The translations under genes and the position numbers were made by a program. Source: a virus (lineage: Duplodnaviria > Caudoviricetes). Taken from it: 41,771 nt of DNA. Every line of letters begins with the position of its first letter. Position 1 is the stretch's first letter. Location: IMG/VR virus record IMGVR_UViG_3300038393_000273, positions 1 to 41,771 of that record; one strand, written 5' to 3'. Below are positions 1-41,771 of the stretch, piece by piece. Below the pieces are notes generated by a model. It did no database searches. It was not told the DNA's origin and saw only the letters and a list, made by a program, of their open reading frames with translations.

Positions 1-127
1 GTTACGACGGAACCCACTGTCAGCGTGAGCGAGCTCAGCGCGGTTGCGACGACTTTCAGTCGATCGATGTGCTTCATTGTCTATCTGTCCTTGGTAAAAA
101 AACGACCCGCACGAGGCGGGCCGCAAA
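1..127. repeat. 127-bp terminal direct repeat, identical to 41645-41771 (circular assembly overlap)
   Basis: gttacgacgg...gggccgcaaa occurs at both ends. It cuts through the start of the 39055..41721 gene, which reads continuously across the junction. Confidence 0.95.
96..124 (-). terminator. Intrinsic terminator after the coat gene
   Basis: Minus strand reads GCGGCCCGC-CTCGT-GCGGGTCGT followed by a T-run. A duplicate copy lies at 41740-41768 in the overlap. Confidence 0.8.
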
Positions 128-162
128 GCCCGGATGAACCGGACGGAGGAGACAACGAGAGA

Positions 163-1437
163 TCAGGTCTGCGAGAACAACTCGATGCCTGTCATCTGCG
201 GCTGCAGGTTGACCAGGCCATAGAAGACGTCCCAGCGGTACTTGGTCGACAGGTCACCGATGGCACCCTGGCGCGCCATGGTCACGGTGATGCCGTTGTC
301 GGTGGTCGCCGACATGACAGCCATGCCCGAGTCCGGAGCCGGCTGATACTTGCCCGGGATGATCTCGAAGGCTTCGTCTTGCCAGAACGGTGCAACGACG
401 CTTGACACGGTGTTGAGCCACGTGATGGCGGCGCCGTTGGCCGGCGTGGCGGTCACGTTCTTGTATTGCAGCTCCGGGTCGGTCGGCGACGAGTCGGCAG
501 CGATGATCGGCGGCGAGATGGTGATGACACCCGAGCCACCCGCGCCGGACACGATGGCGGTGACGCGGAAGGTCTTCAGGTTGCCCGTGTCGGCTTTCGT
601 GATGTGGTGCACCTCGTTGACGCCCGCGATGGTGAACGCGTCGCCGACCTTGACCGTGCCGCTCGTGACAGCGATGGTCAGGTTCTGGAAGCGGTTGTCG
701 ACGTTGCTGATCTCGCCGGTGGCCGCGGTGCTCGTGGCCTTCGGGACATAGCGCTGGTTCCCGCCGTTGACGGTCACGGTCACGCCGGCGGCGGCCGTCA
801 GGCGGTAGCCATAGTCCAGCTTGAACGTGTCGAAGTTGGCGATCTGGCCGACGGCAGCCTTCTCGTACGCGGTCAGGGTCTTGCCAGACAGGGTCTGGCG
901 GCCGGCCAGGTTCGACGCCATGCTGTTGTAGTGGTTGCTCGGCAGGGTCAGCTTGCGGCCGTCCATCTGCACGCCCAGGCGGTTGAACGCGTCATCGATG
1001 GCCGCGACGTCGTCGTAACCCGAGGCGGCGGTCGTGCGCTTGATGACCACGGTGCCGGTCAGCGCGGCCAGGTTCGAGCAGTCGACGTTGATGTCCGAGG
1101 CCAGACGCTGCATTGCAGCCTTGCCCAGGCGCTGCTCCTGGAGGGCGTCGCGCAGTTCGGTCGCCGACATGGTCAGCGGGACCGAGTGGCTGTAGCCCAG
1201 CGATGCCGGGACGGACAGCTGCGTGTAGTTGCGGTTGAAGTTGGCCGACTGGTCGACACCGGTGAACGACTGCGCGACGTACGGCATCGGGCGCCAGAAC
1301 GTGTTGCCCGCGCGTTCGGCTTCGGTGCCGTCGAACGTTTGCTTCTTGAACAGCTTGGAGATGATACCGGCGTCCTGGAAGCCTTCCAGGGCCATGTCGA
1401 ACGCTACTTTTTCCTCTTTCGAGAACGAATTTGCCAT
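163..1437 (-). CDS. Major capsid (coat) protein, P22 gp5-like
   Basis: 424 aa. MANSFSKEE N-terminus, LASDIN motif, GDAFTIAGV insertion and RWDVFYG near the C-terminus. Lies after the scaffold gene and has an AGGAG SD. Confidence 0.9.
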   Translation of the reverse strand: MANSFSKEEKVAFDMALEGFQDAGIISKLFKKQTFDGTEAERAGNTFWRPMPYVAQSFTGVDQSANFNRNYTQLSVPASLGYSHSVPLTMSATELRDALQEQRLGKAAMQRLASDINVDCSNLAALTGTVVIKRTTAASGYDDVAAIDDAFNRLGVQMDGRKLTLPSNHYNSMASNLAGRQTLSGKTLTAYEKAAVGQIANFDTFKLDYGYRLTAAAGVTVTVNGGNQRYVPKATSTAATGEISNVDNRFQNLTIAVTSGTVKVGDAFTIAGVNEVHHITKADTGNLKTFRVTAIVSGAGGSGVITISPPIIAADSSPTDPELQYKNVTATPANGAAITWLNTVSSVVAPFWQDEAFEIIPGKYQPAPDSGMAVMSATTDNGITVTMARQGAIGDLSTKYRWDVFYGLVNLQPQMTGIELFSQT

Positions 1438-1591
1438 GATGGCTCCTAAAACGGTTGAGAGAATTGCGGCCAGTGCCGCGTGCTACTTCGCTCATCCGTT
1501 TCAGGCCGGACGGTGGCCCTTTTACTGCAACTGCCCGTAGGTGGGCGAATCCTTGGTGGCCCCGTCTGACGCGGGGGCCTCACGGCATGCG

Positions 1592-2545
1592 TTACGCTGC
1601 TTGCTTGGCGCGCTGCTCGCGCTTGTACTGGTTGACCTTGGTGCGGTCGCCGGTACGGTCTGCTTCTGCTTCCAAGCGCTCCAGAGTGTTGTCGATGGTC
1701 GCGCCGCCGGCGGTGCCGCGCACCTGACGTTCGGGCGCCGGGGGAGTCTTGCGGGGGACTACTTTCAATTGCGTCTCCAGTTTGCCGATCGCGACCGCGA
1801 ACCGAACCGGGTCCTTAATCGCGGCGAGTTCCTTGGCCTTGGCCGGGTTGCTGCCGAGGGCGTAGATGACCAGTTCGGGCTTGTCGACCGCATGCACGAT
1901 CATGTTCTGCTGCAGCTGGCTCAGAGTGGACTGCACGACGTGCTCAGCGCCGTCGAAGTCGTCGACCTTCAGGGCCGCTTTCGCGGTCTTGTAGGCCGTG
2001 ACCTTCGTATTCCACGCGGCGGCAGCAGCTTCCTGCTCAGCGCGCGCGGCAGCCGCCTGCTCGTCCGCTTTGCGCTTACGCTCGTTCCAGGCCAGCAGTT
2101 CTTCGCCGTACTTCTCGGCGTCGAAGTCGCAGCCTTCCAAGGTCGGCTTCTCGCCCACCTGGACTGTCTGCGGCTGCTGGGTCTGTTTGGTGGCTGCAAG
2201 CTGCTGCTCGAGATCACGCTTTTGACGCTGCAGCTCGCGATGCTCCTTGCGAAGCTCCTTGACCCACGCGGGCGCGGGCTTGCCTTCGATCTCGTCTTCG
2301 GTAGCCGCCGGCGGCATCTCGTCGCCGATGGTCACGATTACGCCGTCGTCGGCGGTTTTGTCTTCAGCTTCGCCGGCGGGCAGCTGCTCACCTTCGGGCG
2401 TCTCGCCCTCGGGCTGCTCGTCGTCCTGATCCTGCGATGCGTCGACCTGCTGGGTTTCGCCAGCGCTACCGCCGGCACTGCCGGTTTCGTCGCCCTGGAA
2501 TTGCTCCCGATACGAACGCTGTTTCCACATCCAGCTTTTATGCAT
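1592..2545 (-). CDS. Scaffolding protein
   Basis: Acidic N-terminus, coiled-coil middle and basic C-terminal helix. Lies between portal and coat. Start placed at MHKSW, which has a GAGG SD. Confidence 0.8.
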   Translation of the reverse strand: MHKSWMWKQRSYREQFQGDETGSAGGSAGETQQVDASQDQDDEQPEGETPEGEQLPAGEAEDKTADDGVIVTIGDEMPPAATEDEIEGKPAPAWVKELRKEHRELQRQKRDLEQQLAATKQTQQPQTVQVGEKPTLEGCDFDAEKYGEELLAWNERKRKADEQAAAARAEQEAAAAAWNTKVTAYKTAKAALKVDDFDGAEHVVQSTLSQLQQNMIVHAVDKPELVIYALGSNPAKAKELAAIKDPVRFAVAIGKLETQLKVVPRKTPPAPERQVRGTAGGATIDNTLERLEAEADRTGDRTKVNQYKREQRAKQAA

Positions 2546-2595
2546 GGTTTCCTCTGTTTGCTCGTCGATAGGCTCAACGGATGCCAATGGGCAAA

Positions 2596-2624
2596 ATGAT
2601 AGGCGGAAACTATTCCTGATGCAA
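2596..2624 (-). promoter_or_regulatory. Putative sigma70-type promoter for scaffold/coat
   Basis: TTGCAT-N17-TATCAT on the minus strand in an AT-rich intergenic gap. Overlaps a 14-bp direct repeat AATGAT(A/C)GGCGGAA. Confidence 0.45.
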
Positions 2625-2674
2625 CAATGATCGGCGGAATTTATTTCGGCGTTGCGCCCGCGCGGCAGAAAGTT

Positions 2675-3124
2675 TTACTGTTCAGCTTCGTCGTCAAGCT
2701 GCAGGACGTCGATTCCCATGCCGCAGTAGACGTCAAACGTGCATGCGACCTCTACGGCACGTCGGGCATCGCAACCTAAATGCATCGCAGCCATCGCGAA
2801 GTCCCGGCCCGACCCCATCGCGATGAACTCGTCCGGGATTGGTTCCGGATATCCTCGTCCCATGCCGTCGTACACGCGCACACCGTCCGGCGCGAACACG
2901 GTCAGGTGGCCGCTCGTGTCCGGATGGTCACCGCGAGGAAACTCTCGAGGGTCGCGCACGCCGCGGCACCACGCCAGCAGAGCATGCGCGTGCGACCCGT
3001 CGCCGCTCAGTGCCACGAGGCCATCAGGCAAACGGAAAATCTTCGTGGCTGAGCGTTTCAAACTGCCTACGGTGGCCTGCCTGTCGGCCGCCAGCATGCG
3101 GCCGTCCCACGCGATGACGGTCAT
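2675..3124 (-). CDS. HslV/proteasome beta-subunit-like Ntn hydrolase
   Basis: Thr directly after the initiator Met. AADRQAT, TKIFRL, ALSG, IAMGSGRDFA and DVYCG motifs occur in the same order as in HslV. Confidence 0.8.
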   Translation of the reverse strand: MTVIAWDGRMLAADRQATVGSLKRSATKIFRLPDGLVALSGDGSHAHALLAWCRGVRDPREFPRGDHPDTSGHLTVFAPDGVRVYDGMGRGYPEPIPDEFIAMGSGRDFAMAAMHLGCDARRAVEVACTFDVYCGMGIDVLQLDDEAEQ

Positions 3125-5229
3125 TGCGTGCTCCCCGGTTGCGTTGCAGCTTGCTGCTGGGACTGCGCCATCTGCTCGCGCGCCAGCGACTGGTCGCCCA
3201 GGTGCTGCGCGACGGCCAGCGCATGGTCGGCGCTGTCCTGCTGGATGCCGGCCAGCTTCACGACCGTGTCGGCCTGGGTGTTCTGGACCTGCGCCGCGGT
3301 GAGTGCGGTCTTGGCCTGCGACTGCTGCGCATCGGCCAGCGCCTTCTGTGCGGACGCCTGCAGGAACTGCGCGTTCGGGTCCGGCTGCTGGTTCTGCGCC
3401 TCGGCGGCCAGTTCCTGCTTCTCGTCATCGGTCGGAGCAATGACGCCCATGCGCACCAGCTTGCGGCGGTAGAACGAGCGGATATCCGACATGCCTTCAC
3501 CTTCCAGATTCATCAGGATCATCGACGTCAGCACGGTCACGGTCTCCGGATCCTGCGTCATCTGCAGGACGTTCGTCAGCTCGCGCACCAGCGCAGCCTT
3601 ACGGCTCACCGACGATGGGCCGACGTCGGGGATCACATCGAAGCGGGCCTTGCTGATGTCGTTGGCGAGGTAGCGCGCGCCGGTTTCCTTATCGATCATC
3701 GGCTTCATCAACTCGACGGTGCCCATCTGGTCCGCGTGGTCGATGGTCTTCATGCGCCGGCCCGGCTCGTGCAGAAGCTCGGACGCCATCGACTGCCAGA
3801 CGTGGCCGACCTGCTTGATCATCTTCTTGAAGTTGTCGATGTAGATGAAGACCTGCATGTCCAGGCGCTGCTGGATCAGCTCGACGGCCTTGCCGGACTG
3901 GTTCGGCTGCAACTGCTCGCCGGCCTGCTGGTTGCCGAGCATGTCTTCGAGCGCCGTGGCAGCCAACTGCGCGAGCGCGGCCATCGCTGGCGGCATGTTC
4001 GGCGCCTTGGTGTAGCCGATGGGCGCGAGAATCTGTTGGCCGGTCGTCGTGTCCAAGATCGGATTGATCAGCAGGTAGGGATACTTCTCGATGGCGTCGT
4101 CGGCCCACATCTGCGCATGGCCGGCGATCTGCTCTGGCGTCAGGATTGGCTTTTCGATATCGAAACGCGCGGCCATCTCCGCGAGCCAGGACTTGATCAT
4201 GTTGTCCAGGACCTGCGCGTCGCGCGCGAGGCGCACGTGGCCTTGGCACCGCTCGATGCCGTCGACGAACCAGCGCTTGCCGTAGAAGGGCACGATCGGA
4301 ATGCACGTGCCGGCGATGTAGCCTTCGTCCGACAGGATGCGCGCGCCGTTCATAATGTACTTGTGCACCTTGCGCACCTTGCGGCGCTTCTCGCGAACCT
4401 TCTGGAAGCCGCGGGCTTCGAGCTCGGCCTGCTTGCCCGGATCGTCCTGCAACTCCTTGTCCGTCACCTCCATCTCGGCCGGCTCGTCGTCGCCCAGTGC
4501 GAGGCCACGGAAGAAGTGCACGAGCTCCGATTTCTCCTCGATCTCGTAGACCTCGGCGATCCACACGACGTCCGGCGTGGTCCAGTCGAACTGATCGCGC
4601 GTGATGAATTTGGGCATGCTGGCCGGATCGTCACCGTATTCCTCCGGATAATCGGCGCGCGGCACCGACGACAGCACGTAGCAGCGGCGCGCGTCAGCCT
4701 TGTCGTACCGCTTGCCGTCCAGGCTGAAGAACACGCACGAGTCGGCCTCATAGATCGGCTCGATGGCGATGCGCTGTCGCGTGTCCTCGTCGTCAAGTTC
4801 GTCCTCGTACCGCGCGCGCAGGCGGATCGCGCCCATGCCGCCGCTCGTACCTTCCTCGAACGCGTTGTCGTACGCCTCCTGCGCGCCGCTGTCCTGCTCA
4901 TCGGCCCGGAAGAGGCCGTCGCACGTGTCGGCCAGCTCGTCGGCCTGCGAACCGTCCTTCGGCACGAAGTCGACCGTGATCCGGTTATTGCGGTATTCGT
5001 TGATAATTCGCAACACCGCGAGATGCGTCTTGTTAAATTCGAATCGCGGCTTGTTTGCAAACTGCTCGCCGACCGGGCCTTCCCACTGCGCGCCCGGGAT
5101 CGAGTAGAAGCGGCGGTCGCTCAAGCACTGGATGCGCGTGTCGCGCGTCGCCTCTTGGATGGCGTCGAAGTCGCGCAGGAAGAAGTCGTGCTTCGCGCTC
5201 AGGCGGTCGGCGTTGCTGGGTCGGCTCAT
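3121..5229 (-). CDS. Portal protein, P22 gp1-like
   Basis: 702 aa. GAQWEG, PIVPFYG and GHVRLARDAQ motifs, and a Q/A-rich C-terminal barrel helix. Lies downstream of terL. Confidence 0.92.
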   Translation of the reverse strand: MSRPSNADRLSAKHDFFLRDFDAIQEATRDTRIQCLSDRRFYSIPGAQWEGPVGEQFANKPRFEFNKTHLAVLRIINEYRNNRITVDFVPKDGSQADELADTCDGLFRADEQDSGAQEAYDNAFEEGTSGGMGAIRLRARYEDELDDEDTRQRIAIEPIYEADSCVFFSLDGKRYDKADARRCYVLSSVPRADYPEEYGDDPASMPKFITRDQFDWTTPDVVWIAEVYEIEEKSELVHFFRGLALGDDEPAEMEVTDKELQDDPGKQAELEARGFQKVREKRRKVRKVHKYIMNGARILSDEGYIAGTCIPIVPFYGKRWFVDGIERCQGHVRLARDAQVLDNMIKSWLAEMAARFDIEKPILTPEQIAGHAQMWADDAIEKYPYLLINPILDTTTGQQILAPIGYTKAPNMPPAMAALAQLAATALEDMLGNQQAGEQLQPNQSGKAVELIQQRLDMQVFIYIDNFKKMIKQVGHVWQSMASELLHEPGRRMKTIDHADQMGTVELMKPMIDKETGARYLANDISKARFDVIPDVGPSSVSRKAALVRELTNVLQMTQDPETVTVLTSMILMNLEGEGMSDIRSFYRRKLVRMGVIAPTDDEKQELAAEAQNQQPDPNAQFLQASAQKALADAQQSQAKTALTAAQVQNTQADTVVKLAGIQQDSADHALAVAQHLGDQSLAREQMAQSQQQAATQPGSTQ

Positions 5230-5302
5230 GGCTGATGCCTCTCGGAATGAATTTCCGATAGTCTACAGCTATCAAATGCCGACAGGAAATAGGGGCGGTC
5301 GG

Positions 5303-5668
5303 TTATCCGGACTGGCCCGGCACTTCGTCGCCGAATTTCGACGCCACGTAGGCGCGCATGGCGGCGATCAGCAGGGTCGGCCCACGCATTTCGTCGTATG
5401 CAGTGGTGTCGACGTAACTGCATGTTGGGTTCTTCTGCACAAAAGCGGCCCATCCGCCAGCACCGTCGGGGAAGGCAACGATGCGCTCTCGCTCGATCAT
5501 CGGCCCCGCATGCGCCCAGTGCGTAGACGGCCTGAACGGCGTTCCGCTCGCAAGCTGGAAGTAGTCCAGATTACATGGCGAGTATGACTTGATGATCTGG
5601 CCATCCGCGCCGTTTGCCTTCGCCACCCAGTAGTCCAGCACCGCACCTTCGAGTTCTGATACCTTCAT
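5303..5668 (-). CDS. NinX/DUF2591-family protein
   Basis: LEGAVLDYWVAKA, PSTHWAHAGPMIERERI and GPTLLIAAMRAYVASKFGDEV motifs. Confidence 0.75.
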   Translation of the reverse strand: MKVSELEGAVLDYWVAKANGADGQIIKSYSPCNLDYFQLASGTPFRPSTHWAHAGPMIERERIVAFPDGAGGWAAFVQKNPTCSYVDTTAYDEMRGPTLLIAAMRAYVASKFGDEVPGQSG

Positions 5669-6030
5669 GCCATGGCCTTGCCGATCTCGGCCGCCGCTCG
5701 GACGATCGCGCGACGCGTGGCGGCGAAGTCATCGGGGATGACTTCGGATTCGTTGGCGCCCGACGTAACACTTGGGAATACGGTGAATGGGCCTTCTGCG
5801 GGATCGCCTGAAGTGCAATAAGCAGCGCCGGCAGAAACATGCTCGTTCCACACAGTTAGTTGCAACTTCACCGCGAGGCGCAGCGCGTCGCCATCGTTGT
5901 GCAGCGGATTCCATGCAAACGGCGCGCTATGCGGCCGCATCACTTCCAGCCCGAACTGGAAATCGTAGTGCCCGACATTGCGCAGGTCTGCCGCTTTCGC
6001 AGCGAAAATCACAAGTTCACGATCCGTCAT
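5665..6030 (-). CDS. Phage protein, NinX/ABA-sandwich-related
   Basis: MTDRELVIFAAKAA, WNPLHNDGDALRLAVKL and ATRRAIVRAAAEIG motifs. GGAGG SD before ATG 6030. Confidence 0.65.
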   Translation of the reverse strand: MTDRELVIFAAKAADLRNVGHYDFQFGLEVMRPHSAPFAWNPLHNDGDALRLAVKLQLTVWNEHVSAGAAYCTSGDPAEGPFTVFPSVTSGANESEVIPDDFAATRRAIVRAAAEIGKAMA

Positions 6031-6056
6031 CACCCCTCCGTTGTCATCCCGAGATT

Positions 6057-7502
6057 CTACCGGCGGCGGAACGCTGATGCCGAGGGAATCGGTGTCGCGG
6101 CCTGGATCTGCTTCGGTTTGTCGCGGACCATGAACGACATCATGAGCGAGTCGGCCATGTTCGGCGATGGGACCTTCTTGGCGCGCATCTCGTCCTTGCT
6201 CACGAGCTGGATCATCTTCGAGCCGGACGTGCGCTTGCGCTGCTGGCGGACCAACTCTGTTTTCAACTGCTGCAGGTCCTTGATGTCGCTCGACAGGCTG
6301 ATCATCGTGGCCGGGTCGTGGTACTCGCCTTTGACGACCGCTTCGTACGTGCGCCGGAAGCGGTCGGCCAGCAGCCACCAGCCCATGGCTCGAAGGTTCC
6401 GGAAGACGTCCTCGTTCTTACGGTCGCCCTCATAGACGCCTGGCCACGGCGAGTCGCCGGCGCCGAAGCCCTGCACGTCAATGTTCCTGCCCGCAATGCG
6501 CTCCTTCAGACCGACCTTGACGCCGGCGCCGACACCGATGCTGTCGTAGACGATGATGTCGGCCCTGTAGTCGAAGGCGTCGTCGAACGTGCGCGTGATC
6601 GCGTCATCGATATCGCCGTCGCTCCAGCGCTTCACGTCCTCGACGAGCATGCCATAGCGCTTCGTCAGGCCCTTGGCATCGGCGCCGCTGTCGGCCGGGT
6701 CGAACCCGATCACTCGGTCACCGCGCGGCGTGTAGTTTAGGCGCTTGTGCGCGTCGATGGCGGCGTCGACCCATTCCGGCTCGATGACAGAGTCTTCGTA
6801 GTCGGCATTACATTCGCCTTCCCACACGTGCAGGTACTTCTTGTAGTTCGCGGCCTTGTCGCGCTCCATCTCGATGCGCAGGACCTCGGGGAAGCGAGGG
6901 TTGTCGCGCCAGGAAACCTTCCGAACGTAGATATAGTCGTCCTCGTAGTAGCCAGGCCGGCCAGCGGCGACCTCTCGATTGATATGCTCGATGTAGGGCA
7001 GGACGAAACGCGCATACGTCGGAGCGTCCGGCTCGCCCGGGTTGAAGCTGATCCAGATTTCCGAGTTGGCTTCGCGCACGGTCGGGATCAGCACCTTCCA
7101 GCTTTCCTCTGAGACGTTCTCGGCCTCCTCGATCCAGACCTTGTTAAAGCCGAATTTTGACTTGAGCGATGTGATGTTGCGAGACAGGCCAACGAACTTG
7201 AAACAGGACCCATTGCGGCCGTAGATGCCGTCTCGCTGTACGTCGAAGAAGTCCTGCAGCCCGAACTTCTCGATCTTGGCCACCAGCAGGGCCTGGCTCG
7301 ACTCTTCGATGGAGTTCATGAACTCGCGTCCGCACAGAATCCTGTCGCCGTGCTGCCACGCGAACCAGACGAGGATTTCCGCGATCTCTTCCGACTTCGC
7401 GCCGCCGCGGCCCCCGAACGGGACCTTGATGCGTTTCGGGTACAGGAGAAACTCGAACGCCTCGAACAGCTCGATCTCCAGGCTCTCCGCTCGCGCGTTC
7501 AT
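6057..7502 (-). CDS. Terminase large subunit (PBSX-like family)
   Basis: Walker A GGRGGAKS, Walker B VWIEEAE, coupling motif SFNP, and nuclease motifs GFDPA and SPNMADSL. Confidence 0.95.
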   Translation of the reverse strand: MNARAESLEIELFEAFEFLLYPKRIKVPFGGRGGAKSEEIAEILVWFAWQHGDRILCGREFMNSIEESSQALLVAKIEKFGLQDFFDVQRDGIYGRNGSCFKFVGLSRNITSLKSKFGFNKVWIEEAENVSEESWKVLIPTVREANSEIWISFNPGEPDAPTYARFVLPYIEHINREVAAGRPGYYEDDYIYVRKVSWRDNPRFPEVLRIEMERDKAANYKKYLHVWEGECNADYEDSVIEPEWVDAAIDAHKRLNYTPRGDRVIGFDPADSGADAKGLTKRYGMLVEDVKRWSDGDIDDAITRTFDDAFDYRADIIVYDSIGVGAGVKVGLKERIAGRNIDVQGFGAGDSPWPGVYEGDRKNEDVFRNLRAMGWWLLADRFRRTYEAVVKGEYHDPATMISLSSDIKDLQQLKTELVRQQRKRTSGSKMIQLVSKDEMRAKKVPSPNMADSLMMSFMVRDKPKQIQAATPIPSASAFRRR

Positions 7503-8053
7503 GCCGGCCGCACAATCTTAAAGATGGTCCCGCGCTCTGGGTTCGCCGGGCTGGCTTGGTCATTCGCGCGCTTGTTCAGGTCGTCGACCGTATCCTTGTT
7601 CGCCTTGAGCAGGTTCAGGCCGATTTCACTGGCTTCGTTCGCCATCTTGGTCAGGACTGCGATGTTGCCGAGCGCATTGCGGCTCTCCTCGCTCATGGGT
7701 GCGCCGTCGTCGATCTCGGAAGCCTTGTTGTGTGCGATACCGGACAGTCGGTGCGCGGTGGCGGCGCCGAACCGCGCAGCGCCCGCCAAGTGCTGACTGA
7801 TCGCCTTCAGGTCGTCGGCAAGCGAACGTGCGGCTATTTGTTCGGAAATGTTCAGTTTCGACAGTGCGTTCTCTGCTGCAACTATTTGATTCGCTGCATC
7901 TTTTACGTTCTGAACGCGTTCGGAAAAGCGGCCCGATATCGTGGACTTGCTGACACCGAACTCCCGGGCGAGCGCGGACGGGGACTCACCGGCAAGCAGG
8001 CGCTTGCCGATCCGTTCCCATTGTGCGTCTGTCAACTTGGATTGGCGGCCCAT
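7499..8053 (-). CDS. Terminase small subunit
   Basis: N-terminal GRQSKLT followed by an HTH (SALAREFGVSKSTIS). Overlaps the terL start by 4 nt. Confidence 0.75.
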   Translation of the reverse strand: MGRQSKLTDAQWERIGKRLLAGESPSALAREFGVSKSTISGRFSERVQNVKDAANQIVAAENALSKLNISEQIAARSLADDLKAISQHLAGAARFGAATAHRLSGIAHNKASEIDDGAPMSEESRNALGNIAVLTKMANEASEIGLNLLKANKDTVDDLNKRANDQASPANPERGTIFKIVRPA

Positions 8054-8128
8054 GTGTTATCTCTGCTGTGATGCCTCAATTTTGCCACCAGTCAACGCCC
8101 GGCGAAAGCACGGACGTTTCCCGGGTGG

Positions 8129-8302
8129 TCATAGTTTCCCCCTCCGGACGCGCTCAATCGTCGCTTCCACCTTGCCGTCTGCCCAGGTCAGCAGGTCAAT
8201 CTCGATTCCACGCTTGGCGGCCTCGGTGCGGATTCGAGTGAGCGCGGACACGATCATGCGAGCGTCGGCGGCCAGCTCCTGGTCGGTCTTGTCGGCGAAC
8301 AT
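8129..8302 (-). CDS. Small hypothetical protein (57 aa, below the ORF-track cutoff)
   Basis: MFADKTDQELAADARMIVSALTRIRTEAAKRGIEIDLL..., translated by hand. Starts 2 nt after the upstream stop. Confidence 0.6.
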   Translation of the reverse strand: MFADKTDQELAADARMIVSALTRIRTEAAKRGIEIDLLTWADGKVEATIERVRRGKL

Positions 8303-8304
8303 GA

Positions 8305-8958
8305 TCAGATCCCCAGTGCGCCGAAGATGCCGTTCGGCTTCTTGCGCTTGCTCGCGACGAGGTGTCGGAGCTTGTTGCGGGTCAGGACGCGCCGGCGGCG
8401 GTCCGGGTCGGCCATGACGTCCCGATAGACGTCGGCGCGGGTCTTCGGCGTGTACACGGCGTCCGGCTTATTGCCGACGGCGTAGACAGGCGCGGGGTAG
8501 GCGCCATAGTTCGCCTCGAAGCGCTTGATGTACACGCGACGCGGCTCGCAGGTGCGCAGTTGGCTGATGTACCAGCGGGCCCGGGCTGGCGCCAGGTCGA
8601 GCGCGTCGCCTATCTCATTTGCAGTCATCGGCGAGCGCTGGAGCATTTCAACCAGACGCTTGAACGTGCGATCGACGACATCCTTGCGCCCCTGGAGGAT
8701 CTGGCGAGTCGGGATGTAGGTCGCATCGGCTTGGTCGCCCGCGCTGTACTTCGGCGCCGGCCGGCCGCCGTCGGCGTTGTAGACGTGGCCCGCTACGTGC
8801 ACGAGCCGCGGTGACGCTTCCTTCATCGCTTTCAGGTGGATGTTGATGCCGTCCTTGGTCAGGTGCAGACGATCCGCAAGCTGTTGCGCGGTCAGTGGTT
8901 CGTCGGCAATAGCGGCCAGGATGCGGCCGCGCTGGTATGCGGTGCGTGGGTCGGCCAT
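8305..8958 (-). CDS. Tandem winged-HTH DNA-binding protein
   Basis: Two similar units: PLTAQQLADRLHL...PAPKYSAG and PMTANEIGDALDL...PAPVYAVG. Confidence 0.7.
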   Translation of the reverse strand: MADPRTAYQRGRILAAIADEPLTAQQLADRLHLTKDGINIHLKAMKEASPRLVHVAGHVYNADGGRPAPKYSAGDQADATYIPTRQILQGRKDVVDRTFKRLVEMLQRSPMTANEIGDALDLAPARARWYISQLRTCEPRRVYIKRFEANYGAYPAPVYAVGNKPDAVYTPKTRADVYRDVMADPDRRRRVLTRNKLRHLVASKRKKPNGIFGALGI

Positions 8959-9164
8959 TATGCGAGTTCCTCCGGGCCGTGCAGCGCGAGCGGGTCCGCA
9001 ACCGGGAGCGCGGGAACCTTCCGAGCCTGGACGTCGACGGCATCGGTCTTGCGACGCCACGGCCCCTTGTACGCAGCTGCCTTCTCGGCTGCGCGGGCGA
9101 CGTCGGCCTCGTTGCGGGCCATGGAGGCCGAGATGTCGGCCAGCAGTTCGCGGAACGTCATCAT
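8958..9164 (-). CDS. Hypothetical protein
   Basis: MMTFRELLADISAS..., packed with overlapping start/stop codons. Confidence 0.55.
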   Translation of the reverse strand: MMTFRELLADISASMARNEADVARAAEKAAAYKGPWRRKTDAVDVQARKVPALPVADPLALHGPEELA

Positions 9165-9373
9165 CCTTGCTCCTTCACGTACCAGCTGCATGGGGTCCGG
9201 CCGTTGGATTCCTCGAACGTGTGCCGGGCGACGATGGACTCGGGCCAGTTCCCGAGCGTGAAGTCGCTGAACGTCACCACTGGTGGCTCAGCCATCCGGG
9301 CGACATCGCGCTCGAGCACACGCGGATAGGTGGTCACGAACTGCTCGAACTCGTCTCGGGTCACGGGCTTCAT
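9161..9373 (-). CDS. Hypothetical protein
   Basis: MKPVTRDEFEQFV..., with an ATGA overlap with the ninG stop and a GGAG SD. Confidence 0.6.
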   Translation of the reverse strand: MKPVTRDEFEQFVTTYPRVLERDVARMAEPPVVTFSDFTLGNWPESIVARHTFEESNGRTPCSWYVKEQG

Positions 9374-9969
9374 GCTTTCTCCTTCAGTGCGCGCAGCTGG
9401 GCGCGGAAGTCTGCCTTCATGGCCAACAGGCCTTCGATGGTGTAGTCGCCGCCGGTCTGGTCGCATTCGAGCGCTTCGACAGCAGCGAGCCCGATGCGCG
9501 CGATCAGGCCAATGCGGTAATCGGCTGCATTGCCAGCGCGGTAGCGGTTGCATTTCTTGCACTGGCCGTGCGCGTTGCGGAAGTCGAAGCGCAGGTGCGG
9601 CGCGCTGCCGCGGCTCCGGTAGTGGCCGCAGTCGTAGCCGCCGCCCGGCTGGTCGGCGAGCGTGGACAGGACCGTCGGGCAGCTGATGCACGTCTCGTTG
9701 CGGTCGCGGAAGCGCACCAGCGCGTTGAATGCGGCTTGCGTCTCGGCAATGTGCTGCGAGCGCGTCTTTATCTTGGCCTTGCGCTCACGGGTCTGCTTGG
9801 TGTCCAGACGCTTGCGCTCGGCAGCGGCGTGCACGGCAGCACAGTCCGGCCCGCAGACCTTGTGGCTGATGTTCCGCGGCTGGAAGCGGTTGGCGCAGCC
9901 TTTGACGGCGCACTTGCGAAGGCGCGGGCCTTTGATCGGCATCTTCCGGGTGAGGGGAGTTCGGAGCAT
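9370..9969 (-). CDS. ninG: NinG/Rap-family recombination endonuclease
   Basis: AFNALVRFRD, CISC and DCGHYRSRGSAPHLRFDFRNAHGQCKKCN motifs. Confidence 0.9.
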   Translation of the reverse strand: MLRTPLTRKMPIKGPRLRKCAVKGCANRFQPRNISHKVCGPDCAAVHAAAERKRLDTKQTRERKAKIKTRSQHIAETQAAFNALVRFRDRNETCISCPTVLSTLADQPGGGYDCGHYRSRGSAPHLRFDFRNAHGQCKKCNRYRAGNAADYRIGLIARIGLAAVEALECDQTGGDYTIEGLLAMKADFRAQLRALKEKA

Positions 9970-9971
9970 GG

Positions 9972-10103
9972 TCAGCGCTCCCGGACGATTTCAATCGTGC
10001 TGAGTACCAAAAACACCGCCACGGCAACAATGTTCGCAGAGCGCGGTACCATCGGTGCCGCGTAGATCGATGCTGTCAGCATGCAATACTGCCAATTCTT
10101 CAT
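9972..10103 (-). CDS. Small hydrophobic peptide (43 aa)
   Basis: MKNWQYCMLTASIYAAPMVPRSANIVAVAVFLVLSTIEIVRER, translated by hand. One likely TM segment. Confidence 0.45.
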   Translation of the reverse strand: MKNWQYCMLTASIYAAPMVPRSANIVAVAVFLVLSTIEIVRER

Positions 10104-10186
10104 AGTCCAGTTCTCTTTCGTTCTAGTTAGTCATGCGCTGTGCGCTATGTGTTGCTGCCGCCCGGCGGCCGGGCGGGGTGGTGCGG

Positions 10187-10816
10187 TTACTGTTCGTCGG
10201 ATGGCAGGACGCGGTAGGTGCGCGCGGTCACGCCCGTCAGGCCGAGTTCGCGGATGCTGTTGGCAAATCGCTCCCAGGCGGTCTCGGCACCCTTGCGGTC
10301 CGCGATGGCACAGGCGGAGCGCAGCAGCTCTTCCATCGCCAGCTCGCGCGCGGACGGCGTGACGCTGCCCTCGATGTGCGCCTGGTACGCCTTCGCGGCA
10401 GCCACCACTTCGGTGTAGTGCTGCGCGCCGGACGTGCGCAGGGCCATGTCGAGCGCGTGCGCGCGCAGGCTCGGGTTGTCGGCGCGGCGTGGCGAGGCAT
10501 CCGCCATCTGTTTCGCATCGTGCTCGCGGTCCTCGGCTTTCTTGGCCTGGCCGATCTGGTACGGCATCCAGGTGGCGTAGAAGCCTCCCTCCGGCACGTC
10601 CTGGCCGTCTTGGACCAGCAGCACGTTCAGGCGCGCATGCGGGAAACCCATGGCGTCGAACACGGTCAGATTCACGGAATCCGGCGACTTCACGGCAGCC
10701 ACGATTGCGGCGAGGGGCTCGCCAGCGGCCGGCGGCGAGAAGTCGGCGGTCTGCGTGTCGGTCGCCGGGTAGAACCAGACGACACGGCCGACGGTGGGGA
10801 TGATCTTGGTGCTCAT
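10187..10816 (-). CDS. Hypothetical phage protein
   Basis: PTVGRVVWFYP, AAIVAAV and VNLTVFD motifs, with coding-like codon bias. Confidence 0.7.
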   Translation of the reverse strand: MSTKIIPTVGRVVWFYPATDTQTADFSPPAAGEPLAAIVAAVKSPDSVNLTVFDAMGFPHARLNVLLVQDGQDVPEGGFYATWMPYQIGQAKKAEDREHDAKQMADASPRRADNPSLRAHALDMALRTSGAQHYTEVVAAAKAYQAHIEGSVTPSARELAMEELLRSACAIADRKGAETAWERFANSIRELGLTGVTARTYRVLPSDEQ

Positions 10817-10847
10817 GTTGCCCTTTCAGGTTGTTGTCGTTCCCGCA

Positions 10848-11126
10848 TCAGCGGGACGGTTGTGCGCTCGCGCGCGAAATGGTCTCGTTGGTCCTGCGTG
10901 GCCGCTGTCCTGCGCCACGGTTGGACGCAGCATCCATGCGGGTTTCAGCGGATCTGCTTGCCTGTCCTGCGCCAGCCTTCTTCGCCAGGAACAGCGGGCA
11001 CGCCTCATTGGTGTCGTCGTGGCGGCGGAGCTTGTCGTATCCGCTGCACATGCCGTATCCGGCCGGCGCGTCGTCCTGGCGGTGGAAGCGGGAGCACAGG
11101 ACGCAGGGGGAGGGCGGGCGGTTCAT
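10848..11126 (-). CDS. Cys-rich hypothetical protein
   Basis: CxxC...C...C pattern. ATGA overlap with the upstream gene. Confidence 0.5.
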   Translation of the reverse strand: MNRPPSPCVLCSRFHRQDDAPAGYGMCSGYDKLRRHDDTNEACPLFLAKKAGAGQASRSAETRMDAASNRGAGQRPRRTNETISRASAQPSR

Positions 11127-11455
11127 GGCTGGCCGCGGCGGCTGGCGATCATCTGATCGGCGTAATACCAACGCCACGCGAAGTACTTCTTCTCGCGCAT
11201 CTGGTCCTTCCACGCGGCCTGCTTGTTCTTCGCCACGAGCCAGCGTGAGTAAAACTCGGCCACCTCCTGCTTGGCGTGGATCACGAGGCCGATGCCGTTC
11301 TTGAGGTCGACGAACTGCGATGCCTCTGCGGCGCCCCAGTGGCTCGGCGCATCGGGGATCAGCGGCATGTTGTTGCCGTGGTCGCCTTTGAACCAGTCAG
11401 GGATGGGCAGCGGCGCATGCGCGGCGAAGTACTCGCGAAGTTCGGTCGTTTTCAT
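11123..11455 (-). CDS. Hypothetical phage protein (REYFAA...YADQMI type)
   Basis: LREYFAAHAP and YYADQMIASR motifs typical of lambdoid nin-region proteins. GGGAGG SD. Confidence 0.7.
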   Translation of the reverse strand: MKTTELREYFAAHAPLPIPDWFKGDHGNNMPLIPDAPSHWGAAEASQFVDLKNGIGLVIHAKQEVAEFYSRWLVAKNKQAAWKDQMREKKYFAWRWYYADQMIASRRGQP

Positions 11456-12258
11456 ACGCGCCTCCCGTCCGCGATGCGGTGCACGTTGGCCGCCGGCTGG
11501 GCGCCTCCCTTGCGCGCATCGGCCCAGGTAAAGGCGCAGATGAACGCGTTCTCGTGCAAGCGGCTGTGCACACGATCGCCGACGAACTTCGCCAAGTCGG
11601 CCAGCGGCTGGTTGCTGATGGCGATGACGGGCTTGTTGTCGTTGTAGCGGCGGTTGATCACCTCCGTCAGCAGCAAGTTGGCGTTCTCCCGATCCGGCTT
11701 GGCGTCGATCTCGTCGAGGATCAGCACGTCGTACTGCAGGAAGCGCAGGATCTCGCCCTCTTGCGTCTTGCCGTCGGTGCTGTAGCTGGCCTGGATCTCG
11801 CTGATCATGCCGTTCGCCGTGATGTAGCGGATCGAGCGCACGGCATTCTTGATGAGCGACTGCGCGAGGTCGCAGGCGAGCAAAGTCTTGCCGGTGCCAG
11901 TGGTACCCGACAGGATCAGCGCGGCCCACGCCGGTTCGCCCAGGATGAAGTCGCGGAAGAGGCGCGTGGTGTGGCGCACGCCTTTCTGCTCGGGCGTGCT
12001 GGCGATGAACTTCTGGTCGACGTATTTTTTCGGGATCGTCGCGGTCGCCATCAGCGCGGCGGAGCGCTCGGCCTTCCAGTTGTCGTGCGCCTCGGCGGCC
12101 AGAACGGCGTCCAGGCAGCGCGGGCAGTGCCAGTCGGCGCCGTTGCGTACGAGGACGTTCGCATCGCCGTGCTGCTCGCAGGTTCCCGACACCATGCTGA
12201 CGCGTCCGGACAGGGCAGGGATGAGGTTTCCGATTTGGTCCATGGTCGTCTCCGTCAA
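11452..12258 (-). CDS. DnaC/IstB-like helicase loader ATPase
   Basis: CEQHG...CPRC zinc motif, Walker A GTTGTGKT, Walker B LILDEI, and ISN and DRVHSRL motifs. Confidence 0.92.
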   Translation of the reverse strand: MTETTMDQIGNLIPALSGRVSMVSGTCEQHGDANVLVRNGADWHCPRCLDAVLAAEAHDNWKAERSAALMATATIPKKYVDQKFIASTPEQKGVRHTTRLFRDFILGEPAWAALILSGTTGTGKTLLACDLAQSLIKNAVRSIRYITANGMISEIQASYSTDGKTQEGEILRFLQYDVLILDEIDAKPDRENANLLLTEVINRRYNDNKPVIAISNQPLADLAKFVGDRVHSRLHENAFICAFTWADARKGGAQPAANVHRIADGRRV

Positions 12259-13229
12259 AGTGGGCTGTCGTCGTCAAGGTCGGCCGCGGTCACGCCGCGC
12301 GCCGCTAGTCCGGCCTGCATCGCAGCCACGTCGGCGGAGCGATCGACGCCCTCGAAGTGGAACTTCTGCGACGGGGCCGGGCCGCGCGGTGTTGCTCGGC
12401 GCTCCCGCGGGTTGAGCAGCCGTTCGACGATCGGGGCCAGGTACTGCGGCGAGATCGTCTCGGTGCCCTTGTGCTCCCGGGCGACTCCGACGGCCTCGGT
12501 CAGCAGCTCGATCGACACGCCGCGGTCGGCCCAGGCCATCACGACGGGATTCGTCGACAGGGCAGAGACGCCGAGAGGGCGCAGGGCGACCGTGATCGCC
12601 AAGGCGGGGTTGACTGGCTCGGGCGGGTCCTCACGCGGCGGCAGCGGTGCAGTCTTCGGGGCGTCCAGGTCCGTCAGGTCGGCAGGCACATCGCCGCCAC
12701 CGCCTTCCGCCGGCGCGCTCGCGTCGGTGGTGATGGGGGTATCAGGATTCAGGATGGGGGAATCAGGAATCAGGGCGTTATGGTTATGTGGCTTAACGTT
12801 ACCTAACGGAGGGATAACGTTAGAAGTCGATTCAGACCCTTTCTTCTTCGTGAACTTGCCAGTTACGCCACCGTTCTTAGTGCGTTCGTTGACGGTGTAG
12901 AAGCCGTCCGAATCAGGAAGCGCACTGTCTTTTTCCGTGGAGTGAGGTGCCTGATGCTTGACGAAGTTGACGATCTCGATGACCTTAACGTTGTCCGCCT
13001 GGTAGCGCTTGATGAAGCCAGCTGCGGCCAGGTCGGACAACGCCTGATCGCAGTCGACGTCGTCGGCCGGGAAGATCTCCATCTTGATCTTCTTCGGGCG
13101 GTCGACCATGCGGCCTTCACGGTCGGCGATCGTCCACAGGCCGATGAACAGCAGGCGGGTAGCGAACGGCAGTTCGACAAGCTCGTCGTTGGTGAAGAAG
13201 CCGGGTTTGATGTTGCGTGCGCGGGCCAT
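12255..13229 (-). CDS. Replication initiator (lambda O analogue)
   Basis: MARARNIKPGFF, RLLFIGLWTIADREGR and NFVKHQ motifs. Lies directly upstream of the DnaC-like gene. Confidence 0.88.
   Translation of the reverse strand: MARARNIKPGFFTNDELVELPFATRLLFIGLWTIADREGRMVDRPKKIKMEIFPADDVDCDQALSDLAAAGFIKRYQADNVKVIEIVNFVKHQAPHSTEKDSALPDSDGFYTVNERTKNGGVTGKFTKKKGSESTSNVIPPLGNVKPHNHNALIPDSPILNPDTPITTDASAPAEGGGGDVPADLTDLDAPKTAPLPPREDPPEPVNPALAITVALRPLGVSALSTNPVVMAWADRGVSIELLTEAVGVAREHKGTETISPQYLAPIVERLLNPRERRATPRGPAPSQKFHFEGVDRSADVAAMQAGLAARGVTAADLDDDSPL
12732..12822. repeat. Repeats inside the initiator gene; candidate replication origin
   Basis: 21-bp tandem repeat (12732-12752 and 12753-12773, 2 mismatches) and two TAACGTTA palindromes (12794, 12815) in a locally AT-richer stretch. 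Confidence 0.5.
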
Positions 13230-13231
13230 CG

Positions 13232-13582
13232 TCAGTGCTCCCCGCTCATGATCTTCAGGGCACGCGCTTTGCCCGGAACGCGCTCGATGTAGCGCTTCTG
13301 CTCAATCGCCTTCAGCATGTCTTCCACGGCGTTGGGCGAGGCAACGCACATGTGCTGGGCCATCTCTACGCGAGTCGGAGCCATGCCGTTGTCCGCCATG
13401 AACCGGAGGATGAAGTCATACAGTTCCTGCTGGCGTGCGGTGAGCGCTGGGCGGTCCTTGGGGGCTGTTCCTGCCAGGGCCTTGTTGAACCAGTAGAACG
13501 CTGCCTGTGCGGTCGCTACTTGCTCAGGATTGTCGAGACAAACCTTGTGGCAGAACTCTTGGAGTGCGGAAAACGGAATCAT
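13232..13582 (-). CDS. LexA DNA-binding-domain protein with no peptidase domain
   Basis: LTARQQELYDFI...PTRVEMAQHM...SPNAVEDMLKAIEQKRYIERVPGKARALKI closely follows the LexA N-domain. Confidence 0.85.
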   Translation of the reverse strand: MIPFSALQEFCHKVCLDNPEQVATAQAAFYWFNKALAGTAPKDRPALTARQQELYDFILRFMADNGMAPTRVEMAQHMCVASPNAVEDMLKAIEQKRYIERVPGKARALKIMSGEH

Positions 13583-13980
13583 GCGGCCTCCTTGCCGGCA
13601 GGGCCGAACAACGCCGCGACGAGCGGATCACGGCGGTCAACGGCTGGGTAGACGCGGAAGGTGGGTTGACGCGGGACAGAGCCCGGCAGGGCGTTGGGCG
13701 TATGCTTCTCTACGTAGGCTGCGGCCGGCTTGGCGCCGATGTGCCACAGGAAGAACATGCCCACGCGGCCGGGGACGGTATGGCGGACACGGTGAACGAT
13801 GCCCAGTTCTTCGAGCGCTTCCAGGCGTTCACGCACGGTGCTGGTCGCGACCGGGAAGCCGCGAGTGACTTCCTGAAGGGTCAGACCGTCGGGGGCGACC
13901 TCGACGAGACGCTGCTCGACGAGATCGGACAAGCGCTCGAGGAACGCCTGACGTTCGGATTTGATCTTGGGCTTCGTCAT
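13579..13980 (-). CDS. Winged-HTH protein
   Basis: GLTLQEVTRGFPVATSTVRERLEALEELGIVHR. Confidence 0.7.
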   Translation of the reverse strand: MTKPKIKSERQAFLERLSDLVEQRLVEVAPDGLTLQEVTRGFPVATSTVRERLEALEELGIVHRVRHTVPGRVGMFFLWHIGAKPAAAYVEKHTPNALPGSVPRQPTFRVYPAVDRRDPLVAALFGPAGKEAA

Positions 13981-14174
13981 GGCGGGCACTCCATGGCGAT
14001 GGCGAGCGTGATGGCCGCGCGAGCCTGTGCACGGCGATCGCGCCAGCCCTGTTGCCAGTCTGCGACCGCATCAACCCAGGGGTTCATGTTGTGGCCTTCG
14101 ATCGGCACGCCACGGTCGAACGCATCAGCGCCGCGCTGGCGGATCGTTTCACGGGAGACGATGTTATCCATCAT
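13977..14174 (-). CDS. Small protein with an Rmf/CrpP-like pattern
   Basis: RGADAFDRG...NP...WQQGW. Confidence 0.5.
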   Translation of the reverse strand: MMDNIVSRETIRQRGADAFDRGVPIEGHNMNPWVDAVADWQQGWRDRRAQARAAITLAIAMECPP

Positions 14175-14365
14175 TCCCCCGCCTGCTTGCGGTAGTGCTC
14201 GACGGCGACCGCCAGTTCCTTGCCGCTGACCTCGTAGCGGCCGGCCTCGCGTGCCTTCTCGCGTCCCTCCGGCGCAAGCTGCACGGCCTTGCGCCGGTCA
14301 GCCCACGCGCACGCCTTGGCGATGACTTTCGTCGCCGCGGTGCTGTTCAGTGGTAAATTGCTCAT
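14171..14365 (-). CDS. Hypothetical protein
   Basis: MSNLPLNSTAATKVIAKACAWADRRK..., with an AAGGA SD. Confidence 0.6.
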   Translation of the reverse strand: MSNLPLNSTAATKVIAKACAWADRRKAVQLAPEGREKAREAGRYEVSGKELAVAVEHYRKQAGE

Positions 14366-14448
14366 CGTTGCGTTTCCTTTATCGGCCCGGCTCTCCTCCG
14401 GGCCTTCCTTTTTCTGCTTCGTGACGGAGGCGGAATCCCTGGAACTGT

Positions 14449-14703
14449 TCAAAGATTCCTCCGTGCGCCACCCATTGCGCCGCGTGCGCGGCTGGCCGGA
14501 CGTCCCACACCCGGACATCCTCGGGATTCCCGTCCCGAGGGCGGCGCCATACCATGCGTGCGCACTGCGCTGTTGATCAGGCTGCGGTTGAGCGCGCTTT
14601 TCGAGATGCCGAGCAGCTTGCTCAGGGCGGTGAAGCCGTTCATCTCGGCCGGGTTCAGCAGCGTTTCCAGGCATTCGGTACGGACAGCGGGGTTCAGGCT
14701 CAT
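14449..14703 (-). CDS. Small DNA-binding protein in the cII position
   Basis: LSKLLGISKSALNRSLI (RHH/HTH-like). AAGGAG SD. Follows cro. Confidence 0.55.
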   Translation of the reverse strand: MSLNPAVRTECLETLLNPAEMNGFTALSKLLGISKSALNRSLINSAVRTHGMAPPSGRESRGCPGVGRPASRARGAMGGARRNL

Positions 14704-14792
14704 GGTTTTCTCCTTGGTGATGCGGGTTTCGAGGACGGCCAACTGGCCGGGGTACTGCTGGGAAAAAGCCCTCGTGCAACTTTTCGGGCACG

Positions 14793-14816
14793 AAAAAACC
14801 GCAGGGGTTACTGCGG
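14793..14816 (-). terminator. tR1-like intrinsic terminator overlapping the cro stop
   Basis: CCGCAG-TAACCC-CTGCGG-TTTTTT on the minus strand. Confidence 0.65.
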
Positions 14817-15002
14817 CTGGGATTCAGCTTTGACGGACTGCAGGATGTGCGGCAACGGAAATACATCCGGGTGGTCCAACCTGACCTGAGCAGGAATGCC
14901 GCGGTCCTTCCAGTTTTGGACGCGCTGGACGCTGCAGCCCAGGCGCGCGGCGAGCTTTGTCGCACCGCCCAAACGCTCGATCAGTTCTTTGTCGGAAAGC
15001 AT
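14808..15002 (-). CDS. cro: Cro-like repressor
   Basis: LIERLGGATKLAARLGCSVQRVQNWKDRGIP HTH. Divergent from cI. Confidence 0.85.
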   Translation of the reverse strand: MLSDKELIERLGGATKLAARLGCSVQRVQNWKDRGIPAQVRLDHPDVFPLPHILQSVKAESQPQ

Positions 15003-15033
15003 CGCTCTCAACCAGTTCGTTTTAGATACCCAC

Positions 15034-15088
15034 ATTAAACACCATGTTTAAACGCCGTGTCAACGCTGTGTGTAACACATCTTGTGTA
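15034..15088 (-). promoter_or_regulatory. PR promoter and OR operators
   Basis: TTGACA-N18-TTTAAT on the minus strand (15063 to 15034). 15-bp sites: TAAACACCATGTTTA (15036), TAAACGCCGTGTCAA (15049), TCAACGCTGTGTGTA (15060), AACACATCTTGTGTA (15074). Confidence 0.75.
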
Positions 15089-15109
15089 GTTAAGCCGATA
15101 ATTTCCGGC

Positions 15110-15823
15110 ATGCACATTCAGATGGAACGGCTGTACCAAGCGGCTAAGGAACTACTTGGCATCACCACGCAGGCCGAGCTGTCCCGTGCGCTCAACCAGT
15201 CCCAGCAGACAGTCAACAACTGGGAGACCAGAGGAATTTCGAATCAGGGCCTTCTGAAGGCTCAGGCGGCCATCGGCTGCTCTGCCACGTGGCTTGCGAC
15301 CGGGGAGGGCGATATGGTTTCGAGGGTTTCACCAGAGGTGGCGGAGGCGCTGAAGCTTGCTCCGGGCGCGCGGCCCGTTCACTCATCCGGTTCAGACGAT
15401 CCAGGCATGACGCAGATCGTGAAAGTGCGGCTGAAGGTTCAGGCCGGCATCACTGGCTTCCAGGTCGAGCCAGAGCACTACGATGGCGAAACGCAGGGAG
15501 TGCCCACGCGCTGGATGCTGAAGGAAGGATTCAGCCGCGATGCGCTCATAGCGATCACAGTCCGTGGCGAAAGCATGGAGCCATCTTTGTACGACGGCGA
15601 TTCAGTGATCGTGAATACGCGAGACAAAAGCCTCGTAGACGGCGCCGTGTACGTCATCAATTACGAGGGCGAGGCTATCGTGAAGCGGATGATCCGCGAC
15701 GCTGGACAGTGGTGGCTGGCATCCGATAACGCGGATCAGCGGAAGTATCACCGAAAGCTATGCAAAGGTGCCGAGTGCATCGTTATCGGGCGCGTGGTTA
15801 GAAAAGAAAGCACTCATATTTAA
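15110..15823 (+). CDS. cI: CI-like repressor, HTH plus S24 autopeptidase
   Basis: HTH TQAELSRALNQSQQTVNNWETRG, Ala-Gly cleavage site (VQAG), catalytic Ser (GESMEP) and Lys (IVKR). Confidence 0.92.
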   Translation: MHIQMERLYQAAKELLGITTQAELSRALNQSQQTVNNWETRGISNQGLLKAQAAIGCSATWLATGEGDMVSRVSPEVAEALKLAPGARPVHSSGSDDPGMTQIVKVRLKVQAGITGFQVEPEHYDGETQGVPTRWMLKEGFSRDALIAITVRGESMEPSLYDGDSVIVNTRDKSLVDGAVYVINYEGEAIVKRMIRDAGQWWLASDNADQRKYHRKLCKGAECIVIGRVVRKESTHI

Positions 15824-15836
15824 ATTGAGCGAGTAA

Positions 15837-16076
15837 ATGAAAAAGATATTAATGAGCCTTGCAGTCATTGTCGGGATTGGGTTTATTTCGCCAGTATCGG
15901 CAGGCTCAACCTTTTGTGCAAACGACGATTTTTGCGCCGGCTTTGAAGAGGGTTACAAGCTATTGAAGGGCGATATGGCTCTTGTGCCGCTATGCCCACT
16001 TGAGCCGCTTACTCCGCTCGGGTCGACTCCTTTTCGGGAAGGCATTAAAGCGGGAATACGCGCAGCTAGAGAATAA
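15837..16076 (+). CDS. Small exported protein (immunity-region moron)
   Basis: Signal peptide MKKILMSLAVIVGIGFISPVSA and three Cys. AT-richer than the flanks. Confidence 0.7.
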   Translation: MKKILMSLAVIVGIGFISPVSAGSTFCANDDFCAGFEEGYKLLKGDMALVPLCPLEPLTPLGSTPFREGIKAGIRAARE

Positions 16077-16136
16077 TCCTGCCGCTCGCAGCGGAAGCGC
16101 CCCGGCACGCCAATATGCCGAACCTGAGAGAGAAAA

Positions 16137-16484
16137 ATGAAAAAGACAATCGCAGCTGTATTCCTGATCGCGCTCGGATCGAGTGCATTTGCACAGACCC
16201 ACGTCAACGGCTATTACAAGCAGAACGGGACGTACGTGCAGCCGCACATGCGTAGCTCGCCCAACAGCACGACACTGGATAATTACAGTACGAAGGGCAA
16301 CGTTAATCCGTACACCGGCCAGGCTGGAACGAAGAACCCAGACCCGCAGGACTATTACGCGCAGCCAGTCCAGCAGCAGCGACAGGTTCAGCCAGTCCAG
16401 CAAATTCAGCCGCTTCAAATGCCGCAACCATTGCAGCCTATTCAGCCATTGCAGCCAATGCAATCGAATCCTAATCGGTTCTGA
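16137..16484 (+). CDS. Exported protein with GYYKQNGTYVQPH/NPYTG motif and QP-repeat tail
   Basis: Signal peptide ending AFA, and a C-terminal (L/V/I/M)QP tripeptide repeat. Confidence 0.75.
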   Translation: MKKTIAAVFLIALGSSAFAQTHVNGYYKQNGTYVQPHMRSSPNSTTLDNYSTKGNVNPYTGQAGTKNPDPQDYYAQPVQQQRQVQPVQQIQPLQMPQPLQPIQPLQPMQSNPNRF

Positions 16485-16512
16485 CAAACAAATCCCTTCT
16501 CATGCTGTAAGC

Positions 16513-16536
16513 AGCCCGCCGCGAGCGGGCTTTTTT
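16513..16536 (+). terminator. Intrinsic terminator ending the cI operon
   Basis: AGCCCGC-CGCGA-GCGGGCT followed by a T-run. Confidence 0.85.
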
Positions 16537-16640
16537 GCGTCCATGCCTGCCACGAACCGGATTTTTGCGCCCTGACGACGGGCCGGCGCGCCCGAAGTGT
16601 TCGTGATGCCTGTCAACTGTACCTCACTCCCCCCGGTTAT

Positions 16641-16681
16641 TAAACAAGGTGTTGACACCAAATATAAACGTGGTGTTTAAT
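16641..16681 (+). promoter_or_regulatory. PL promoter and OL operators
   Basis: TTGACA(16652)-N18-TTTAAT(16676). Operators TAAACAAGGTGTTGA (16641) and TAAACGTGGTGTTTA (16665) match the OR consensus. Confidence 0.8.
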
Positions 16682-16724
16682 AGCTCCATCGCAACCGAGC
16701 CCAGCAGGGCAGATGGAGAACACG

Positions 16725-16994
16725 ATGAACGCACGTCAACGTCGCACGGCATATCGGAAGATCGACCGTATGGTCGGCAAGACTTTCAACTACATCAAGA
16801 ACCGCTTCGAGGCAGTGCCGGTCGTCGTCCTCGGCCGTACGAAGCCAGTTCATCTGATGAGTTCGAACAGCGACAACTCGATGTTCGATGGCACGCGCCC
16901 GTCCGTCCACCGCGTAATGTGCCGCCGTGCTGGTCGTAATGACGACTCCAGCCTCTCGCCGCGCCTGTCTCAGCTGGCCGCCGCCGAGGCCTGA
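16725..16994 (+). CDS. First PL-operon gene, Arg-rich N-terminus (possible N-like antiterminator)
   Basis: MNARQRRTAYRK, with a GGAG SD. Function is inferred from position only. Confidence 0.55.
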   Translation: MNARQRRTAYRKIDRMVGKTFNYIKNRFEAVPVVVLGRTKPVHLMSSNSDNSMFDGTRPSVHRVMCRRAGRNDDSSLSPRLSQLAAAEA

Positions 16995-16996
16995 CC

Positions 16997-17353
16997 ATGG
17001 ACCGCTACCCCTTCCACGCCGACGACCGTGACGCACGCGTCGCCGAGCTCACCGAGCAGCTGGTGCGCGCCTGGAACCTGCGCCTGCAGGCCGGCGAGCA
17101 GCGCGCCATCAGCGACCTGCAGAACGTCGTGCTGGACCGCCTGACCGAAGCCGACGCCGCTGCCGTGTTCGTTCAAGCCGTGCAGGACGAAGCAGGCGCC
17201 GCCCAGCGCATGCAGCAGTTGGCCGCCGAGGCCATGCGCGCCGAGTGCGAGAACGAGGCCCTGAAACAGATCGAGCAGGCCGAGCAGGCGTTGGCCGAGG
17301 GCCGCGACGCCGACCGGATCGCCCGCGCCATCGAAAGCCGGGAGTTCGCATGA
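16997..17353 (+). CDS. Hypothetical helical protein
   Basis: 118-aa ORF with strong GC3 bias, tightly packed with its neighbours. Confidence 0.7.
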   Translation: MDRYPFHADDRDARVAELTEQLVRAWNLRLQAGEQRAISDLQNVVLDRLTEADAAAVFVQAVQDEAGAAQRMQQLAAEAMRAECENEALKQIEQAEQALAEGRDADRIARAIESREFA

Positions 17354-17562
17354 GCTGCGACCACTGCAACGACACCGGCAGCCTGTCGAAGAACGTCACC
17401 GGCTACCTCGACTGCCCGTACTGCGGCGCCGCCGAAGAGCGCATGCGCGTCGAGGCCTGGGCCCGCCGCGCGGCCCCGGGCGCCGGCCTGATCGACGTCT
17501 GGACGATCTACCAGCACGGCAAGGCGGCGGGCGCGACGGAAGTGGCGCGCACTGGAGCGTAG
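17350..17562 (+). CDS. Small zinc-finger-like protein
   Basis: CDHC...CPYC, with an ATGA overlap and a GGAG SD. Confidence 0.65.
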   Translation: MSCDHCNDTGSLSKNVTGYLDCPYCGAAEERMRVEAWARRAAPGAGLIDVWTIYQHGKAAGATEVARTGA

Positions 17563-17660
17563 CGCGACGCCTCACCCTCGTAAGGGGTGACCACACAGAA
17601 GGGTCGATGTCAGCGCGAATGGGCTGACGCGGGATAAGCACCGACGTCCCGGCCCTTCTG

Positions 17661-17770
17661 TGTGGTGAATGCGCAGGCTGATACGCGCGTGATAGTGAGC
17701 CCGGGCACGCGATCGAGCGGACGTATCTCGAACTGGGTCAAGCCGGATATCAGCACCGGCCACCACACCA
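17661..17770 (+). ncRNA. tRNA-shaped structured RNA with 3' CCA
   Basis: Closing stem TGTGGTG/CACCACA followed by CCA, an abutting GCCGG/CCGGC arm, three further hairpins, and complementary loops GCTGAT/ATCAGC. Confidence 0.65.
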
Positions 17771-17815
17771 ATAAACCAACCGCCGGCGGCGCCGGCCAGA
17801 ACGAGGAGCAGCAGG

Positions 17816-18304
17816 ATGGAAGTCGAGAAACTGACCGGCGCACAGCTGGACTACTGGGTGGCGCGCGCCGAAGGTCGCAAGCTCGAGCAGCGCAATGGCG
17901 AATGGTTCGTTGAGAACGACGACCGCGATTGGATGTTCGAGCTGGAGTTCTACACCCCGCACAAAAGTTGGCCCAGCGCTGGATCGATCATCGAGAGCAA
18001 CAACATCCAGCTGTCGCCGCCGACGTCGCGCGTTCATCGCCATGGCGGCCCGAATGCTGGCTGGGGCCAGGCGGGCGTGTGGTCCGCGTGCACGTGGCAT
18101 CGGGGCGAGGACGGCCGCCGCTCCATCGCGCATGACGAGAAAAGTCCTCTGGTGGCCGCCATGCGCTGCTTCGTGCGGTCGAAGTTTGGCGAGCACGTGC
18201 CGGACGAGCTGCCGGGCGCCGAGCCACCGCAGGTGAACGACCTCTACTCGGCCGCGCAGCACGAGGACGCCTACGGCGATGGCCACCTGGACGGCCCGCA
18301 ATGA
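17816..18304 (+). CDS. NinX/DUF2591-family protein (paralogue of 5303..5668)
   Basis: LTGAQLDYWVARAEG and SPLVAAMRCFVRSKFGEHV motifs. Confidence 0.75.
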   Translation: MEVEKLTGAQLDYWVARAEGRKLEQRNGEWFVENDDRDWMFELEFYTPHKSWPSAGSIIESNNIQLSPPTSRVHRHGGPNAGWGQAGVWSACTWHRGEDGRRSIAHDEKSPLVAAMRCFVRSKFGEHVPDELPGAEPPQVNDLYSAAQHEDAYGDGHLDGPQ

Positions 18305-18510
18305 ACGCCGCCGCCCGCATCGCGCGCCGCCTGGTGCGCAAGGCCATCAAGCCGGCCGCGCTGTGGCTCACCGACCGCCAGATCGGCGCTGCCGTGTACG
18401 AGATCACCCGGCTGCTGGAGATGCGCGAAGAGATCGTCGGCATCGTCAACAGCGAGCGCGTGCGCGAAGTGCAGCTGATCGAGCGCCGCAACGCAATCCA
18501 AAAATGGTAA
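18301..18510 (+). CDS. Hypothetical protein
   Basis: 69-aa ORF with an ATGA overlap. Confidence 0.6.
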   Translation: MNAAARIARRLVRKAIKPAALWLTDRQIGAAVYEITRLLEMREEIVGIVNSERVREVQLIERRNAIQKW

Positions 18511-18630
18511 CCCGCGAGGAAAACATGATCCGCCACATCCTGAACCAGTACCGCCTGTCCCTGCGCGCCGGCTTCCGCCCGCGCAAAGCCGCCGTCCGCG
18601 CCGTGCGCACGTACGTGTTCGGTTTCTGAC

Positions 18631-18798
18631 ATGAAACGCAAGTACCGCGAAGCGATGCGCGCCGCGGCCCGCGAGCGGGATCGCCAGCCCGACGAGGACG
18701 ACGAGGCGATCGAGGCGCGCGACTGGCACGACGAGTGGGCGAGAACGCATCCGATGCCCGAGCAAGCAGCAGATTTTCAAATGGAGATGACGAAGTGA
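18631..18798 (+). CDS. Small hypothetical protein (55 aa)
   Basis: MKRKYREAMRAAARERDRQPDEDD..., translated by hand. Its stop overlaps the ERF GTG start. Confidence 0.5.
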   Translation: MKRKYREAMRAAARERDRQPDEDDEAIEARDWHDEWARTHPMPEQAADFQMEMTK

Positions 18799-19586
18799 AA
18801 AGCGAAACTATCGAGATGACTCTGGAGCCCGTCGAGGCCCGGCCGCAGCAGTACTCAGTCGCACCGCAGCGGGAGACGGCAACGGCGGTGGCAGTAACGC
18901 CGGTCGATCTTCTTCGCCGCGCGCTGGACAGCGGCGCCGATCTGGACCGTCTGGAGCGCCTGATGGACCTGCAGCAGCGCTACGAGGAAAACGAGGCGCG
19001 CAAGGCGTACGTCGCCGACATGGCCGAGTTCAAACGCAACCCGCCGGCGATCATCAAGGACAAGCAGGTCGGCTACACCGGGAAGGATGGCTTCGTCGGC
19101 TACTCGCACGCCTCGCTCGGCAACGTCACGAGCGCGATCGTGGAAGGCCTGGCGCAGCACGGATTCAGCCATCGATGGGATACCGAGCAGCAGGGCAGCA
19201 ACGTCATCGTCACGTGCATCCTGACGCACCGCATGGGCCACAGCGAGCGCACGACGCTGACCGCGGCGAAAGACGATTCGGGCAAGAAGAACAACATCCA
19301 GCAGATGGCGTCCGCCGTTACCTACCTGCAGCGGTACACGCTGCTGGCCGCGACCGGGCTGGCGACGAAGGACCAAGACGACGACGGCGCGAAGGCAGAT
19401 CTGGACACCTCGCTCGCGGACAACTGGATCGCTCGCGTCAACGCGGCGCCGACCGACGCTGACGTCGTGAAGGTGTGGGAACTGGGAATCGTCGCCATCG
19501 AGAAGGCGAAGGACCAGCACGCATATCGCGAGTTCAAGGCCGCCGTGGCTGCGCGCCGTGCTGTCCTGGCCGGAGGTGAGCCGTGA
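18795..19586 (+). CDS. ERF-family single-strand annealing protein
   Basis: YSHASL, CILTHRMGHSE and QQMASAVTYLQRYTLLAATGLATKDQDDDG motifs. Confidence 0.9.
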   Translation: MKSETIEMTLEPVEARPQQYSVAPQRETATAVAVTPVDLLRRALDSGADLDRLERLMDLQQRYEENEARKAYVADMAEFKRNPPAIIKDKQVGYTGKDGFVGYSHASLGNVTSAIVEGLAQHGFSHRWDTEQQGSNVIVTCILTHRMGHSERTTLTAAKDDSGKKNNIQQMASAVTYLQRYTLLAATGLATKDQDDDGAKADLDTSLADNWIARVNAAPTDADVVKVWELGIVAIEKAKDQHAYREFKAAVAARRAVLAGGEP

Positions 19587-20233
19587 AGTTCATCGAATGC
19601 CTCCAGGGAACCCCCGAGTGGTTCGCCGCGCGCTGCGGCAAGATCACCGCCTCCTGCTTTGCTGAAGCCATCAGCACGTGCTCGCGCAAGTCTGGCGCGC
19701 GCGATGTCGGCGATCCGACGGCGGTAGCCGAGCGCTACGCCGCCGACCTGGCGATCGAGCGCGTCAGCGGCCAGCCGCACGGCGAGCCGCCGAAAGCCTG
19801 GGTGCTGGAGCGCGGCCACGAGATGGAAGCAGCGGCACGCATGCACTACGAAGCCCGCACTGGCTCGTTCGTGACCGAGGCCGGCATCTGCGTGACCGAC
19901 GATGGCGTGTTCGGCTACAGCACCGACGGCCTGGTCGACGACGACGGCCTCATCGAGGTCAAGGCTCCGATCGACAGCGCGAAGATCCTGGCGATGTGGC
20001 AGACCGGGAACACGTCGGAATACGACCACCAGATGCAGGGCGGCATGTGGATCACGGGCCGGAAGTGGTGCGACTTCATCATGTACGTCCCGGACTTGGC
20101 CGCTGTCGGCAAGGACCTGTTCGTCAAGCGCGTGTTCCGCGACGAGGCGTTCATCGACGCGATGGTCACGAAGCTGGCGAAGTTCGACGGCATGGTGCAG
20201 GCGTACGAGCGTGTGCTGCGGGAGGCGGTGTGA
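19583..20233 (+). CDS. Lambda exonuclease/YqaJ-family nuclease
   Basis: QGTPEWFAARCGKITAS, RGHEME, STDGLV...IEVKAP and QMQGGMWITGRKWCDF motifs. Confidence 0.92.
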   Translation: MKFIECLQGTPEWFAARCGKITASCFAEAISTCSRKSGARDVGDPTAVAERYAADLAIERVSGQPHGEPPKAWVLERGHEMEAAARMHYEARTGSFVTEAGICVTDDGVFGYSTDGLVDDDGLIEVKAPIDSAKILAMWQTGNTSEYDHQMQGGMWITGRKWCDFIMYVPDLAAVGKDLFVKRVFRDEAFIDAMVTKLAKFDGMVQAYERVLREAV

Positions 20234-20619
20234 CCGAAAAGCGCGTCTTCCGCATCACGCCAACGAACCGGCGCCACGTGGCCGAGCAGGTGGCGAACCT
20301 GCCTGAAGGGTTCGTGATCAAGGCCGGCCCGCCGACGCGCAGCCTAGAGCAAAACGCAATGCTGCACGCGATGTTCGGCGAGCTGGAGACGAAGGCACGG
20401 CACTACGGCCAGCGCCGGTCGGCGACGCAGTGGAAGACGCTGATGATCAGCGCGCACGCGATCGCTACCGGCTTGGGCGTCGAGATGGTGCCCGGCCTTG
20501 AGGGCGAATTCGTCAACATCCGCGAGAGCTCGGCCAACATGACCGTCGCGCGCATGACGAGCCTGATCGAGTACGTGCACGCGTGGGCTGCAGAGAACGG
20601 CGTGCGCCTGGAGGGCTGA
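20230..20619 (+). CDS. ninB: NinB/Orf-family recombination mediator
   Basis: RSLEQNAMLHAM, WKTL and SSANMTVARMTSLIEYVHAW motifs. GTG start overlaps the exonuclease stop. Confidence 0.85.
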   Translation: MTEKRVFRITPTNRRHVAEQVANLPEGFVIKAGPPTRSLEQNAMLHAMFGELETKARHYGQRRSATQWKTLMISAHAIATGLGVEMVPGLEGEFVNIRESSANMTVARMTSLIEYVHAWAAENGVRLEG

Positions 20620-20620
20620 C

Positions 20621-20869
20621 ATGGACCCGGCCCGCATCCAGTTCCGCGAGCAGGCACGCCGGCTCATCGAAGACGAGGAGCAGCTCGGCCTGAACTGCCG
20701 AGGCTGCATGTTCGACCGCCAGCCGGCCCGGGTGTGCCGCGCCGTAGAGGTCGAGGCAGCGAAGCGCGGCCTGCGCGACTGCGACGCGGTCGACCAGTTC
20801 GGCGACGTCGTGATTTACGTGGCTGCGGACGTGGACCCGTGCCAGATGGATTTGATAGGTGTTCCGTGA
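20621..20869 (+). CDS. Cys-containing hypothetical protein
   Basis: CRGCMF...C...C pattern, with a GGAGG SD. Confidence 0.6.
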   Translation: MDPARIQFREQARRLIEDEEQLGLNCRGCMFDRQPARVCRAVEVEAAKRGLRDCDAVDQFGDVVIYVAADVDPCQMDLIGVP

Positions 20870-21996
20870 CTGCCTGGGCCTACTACAACGAGATTGACGA
20901 ATATGCGGCCGCATGGCTGCGCAACCTGATCGCCGCCGGCCACATCGCGCCGGGGGAGGTCGACACAAGGAGCATCGAGGATGTACACCCCGCCGACCTG
21001 GAGGACTTCGCCCAGTGCCACTTCTTCGCCGGAGTCGGCGTCTGGAGTCTCGCGCTTCGCCGTGCTGGATGGCCGGACGACCGACCTGTTTGGACTGGTT
21101 CCTGTCCGTGCCAACCTTTCAGCGCGGCAGGCAAAGGAGCTGGATTTGCTGACGAGCGGCACCTATGGCCGGCATTCTTCCACCTCATCCGCGAGCGGCG
21201 CCCTGCAGGCGTCCTTGGAGAGCAGGTTGCGAGCAAAGACGCAGATCCTTGGATCGACCTTGTACAAGATGACCTGGAAGGCTTGGGATACCGGGTCGGG
21301 GCGATCCCGTTCCCGTCTGCGGGCGTCGGTGCTCCGCACATCCGAGACCGGCTCTACTGGGCAGCCCACGCCGGTCAAGGGCAACGGGGATCGGGGCGGA
21401 CAGGATCCGGAAAAGCGAGCGGGGCACATGATCAATCTTCAGGACTCCGTCTTGTTGGCGGGCTGGCCCACGCCGATGGCGGGAACTCCAGCGCAGAACG
21501 GCAACAACGCCGCGGGCAACAACGACAGCAGTCGAAAGACAGTGGACGTGGTCTCGTGGCACCTGTCGGGCTGGACGACCCCTTCAGCGTCCGATTCAAC
21601 GCGTGCGGGGTCGATTACCGAGAACATGACGGGGTCATCACTGGCGCAGCAGATCAAGTATGCGGGATGGCCAACCCCGCGAGCAGCGGACGGCGAGAAG
21701 AACGTGCGAACACTGGATGGAGCGACGTCCGAGATCGAGCGCAAGGGATCGCCACAGGACTTGTCGATGGCGGCAGCGATCTGCGGTCCGGCCCGACTAA
21801 CGGCTACTGGCGAGATGCTGACTGGCTCGGATGCCGGGATGGAAAGTGGCGGCCAGTTGAACCCGGCACATTCCCGCTGGCTCATGGGGCTGCCAGCCGC
21901 GTGGGACGACTGCGCGCCTACGGTAACGCGATCAACGCCGAAGCGGCGCGCGTATGGGTCGAATGCGTGATGCAGAGCATGGACGAAAAACGATGA
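20866..21996 (+). CDS. C5 cytosine DNA methyltransferase, catalytic (alpha-like) chain
   Basis: Motif I FFAGVG, motif [11 protein letters not shown], motif VI EQV, motif [12 protein letters not shown] and motif [10 protein letters not shown]. No motif IX in this frame. Confidence 0.88.
20981..21970 (+). CDS. Overlapping +1-frame methyltransferase partner (beta-like) chain: TRD-like repeats plus motif IX
   Basis: 329 codons open inside the MTase gene. AAGGAG lies 8 nt before the ATG. Carries four G(W/Q)(P/T)TP repeats and [13 protein letters not shown]. Confidence 0.75.
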
Positions 21997-22448
21997 TGAA
22001 CGAGGACCACATGAACCAGAACACCGACATCCTGCACGAGGCCCGGAAGCTGCGCCTGCTGGCCGCCGCGCTCGAGCTGCAGCACTTCACCCGCGGCGCG
22101 GCGAACATCGTGCCCGTCACTGGTACCGACCGCGTGATCGCGATCGGGACGCCGGCGCAAGTGCGCGCGCTGCTGGTCGCCGCTCCCATCGCAGCAGCAC
22201 CCGCTGCGGAAGAAGTGCAGTGGATCAGCGTCGACAAGCAACTGCCGGCCCTTGGCGAAGAGGTTCTGATCTGGTGCGGATACCGAATCTGCGGCTACCG
22301 GAGCGACGACAAGAACGACCCTGAGAACCATGAAGGCTGGGTGATCGACTTCGACAATGGGAATGCCAAGGCCATCACGCACTGGATGCCTCTGCCCGCG
22401 GCGCCGGCCATGAAGCGCCCGGCCAGCACCGAAGGCGGTGCAGCATGA
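21993..22448 (+). CDS. DUF551 (Eaa-like) domain protein
   Basis: WISVDKQLP...EVLIW...ITHWMPLPAAP. Confidence 0.8.
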   Translation: MMNEDHMNQNTDILHEARKLRLLAAALELQHFTRGAANIVPVTGTDRVIAIGTPAQVRALLVAAPIAAAPAAEEVQWISVDKQLPALGEEVLIWCGYRICGYRSDDKNDPENHEGWVIDFDNGNAKAITHWMPLPAAPAMKRPASTEGGAA

Positions 22449-22723
22449 GCGCGATTTTTTTTGTGGAAGCCGGCGTTGATTACGAGGGCTCGACGCCGGT
22501 ACGTGCATTCGACAACAAGGACGATGCCGAGGCATTCGCCGAGCGTTGCCGCGAACACCATAAGGCCCGGCCCGCCTTTCCGGCCGTTTTGAACGAGGCC
22601 AGTGCCGAGACGCGGAGGAATGCGGAAAGCGCCTGGGCGACAGCACATCCCGGCGGCGATGTCGGATCGCCTGATTACTTCAAAGTGATCGAGGTGCCAT
22701 TCGGCCCGCTTGTCGATGTGTAG
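22445..22723 (+). CDS. Hypothetical protein
   Basis: 92-aa ORF with an ATGA overlap. Confidence 0.6.
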   Translation: MSAIFFVEAGVDYEGSTPVRAFDNKDDAEAFAERCREHHKARPAFPAVLNEASAETRRNAESAWATAHPGGDVGSPDYFKVIEVPFGPLVDV

Positions 22724-22819
22724 CCGCCTGCTCACCTGGCTCCAAGCCCTTACCGAGTGGTTAGCGGATTACATGCGCCGCACCACTCCGCAAACAGATA
22801 AAGAAAGTGAGGATCATCA

Positions 22820-23677
22820 ATGGTAACGAACAACGAGTTGGACCTGAATAAGCTGGAAGCTGAATGGGAAACCGCGTTCGATATGGGGAAGGACGAATAC
22901 CCAATCGACCCGGCCACCGTTCTCCAACTGATCGAGCTTGCCCGCCGCTCTACCAGCGGGAGCGACGAACGCACGAAAACTGATTTCGGCGAACACGCGC
23001 GCTCGTGCGCCGAAAACGGCACCGTGCCGATGAAGTTCAGTGAGTTCAAGGCCAGCGGGAGCGACGGAACAGCCGCTGCCGGGGCAGGACGCTTGCCCGC
23101 GTTCACCCCGTCCGAACAGCAATACATGGACTGGTGCGAGCGGCACGACCTGCCGGACCACCTGAGCCGCGATGCATTCGATGATGCGACGTCGCTTTAC
23201 CTGACCGTCACCAGCGGGAGCGAACTGGCGGACGTGCTTGGCCCGCAACGCTGGTCGAAGGAAGCCGAGATGATGGAATCGTGGCTCGCCCAGCAGGCTG
23301 CAGCGCCTGCCGATTTCGTGCTGGTGCCGAAGAAGATCACGCCCGAGATGATCGAAGCTGCGATGATCGCGCACTACGGCAAGCGCCGCGTGGCGGCCGT
23401 GGGCGGGGCTGGGGGCATCGACATGACAGTAAACGACACCAATTTCAGCGGCGTGACGGCCATGCGCAACTTCTGGCGCGGCGCACTGGCCGCCGCTCCT
23501 ACCGCTGCTGCGCAATCCGAGCAGGATGCGAAGCGGCAGGACTGCGGCCATGGTCATGTCTATCCGAACGCTAACGGCCTGAAGGCCCGTTGCGGTGGCC
23601 CGGCGCTGTGCGCGTTCTGCGCAAGCGATCTCGCCGCCAAGACGCAGGGTACGGCAGGTCAGGACGGTGCCGCATGA
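22820..23677 (+). CDS. Mosaic hypothetical protein with an Ead/Ea22-like N-terminal segment
   Basis: LDLNKLE...DPATVLQLIELAR and VLVPKKITPEMIEAA segments. GAGG SD. Confidence 0.6.
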   Translation: MVTNNELDLNKLEAEWETAFDMGKDEYPIDPATVLQLIELARRSTSGSDERTKTDFGEHARSCAENGTVPMKFSEFKASGSDGTAAAGAGRLPAFTPSEQQYMDWCERHDLPDHLSRDAFDDATSLYLTVTSGSELADVLGPQRWSKEAEMMESWLAQQAAAPADFVLVPKKITPEMIEAAMIAHYGKRRVAAVGGAGGIDMTVNDTNFSGVTAMRNFWRGALAAAPTAAAQSEQDAKRQDCGHGHVYPNANGLKARCGGPALCAFCASDLAAKTQGTAGQDGAA

Positions 23678-23919
23678 GCGAAACCGAATACCTGAAACGC
23701 CGGCTTGCCATCGCCGAAGAAGGGCTTCGCCGCGTGATGATGGTCGTCATGCAGCAGCTGCCGCCGTACGCGGCGAACAACCTGAACGATGTCGGGCGCG
23801 GCTGGGACCAAGCCCTGGACAACCTGGACGCCGAAGCAAACAGAGCAGCCGCCCAGGGGTCTGCAGTTCACGACCGCGCAGCTCAGGCGGCAGCTCACAA
23901 CACTGGAGATACGAAATGA
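23674..23919 (+). CDS. Hypothetical protein
   Basis: MSETEYLKRRL..., with ATGA overlaps at both ends. Confidence 0.6.
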   Translation: MSETEYLKRRLAIAEEGLRRVMMVVMQQLPPYAANNLNDVGRGWDQALDNLDAEANRAAAQGSAVHDRAAQAAAHNTGDTK

Positions 23920-24161
23920 ACAAACTTCGTGTGGCGTGCTCGCCACTGACCGGGACCATTTATGCCGGCCTCCCGAACAAGGCCGGGACCGCGTGGGCGG
24001 GCGAGAAGCACGACGTCACCAGCGACGTGATCGGCGCCGTAATCGAGAAGGTCGGCGCGGGCAACATCATCACCGTGAACGAGAACGGCAAGCCAGCCTA
24101 CGAAATCGAAGTGCGCGCGCTGGCGGCATCTCACGACACGAATGGAGAAACGAATGTGTAA
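23916..24161 (+). CDS. Hypothetical protein
   Basis: MNKLRVACSPLTGTIYAG..., with a GGAG SD. Confidence 0.65.
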   Translation: MNKLRVACSPLTGTIYAGLPNKAGTAWAGEKHDVTSDVIGAVIEKVGAGNIITVNENGKPAYEIEVRALAASHDTNGETNV

Positions 24162-24582
24162 CTACTGGCATGGCGGCACCATCGAGTGCCGAGGCGACGG
24201 CTATATGTGGGATGCTGATTGCGACGGGTACGACCCGGAAGACCACAGCTTCCCCTGCCCGGCATGCAACACGCGCGAATACCTGCTGAGCGCGAAGGAA
24301 AGCGGCGAGAGCATTTCGTATTCGTCGGGCATGGATGGCGACTGGACCGGTGAGGAAATGTGGGTCGGCGGCGTGAAGGTGGCGATGCGCGCGAACCCGC
24401 AGGCCGCGCCGCGCATCCTGCGACAGATCGGCATCGCGCGCCCGATCATCGACCATCCGACCGACCGCGCGGGGTTTATCGAGAAGTTCTATGACCATCG
24501 CAACGAGCGCCGCCTCGTGAGCCGCAACCAGCGCGAGGGATGCTATTCCAAACGCCGGCAGATGGAGGTTACGAATGACTGA
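24154..24582 (+). CDS. Cys-rich hypothetical protein
   Basis: MCNY...C..GYMWDAD...PCPACN, with a GGAG SD. Confidence 0.65.
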   Translation: MCNYWHGGTIECRGDGYMWDADCDGYDPEDHSFPCPACNTREYLLSAKESGESISYSSGMDGDWTGEEMWVGGVKVAMRANPQAAPRILRQIGIARPIIDHPTDRAGFIEKFYDHRNERRLVSRNQREGCYSKRRQMEVTND

Positions 24583-24898
24583 CCACAACCTGGAAGCCGA
24601 GCGCGCTGCACCGGGAATTACCGATGCTGAGATCGCGGGCATCATGGGCTGGCGCGGCCCAGGCGTCTACAGCGGCCCGACCTTACGCAAGATCCGCCGG
24701 GTGCTGGAAGAAGATCGTGCGCGCCGCGCTCCTGCCTTGGGCGAGGACGGCCTGCCGCCTCTGCCTGAGCCCGATGCCGATCTGCTGGGCGACGGCCAGT
24801 ATCTCGCGTGGGGCGAAAAACGAGTCCGCCAGGCCCAGCGCGACGCCGTTGCGGCTGATCGAGCGGCGCGCCAAAACCACAAGGAGATCACCTCATGA
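24575..24898 (+). CDS. Hypothetical protein
   Basis: 107 aa with an LPPLPEP linker and a GGAGG SD. Confidence 0.6.
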   Translation: MTDHNLEAERAAPGITDAEIAGIMGWRGPGVYSGPTLRKIRRVLEEDRARRAPALGEDGLPPLPEPDADLLGDGQYLAWGEKRVRQAQRDAVAADRAARQNHKEITS

Positions 24899-25071
24899 TC
24901 GAACGAAAGCAGGACCGGCGACGAAGTGTATCGTCGCACTTCAGCAGCCCGGTCAATGACCGGCGCCGGCCGAACTACGAGCGCCGCAACAGGACCACTG
25001 TGCGCCCAATGCCGCTGTCGATGATGTTCCGCGGCGACACGCGCAGGTTTGAGGAATCTGGGACGGAATAG
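24895..25071 (+). CDS. Small Arg-rich protein (58 aa) with DRR/ERR repeats
   Basis: MIERKQDRRR...NDRRRPNYERRN..., translated by hand. AAGGAG SD and ATGA overlap. Confidence 0.55.
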   Translation: MIERKQDRRRSVSSHFSSPVNDRRRPNYERRNRTTVRPMPLSMMFRGDTRRFEESGTE

Positions 25072-25074
25072 GAG

Positions 25075-25272
25075 ATGAGAATGCAGAGCACGAAGCCAAC
25101 GATCCAGTCGCGCTACATCACCCTGCAGGAATGGGCAGCGACGATGTTTTCGCCCGTGCCGCACGTGAACACGCTGCGGCGCTGGGTTAACGATGGGCGG
25201 ATCCAGCCGCAGCCCGAGAAGATCGGTCGTCTGTGGCGGGTGAAACGCGAAGCGAAATACGTGAACGACTGA
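25075..25272 (+). CDS. xis: Excisionase, lambda Xis-like
   Basis: YITLQEWA...TLRRWVNDGRIQPQPEKIGRLWRV, directly upstream of int. Confidence 0.9.
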   Translation: MRMQSTKPTIQSRYITLQEWAATMFSPVPHVNTLRRWVNDGRIQPQPEKIGRLWRVKREAKYVND

Positions 25273-25273
25273 T

Positions 25274-26374
25274 ATGGGCCGCAAACGACTAGCAAAGAAC
25301 CGCGGCTTCCCGCCGAACCTGTACCAGAACCCGGCGGGCTACTTCTACTACAAGAACCCACAGACCAAGCAGCAGAAGGGCTTGGGCCGGGACCGTGCGT
25401 ACGCATTCAGCGAGGCGCGCAAGGCCAATGCCGCGCTCGCGACACGTGAGCCCTCGTCACTCGTCGACTGGGTAATGGGCAAGACCGAGTACACGCTGGA
25501 AGGGTGGCTTCCCGTGTACAAGCAGCTGTGGCTTGAACACGCGCAGCCGGCGGCGAACACGCTCATGAACTACGCGGTGTACTGGCGTCGCCTGGAGAGT
25601 GCGGATTTCGCAAAGCGACGGCTTTCGGAGATCACGACGGTCATGATCGCGCGGTATCTCGACGCTTACAAGGAAGAGAACGGCGCTCCGTCGGCGGTGC
25701 TGATGCGCGCGCGCCTGAAGGACATCTTCCGCTGGGCCGAGACGCAAGGCCTGATTGAGGCGGGACGCAGTCCAGTATCTGCCACGCGGGCACCAAAGGT
25801 CGTTGTCGCGCGCGAGCGGATGAGCTTCGAGCAATTCATGGCTATCCGTGATGCTGGCCCGGTGTGGCTGCGTAATGCCATGAATATTGCGCTCGTAACG
25901 GGTCAGCGAAAAAACGACATCTTGAGCATGAAGTTCGCAGACTGGCATGACGGCAGGCTACATGTCGCCCAGGGCAAGAGCGGCGGCACCACTCGGCTCG
26001 CACTGGACGGCGGCATACGGGTCGCGAAGCTCGGATTGTCGATCGCAGAGGTGGTGAAGATCTGTCGAGACAATGTCGCAAGCCATTACCTCGTCCACCA
26101 TGTCAAACACGCCGGCGCGGCGCGGCCCGGGCAGAAGATCAGCAGTGTGAGTCTGACGACGGCATTCATCAAGGCGCGAAAAACTGCCGGAATCGAGGCG
26201 AAGGAAGGGCGGACTCCCGTCACTTTCCACGAGATCCGCAGCTTGGCCGAGCGCCTATACCGTGAAGAGTTCGGAGCCGAGTTTGCACAGATGGTACTGG
26301 GGCACAAGAACGCCTCGACGACGGCCCGCTACGATGATCTTCGGGGCGAATGGAAGGTCATCTCAGCCGGGTGA
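25274..26374 (+). CDS. int: Tyrosine integrase, lambda Int family
   Basis: N-terminal arm-binding domain (PPNLY...YFYYKNP) and catalytic motifs TGQR, QGKSG, FHEIRS, LGH and ARY. Confidence 0.95.
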   Translation: MGRKRLAKNRGFPPNLYQNPAGYFYYKNPQTKQQKGLGRDRAYAFSEARKANAALATREPSSLVDWVMGKTEYTLEGWLPVYKQLWLEHAQPAANTLMNYAVYWRRLESADFAKRRLSEITTVMIARYLDAYKEENGAPSAVLMRARLKDIFRWAETQGLIEAGRSPVSATRAPKVVVARERMSFEQFMAIRDAGPVWLRNAMNIALVTGQRKNDILSMKFADWHDGRLHVAQGKSGGTTRLALDGGIRVAKLGLSIAEVVKICRDNVASHYLVHHVKHAGAARPGQKISSVSLTTAFIKARKTAGIEAKEGRTPVTFHEIRSLAERLYREEFGAEFAQMVLGHKNASTTARYDDLRGEWKVISAG

Positions 26375-26597
26375 TTTTAGTAAAATATTCTACGGATTTC
26401 TGTAATTGCTACAGAAACCCGCATGGATACTGCGTTTCAAGCCATTGAGAATATCTTGTTTTCATATGGCTCATCCGCTGCCGGTTTTCTCTATGAAGTC
26501 AGCGATTTATGGTCTGTTTCGGCGCATTCTGGAGCAACCAAAAACCACTGTATGCCACCACGAAAAACAATGACTTACCGCTGTATTTCAGTAAAAT
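26374..26597. promoter_or_regulatory. Putative attP region
   Basis: AT-rich gap between the convergent int and lysis genes. Arm-like repeats ATTT(T/C)(A/T)GTAA at 26374, 26396 and 26585. IHF-like sites at 26435 and 26565, each with one mismatch to WATCAANNNNTTR. Confidence 0.7.
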
Positions 26598-26708
26598 CTT
26601 GAGCGTCTTGTGCGGGCGTTTCCGCCGGCGGTGGAACGATGACGAGCTGGCCGTCGATCACCTGCATGACCAGCTCGGCCGCCTCTGGCGTGATGACGTG
26701 GTAGTCGG

Positions 26709-27227
26709 TCATTTTGCGTTCACGGCCCGGCAGACTTCGAAGTCGTCGAGGACTTCGGCATATCGTGACACGAGGCCTGCAATTGCTGCTCCGTGGCCGA
26801 GAACGTCAGCAGCAGCCTCCGGCATAAGGTCCGGTCCGCCTCCGTCAACTGCAGGCGCGCCGGCAGCGGATCGATTTTCGGCCGCGGCGCCGGACTGTAC
26901 GGGATCTGCTGCGGGGCAGCGCAGGCGGTCAGTGCCAGCGCGCACGCGGCGCTGAGCATCAGCGAGATTCGATGCATATTCCTGTTCCTTTCGATGGGCG
27001 TCAGCGTCCTTGGCTGCGAGCCTGGTGCGCAGCTCGTCCTCGGTCTGCTGGTTGAGATAGGCGTCGCGGTCGCGCTGCTTCTTGCCAAGGTCGACGGCGG
27101 CCGCGTACCCGGCGTCATGCCCGGCGTCGTACTGCTCGTTGCCGTAGTGGCGGATACCGAGCCACCCGCCCGTGGCGAGCAGGACAGCCAGCACAACGCC
27201 AACGAGCAGGCGCTCGAGCGCGGTCAC
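26709..27227 (-). CDS. Rz-like inner-membrane spanin
   Basis: N-terminal TM helix, coiled coil and C-terminal Cys. Follows the endolysin. Confidence 0.85.
   Translation of the reverse strand: MTALERLLVGVVLAVLLATGGWLGIRHYGNEQYDAGHDAGYAAAVDLGKKQRDRDAYLNQQTEDELRTRLAAKDADAHRKEQEYASNLADAQRRVRAGTDRLRCPAADPVQSGAAAENRSAAGAPAVDGGGPDLMPEAAADVLGHGAAIAGLVSRYAEVLDDFEVCRAVNAK
26720..26977 (-). CDS. Rz1-like outer-membrane lipoprotein spanin embedded in Rz
   Basis: MHRISLMLSAACALALTAC lipobox and Pro-rich mature part, in an alternative frame inside Rz. AGGA SD. Confidence 0.8.
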   Translation of the reverse strand: MHRISLMLSAACALALTACAAPQQIPYSPAPRPKIDPLPARLQLTEADRTLCRRLLLTFSATEQQLQASCHDMPKSSTTSKSAGP

Positions 27228-27679
27228 GAATGCACCTCGTCGTAGAAGGCGAGGTTCCGGCCGCGCATGATGTCGATCAGCTTCTTGGCGTAGTCAGGGT
27301 CAGTGGCATAGCCGCAGGCCTGCAACTGCTTGGCCCAGCCGGCGCCGTTCGTCTCCTTGAAGCAGGGCGCGTAGCGCTGGTTCTTCAGCAGGAACTGCGC
27401 GTGGTCGATCATGCTGTCGAGCCAGCTCGGGTAGCGGCGGAACTTGTCGACCATGCCGACGTCCTTGCCGCCCAGGTGCTCCGTAGTTGCGAAACTGACG
27501 GTCGGGCCGCCCCACGACTTGTCGGCCTTGATGCCGAACAGGTTGTTGCCGATTGCGCGCGCGCCCCAACTGGACTCGAGCGCGGCTTGTGCGAGGGTGA
27601 TGGATGCCGGAATCCCGGTCCTGCGCTGGCAGTCCTGCGCGGCCTGGGCCAGCATGCCGATGAATGCGCTCGGGGGCAT
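27224..27679 (-). CDS. Endolysin, GH73/FlgJ-like glucosaminidase
   Basis: AQAALESSWG, NNLFGIKA and GYATDPDYAKKL motifs. Confidence 0.9.
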   Translation of the reverse strand: MPPSAFIGMLAQAAQDCQRRTGIPASITLAQAALESSWGARAIGNNLFGIKADKSWGGPTVSFATTEHLGGKDVGMVDKFRRYPSWLDSMIDHAQFLLKNQRYAPCFKETNGAGWAKQLQACGYATDPDYAKKLIDIMRGRNLAFYDEVHS

Positions 27680-28074
27680 CAGACCATCTCCTTCACGTCC
27701 TTGATGATCTCGGTGATGTCCGCGTCGCGCTTCTTGTCGATGTACGCGAACAGCGCGCGCACGATCAGCCAGGACGGCAGGCCGCAGGCAAAGCACACGC
27801 CAATCAGGCCCATCAGGCCGATGAGACTTTCGGCCCAGTGCTGCCAGCCCATGTACTGGACCAGCGCCGCCCCGCCGCAGATCGACCCGATGATGGTAGT
27901 GATCAGGGCAACGTGCCATTCCTGATCCGTTTTCGGCTTCGTCATCGTCATGACAACGTAGGTCGCCAAACCGGCCCCGAGACCGCCGACGCCGGCCAGG
28001 CCGCCGAGGATTTTCCAGCCTGCGACGCCGGCCGCGCCGGTGGTGATGGGTTCGCTCATGTTTTGGACTTTCAT
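27679..28074 (-). CDS. Holin (three predicted TM segments)
   Basis: Three hydrophobic segments and a charged C-terminus, upstream of the endolysin. Alternative start at 28059. Confidence 0.75.
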   Translation of the reverse strand: MKVQNMSEPITTGAAGVAGWKILGGLAGVGGLGAGLATYVVMTMTKPKTDQEWHVALITTIIGSICGGAALVQYMGWQHWAESLIGLMGLIGVCFACGLPSWLIVRALFAYIDKKRDADITEIIKDVKEMV

Positions 28075-30119
28075 AGTTGTGGTGATGGTGGTTGGGGATC
28101 ACATGCGGACGCTTCGATGGCAGCCAGCTTCAGGGCATACAACTCGTCATGGCGGACGCCGTAGCGGTTGCCGGCGGTCTGCACGCAGCGTTGTTCCCCT
28201 GTGTCGTAGGTTTCCATCACCGGGGCGCCGTCGAGATCCGTCTGTGGCTGTCCGTCCGGGCCCACCGCTTGGCGCTCAGCCATCACCGGCTCCGTCAGTT
28301 CGGTCCACTCGTCGTAGCACAGCACGCCGTACGCGAACGGGTCGAGGCCCTCAGCTTCGAACGCCGCCTTCACGTCCTGCGCGAGCACGCCGAAGTGCCA
28401 GCGCGCGCCGTCCGCCTTCAGCTCCACCGCGTCGTTGAACTTGAACTGCTTGAACGGGATGCGCCGGACCGCGCGCAGCGCCGCGGCGTCGATGTCTTGG
28501 ATCTGCTGCTTCTCGCGCGCGTCCGACGTGTTGATCGTGGCCGTGCCGGCGTACACCGTGCCGAAGCGCGCCGCCGGGTGGCCGACGTTGTACGTGTTGT
28601 CCACGCTCGACGAGATGCCGTTGTAGTAGCTCGTCACCTTGACGATGCTGGTCATCGTGCCGAGTTTGTTGACCTGGAAGTCGAGACCGTCGACGTTCGT
28701 CGTCGCGTTCCACGCCTTGATGATCGCGGCGTCGTGCGGCGTGCCGCTCAGATACGTCGTGAACGTGATGCCCGCGCCATCGCCCACCGAGCCCGTGCCG
28801 TTCACTGCGACCTTGATCGGGGAATCGGTGCTGCCGTTGGTCTTGAACGTGCACTGGTACGGCCCCGCGTTGAAGCCCGGTATTTGCCAGTACATGCCGC
28901 CCACGTAGCTTCTGATCGCGGAGCCCTGCAGACCATTCGACGGCGTGCTGGGCGCCTGCGAAAAGTCGGCGTTCAGGATCGTCGGGAAATAGCTCGCGTC
29001 GGTGATCACGGCTCCATTTCCCTCGTTGTAGTCGCCGCCGAGAATAGTGGCCCACCGGCACTCTGGGTAACCGCCGTTATTGGTACCGCTCAGGTACAGA
29101 CCGGATCCCGTGCAAACCTCGGACAGGCCACTGTCGACCATCGTCCACCACGTATGGCCCAAGCGTATGCCGTCGCCGCCGGTATGCTGTGCAAAGCAAT
29201 GCGTCAGCCTTGCAGCGTTGCAGTCGGAGCCAACTCCATCGTGCACGTAGAAGGCGTGCCCGCCGGTCCACTGGGCCACGACCTGATCGACACGGCAGAA
29301 ATTGGTGTTGTTGCCGGTATCCGTGCCTACGCGAACGCCGACGCCACCCGAGCCATGCACGAGGAAGTGCGACAACTTCGCGCTGTTGCCCGCGAGCTGC
29401 ACGCCGTCGCCGGTATTGCCGGCTTGGCAGACGAGGCCGCCGCCGTCGACATGCGCGCAGTCGAGCAGCTTCAGGCCGACCGTCGTCATCGACGCCGCCT
29501 TGATCAGGTAGCTGGTCGGGTACGAGTTCTGCGTGTTCCCGAGGCCGCCCTTGAAGCGGATTTTCTTGTGCGCCGGCACAGTGATCGTCGACGTGATCAG
29601 CGGCGTGCCGTCGACCCAGACTTCGATTGCGGCAGCGAGAGCCGCATTGATGGCGGCCGTGTCGTCAGTCGCACCATCGCATACCGCCCCGAAGTCGCGG
29701 ATGTGCACGTGGTCGCGCATCTTGGCTTGGGACTGACGCGAAACGGCACCGGTACCCGCTTGGATGAATGGGACCAAGGACGAGCCGCCCGGCTTGAATA
29801 GGCCGTTGACTTGGGTGCTCACGCTGAACGAGTCCGACGAGGGCGCATAGAAAACCTGCACGCCTTTCGAGTCGATCACGGACGTCGAGTACGAGCTGTC
29901 GTAGAACGGGTTCGCAGCGGCTCCAGAATCGTTGACGATGTAGCCGTTCACGGTGCGCAGTGGCTGGGCAGCCGGTAGCGTGCCAGCGGCGTCCCAATAC
30001 ACCGTCACGGGGTGCGTGATCGGGTCCTGGCCCGGCTGGCCGAAGTAGACAGAGCCGTTGTTCAGCGGCTTGCCGTCGATGCCAGTGTAGGTCTTGAAGG
30101 GTTGTTCGACTGGGAGCAT
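28071..30119 (-). CDS. Tailspike: P22-type head-binding domain, beta-helix and S74 intramolecular chaperone
   Basis: DGKPLNNGSVYFGQPGQDP, DFGAVCDGATDDTAAINAAL and INTSDAREK...HFGVLAQDV motifs. Confidence 0.9.
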   Translation of the reverse strand: MLPVEQPFKTYTGIDGKPLNNGSVYFGQPGQDPITHPVTVYWDAAGTLPAAQPLRTVNGYIVNDSGAAANPFYDSSYSTSVIDSKGVQVFYAPSSDSFSVSTQVNGLFKPGGSSLVPFIQAGTGAVSRQSQAKMRDHVHIRDFGAVCDGATDDTAAINAALAAAIEVWVDGTPLITSTITVPAHKKIRFKGGLGNTQNSYPTSYLIKAASMTTVGLKLLDCAHVDGGGLVCQAGNTGDGVQLAGNSAKLSHFLVHGSGGVGVRVGTDTGNNTNFCRVDQVVAQWTGGHAFYVHDGVGSDCNAARLTHCFAQHTGGDGIRLGHTWWTMVDSGLSEVCTGSGLYLSGTNNGGYPECRWATILGGDYNEGNGAVITDASYFPTILNADFSQAPSTPSNGLQGSAIRSYVGGMYWQIPGFNAGPYQCTFKTNGSTDSPIKVAVNGTGSVGDGAGITFTTYLSGTPHDAAIIKAWNATTNVDGLDFQVNKLGTMTSIVKVTSYYNGISSSVDNTYNVGHPAARFGTVYAGTATINTSDAREKQQIQDIDAAALRAVRRIPFKQFKFNDAVELKADGARWHFGVLAQDVKAAFEAEGLDPFAYGVLCYDEWTELTEPVMAERQAVGPDGQPQTDLDGAPVMETYDTGEQRCVQTAGNRYGVRHDELYALKLAAIEASACDPQPPSPQL

Positions 30120-30131
30120 GCGGGTCCTCGA

Positions 30132-32222
30132 TCAGTGCAGGGTGGCGCCGGCGGGGCGCGCGGCAGACTGGTTGTTTTGCAGGGAACGGCCGCGGGTGAG
30201 GGCCACTTCGATGCGCTTGCGGAGCTGGCGATTCTTGACGTGCTTGACCAGCAGCTTGAGAGAGCTGGCAACAGGAACCGGCAGGCCGGTAGCGGCGCCG
30301 GTGAGGCCAGCGTCGGCCAACATCCAAGCGATTACGCTGGCCGTGTTCGACGTGTTCACAGCGCCCGGCGGCACGGTGTAGATCACTTTCGCGAGGTCGT
30401 TGATGTCGCGCAGGTGCTGTGCACCTTGCTTCCCGAAGACGGCCTGCAGGCGACCGTCTTCGTCCAGGCGCTTGATCGCCTTGTCCAGCTTCGGTACCGA
30501 CAGGATCACGTTGCCGCGATGGTCGGTCGCAGTGTTCGCGAACGCCTGATCTTTAATCCAATTCATCGTCTCGCCCTGCAGGTCCTTCCATGCCTGCTCA
30601 CCGGCAGCGCGGACCTCGGCCGGCGCTTCTTTCCCGTGCGTCAGTGCACGGCGCACGCGCGAGACGCTCTCGCGGCTGGCGTTCAGGATCGAGTGCTCGA
30701 AGACGTCGGCGATGGCGACCTTGCGGTCAGCCATGCCCTTCTTCGTGTTCAGCAGGGATGCTACGACGCCATAGTCCTCGTACTTCTTGGCGAGGTTCTC
30801 GCGCAAGCGACGGGCGTTTCGGTACATCGGGCCGATGGCCGGCTCCGTCGCGCTGTCGATCGCGCCCTTCAGGATGGCCGAGTTGCGGATGTTCGTTGGC
30901 TCGTAGTCCGTGGCGTTTCCGATCGCGCGGCGCAGTAGTTCAGCGTTCTTGACGGTCGTCGGCTGCGCGATGAGGTTGCCGTCGCCGTCTTCGATGGCAG
31001 CGCCCAGCTTGATCGCGTGACGGCGCGCGGCGCCCAGCAGCGGCGATACTGCGGCGTCCGGTGCGCTGTCGTTGAGGAACTGAACTGCCGCATCCAAGGT
31101 CACCGGAGCGGCGCTCTCGGCTGAATTTTCAGCAGCCTTGTACGCGGCGCGCACGCGGCCCTTGTCGAACTCGATGCCCTTCGTCAGCGCTTCATCCACT
31201 GAGCGGCCAGTGCCGGCGAGGTCGGAGGATTCCTTTCCGGTCTGGTCGACTAGGTTGTCGAAGTGCTTCGCTACCTGTTCGTTCTGGTCCGAGTAGCGGT
31301 CGCGCAGCGCGGCGCCACTCTCGCCCTTCGCGGTCTCCTGCTCGAAGCGAAGCTGCTGCTGATCGCGAGTTTCCTGGCCCAGAGTGAGATCGACGCCCAC
31401 CTGGTCAGCGATCTCGCGCCGCTGCCGTGCCATGTCCGTGCCGGCGGCGCCAACGCTGGCTTTCGTGCCCGGAGTAGGCGTATCAGCGACAGGATCGGCG
31501 TTGCGGGACAGCGTGCGCTGCACGCGGTCAGCGATGGCCGGCGACACCTTGCGGATTTGGGCCACGGCCGGCGCTTCGGGGGCACCCTGCGGGGCGGTCA
31601 CGAGGTCACGCAGGCGTCCGGCCTTGCCGGCGGCAGCGGCAGCATCTGCGGCGTCCAGCGCGGGTGCCGTGTTGCGCGCAGTCTCGCGTACGGTCTGCGC
31701 GCCAGCGCGCGCGCCGGCACCTGCAGTCGCCAGCTCAGGCATCAGCGTCACCGGCAACATCGAGTTCAGCGCGTCGCCCGCGGTCTGCGTGTAGTCCTGG
31801 CCGGTTTGCGTCCGTGGCTGATAGGTGAGCGCATGGGCGCCTTCGCCGGCGGCCTGCTCGATCTTCGCCATACCCTGCGGCGTGCCGAATTCGCCTGTCG
31901 CGACAGCGCCCGCGAGACCGCCCAGCGCACCGCCGAGCATGCCCAGTGTCCCGCCGGTGGCACCAGTCGCGAGCGACAGCGCAGTTTCGCCGATGCCCTT
32001 GATCTTGTCGACTAGCGACGGATCTGCCGGCGCGGCCGGCTGCTGGTCCGGCACGTAATGCCCGGTCACGTCGACGCGCGGAACACTCGGGTCGATCTCG
32101 GTGTTCGGCACGCCAGACGGCAGCGACTGGATGTATTCGGCCAGACGCTGCGCTGCCTTCGTATCGCCGGCTGCATCAGCGTTGCGCAGGGCCTGATAGA
32201 GTTGTTCGCGATCGTCAGCCAT
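30132..32222 (-). CDS. Ejection/DNA transfer protein (gp16 position)
   Basis: Large Ala-rich helical protein, third of three genes between the GNAT gene and the tailspike. Confidence 0.7.
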   Translation of the reverse strand: MADDREQLYQALRNADAAGDTKAAQRLAEYIQSLPSGVPNTEIDPSVPRVDVTGHYVPDQQPAAPADPSLVDKIKGIGETALSLATGATGGTLGMLGGALGGLAGAVATGEFGTPQGMAKIEQAAGEGAHALTYQPRTQTGQDYTQTAGDALNSMLPVTLMPELATAGAGARAGAQTVRETARNTAPALDAADAAAAAGKAGRLRDLVTAPQGAPEAPAVAQIRKVSPAIADRVQRTLSRNADPVADTPTPGTKASVGAAGTDMARQRREIADQVGVDLTLGQETRDQQQLRFEQETAKGESGAALRDRYSDQNEQVAKHFDNLVDQTGKESSDLAGTGRSVDEALTKGIEFDKGRVRAAYKAAENSAESAAPVTLDAAVQFLNDSAPDAAVSPLLGAARRHAIKLGAAIEDGDGNLIAQPTTVKNAELLRRAIGNATDYEPTNIRNSAILKGAIDSATEPAIGPMYRNARRLRENLAKKYEDYGVVASLLNTKKGMADRKVAIADVFEHSILNASRESVSRVRRALTHGKEAPAEVRAAGEQAWKDLQGETMNWIKDQAFANTATDHRGNVILSVPKLDKAIKRLDEDGRLQAVFGKQGAQHLRDINDLAKVIYTVPPGAVNTSNTASVIAWMLADAGLTGAATGLPVPVASSLKLLVKHVKNRQLRKRIEVALTRGRSLQNNQSAARPAGATLH

Positions 32223-33931
32223 CACTTCTTCCCGTACTTGCTGAGCAGTGCGCTGATGTCTGCGGGGTGGTCAGCGGCAGCAGCCGGTGCGTCGCCTTTA
32301 CTGTTGCCGTGCTTCTCGCCGAGCAGCTTGTCAAAAATGGTCTGCGCTTCTGGTGTGAGAATCCGCAACGGTGCTGCCGTGGTTCCCATGCCGGTGCGGT
32401 ACTGGTCTTCGATCGCCTCCATTCGACCTCGAAGCATGTGCATGGCTGACTTCATCGTGCCCTGTTGCTGGGCCGGGGTAATGCTGCCGGTGAACTTCTC
32501 GCGCCATGCATCGATTTCCTTCTCGCTCATACCAGTCGAACGGAAGACTTTTGCCATCTCGCCGGCAACGCCCTCCGCGGTAGCGTCAGCGGCAGCCAGC
32601 TTGCCTTGTCGATCCGTGCCGCCGACATGCGTAGCAAGCCAGTTTTTCGCAGAGTTCACCGCCGGATAGCTGGAGTTGTCGAGCGCAGTCAGCTGGTCAT
32701 TCAGCTGACCCATATGCGCAATGGCAGTGTTGATCGCCTTGATGTTTTCTGCGCTCTTCCCGGCAACGAAGTCGTTTCGAGTTTTGGCGCGCGCGTTGTA
32801 GTTCACGGCATCGAACGTCGGATCGTATTGCGCGACCGCCGTGATCATCTTTTGCCAGTACGGCGACTGAAGCGCTTTCCCGACTGGGAAGCCGAGCCGC
32901 CCTTCTGCCAGAGCCTTGACCTGATCGGCGGTCGGTTTGTCGAGGGTGCTCAGGTACTGCTGTCCTTGCAGCCCTGGCGTGCCAACTGGCGCCGCTGGTT
33001 CGTCCTTCGCCTGCTCCCTGTCAAATGCGAGCCGTGCGGCAGCGGTGCCAGCAGTGATGTCTTGGCCGCGCCGCTGTGTTGCTGCCGAAAGCTGCGCATC
33101 TGCCGTCGGCGTCGTGAACTTCATCTGGTCGTCCGGCTTCATACCGGCGGCCTGCACCTGCTTGAGGTATCCGTCGATTGCCTTTGGGTCTGCTGGGATG
33201 CCGGCGATCAGCGCATCGCGTCGATTAGCGCTGATGACATTGTTCGCGTAGAGAGAACCAGCCGCGTTTTTGACTTGATCAGCCGACGCATTCTTGCCGA
33301 TCAGCGAGCCGAACACAGACCCGATCGCCGCATTTGTTTTCTGCTCATTGTCGAGCTGGCCACCAGCCACCTTCACATCGGATTCCGACTGGTCGCGCGC
33401 ATCCTTGTTGATGCCTTGCAGATTTGCGAGAACGTCTTTACCACCCGGCAGAGCTGCCATGATCGTCAGCGAATGCGCGAGCGCGGCCTTTGGGTCCTTC
33501 TGGATCACGCTCTTGAGCGCTTCCAACTGGTTAGTTGGCAGGCCGCTATTCTTTGCGGCCTCTATCCGATCATCGATCTCCTGCATTGCGAGGTCGGGTC
33601 GGTCGGCATGCAGCAGGTTTGTCAACGTCGCAGCATCGCGCAGCTCGACCTTTTGCTGATCACCGGTATAAGCGCCGAACGCATCGGTGATCGGTTTCGC
33701 TTGATCCGGATACTTGAGCGATAGGGCAAGCGCGCCTTGTGCGGTCGGGTTCTGCTGAAATGCGGCCGCGTCCGCTTGGTATTGCGCTGCCTGCTGCTGG
33801 GCTGCTTCTTGCGCCGCGCGTTGGTCGAACATCTGGCGCAGTCCCGCGCCGAGTTGGGCCGAACGAAGAAACTCGGTCGTCAAGTCCTCGTGCGGCTGCA
33901 TGCCGTAGTAATCGATGGGTCCGATGGCCAT
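32222..33931 (-). CDS. Ejection/DNA transfer protein (gp20 position)
   Basis: 569-aa Ala/Gln-rich helical protein with a PIDY N-terminus and a GGAG SD. Confidence 0.7.
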   Translation of the reverse strand: MAIGPIDYYGMQPHEDLTTEFLRSAQLGAGLRQMFDQRAAQEAAQQQAAQYQADAAAFQQNPTAQGALALSLKYPDQAKPITDAFGAYTGDQQKVELRDAATLTNLLHADRPDLAMQEIDDRIEAAKNSGLPTNQLEALKSVIQKDPKAALAHSLTIMAALPGGKDVLANLQGINKDARDQSESDVKVAGGQLDNEQKTNAAIGSVFGSLIGKNASADQVKNAAGSLYANNVISANRRDALIAGIPADPKAIDGYLKQVQAAGMKPDDQMKFTTPTADAQLSAATQRRGQDITAGTAAARLAFDREQAKDEPAAPVGTPGLQGQQYLSTLDKPTADQVKALAEGRLGFPVGKALQSPYWQKMITAVAQYDPTFDAVNYNARAKTRNDFVAGKSAENIKAINTAIAHMGQLNDQLTALDNSSYPAVNSAKNWLATHVGGTDRQGKLAAADATAEGVAGEMAKVFRSTGMSEKEIDAWREKFTGSITPAQQQGTMKSAMHMLRGRMEAIEDQYRTGMGTTAAPLRILTPEAQTIFDKLLGEKHGNSKGDAPAAAADHPADISALLSKYGKK

Positions 33932-33940
33932 TAGGTCTCC

Positions 33941-34633
33941 TTAGAATTGACCGGCGCTGGTCATTTGCGAGGTCCCGCCGCTGCCGCCCCAATTCGCGCC
34001 CTTGCCCATGCCGTAGAAGCTCGCGATAGTCGAGGCGATCTTCCCGCCGTCGACGAAGGCCTGATGCGCCTCGTTGCCGAGCGCGAGCTGGCCGCCAGCC
34101 GTCGCCGCGCCTTGCTGCTGTAGAAGGTTTGCGACGTTCGAGCCGGTTTGCAGCCCAGCGTTACCGACGCCCGCGGCCGCGTTGCCGCCCATCGAAGCCA
34201 GGTCGCCATAGCTCCCAAGTTGCTGCTGGATGAGCTGCGACAGCAGGGCAGGGGAGAACTGGGCGAGCGCCCCTTGAACGTTCCCGCCGCGCAGTCCACC
34301 GGTCGCTGACGCGTTCGCGAGAATCGCGTCCTCGCCTTGCTTCTGCAGCGCTGTGAATTGTGGGGATGCCTGGATTGCCGAGATGGCCGATTGCTGGGCG
34401 TCGTTGCCGTTCAGACCAATTAGGTTCTGTTGCGCGCCGAGTGCGCCGGTGCCGGCCGCTACGTAAGGCGCGAGCGCCTTCTGGAACGCTTCGAACATCG
34501 CCTTCTGCTGGTCGATGCCGGCCTGCGCCGCGTTGGCTTGCGTGACGGAGGCCTGTTCCGCTGCCTCGGCCTGCTGCTTGGCGCCGGTAACGCCGCCCAG
34601 GACATTGCCGACCAGATTGCCGACGAAACTCAT
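33941..34633 (-). CDS. Ejection/DNA transfer protein, gp7-like
   Basis: Gly/Ala/Gln-rich, with LAPYVAAG and ANASATGGLRGGN motifs. Confidence 0.8.
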   Translation of the reverse strand: MSFVGNLVGNVLGGVTGAKQQAEAAEQASVTQANAAQAGIDQQKAMFEAFQKALAPYVAAGTGALGAQQNLIGLNGNDAQQSAISAIQASPQFTALQKQGEDAILANASATGGLRGGNVQGALAQFSPALLSQLIQQQLGSYGDLASMGGNAAAGVGNAGLQTGSNVANLLQQQGAATAGGQLALGNEAHQAFVDGGKIASTIASFYGMGKGANWGGSGGTSQMTSAGQF

Positions 34634-35094
34634 ACTGTTTGCTCCCATTCGTTGCGGGTGATGCCGAGCACATGCACGCCGAGCAGGCGGCCGTTCTGGC
34701 GGCAGGCATTGCGGCGCAGGCCTTCGGTCTTGAAGCCCAGCTTCAGGCAGTAGTTGCGCGCGGCGGTGAGGCCTTCGATCACGTACGCGGTGACGCGCTC
34801 GATTGCCGGGTTGGCGAAGGCTTGCGCCAGGCACAGGCGGCCCAGCGCGCGGGAATGCGGAAGCGCGCGGCGCGTTAGCATCGCGTGTACGTCGACTTCG
34901 ACGAAGCCGGACTCGATGACCATGAAGGCGCCGACCAGATCGCCATCGACGCGCGCGCCGAGGTAGTGCACGTGCGGGTGCTCGATCAGCGCGGCAGGCC
35001 GGTCGTCGTGGCCCACGCGGGCGATGTACGGGTCAAGGAACAGCGGCGCGAGTGCGCCTTGGTCGGAAAGAGGCTGGAGCTCCAGCAGCGGCAT
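34630..35094 (-). CDS. GNAT-fold protein, P22 gp14-like
   Basis: DVHAML and ARNYCLKLGFKTEG motifs, in the conserved position before the ejection genes. Confidence 0.75.
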   Translation of the reverse strand: MPLLELQPLSDQGALAPLFLDPYIARVGHDDRPAALIEHPHVHYLGARVDGDLVGAFMVIESGFVEVDVHAMLTRRALPHSRALGRLCLAQAFANPAIERVTAYVIEGLTAARNYCLKLGFKTEGLRRNACRQNGRLLGVHVLGITRNEWEQTV

Positions 35095-35171
35095 CGGGTT
35101 CTCCCGTTAGGGTTCGATGGCCGCTGGTCGCCTGATCTCAGCTATTGCCCAAGAGACGGGCAACTGCTTGG

Positions 35172-35201
35172 ATTATAGGGAGTTCCTATCGGAAATTTCA
35201 A
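35172..35201 (-). promoter_or_regulatory. Putative internal promoter for the gp14/ejection genes
   Basis: TTGAAA-N18-TATAAT on the minus strand, overlapped by the near-palindrome ATAGGGAGTTCCTAT. Confidence 0.55.
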
Positions 35202-35223
35202 TCCTTTCGGCAATTTTCTATCG

Positions 35224-35559
35224 CTACGTGAACTTCCTGCCACTGGCGCGGACCTTGATCGTGTTGGCGGTCGGGCAGGTGACGGTCAGCTTGCCGCCGT
35301 TGGCGATCGTATGGCCAACAATGTCGGGGAATGGCCAGACCTGGCCGACGGTTAGCGCCTTCGTGAAAGTCTGGGCAGAGGCCCCGTCGGGCGATACGAG
35401 TTGAGCAGTGGCGGTGGCCGTGGCGGCGCCCTCGTTCGTGCACGTCAGCTTGTCGACAGCGGTCGTGCACTGGTCGGACAGGTAGTACGCGCCGGTCGTG
35501 GGTGTGGCAGTGGCTGCGGCGAAGGTGCCCTCGATGAGGACTGCCGGTGTGGTGGTCAT
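35224..35559 (-). CDS. Putative small virion protein
   Basis: Beta-rich 111-aa ORF in the tail cluster with an AAGGAG SD. Confidence 0.65.
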   Translation of the reverse strand: MTTTPAVLIEGTFAAATATPTTGAYYLSDQCTTAVDKLTCTNEGAATATATAQLVSPDGASAQTFTKALTVGQVWPFPDIVGHTIANGGKLTVTCPTANTIKVRASGRKFT

Positions 35560-35562
35560 GGG

Positions 35563-36171
35563 TCAAACTCCTTTTGCGATGTTGGCGGCCTTGATCGCGT
35601 TCGCGAGCGCGATGCACGAGGGGAGGTCGGTGGCGTTTGCTGGGTAGGTGGCCGCGGTGCCGAGATTCGCAGCTGTGTCAGCGCTTGCTGCGCGGTCGAC
35701 GTACAGGTTCGCGACCTTCGTTGTGCTCGCGATGACCAGCGGCGCCGTGCCGGTGGAGACAGTGGACGCGATCTGACCGGATGCGGAGACAGTGGTGAAC
35801 TTCGCCGCGGCAGCCGTGGTCGCCCCAATTGCCGTGCCGTCGACAGTGCCGCCGGTGATCTCGACGCTATCCGCGTTTTGTGCGCTGATCGTGCCCAGGT
35901 GCGCGCGCGGCGTGGTGTCGTCGGCTTCGACATGTGGCGGTGTGGCCGGTGCTGCGTCCAGGCGCGCAAGAGCATCGGCGAGCAGGGCCAACGCAGCGGC
36001 CGAAGCCTGCGCAACGGCCAGCGCTGAACCGGCCAGCGCATTTGCCTCCTCGATGGTCGACGGGAACGTATCCCCGACGTCTTCGAATACCTGTTCAAGC
36101 GCAGCGATGGCGCGTTTGTTTCCTTGAGCGATCTGGGCGAGTACGTCACGGGTGAGATTCAGCTTAGGCAT
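35563..36171 (-). CDS. Tail protein in the tail-needle (gp26) position
   Basis: Helical N-terminal half, then GTISAQNADSVEITGGTVDGTAIG fibre-like repeats. Follows the gp10-like gene. Confidence 0.6.
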   Translation of the reverse strand: MPKLNLTRDVLAQIAQGNKRAIAALEQVFEDVGDTFPSTIEEANALAGSALAVAQASAAALALLADALARLDAAPATPPHVEADDTTPRAHLGTISAQNADSVEITGGTVDGTAIGATTAAAAKFTTVSASGQIASTVSTGTAPLVIASTTKVANLYVDRAASADTAANLGTAATYPANATDLPSCIALANAIKAANIAKGV

Positions 36172-37579
36172 TCAGCGGCTCCAGCTGCGCCTCCAGGCGC
36201 GCAACGGACAGGTGGGCGTCACTCGTACCCCGGAACTTCTGGATGCGCCAGTTCTCCATGCCGCCTTGGCCGATCCACACCAAGCGCTTCGTGCGCTGGC
36301 CCTGGCGTCCGGCCTTGATCGAGCGTTCAGCGCTCCACGTCACGCCGTCGGCCGAATACGATGTCCAGATCACCGGATCAACGCCCAGCGGCGCGCGGCC
36401 GGGTAGGGCAACCAGTTCTAGCTCGTGGAACACGGCACCGCGGCCCTCGTTGTACACGATGGACGTGTCGAACTCCCAGCCGATCACCTGGCCGTAGTGG
36501 GTCGAGATCGTTTCGTCCAGCACGCCGAGCGCGCTCGATGTCGGGTCGCCGCACAGCCAGCGGTCGTAGCACCACACGAAGTTGCGCGCGCGGTACTGCG
36601 CCGGCGTCAGCAGGCCGGAGTCGACAGTGAACCAGACTGGCTCCTGCACAGCGGCCGACGCGGCGCCGTCGTAGATCAGCGCGCGGTCCGGTAGATGCAG
36701 GTAGAGCAACGCGTGATTCTTCGTCGTGCGTACCTCCATGACGGACATCGACAGTTCCGCTTCGGTGTAATCGAGCAGCAGCGTGTCGATCTCGCCGGTG
36801 GACAGTTTCTGTGTCGCCGCGTTCAGGCCGACCCATACCGCCGGCGGCTCTTTGCGGGCTCCGCCCAGGAATGCAATCTTGTCGTCGTAGTTGACGATGC
36901 AGTGCGTTCCGATGGCGCCGCGGTTGATCTGCGCCCCCTCCACGCGCGCGAACGGGAACAGGGATCTCGTCGACGACTGGCCGACGTTCTGCATCATCTC
37001 GATCGTGTACCGGTTGACCGCGTAGAACTCGCCGGCGCGTGACTTGAACATGCCTTTGATCGGGTCCGGGTCTCCCTCGCTACTACCGTAGCGCAGCGGG
37101 TTGATCGACGTCGGGTCGAGCAGGTCCGTGACGATCAGCGACATGCCGTCTGTCGTGACGAAGTACCCATCGATCCAGAGGACGTCGAGCACCGCACCCA
37201 GGTCCGGGTCGCCAACCTGCGTGAGAGTGCCACCGCCCCAGTAATAGAGCGCACCGCCCGAGGCTATTGCAAGCCGATCGAACGAATAGTCGAAGCCGAC
37301 CTGGCCAGTGCCGCCAACGTCGCCCAGCACGGTCACGACACCGGTCGCCGCGACTTGCACGAGCTTCGTGCCCATGACCCGGTAGTGCACGCCGCCCCAG
37401 TTGATCCCGCCACGGTCGACGCCAGGCCCCGAGCCGATTTGCACGATGCCTTCAGCCGGGCGCAGGTAGCCCGCGCTGATGCCCTGCGCGCGCGGCACAG
37501 GCATCATGTTGCGCGGGTACGAGATGCGGAAGTCTGGCCCCTCGTCGGTCGTGATCCCGCTCAGGATCGGGATCTGCAC
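36164..37579 (-). CDS. Tail hub/packaged-DNA stabilisation protein, P22 gp10-like
   Basis: 471 aa, beta-propeller-like, with YPRNMMP, IDGYFV and DPDPIKG motifs. Confidence 0.85.
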   Translation of the reverse strand: MQIPILSGITTDEGPDFRISYPRNMMPVPRAQGISAGYLRPAEGIVQIGSGPGVDRGGINWGGVHYRVMGTKLVQVAATGVVTVLGDVGGTGQVGFDYSFDRLAIASGGALYYWGGGTLTQVGDPDLGAVLDVLWIDGYFVTTDGMSLIVTDLLDPTSINPLRYGSSEGDPDPIKGMFKSRAGEFYAVNRYTIEMMQNVGQSSTRSLFPFARVEGAQINRGAIGTHCIVNYDDKIAFLGGARKEPPAVWVGLNAATQKLSTGEIDTLLLDYTEAELSMSVMEVRTTKNHALLYLHLPDRALIYDGAASAAVQEPVWFTVDSGLLTPAQYRARNFVWCYDRWLCGDPTSSALGVLDETISTHYGQVIGWEFDTSIVYNEGRGAVFHELELVALPGRAPLGVDPVIWTSYSADGVTWSAERSIKAGRQGQRTKRLVWIGQGGMENWRIQKFRGTSDAHLSVARLEAQLEPLNA

Positions 37580-37580
37580 G

Positions 37581-37877
37581 TTAGAAGCCCTCGCCGTTCA
37601 TCACATGCAGCGTCGTGCCGAGCGGGGAGATGTGCGACAGTTGGTTGTCGTCCATGGCCTTGGTGATCACGACTTGGGCGCCGGCCGGCACTGGATAATC
37701 AGCCGTCGACGCGGCTGCGACACCCTGGCCAACGCGCACGTAACACACGTTCGCGCCCTGGTTCGTCAGGATGAGTTGCTTGCTACCCTTTTGCAGGGTC
37801 GCCGTAGCGGACGCTGCTCCGGGGCTCAGGACTTGGCCCGAGCCATAGGCGGGCTGAACAGGTGCTTTGATGGTCAT
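37581..37877 (-). CDS. Putative small virion protein
   Basis: MTIKAPVQPAYG...GEGF, with an AAGGA SD. Confidence 0.65.
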   Translation of the reverse strand: MTIKAPVQPAYGSGQVLSPGAASATATLQKGSKQLILTNQGANVCYVRVGQGVAAASTADYPVPAGAQVVITKAMDDNQLSHISPLGTTLHVMNGEGF

Positions 37878-37890
37878 GATGGTTCCTTTG

Positions 37891-38301
37891 TCAGTAGCAG
37901 CGCCACGGCTTGTTTCCGGCGCCGTTGAGCGGCAGGCCCGAGGACTGGCCCGTGGTTGGGGTAACGGCGGCGCCAAGCAGGGCGTTGTAGCCCGACTTCG
38001 CTGCCGCCAGCGTCTGGGGCGTGAGCGCCTTGCCGCGCCCGGCTGCCAGCTTCACGGCGAGGTTCAGGTACACGGGCTCGACGGCCGTGAGCGGAATGCC
38101 GGCGTCGTCGTCGATGTTCGAATCGTCAGGGCTGCCCGGTAGCAGATAGCCGATGGATATGCCTACGCCACTCCACGTTGCCATCATCGTGTCGAGCTGA
38201 CGCAGCGCATCCTCGCGCACCTCCGCTCCCAGGTCGAACACGTAGCCGGCGCGCGCGAGCTCGCTGAACGCCTGGTCGATGATCTGCGCTTTCGTCCACA
38301 T
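37891..38301 (-). CDS. Head-tail adaptor, P22 gp4-like
   Basis: TKAQII..AF, ALRQLDTMMATW, NLAVKLA and GAGNK motifs. Confidence 0.85.
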   Translation of the reverse strand: MWTKAQIIDQAFSELARAGYVFDLGAEVREDALRQLDTMMATWSGVGISIGYLLPGSPDDSNIDDDAGIPLTAVEPVYLNLAVKLAAGRGKALTPQTLAAAKSGYNALLGAAVTPTTGQSSGLPLNGAGNKPWRCY

Positions 38302-38303
38302 GA

Positions 38304-38615
38304 TCAGTTCTGCCCAGTCAGCGCGGCTTCGATACGCTCGGCCAGCTTCGCGTCACCGATGCGCGGCGAGAACTCGATACCGAGCTTGGTGGCCTTCTGC
38401 TCCAGTTCGGCGCGGGTCGCCGGCGCGTCGTCGTCTGCCTCGTCCTTGGGCTTCGGCGCAGCCGCATCGGCAGCATCCGGCGTGGTCAGGTGCCAGCCAT
38501 CCGCGAGCGCGGCATCCAGCTCGTCGACGTCGTGCACGATATGCGTGTGGAAGCGACCGCCGTGGATCTCTTCGGGGCCGCCAGCTTTGTAGATCATGCG
38601 CGGGAAATCGTTCAT
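38304..38615 (-). CDS. Hypothetical head-region protein
   Basis: FPRMIYK, ALADGW and RAELEQKATKLGI motifs. GGAGG SD. Confidence 0.7.
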   Translation of the reverse strand: MNDFPRMIYKAGGPEEIHGGRFHTHIVHDVDELDAALADGWHLTTPDAADAAAPKPKDEADDDAPATRAELEQKATKLGIEFSPRIGDAKLAERIEAALTGQN

Positions 38616-38631
38616 TCATTCCTCCTATGGA

Positions 38632-39045
38632 TTATGAAAAGCGCTGCACACGGCGCGAACCGCGGCGCCGAGATTGGAAAATGCCGCTTTGGACTGGCGG
38701 GCTACTGCCCGGGATCGCGATATCAGCCGACGCAGATTTGGACGAATCTGCGTCGCTGGTAAATGTCACCTTGCCGTACTGATGGCCGGGCGTCGTCGCA
38801 GGGGCGGTGAATAAGCCGCTTGTGTCGATAGCACCGAAAGTGCACGACCAGATTCCGCCCTGCGACGGGCTATTCTGCCCAAGAACAGCCGCTGAAAACT
38901 GTTGCGAAGAGCCGCCAACGAGGGTCGCGGCCATCGGGTTGATAACTACCGCCGTGACGATAGCGGCGGGCGGCGGCGGAGCGACGTTCGATTGCGAACC
39001 ACTTGCCGCCACCGCGTCCATGCCTACAGCGTTAAATGCTGGCAT
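38632..39045 (-). CDS. Ig-like (Big_2-type) domain protein
   Basis: VVINPMAATLVGGSSQQFSAAV...WS...GAIDTSGLFTAP, with a basic C-terminal tail and a GGAGG SD. Confidence 0.75.
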   Translation of the reverse strand: MPAFNAVGMDAVAASGSQSNVAPPPPAAIVTAVVINPMAATLVGGSSQQFSAAVLGQNSPSQGGIWSCTFGAIDTSGLFTAPATTPGHQYGKVTFTSDADSSKSASADIAIPGSSPPVQSGIFQSRRRGSRRVQRFS

Positions 39046-39054
39046 GGCGCCTCC

Positions 39055-41721
39055 TTATGCCCAGCCAGTACCGACAGGGCCGATGAACTGGCCGTTGGAC
39101 TGGGACTGCATCTGGCAATACAACGTGCCGGCTGCAACACCGGTGAAGGTGAGGATCAGCGTATAGGTGCTGCCTCCGTCGCTCGACACGTACACGGCGA
39201 TCGTCGTCCCGCTACGCACGAACTTGACGAAATCGTTATCGACTGGGATGCGCCCGCTCGTCGTGGTCGTCGCCGTCCCGGAGAACGCCTTGTAGCCGAC
39301 ACTGTAATCGGCCATGAAGTCGATGCCGATGGAGCCGTAACCCACGTTGGTTTGACCCGTCTTGAAGCCAATCAGGTGCTTGCCCGGGTTTACGCCCGAC
39401 AGCTTGACGATCAGCGTACCGTCGCCCGCGAGCGCCAATTGCGTCACGCCGCCGTTGGGGTTGTTGGCATAATTGACGCCGCTGTCGGTCTTGTACGCGT
39501 ACGGCGCGACGGCTGACGTTTCCGTCATCGTTACGAGGTTCGTAAGCCGTAGATCGGTGCCCGATGATGCCGCGACGTTGTTCGTGACGCTGGACGGGCC
39601 GAACGAGACAGCCGCGTTGCCTGCCACGTCCTTGATCCGTGGATCAGTGCCAGGCGCCGTGTATGTGACTTGCACTGTCGTGCCGTTCGAGAACGCCGTC
39701 GCGCACGTAGCGGATACGACTTGGCCACTGACGGACACGCTCGACACGGTTTTCGCCGATCCGTTCTCGGTGATGGCAAACGCGGACGCGGGCGGGACGC
39801 TAGTACCCAGCGTTTCCGACATCGTGATCTGCACAACGGTCGGCGATGCGGCGGCGATCTGCGCGCTGGAGAACGTCGGCGGCGTCGTGTCGGATGCGGG
39901 GGCGTTGTTCGTGACGCTCATGCCCGAGAACGAGACCATCAAATTGCCGGCTAGGTCACGCAGGCCGGCGCTGCCCGGCTGGGTGTAGCTTACCGTGCGC
40001 GCCGCCTCGCCAGCGACGAACACCTCGCCCAGCGTCAGCGTTACGGTTGTTGCGGTCACGCCCACACTGACGACCGTATGGCCGCTGACGGCGAATGCGG
40101 ATACGTCGGGCACGTTGGTTGTGTCGAGCGATTCCGACGCAGTCATAGTCAGCGTTGCCGGAGTCGCGTTTGCGACGGTCGCGCCACTCAAGGTCGGCGG
40201 GGTGCTATCGATCGCCGGCGCGTTGTTCGTGATGTTGACCGCGCTTTGCGAAGCCATCATGTTGCCGGCGAGATCGCGCAGGCCATTGCCCGGAGCAGTA
40301 AATGTGACGGTGCGCTGCGCTTCGCCGTTGACGAACGGGCTCGATACGGTCAGGTAGACGACGTTGCCTGCGCCGCTTGCCGACGTTACGGTGTGCCCTG
40401 TGACGGCCCAGGCGCTTGTCTGCGGCGGATACGCCGGGTCGAACGGCTCCGACAACGTAACAGCGACGATGCTCGTCGCGGTAGCAGCCACAGACGCGCG
40501 CATAATGGTTGGCGCGGTAGCGTCGGCGCCCGGACTCGTGAGTGCAAGCGGCACTTTCGAGGCGGCGCGGCAACCTAAGATGCGAGCAGCAGCTGCCCGG
40601 TAGTGAATATAGTCGGGCATCTGATATCCACTCACGCCAGGGTAGTAGGCGCAGCGCGCCATCTCTGCTGCCACCTGTTGATGCGCGGCATCGATGGCTG
40701 CGTAACCGACAGTGTTACCCGCGCCGTTTCCTGGCGCGTTCGAGACGTTCTCAGCCATCAGGCCGCCGAGAATGAACCACATGTTTGCGGCGCCCGTGAG
40801 TCGTGTGCGGAAACCCTGGATCAGGGTTTTCATTGCAGCGGCGTAGTTGATCTGTGAAACCGACCAGTCCGCGTCCCCTTCGCCTTGCAGCCAGATTGCG
40901 CCGACGATGCGGCTTGCCGGGTACATGAGCTGCGCTTCCGCCAAGGCCAAGTTGCCTTGCGTGATGGCGTTTTCGTACAGTGAAGCACCGCTCGTAGAAG
41001 TGCCATCGCCTGGCGCCCATCCCGGCGTATTTGCCACGAGCGTCGTTGCGCTGCGTGCCACAGGCACGAGCAGCACCTTACGATTGCTCGGGATCATGCC
41101 CGCATATGTTTTGGCGAACCACTGTGCCGGGCTCAAACCCGAACCGTTACCTAGGGCCGGCAGAGAGCCTTGCGAGTAGTTGTAGCGTAGCGGGTCGACC
41201 GCCTGGGTAATCTTCCGGTAGGTCGCGGTTTCAACGGAATAGCCACCGTACGAAAACACGCGAGGGTCAACGATGTCGAGCGCGCTCGTTGGAGAGTCCT
41301 GGCCAACCATGTTCGACTGGCCAGCACACAGGATGATGTCGAAGCCCGGATCGTGCGGGTTTGTCAGGCCCGCGTTGAGCGCGAACGCCGAGTCACCGTT
41401 ATAGACGAACGGAGTTTGGTTCTGGAAAGTCACGGGGCCGCCGCCATTCGACGACGTCAAGATCTGCGTCAGCGTGATGTGCGTCGAGTCCGTGATGGTC
41501 CACAGGCCGTTAAGCCAAATCCCGGAACCGTCATCGACAACGAACGTGATGTTCGTATCGCCGACCTTGGCTGTGTACTGAAACCCGGCGCCATCGGTGA
41601 GCGCCTGGGCCAACGTACGCCCGCCCGTGACCGCTGCACCCATGGTTACGACGGAACCCACTGTCAGCGTGAGCGAGCTCAGCGCGGTTGCGACGACTTT
41701 CAGTCGATCGATGTGCTTCAT
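39055..41721 (-). CDS. Multidomain SGNH/SASA-type O-acetylesterase with three Ig/SwmB-like repeats
   Basis: GQSN, QGE and DYIH catalytic blocks, three DxTxPT...(L/I)xDxAGN repeats and a beta-rich C-terminal domain. Confidence 0.85.
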   Translation of the reverse strand: MKHIDRLKVVATALSSLTLTVGSVVTMGAAVTGGRTLAQALTDGAGFQYTAKVGDTNITFVVDDGSGIWLNGLWTITDSTHITLTQILTSSNGGGPVTFQNQTPFVYNGDSAFALNAGLTNPHDPGFDIILCAGQSNMVGQDSPTSALDIVDPRVFSYGGYSVETATYRKITQAVDPLRYNYSQGSLPALGNGSGLSPAQWFAKTYAGMIPSNRKVLLVPVARSATTLVANTPGWAPGDGTSTSGASLYENAITQGNLALAEAQLMYPASRIVGAIWLQGEGDADWSVSQINYAAAMKTLIQGFRTRLTGAANMWFILGGLMAENVSNAPGNGAGNTVGYAAIDAAHQQVAAEMARCAYYPGVSGYQMPDYIHYRAAAARILGCRAASKVPLALTSPGADATAPTIMRASVAATATSIVAVTLSEPFDPAYPPQTSAWAVTGHTVTSASGAGNVVYLTVSSPFVNGEAQRTVTFTAPGNGLRDLAGNMMASQSAVNITNNAPAIDSTPPTLSGATVANATPATLTMTASESLDTTNVPDVSAFAVSGHTVVSVGVTATTVTLTLGEVFVAGEAARTVSYTQPGSAGLRDLAGNLMVSFSGMSVTNNAPASDTTPPTFSSAQIAAASPTVVQITMSETLGTSVPPASAFAITENGSAKTVSSVSVSGQVVSATCATAFSNGTTVQVTYTAPGTDPRIKDVAGNAAVSFGPSSVTNNVAASSGTDLRLTNLVTMTETSAVAPYAYKTDSGVNYANNPNGGVTQLALAGDGTLIVKLSGVNPGKHLIGFKTGQTNVGYGSIGIDFMADYSVGYKAFSGTATTTTSGRIPVDNDFVKFVRSGTTIAVYVSSDGGSTYTLILTFTGVAAGTLYCQMQSQSNGQFIGPVGTGWA

Positions 41722-41771
41722 TGTCTATCTGTCCTTGGTAAAAAAACGACCCGCACGAGGCGGGCCGCAAA
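41645..41771. repeat. Second copy of the 127-bp terminal repeat
   Basis: Identical to 1..127. Confidence 0.95.

Follow-up and report, generated by a model that had tools for sequence, protein, structure and literature searches.

A tRNA-shaped RNA element with exchangeable middles and a covariation-supported kissing elbow in a lambdoid early-left operon and in phages of Proteobacteria

What is a closed, tRNA-shaped fold doing among the early-left genes of a lambdoid phage that itself carries no tRNA gene? The question arises from IMG/VR record IMGVR_UViG_3300038393_000273, analysed here over its whole length (41,771 nt; the window), a complete 41.8-kb lambdoid phage genome with 63.5 % G+C. A sequence-only reading had proposed that a gap of about 250 bp in the PL operon encodes a tRNA mimic, closed by stacked stems, ending in CCA and held together by a 6-bp loop-loop elbow. 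The gap measures 253 nt (17563-17815) and does belong to the early-left operon, its operon neighbours being a cI-like gene (15044) and the Erf (18735), exonuclease (19583) and integrase (25274) genes. The promoter scan called no sigma-70 site; a TTGACA hexamer (16652-16657), uncalled by that scan, lies between two related operator-like words (16641-16681) and is probably the early-left promoter. The gene following the gap (ribosome-binding site 17804-17808, ATG 17816) belongs to phrog_4389, a family of unknown function represented twice in the window: one gene (17816-18304, + strand) is immediately 3' of the RNA module, and the other (5306-5668, - strand) precedes the portal gene.

All features of the gap lie on the + strand. 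Directly 3' of the upstream stop codon is a predicted lead hairpin (17572-17590) common to close relatives, followed by a long hairpin with its own variable insert (module A, 17590-17666), a likely RNase III site. The tRNA-shaped module comes next, and a GC-rich hairpin (17782-17796), retained in close relatives, separates it from the ribosome-binding site of the next gene. Every motif named in the sequence-only reading was located where that reading had placed it. The 5' strand of an acceptor-like stem (TGTGGTG, 17661-17667) forms seven Watson-Crick pairs with CACCACA (17761-17767), the 3' strand, with CCA at 17768-17770, extending over 17761-17770. Stacked on this is a 5-bp T-position arm without TTCRA (17742-17760; GCCGG 17742-17746, CCGGC 17756-17760), whose 9-nt loop ATATCAGCA occupies 17747-17755. 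The D-position arm (17671-17686) comprises three pairs and then a C.A mismatch in this copy, being a 4-bp stem in the family, around an 8-nt loop (17675-17682). GCTGAT in the D loop (17677-17682) is exactly complementary to ATCAGC in the T loop (17749-17754); the core of this contact, defined by family covariation, is 17677-17680 with 17751-17754. Between the two arms lies an exchangeable cargo of 55 nt (17687-17741), in which a motif check recovered two hairpins, GCGTG/CACGC (17687-17710) and TCGAG/CTCGA (17713-17731).

Stacked 7+5 stems arose in 24 of 3000 dinucleotide shuffles of the gap, and the additional 6-nt loop complementarity in none, whilst the overall folding z-score was modest (-1.55). 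In a nested, pseudoknot-free folding model, which is unable to score the element's two pseudoknots, the full cloverleaf proposed earlier came to -30.4 kcal/mol against a minimum of -42.1, i.e. 11.7 kcal/mol higher. Acceptor and T stems formed with a probability near 1 in this model. The D arm had a probability near 0, as did both middle hairpins. Because of the near-zero value for the D arm, support for this arm and for the kiss comes from covariation across the family and not from the thermodynamics of this copy. A further pseudoknot had been suggested within the cargo (17696-17704 with 17733-17740); this pairing is possible, but only with a bulged G, and it is broken in locus L484. Two substitutions, at 17683 (the D-stem mismatch) and 17748 (T loop), are private to the window among the five copies with the same cargo, and the window copy may be weakened by them.

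Comparison with other phages revealed a family of constant ends around swapped middles. BLAST against annotated phages matched 160 records, none covering more than 80 % of the query, and only the two ends align among the 40 of these matches that were listed. A 3'-end pattern occurred in at least 121 viral stretches (estimated total 330), and the strict 5'-end pattern was present in 112 of 125 3'-end matches. Pooled loci gave 155 matches with 108 distinct cores and 68 unrelated middles, or cargo classes, of 6-178 nt, and in 62 of these classes the acceptor stem had at least seven pairs. The family is spread over phages of Gamma- and Betaproteobacteria, including N4-like phages and Ackermannviridae, with members in P1, HK620, phiEt88, Magnus, D3, IME11, SOVA965, Bas80, UTI89 and one Massilia genome. 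P1 carries two full copies and one sibling. Members sit on the transcribed strand, either in a leader (early-left or late) or in a tRNA cluster, and same-strand tRNA genes adjoin those of phiEt88, Magnus, P1, D3, SOVA965 and Bas80. Three loci (L013, L026, L032) hold the 3' half of the module alone, which suggests recombination at the T arm.

Model R1 matched none of T4, T5, lambda and P22, and in the genome samples it matched 4 of 141 genomes at family level and 6 of 151 at phylum level, with the centre genome counted in each and two of the matches (G087 and G166) resembling chance. A loose 3' pattern run over the genome collection gave mostly chance matches, with the 5' end in only 3 of 123 loci; two further loci that passed the loose filter were discarded by eye. 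Among E. coli chromosomes searched at E 0.01, UTI89 contained two members and EC958 one weak sibling, whilst Sakai, E2348/69, Nissle, CFT073 and K-12 had no member at this threshold. At E 10, 951 of 5426 E. coli genomes matched, a count that includes single-end matches. Neither Rfam 15, at gathering and E-value thresholds, nor ARAGORN matched the element, so the question left by the earlier reading, whether Rfam already holds this family, is answered in the negative for Rfam 15. The family appears undescribed and its end motifs unmatched in the literature as far as the accessible texts extend; one of the unnamed candidates aligned by Fremin et al. 2023 (PMC10690425) may correspond to these ends. 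The accessible portion of a 2025 review of phage small RNAs (PMC12197685) contains nothing relevant to the family.

Covariation was assessed in an alignment of 60 rows (A1), comprising the classes with cargo of 26-90 nt, minus one (L100), plus three extra variants. Across A1, 97.9 % of cells were paired, with two-sided changes in 10 of 22 pairs; none of 500 shuffles scored as high, and slid controls were 27-54 % paired. The invariance of the T stem and the 3' acceptor strand in A1 is by construction, because rows were collected using fixed patterns for both. Independent support for these two strands, including compensatory changes in the acceptor stem, was obtained from D3, SOVA965, L308 and L309, and the D stem displayed two-sided changes at all four pairs in A1. 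Both checks proposed earlier, BLAST of the conserved ends and covariation, support a tRNA-shaped scaffold that is conserved around a changing middle: the two ends recur around 68 unrelated middles, and stems and central kiss pairs covary. We consider the element almost certainly real and structurally well supported.

For the kiss itself, single T-loop positions were forced off the majority base whilst the D loop was left unconstrained. Forcing one T-loop base away from A returned 27 loci, all of which kept the pair: ten by a double swap of CU/AG to UC/GA (in four cargo classes), three by U-A to C-G and 14 as U.G, the neighbouring pair being broken in two loci, both among the U.G group. Forced changes at two other kiss positions returned 0 loci each, so the two flanking G-C pairs represent invariance and not covariation. 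A fifth pair was changed in seven loci and compensated in none. The kiss supported by these sequences is therefore one of four pairs, two central and covarying and two flanking and near-invariant, not six: the Watson-Crick loop-loop contact in place of the usual elbow is upheld by its central pairs, and the two outer pairs of the 6-bp version only break. The 3' CCA fared worse as a family feature. Of the 68 cargo classes, 6 encode a CCA where the window has it and at most 26 do so when any of three positions is allowed, and only one of the four relatives with the window's own cargo has it.

Module A, absent from the sequence-only reading, sits 5' of the tRNA-shaped module and spans 77 nt. It closes with 14 perfect pairs (17590-17603 with 17653-17666), extending to 17 including one G.U, and as its 3' strand overlaps the 5' acceptor strand, pairing of hairpin A takes up six of the seven acceptor bases. 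In the predicted precursor fold, hairpin A is favoured by 3.6 kcal/mol and acceptor pair probability is 0.02 or less; this is predicted to rise to 0.99-1.0 once the 5' strand of A is removed. A hairpin capturing at least three acceptor bases was present in 70 of 85 distinct upstream contexts, compared with 29 % of shuffles, and missing by the same criterion in the other 15. A 24-nt lead-hairpin pattern identified 15 viral loci, all with the same two-slot layout downstream. All 15 of these same-slot relatives retain hairpin A with exchanged inserts, and what follows it is a full member in six (two identical), a divergent member in one and other closed folds in the rest. Among 33 enterobacterial A modules (37 listed, less four mis-anchored rows), the median number of outer pairs was 20.

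In L486, L496, L498 and L499 the hairpin in the slot corresponding to window 17590-17666 carries a tRNA, with or without a large insert at the anticodon arm, the L496 insert being a tRNA by Rfam (44.5 bits to RF00005), and a canonical T arm lies inside many enterobacterial A inserts. A tmRNA-like stretch with a short tag-like frame occurs 5' of the cassette in HK620, Magnus, IME11, Bas80 and P1; such stretches (L006:3740-3830, L007:2700-2800, L292, L294, L362) have sub-threshold Rfam tmRNA scores. In the lytic phage Magnus, the non-coding tRNA region (L007:4554-4768) has a match to STnc100 (RF02076) above the gathering score.

A link between module A and RNase III comes from the dicBF operon of the K-12 Qin prophage. 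There, the accessible parts of two reports describe an RNase III cut that generates the 5' terminus of the 190-nt DicF species (bioRxiv 10.1101/2023.04.14.536235) and RNase III formation of the 3' end of a 72-nt DicF species (PMC5069750). Counting back from the annotated dicF 3' end, with an error of a few bases, the 190-nt cut maps to L131:5246, which is 9 nt 5' of the GTGG word and within the 3' strand of a Qin hairpin; this strand agrees with an A module at 17 of 20 bases. The same length arithmetic puts the 3' end of the 72-nt species at the base of a tRNA-shaped sibling module. This sibling scored 23.8 bits with model R1 locally and gave no match in the whole-genome search. The window's hairpin has the same position and shape as Qin-type A modules but shares little sequence with them. 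We regard RNase III gating by module A as likely, given an E. coli homologue and length arithmetic; a search for the window's host gave no match. Sibling tRNA-shaped modules with shorter loops are present before dicB in Qin (L131:5455-5585) and before tciA in P1 (L159:3189-3316). An RNase III consensus, found in 33 of the 85 contexts as a count without a control, was unconfirmed in PMC5371410 and so was not used.

RNase P could act at a later step. According to the accessible parts of PMC10731613 and PMC5499578, its substrates need a 12-bp stem, with a 3' RCCA preferred, and C4 RNA is cut although it has no T-loop. By analogy with these needs and with the cleavage of C4, the freed module with a short leader would be a plausible RNase P substrate.

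The window's 55-nt cargo recurs in four other loci, each with different upstream hairpins; in one (L492), cargo hairpin 1 is maintained by a two-sided change together with a G.U change, and within the proposed pseudoknot only the bulged base differs. One cargo is intact across P1, IME207, mEp460 and other phages, and cargoes are also exchanged between otherwise identical flanks. Cargoes are weakly structured overall (mean z -0.46; 2 of 60 below -2; window +0.78), and the shortest measure 6 and 12 nt. Searching the phage's own genome for antisense partners of the window's cargo gave a best complement of 11 nt, equalled or exceeded by 161 of 200 shuffles, and three complements of at least 10 nt against 6.9 expected. 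The P1-type array is present in 14 RNA runs from four studies, and contigs from four runs cover it; this indicates presence in RNA libraries only, not transcription, ends or strand, and the contig breaks fall at repeated words. The cargo of the sibling module is exchanged in the strain of one RNA run.

Taken together, the best explanation, in our estimate evenly poised between right and wrong, is a two-part cassette that, gated by RNase III, would release a stable tRNA-shaped RNA of about 110 nt with an exchangeable 55-nt insert. By sequence and folding, hairpin A holds six acceptor bases in the early-left transcript, and the tRNA shape is thus predicted to be blocked. By homology with Qin dicBF, RNase III would cut A, and the acceptor and T stems are then predicted to form. 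Covariation shows the D- and T-position loops pairing with each other, substituting for the tRNA elbow. RNase P would presumably remove the short leader, and 3' exonucleases would trim to the end of the stem. We think release of a stable RNA probable. In the weakest step, the frame may protect and present the cargo, which may act in trans, most plausibly as a decoy or mimic directed at host proteins that bind or cut RNA, anti-phage nucleases among them. Such a decoy function is a tentative and doubtful proposal. Recombination between the constant ends would exchange cargoes among phages. The fullest version, in which proteobacterial phages share a natural RNA cassette, an RNase III-gated kissing-elbow clamp able to mature and stabilize whatever is inserted and stocked by recombination with a library of anti-defence RNA decoys, is rather unlikely to be correct as a whole.

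Other readings must be weighed against this one. The hairpin and frame may instead be cis-acting punctuation, marking cut sites that divide a long phage transcript and stabilize its pieces, with the middle a neutral passenger. Positions in early-left and late leaders, Qin homologues that are known processing sites, and cargoes of weak structure and as little as 6-12 nt all suit such a role. The module is also found, however, with only a terminator behind it: the tQ terminator is the sole feature 3' of the module within the HK620 leader, and a crude pattern detects a U-run within 60 nt 3' of the module in 13 of 68 classes. A passenger would also not be expected to persist with a compensatory change beside different A partners in four loci, or to display crossing-stem potential in 23 of 60 cargoes where 12.1 were expected, and we judge the punctuation reading rather improbable. 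An antisense regulator of the P1 C4 or P4 CI kind, matured by RNase P and pairing through its loops with phage or host mRNA, was among the roles first suggested. C4 and CI are indeed phage RNase P substrates in the accessible parts of PMC5499578 and PMC10731613, and DicF, a base-pairing sRNA, is reported to be released from a homologous array. Against this, there is no Rfam C4 match, the conserved loops are engaged in the contact between them, and the phage's own genome holds no target above chance, which removes the support for a C4/CI-like role there and makes an antisense regulator quite unlikely.

A tRNA substitute, aminoacylated or soaking up anticodon nucleases via an anticodon-like loop, would account for the 7+5 stacked stems and CCA of the window copy and for locations in tRNA clusters; a neighbouring A slot may also be occupied by a real or expanded tRNA, as in L496. 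Since ARAGORN and RF00005 give no match, TTCRA and a conserved anticodon arm are lacking and the CCA is mostly absent, this is very unlikely; the same absences, with that of a 7-nt anticodon loop, bear out the earlier statement that the RNA is not a decoding tRNA. Were the ends DNA-level boundaries or attC-like recombination sites serving cassette shuffling only, constant ends around variable middles, cargo swaps in identical flanks and the alternation of A and B modules in P1 would follow directly. Yet the G.U wobbles and the covariation of the loop-loop pseudoknot indicate that selection acts on RNA, orientation is fixed with the transcript, and the P1 array uses distinct words for the 3' strand of the tRNA-shaped module and for the 5' strand of the hairpin after it, in contrast to integron cassettes, which leaves the DNA-level reading highly unlikely. 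Finally, the region could be translated as ORF 17662..17913, which would have told against an RNA element. The 83-aa frame is open in the window but unconserved and without a PHROG match, cargo lengths are split 22/22/24 over the three frames and the core is open throughout in only 14 of 68 classes, so that translation is a practically negligible prospect. Annotated ORFs also overlie the module in P1-like phages (plp; L159:2501-2634) and in D3 (orf86), and may be false gene calls. Antitermination of the put-like kind was rejected because members sit just before terminators and in the tRNA clusters of lytic phages.

The family is present in model phages (P1, HK620, D3 and BASEL Bas79/80) and in prophages such as those of UTI89, lacks an Rfam model and is frequently masked by false ORF calls; it offers a tractable genetic route to the role of the stable RNAs that have long been known from phage tRNA regions. 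By standing in for the universal T-loop/D-loop motif, a loop-loop elbow would achieve the tRNA fold in a new way, and it would allow the requirements of RNase P and the CCA enzyme to be probed. If excised from the early transcript as a stable RNA, as seems likely, the element would be a natural carrier of small RNA cargoes. Should the cargoes prove to be decoys, RNAs that inhibit bacterial immunity could be drawn from the 68 classes, themselves from a small sample, and the frame could serve as a ready-made scaffold for expressing RNA. The cassette, if real in this full sense, would be an RNA counterpart of phage anti-defence protein islands that has gone unnoticed in P1 and HK620.

Among known systems, the closest in setting are T4 RNA C and D and T5 RNA1, RNA2 and RNA3, likewise located in phage tRNA regions and either tRNA-shaped or folded into closed multi-stem structures; the accessible part of PMC3014915 describes the T4 pair as stable RNAs of unknown roles. 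The middle is expanded in T5 RNA1 and RNA2 and in T4 RNA C, as here, but all three retain a canonical T-loop where the window's family has a Watson-Crick kiss. None of the T4 and T5 stable RNAs has the family's ends, and neither sequence nor model R1 shows homology to them. The middles here are swapped among dozens of sequences. The RNase III sites of Qin dicBF also belong to an early-left lambdoid operon and to a homologous long hairpin ending in a GTTGTGG-type word, and, as in the family, a tRNA-shaped module, the sibling preceding dicB, is present. Qin differs in that the module 3' of the hairpin falls outside the family, the sibling's loops are shorter and K-12 has no full member; the Qin hairpins feature in publications only as DicF cut sites. 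P1/P7 C4 and P4 CI, non-coding RNAs of phages as well, arise when RNase P processes a closed stem (PMC5499578 and PMC10731613, accessible parts). They have no T-loop equivalent (PMC5499578, same limit) and act by antisense pairing, in contrast to the window's element, for which no cis target above chance was found and the Rfam C4 model gave no match even at E 10.

With tRNA (RF00005) and the tRNA-like domain of tmRNA, the element shares a 7-bp acceptor and 5-bp T stem and a 4-bp D stem with an 8-nt loop, and its acceptor resembles by alignment that of phage tRNA-Asn. It differs in lacking TTCRA, a GG at the elbow position used by tRNA, an anticodon arm, a conserved CCA and G3.U70. RF00005 did not match, a 7-nt anticodon loop is absent, and no conserved anticodon arm was found across the 68 classes. 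No tmRNA was called in the window, and the tmRNA-like tag frame occurs upstream only, in some homologues. M3 RNA of phi80, a presumed RNase P substrate, was considered as a member and rejected, as M3 is annotated as an oop homologue and no member was found in phi80. Pseudo-ToxI of phage TE is a phage RNA decoy in the accessible part of PMC3475682. Mimicry of host defence RNAs, spread by recombination, may be a principle that pseudo-ToxI and Racr RNAs share with the family. As far as the accessible accounts describe them, those are bare repeats with known targets, whereas here a constant frame holds unrelated inserts and no target was identified. In engineered tRNA scaffolds, the anticodon arm is replaced by cargo and host enzymes mature an RNA with a canonical elbow. 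These are laboratory constructs, of which the family described here would be the natural counterpart.
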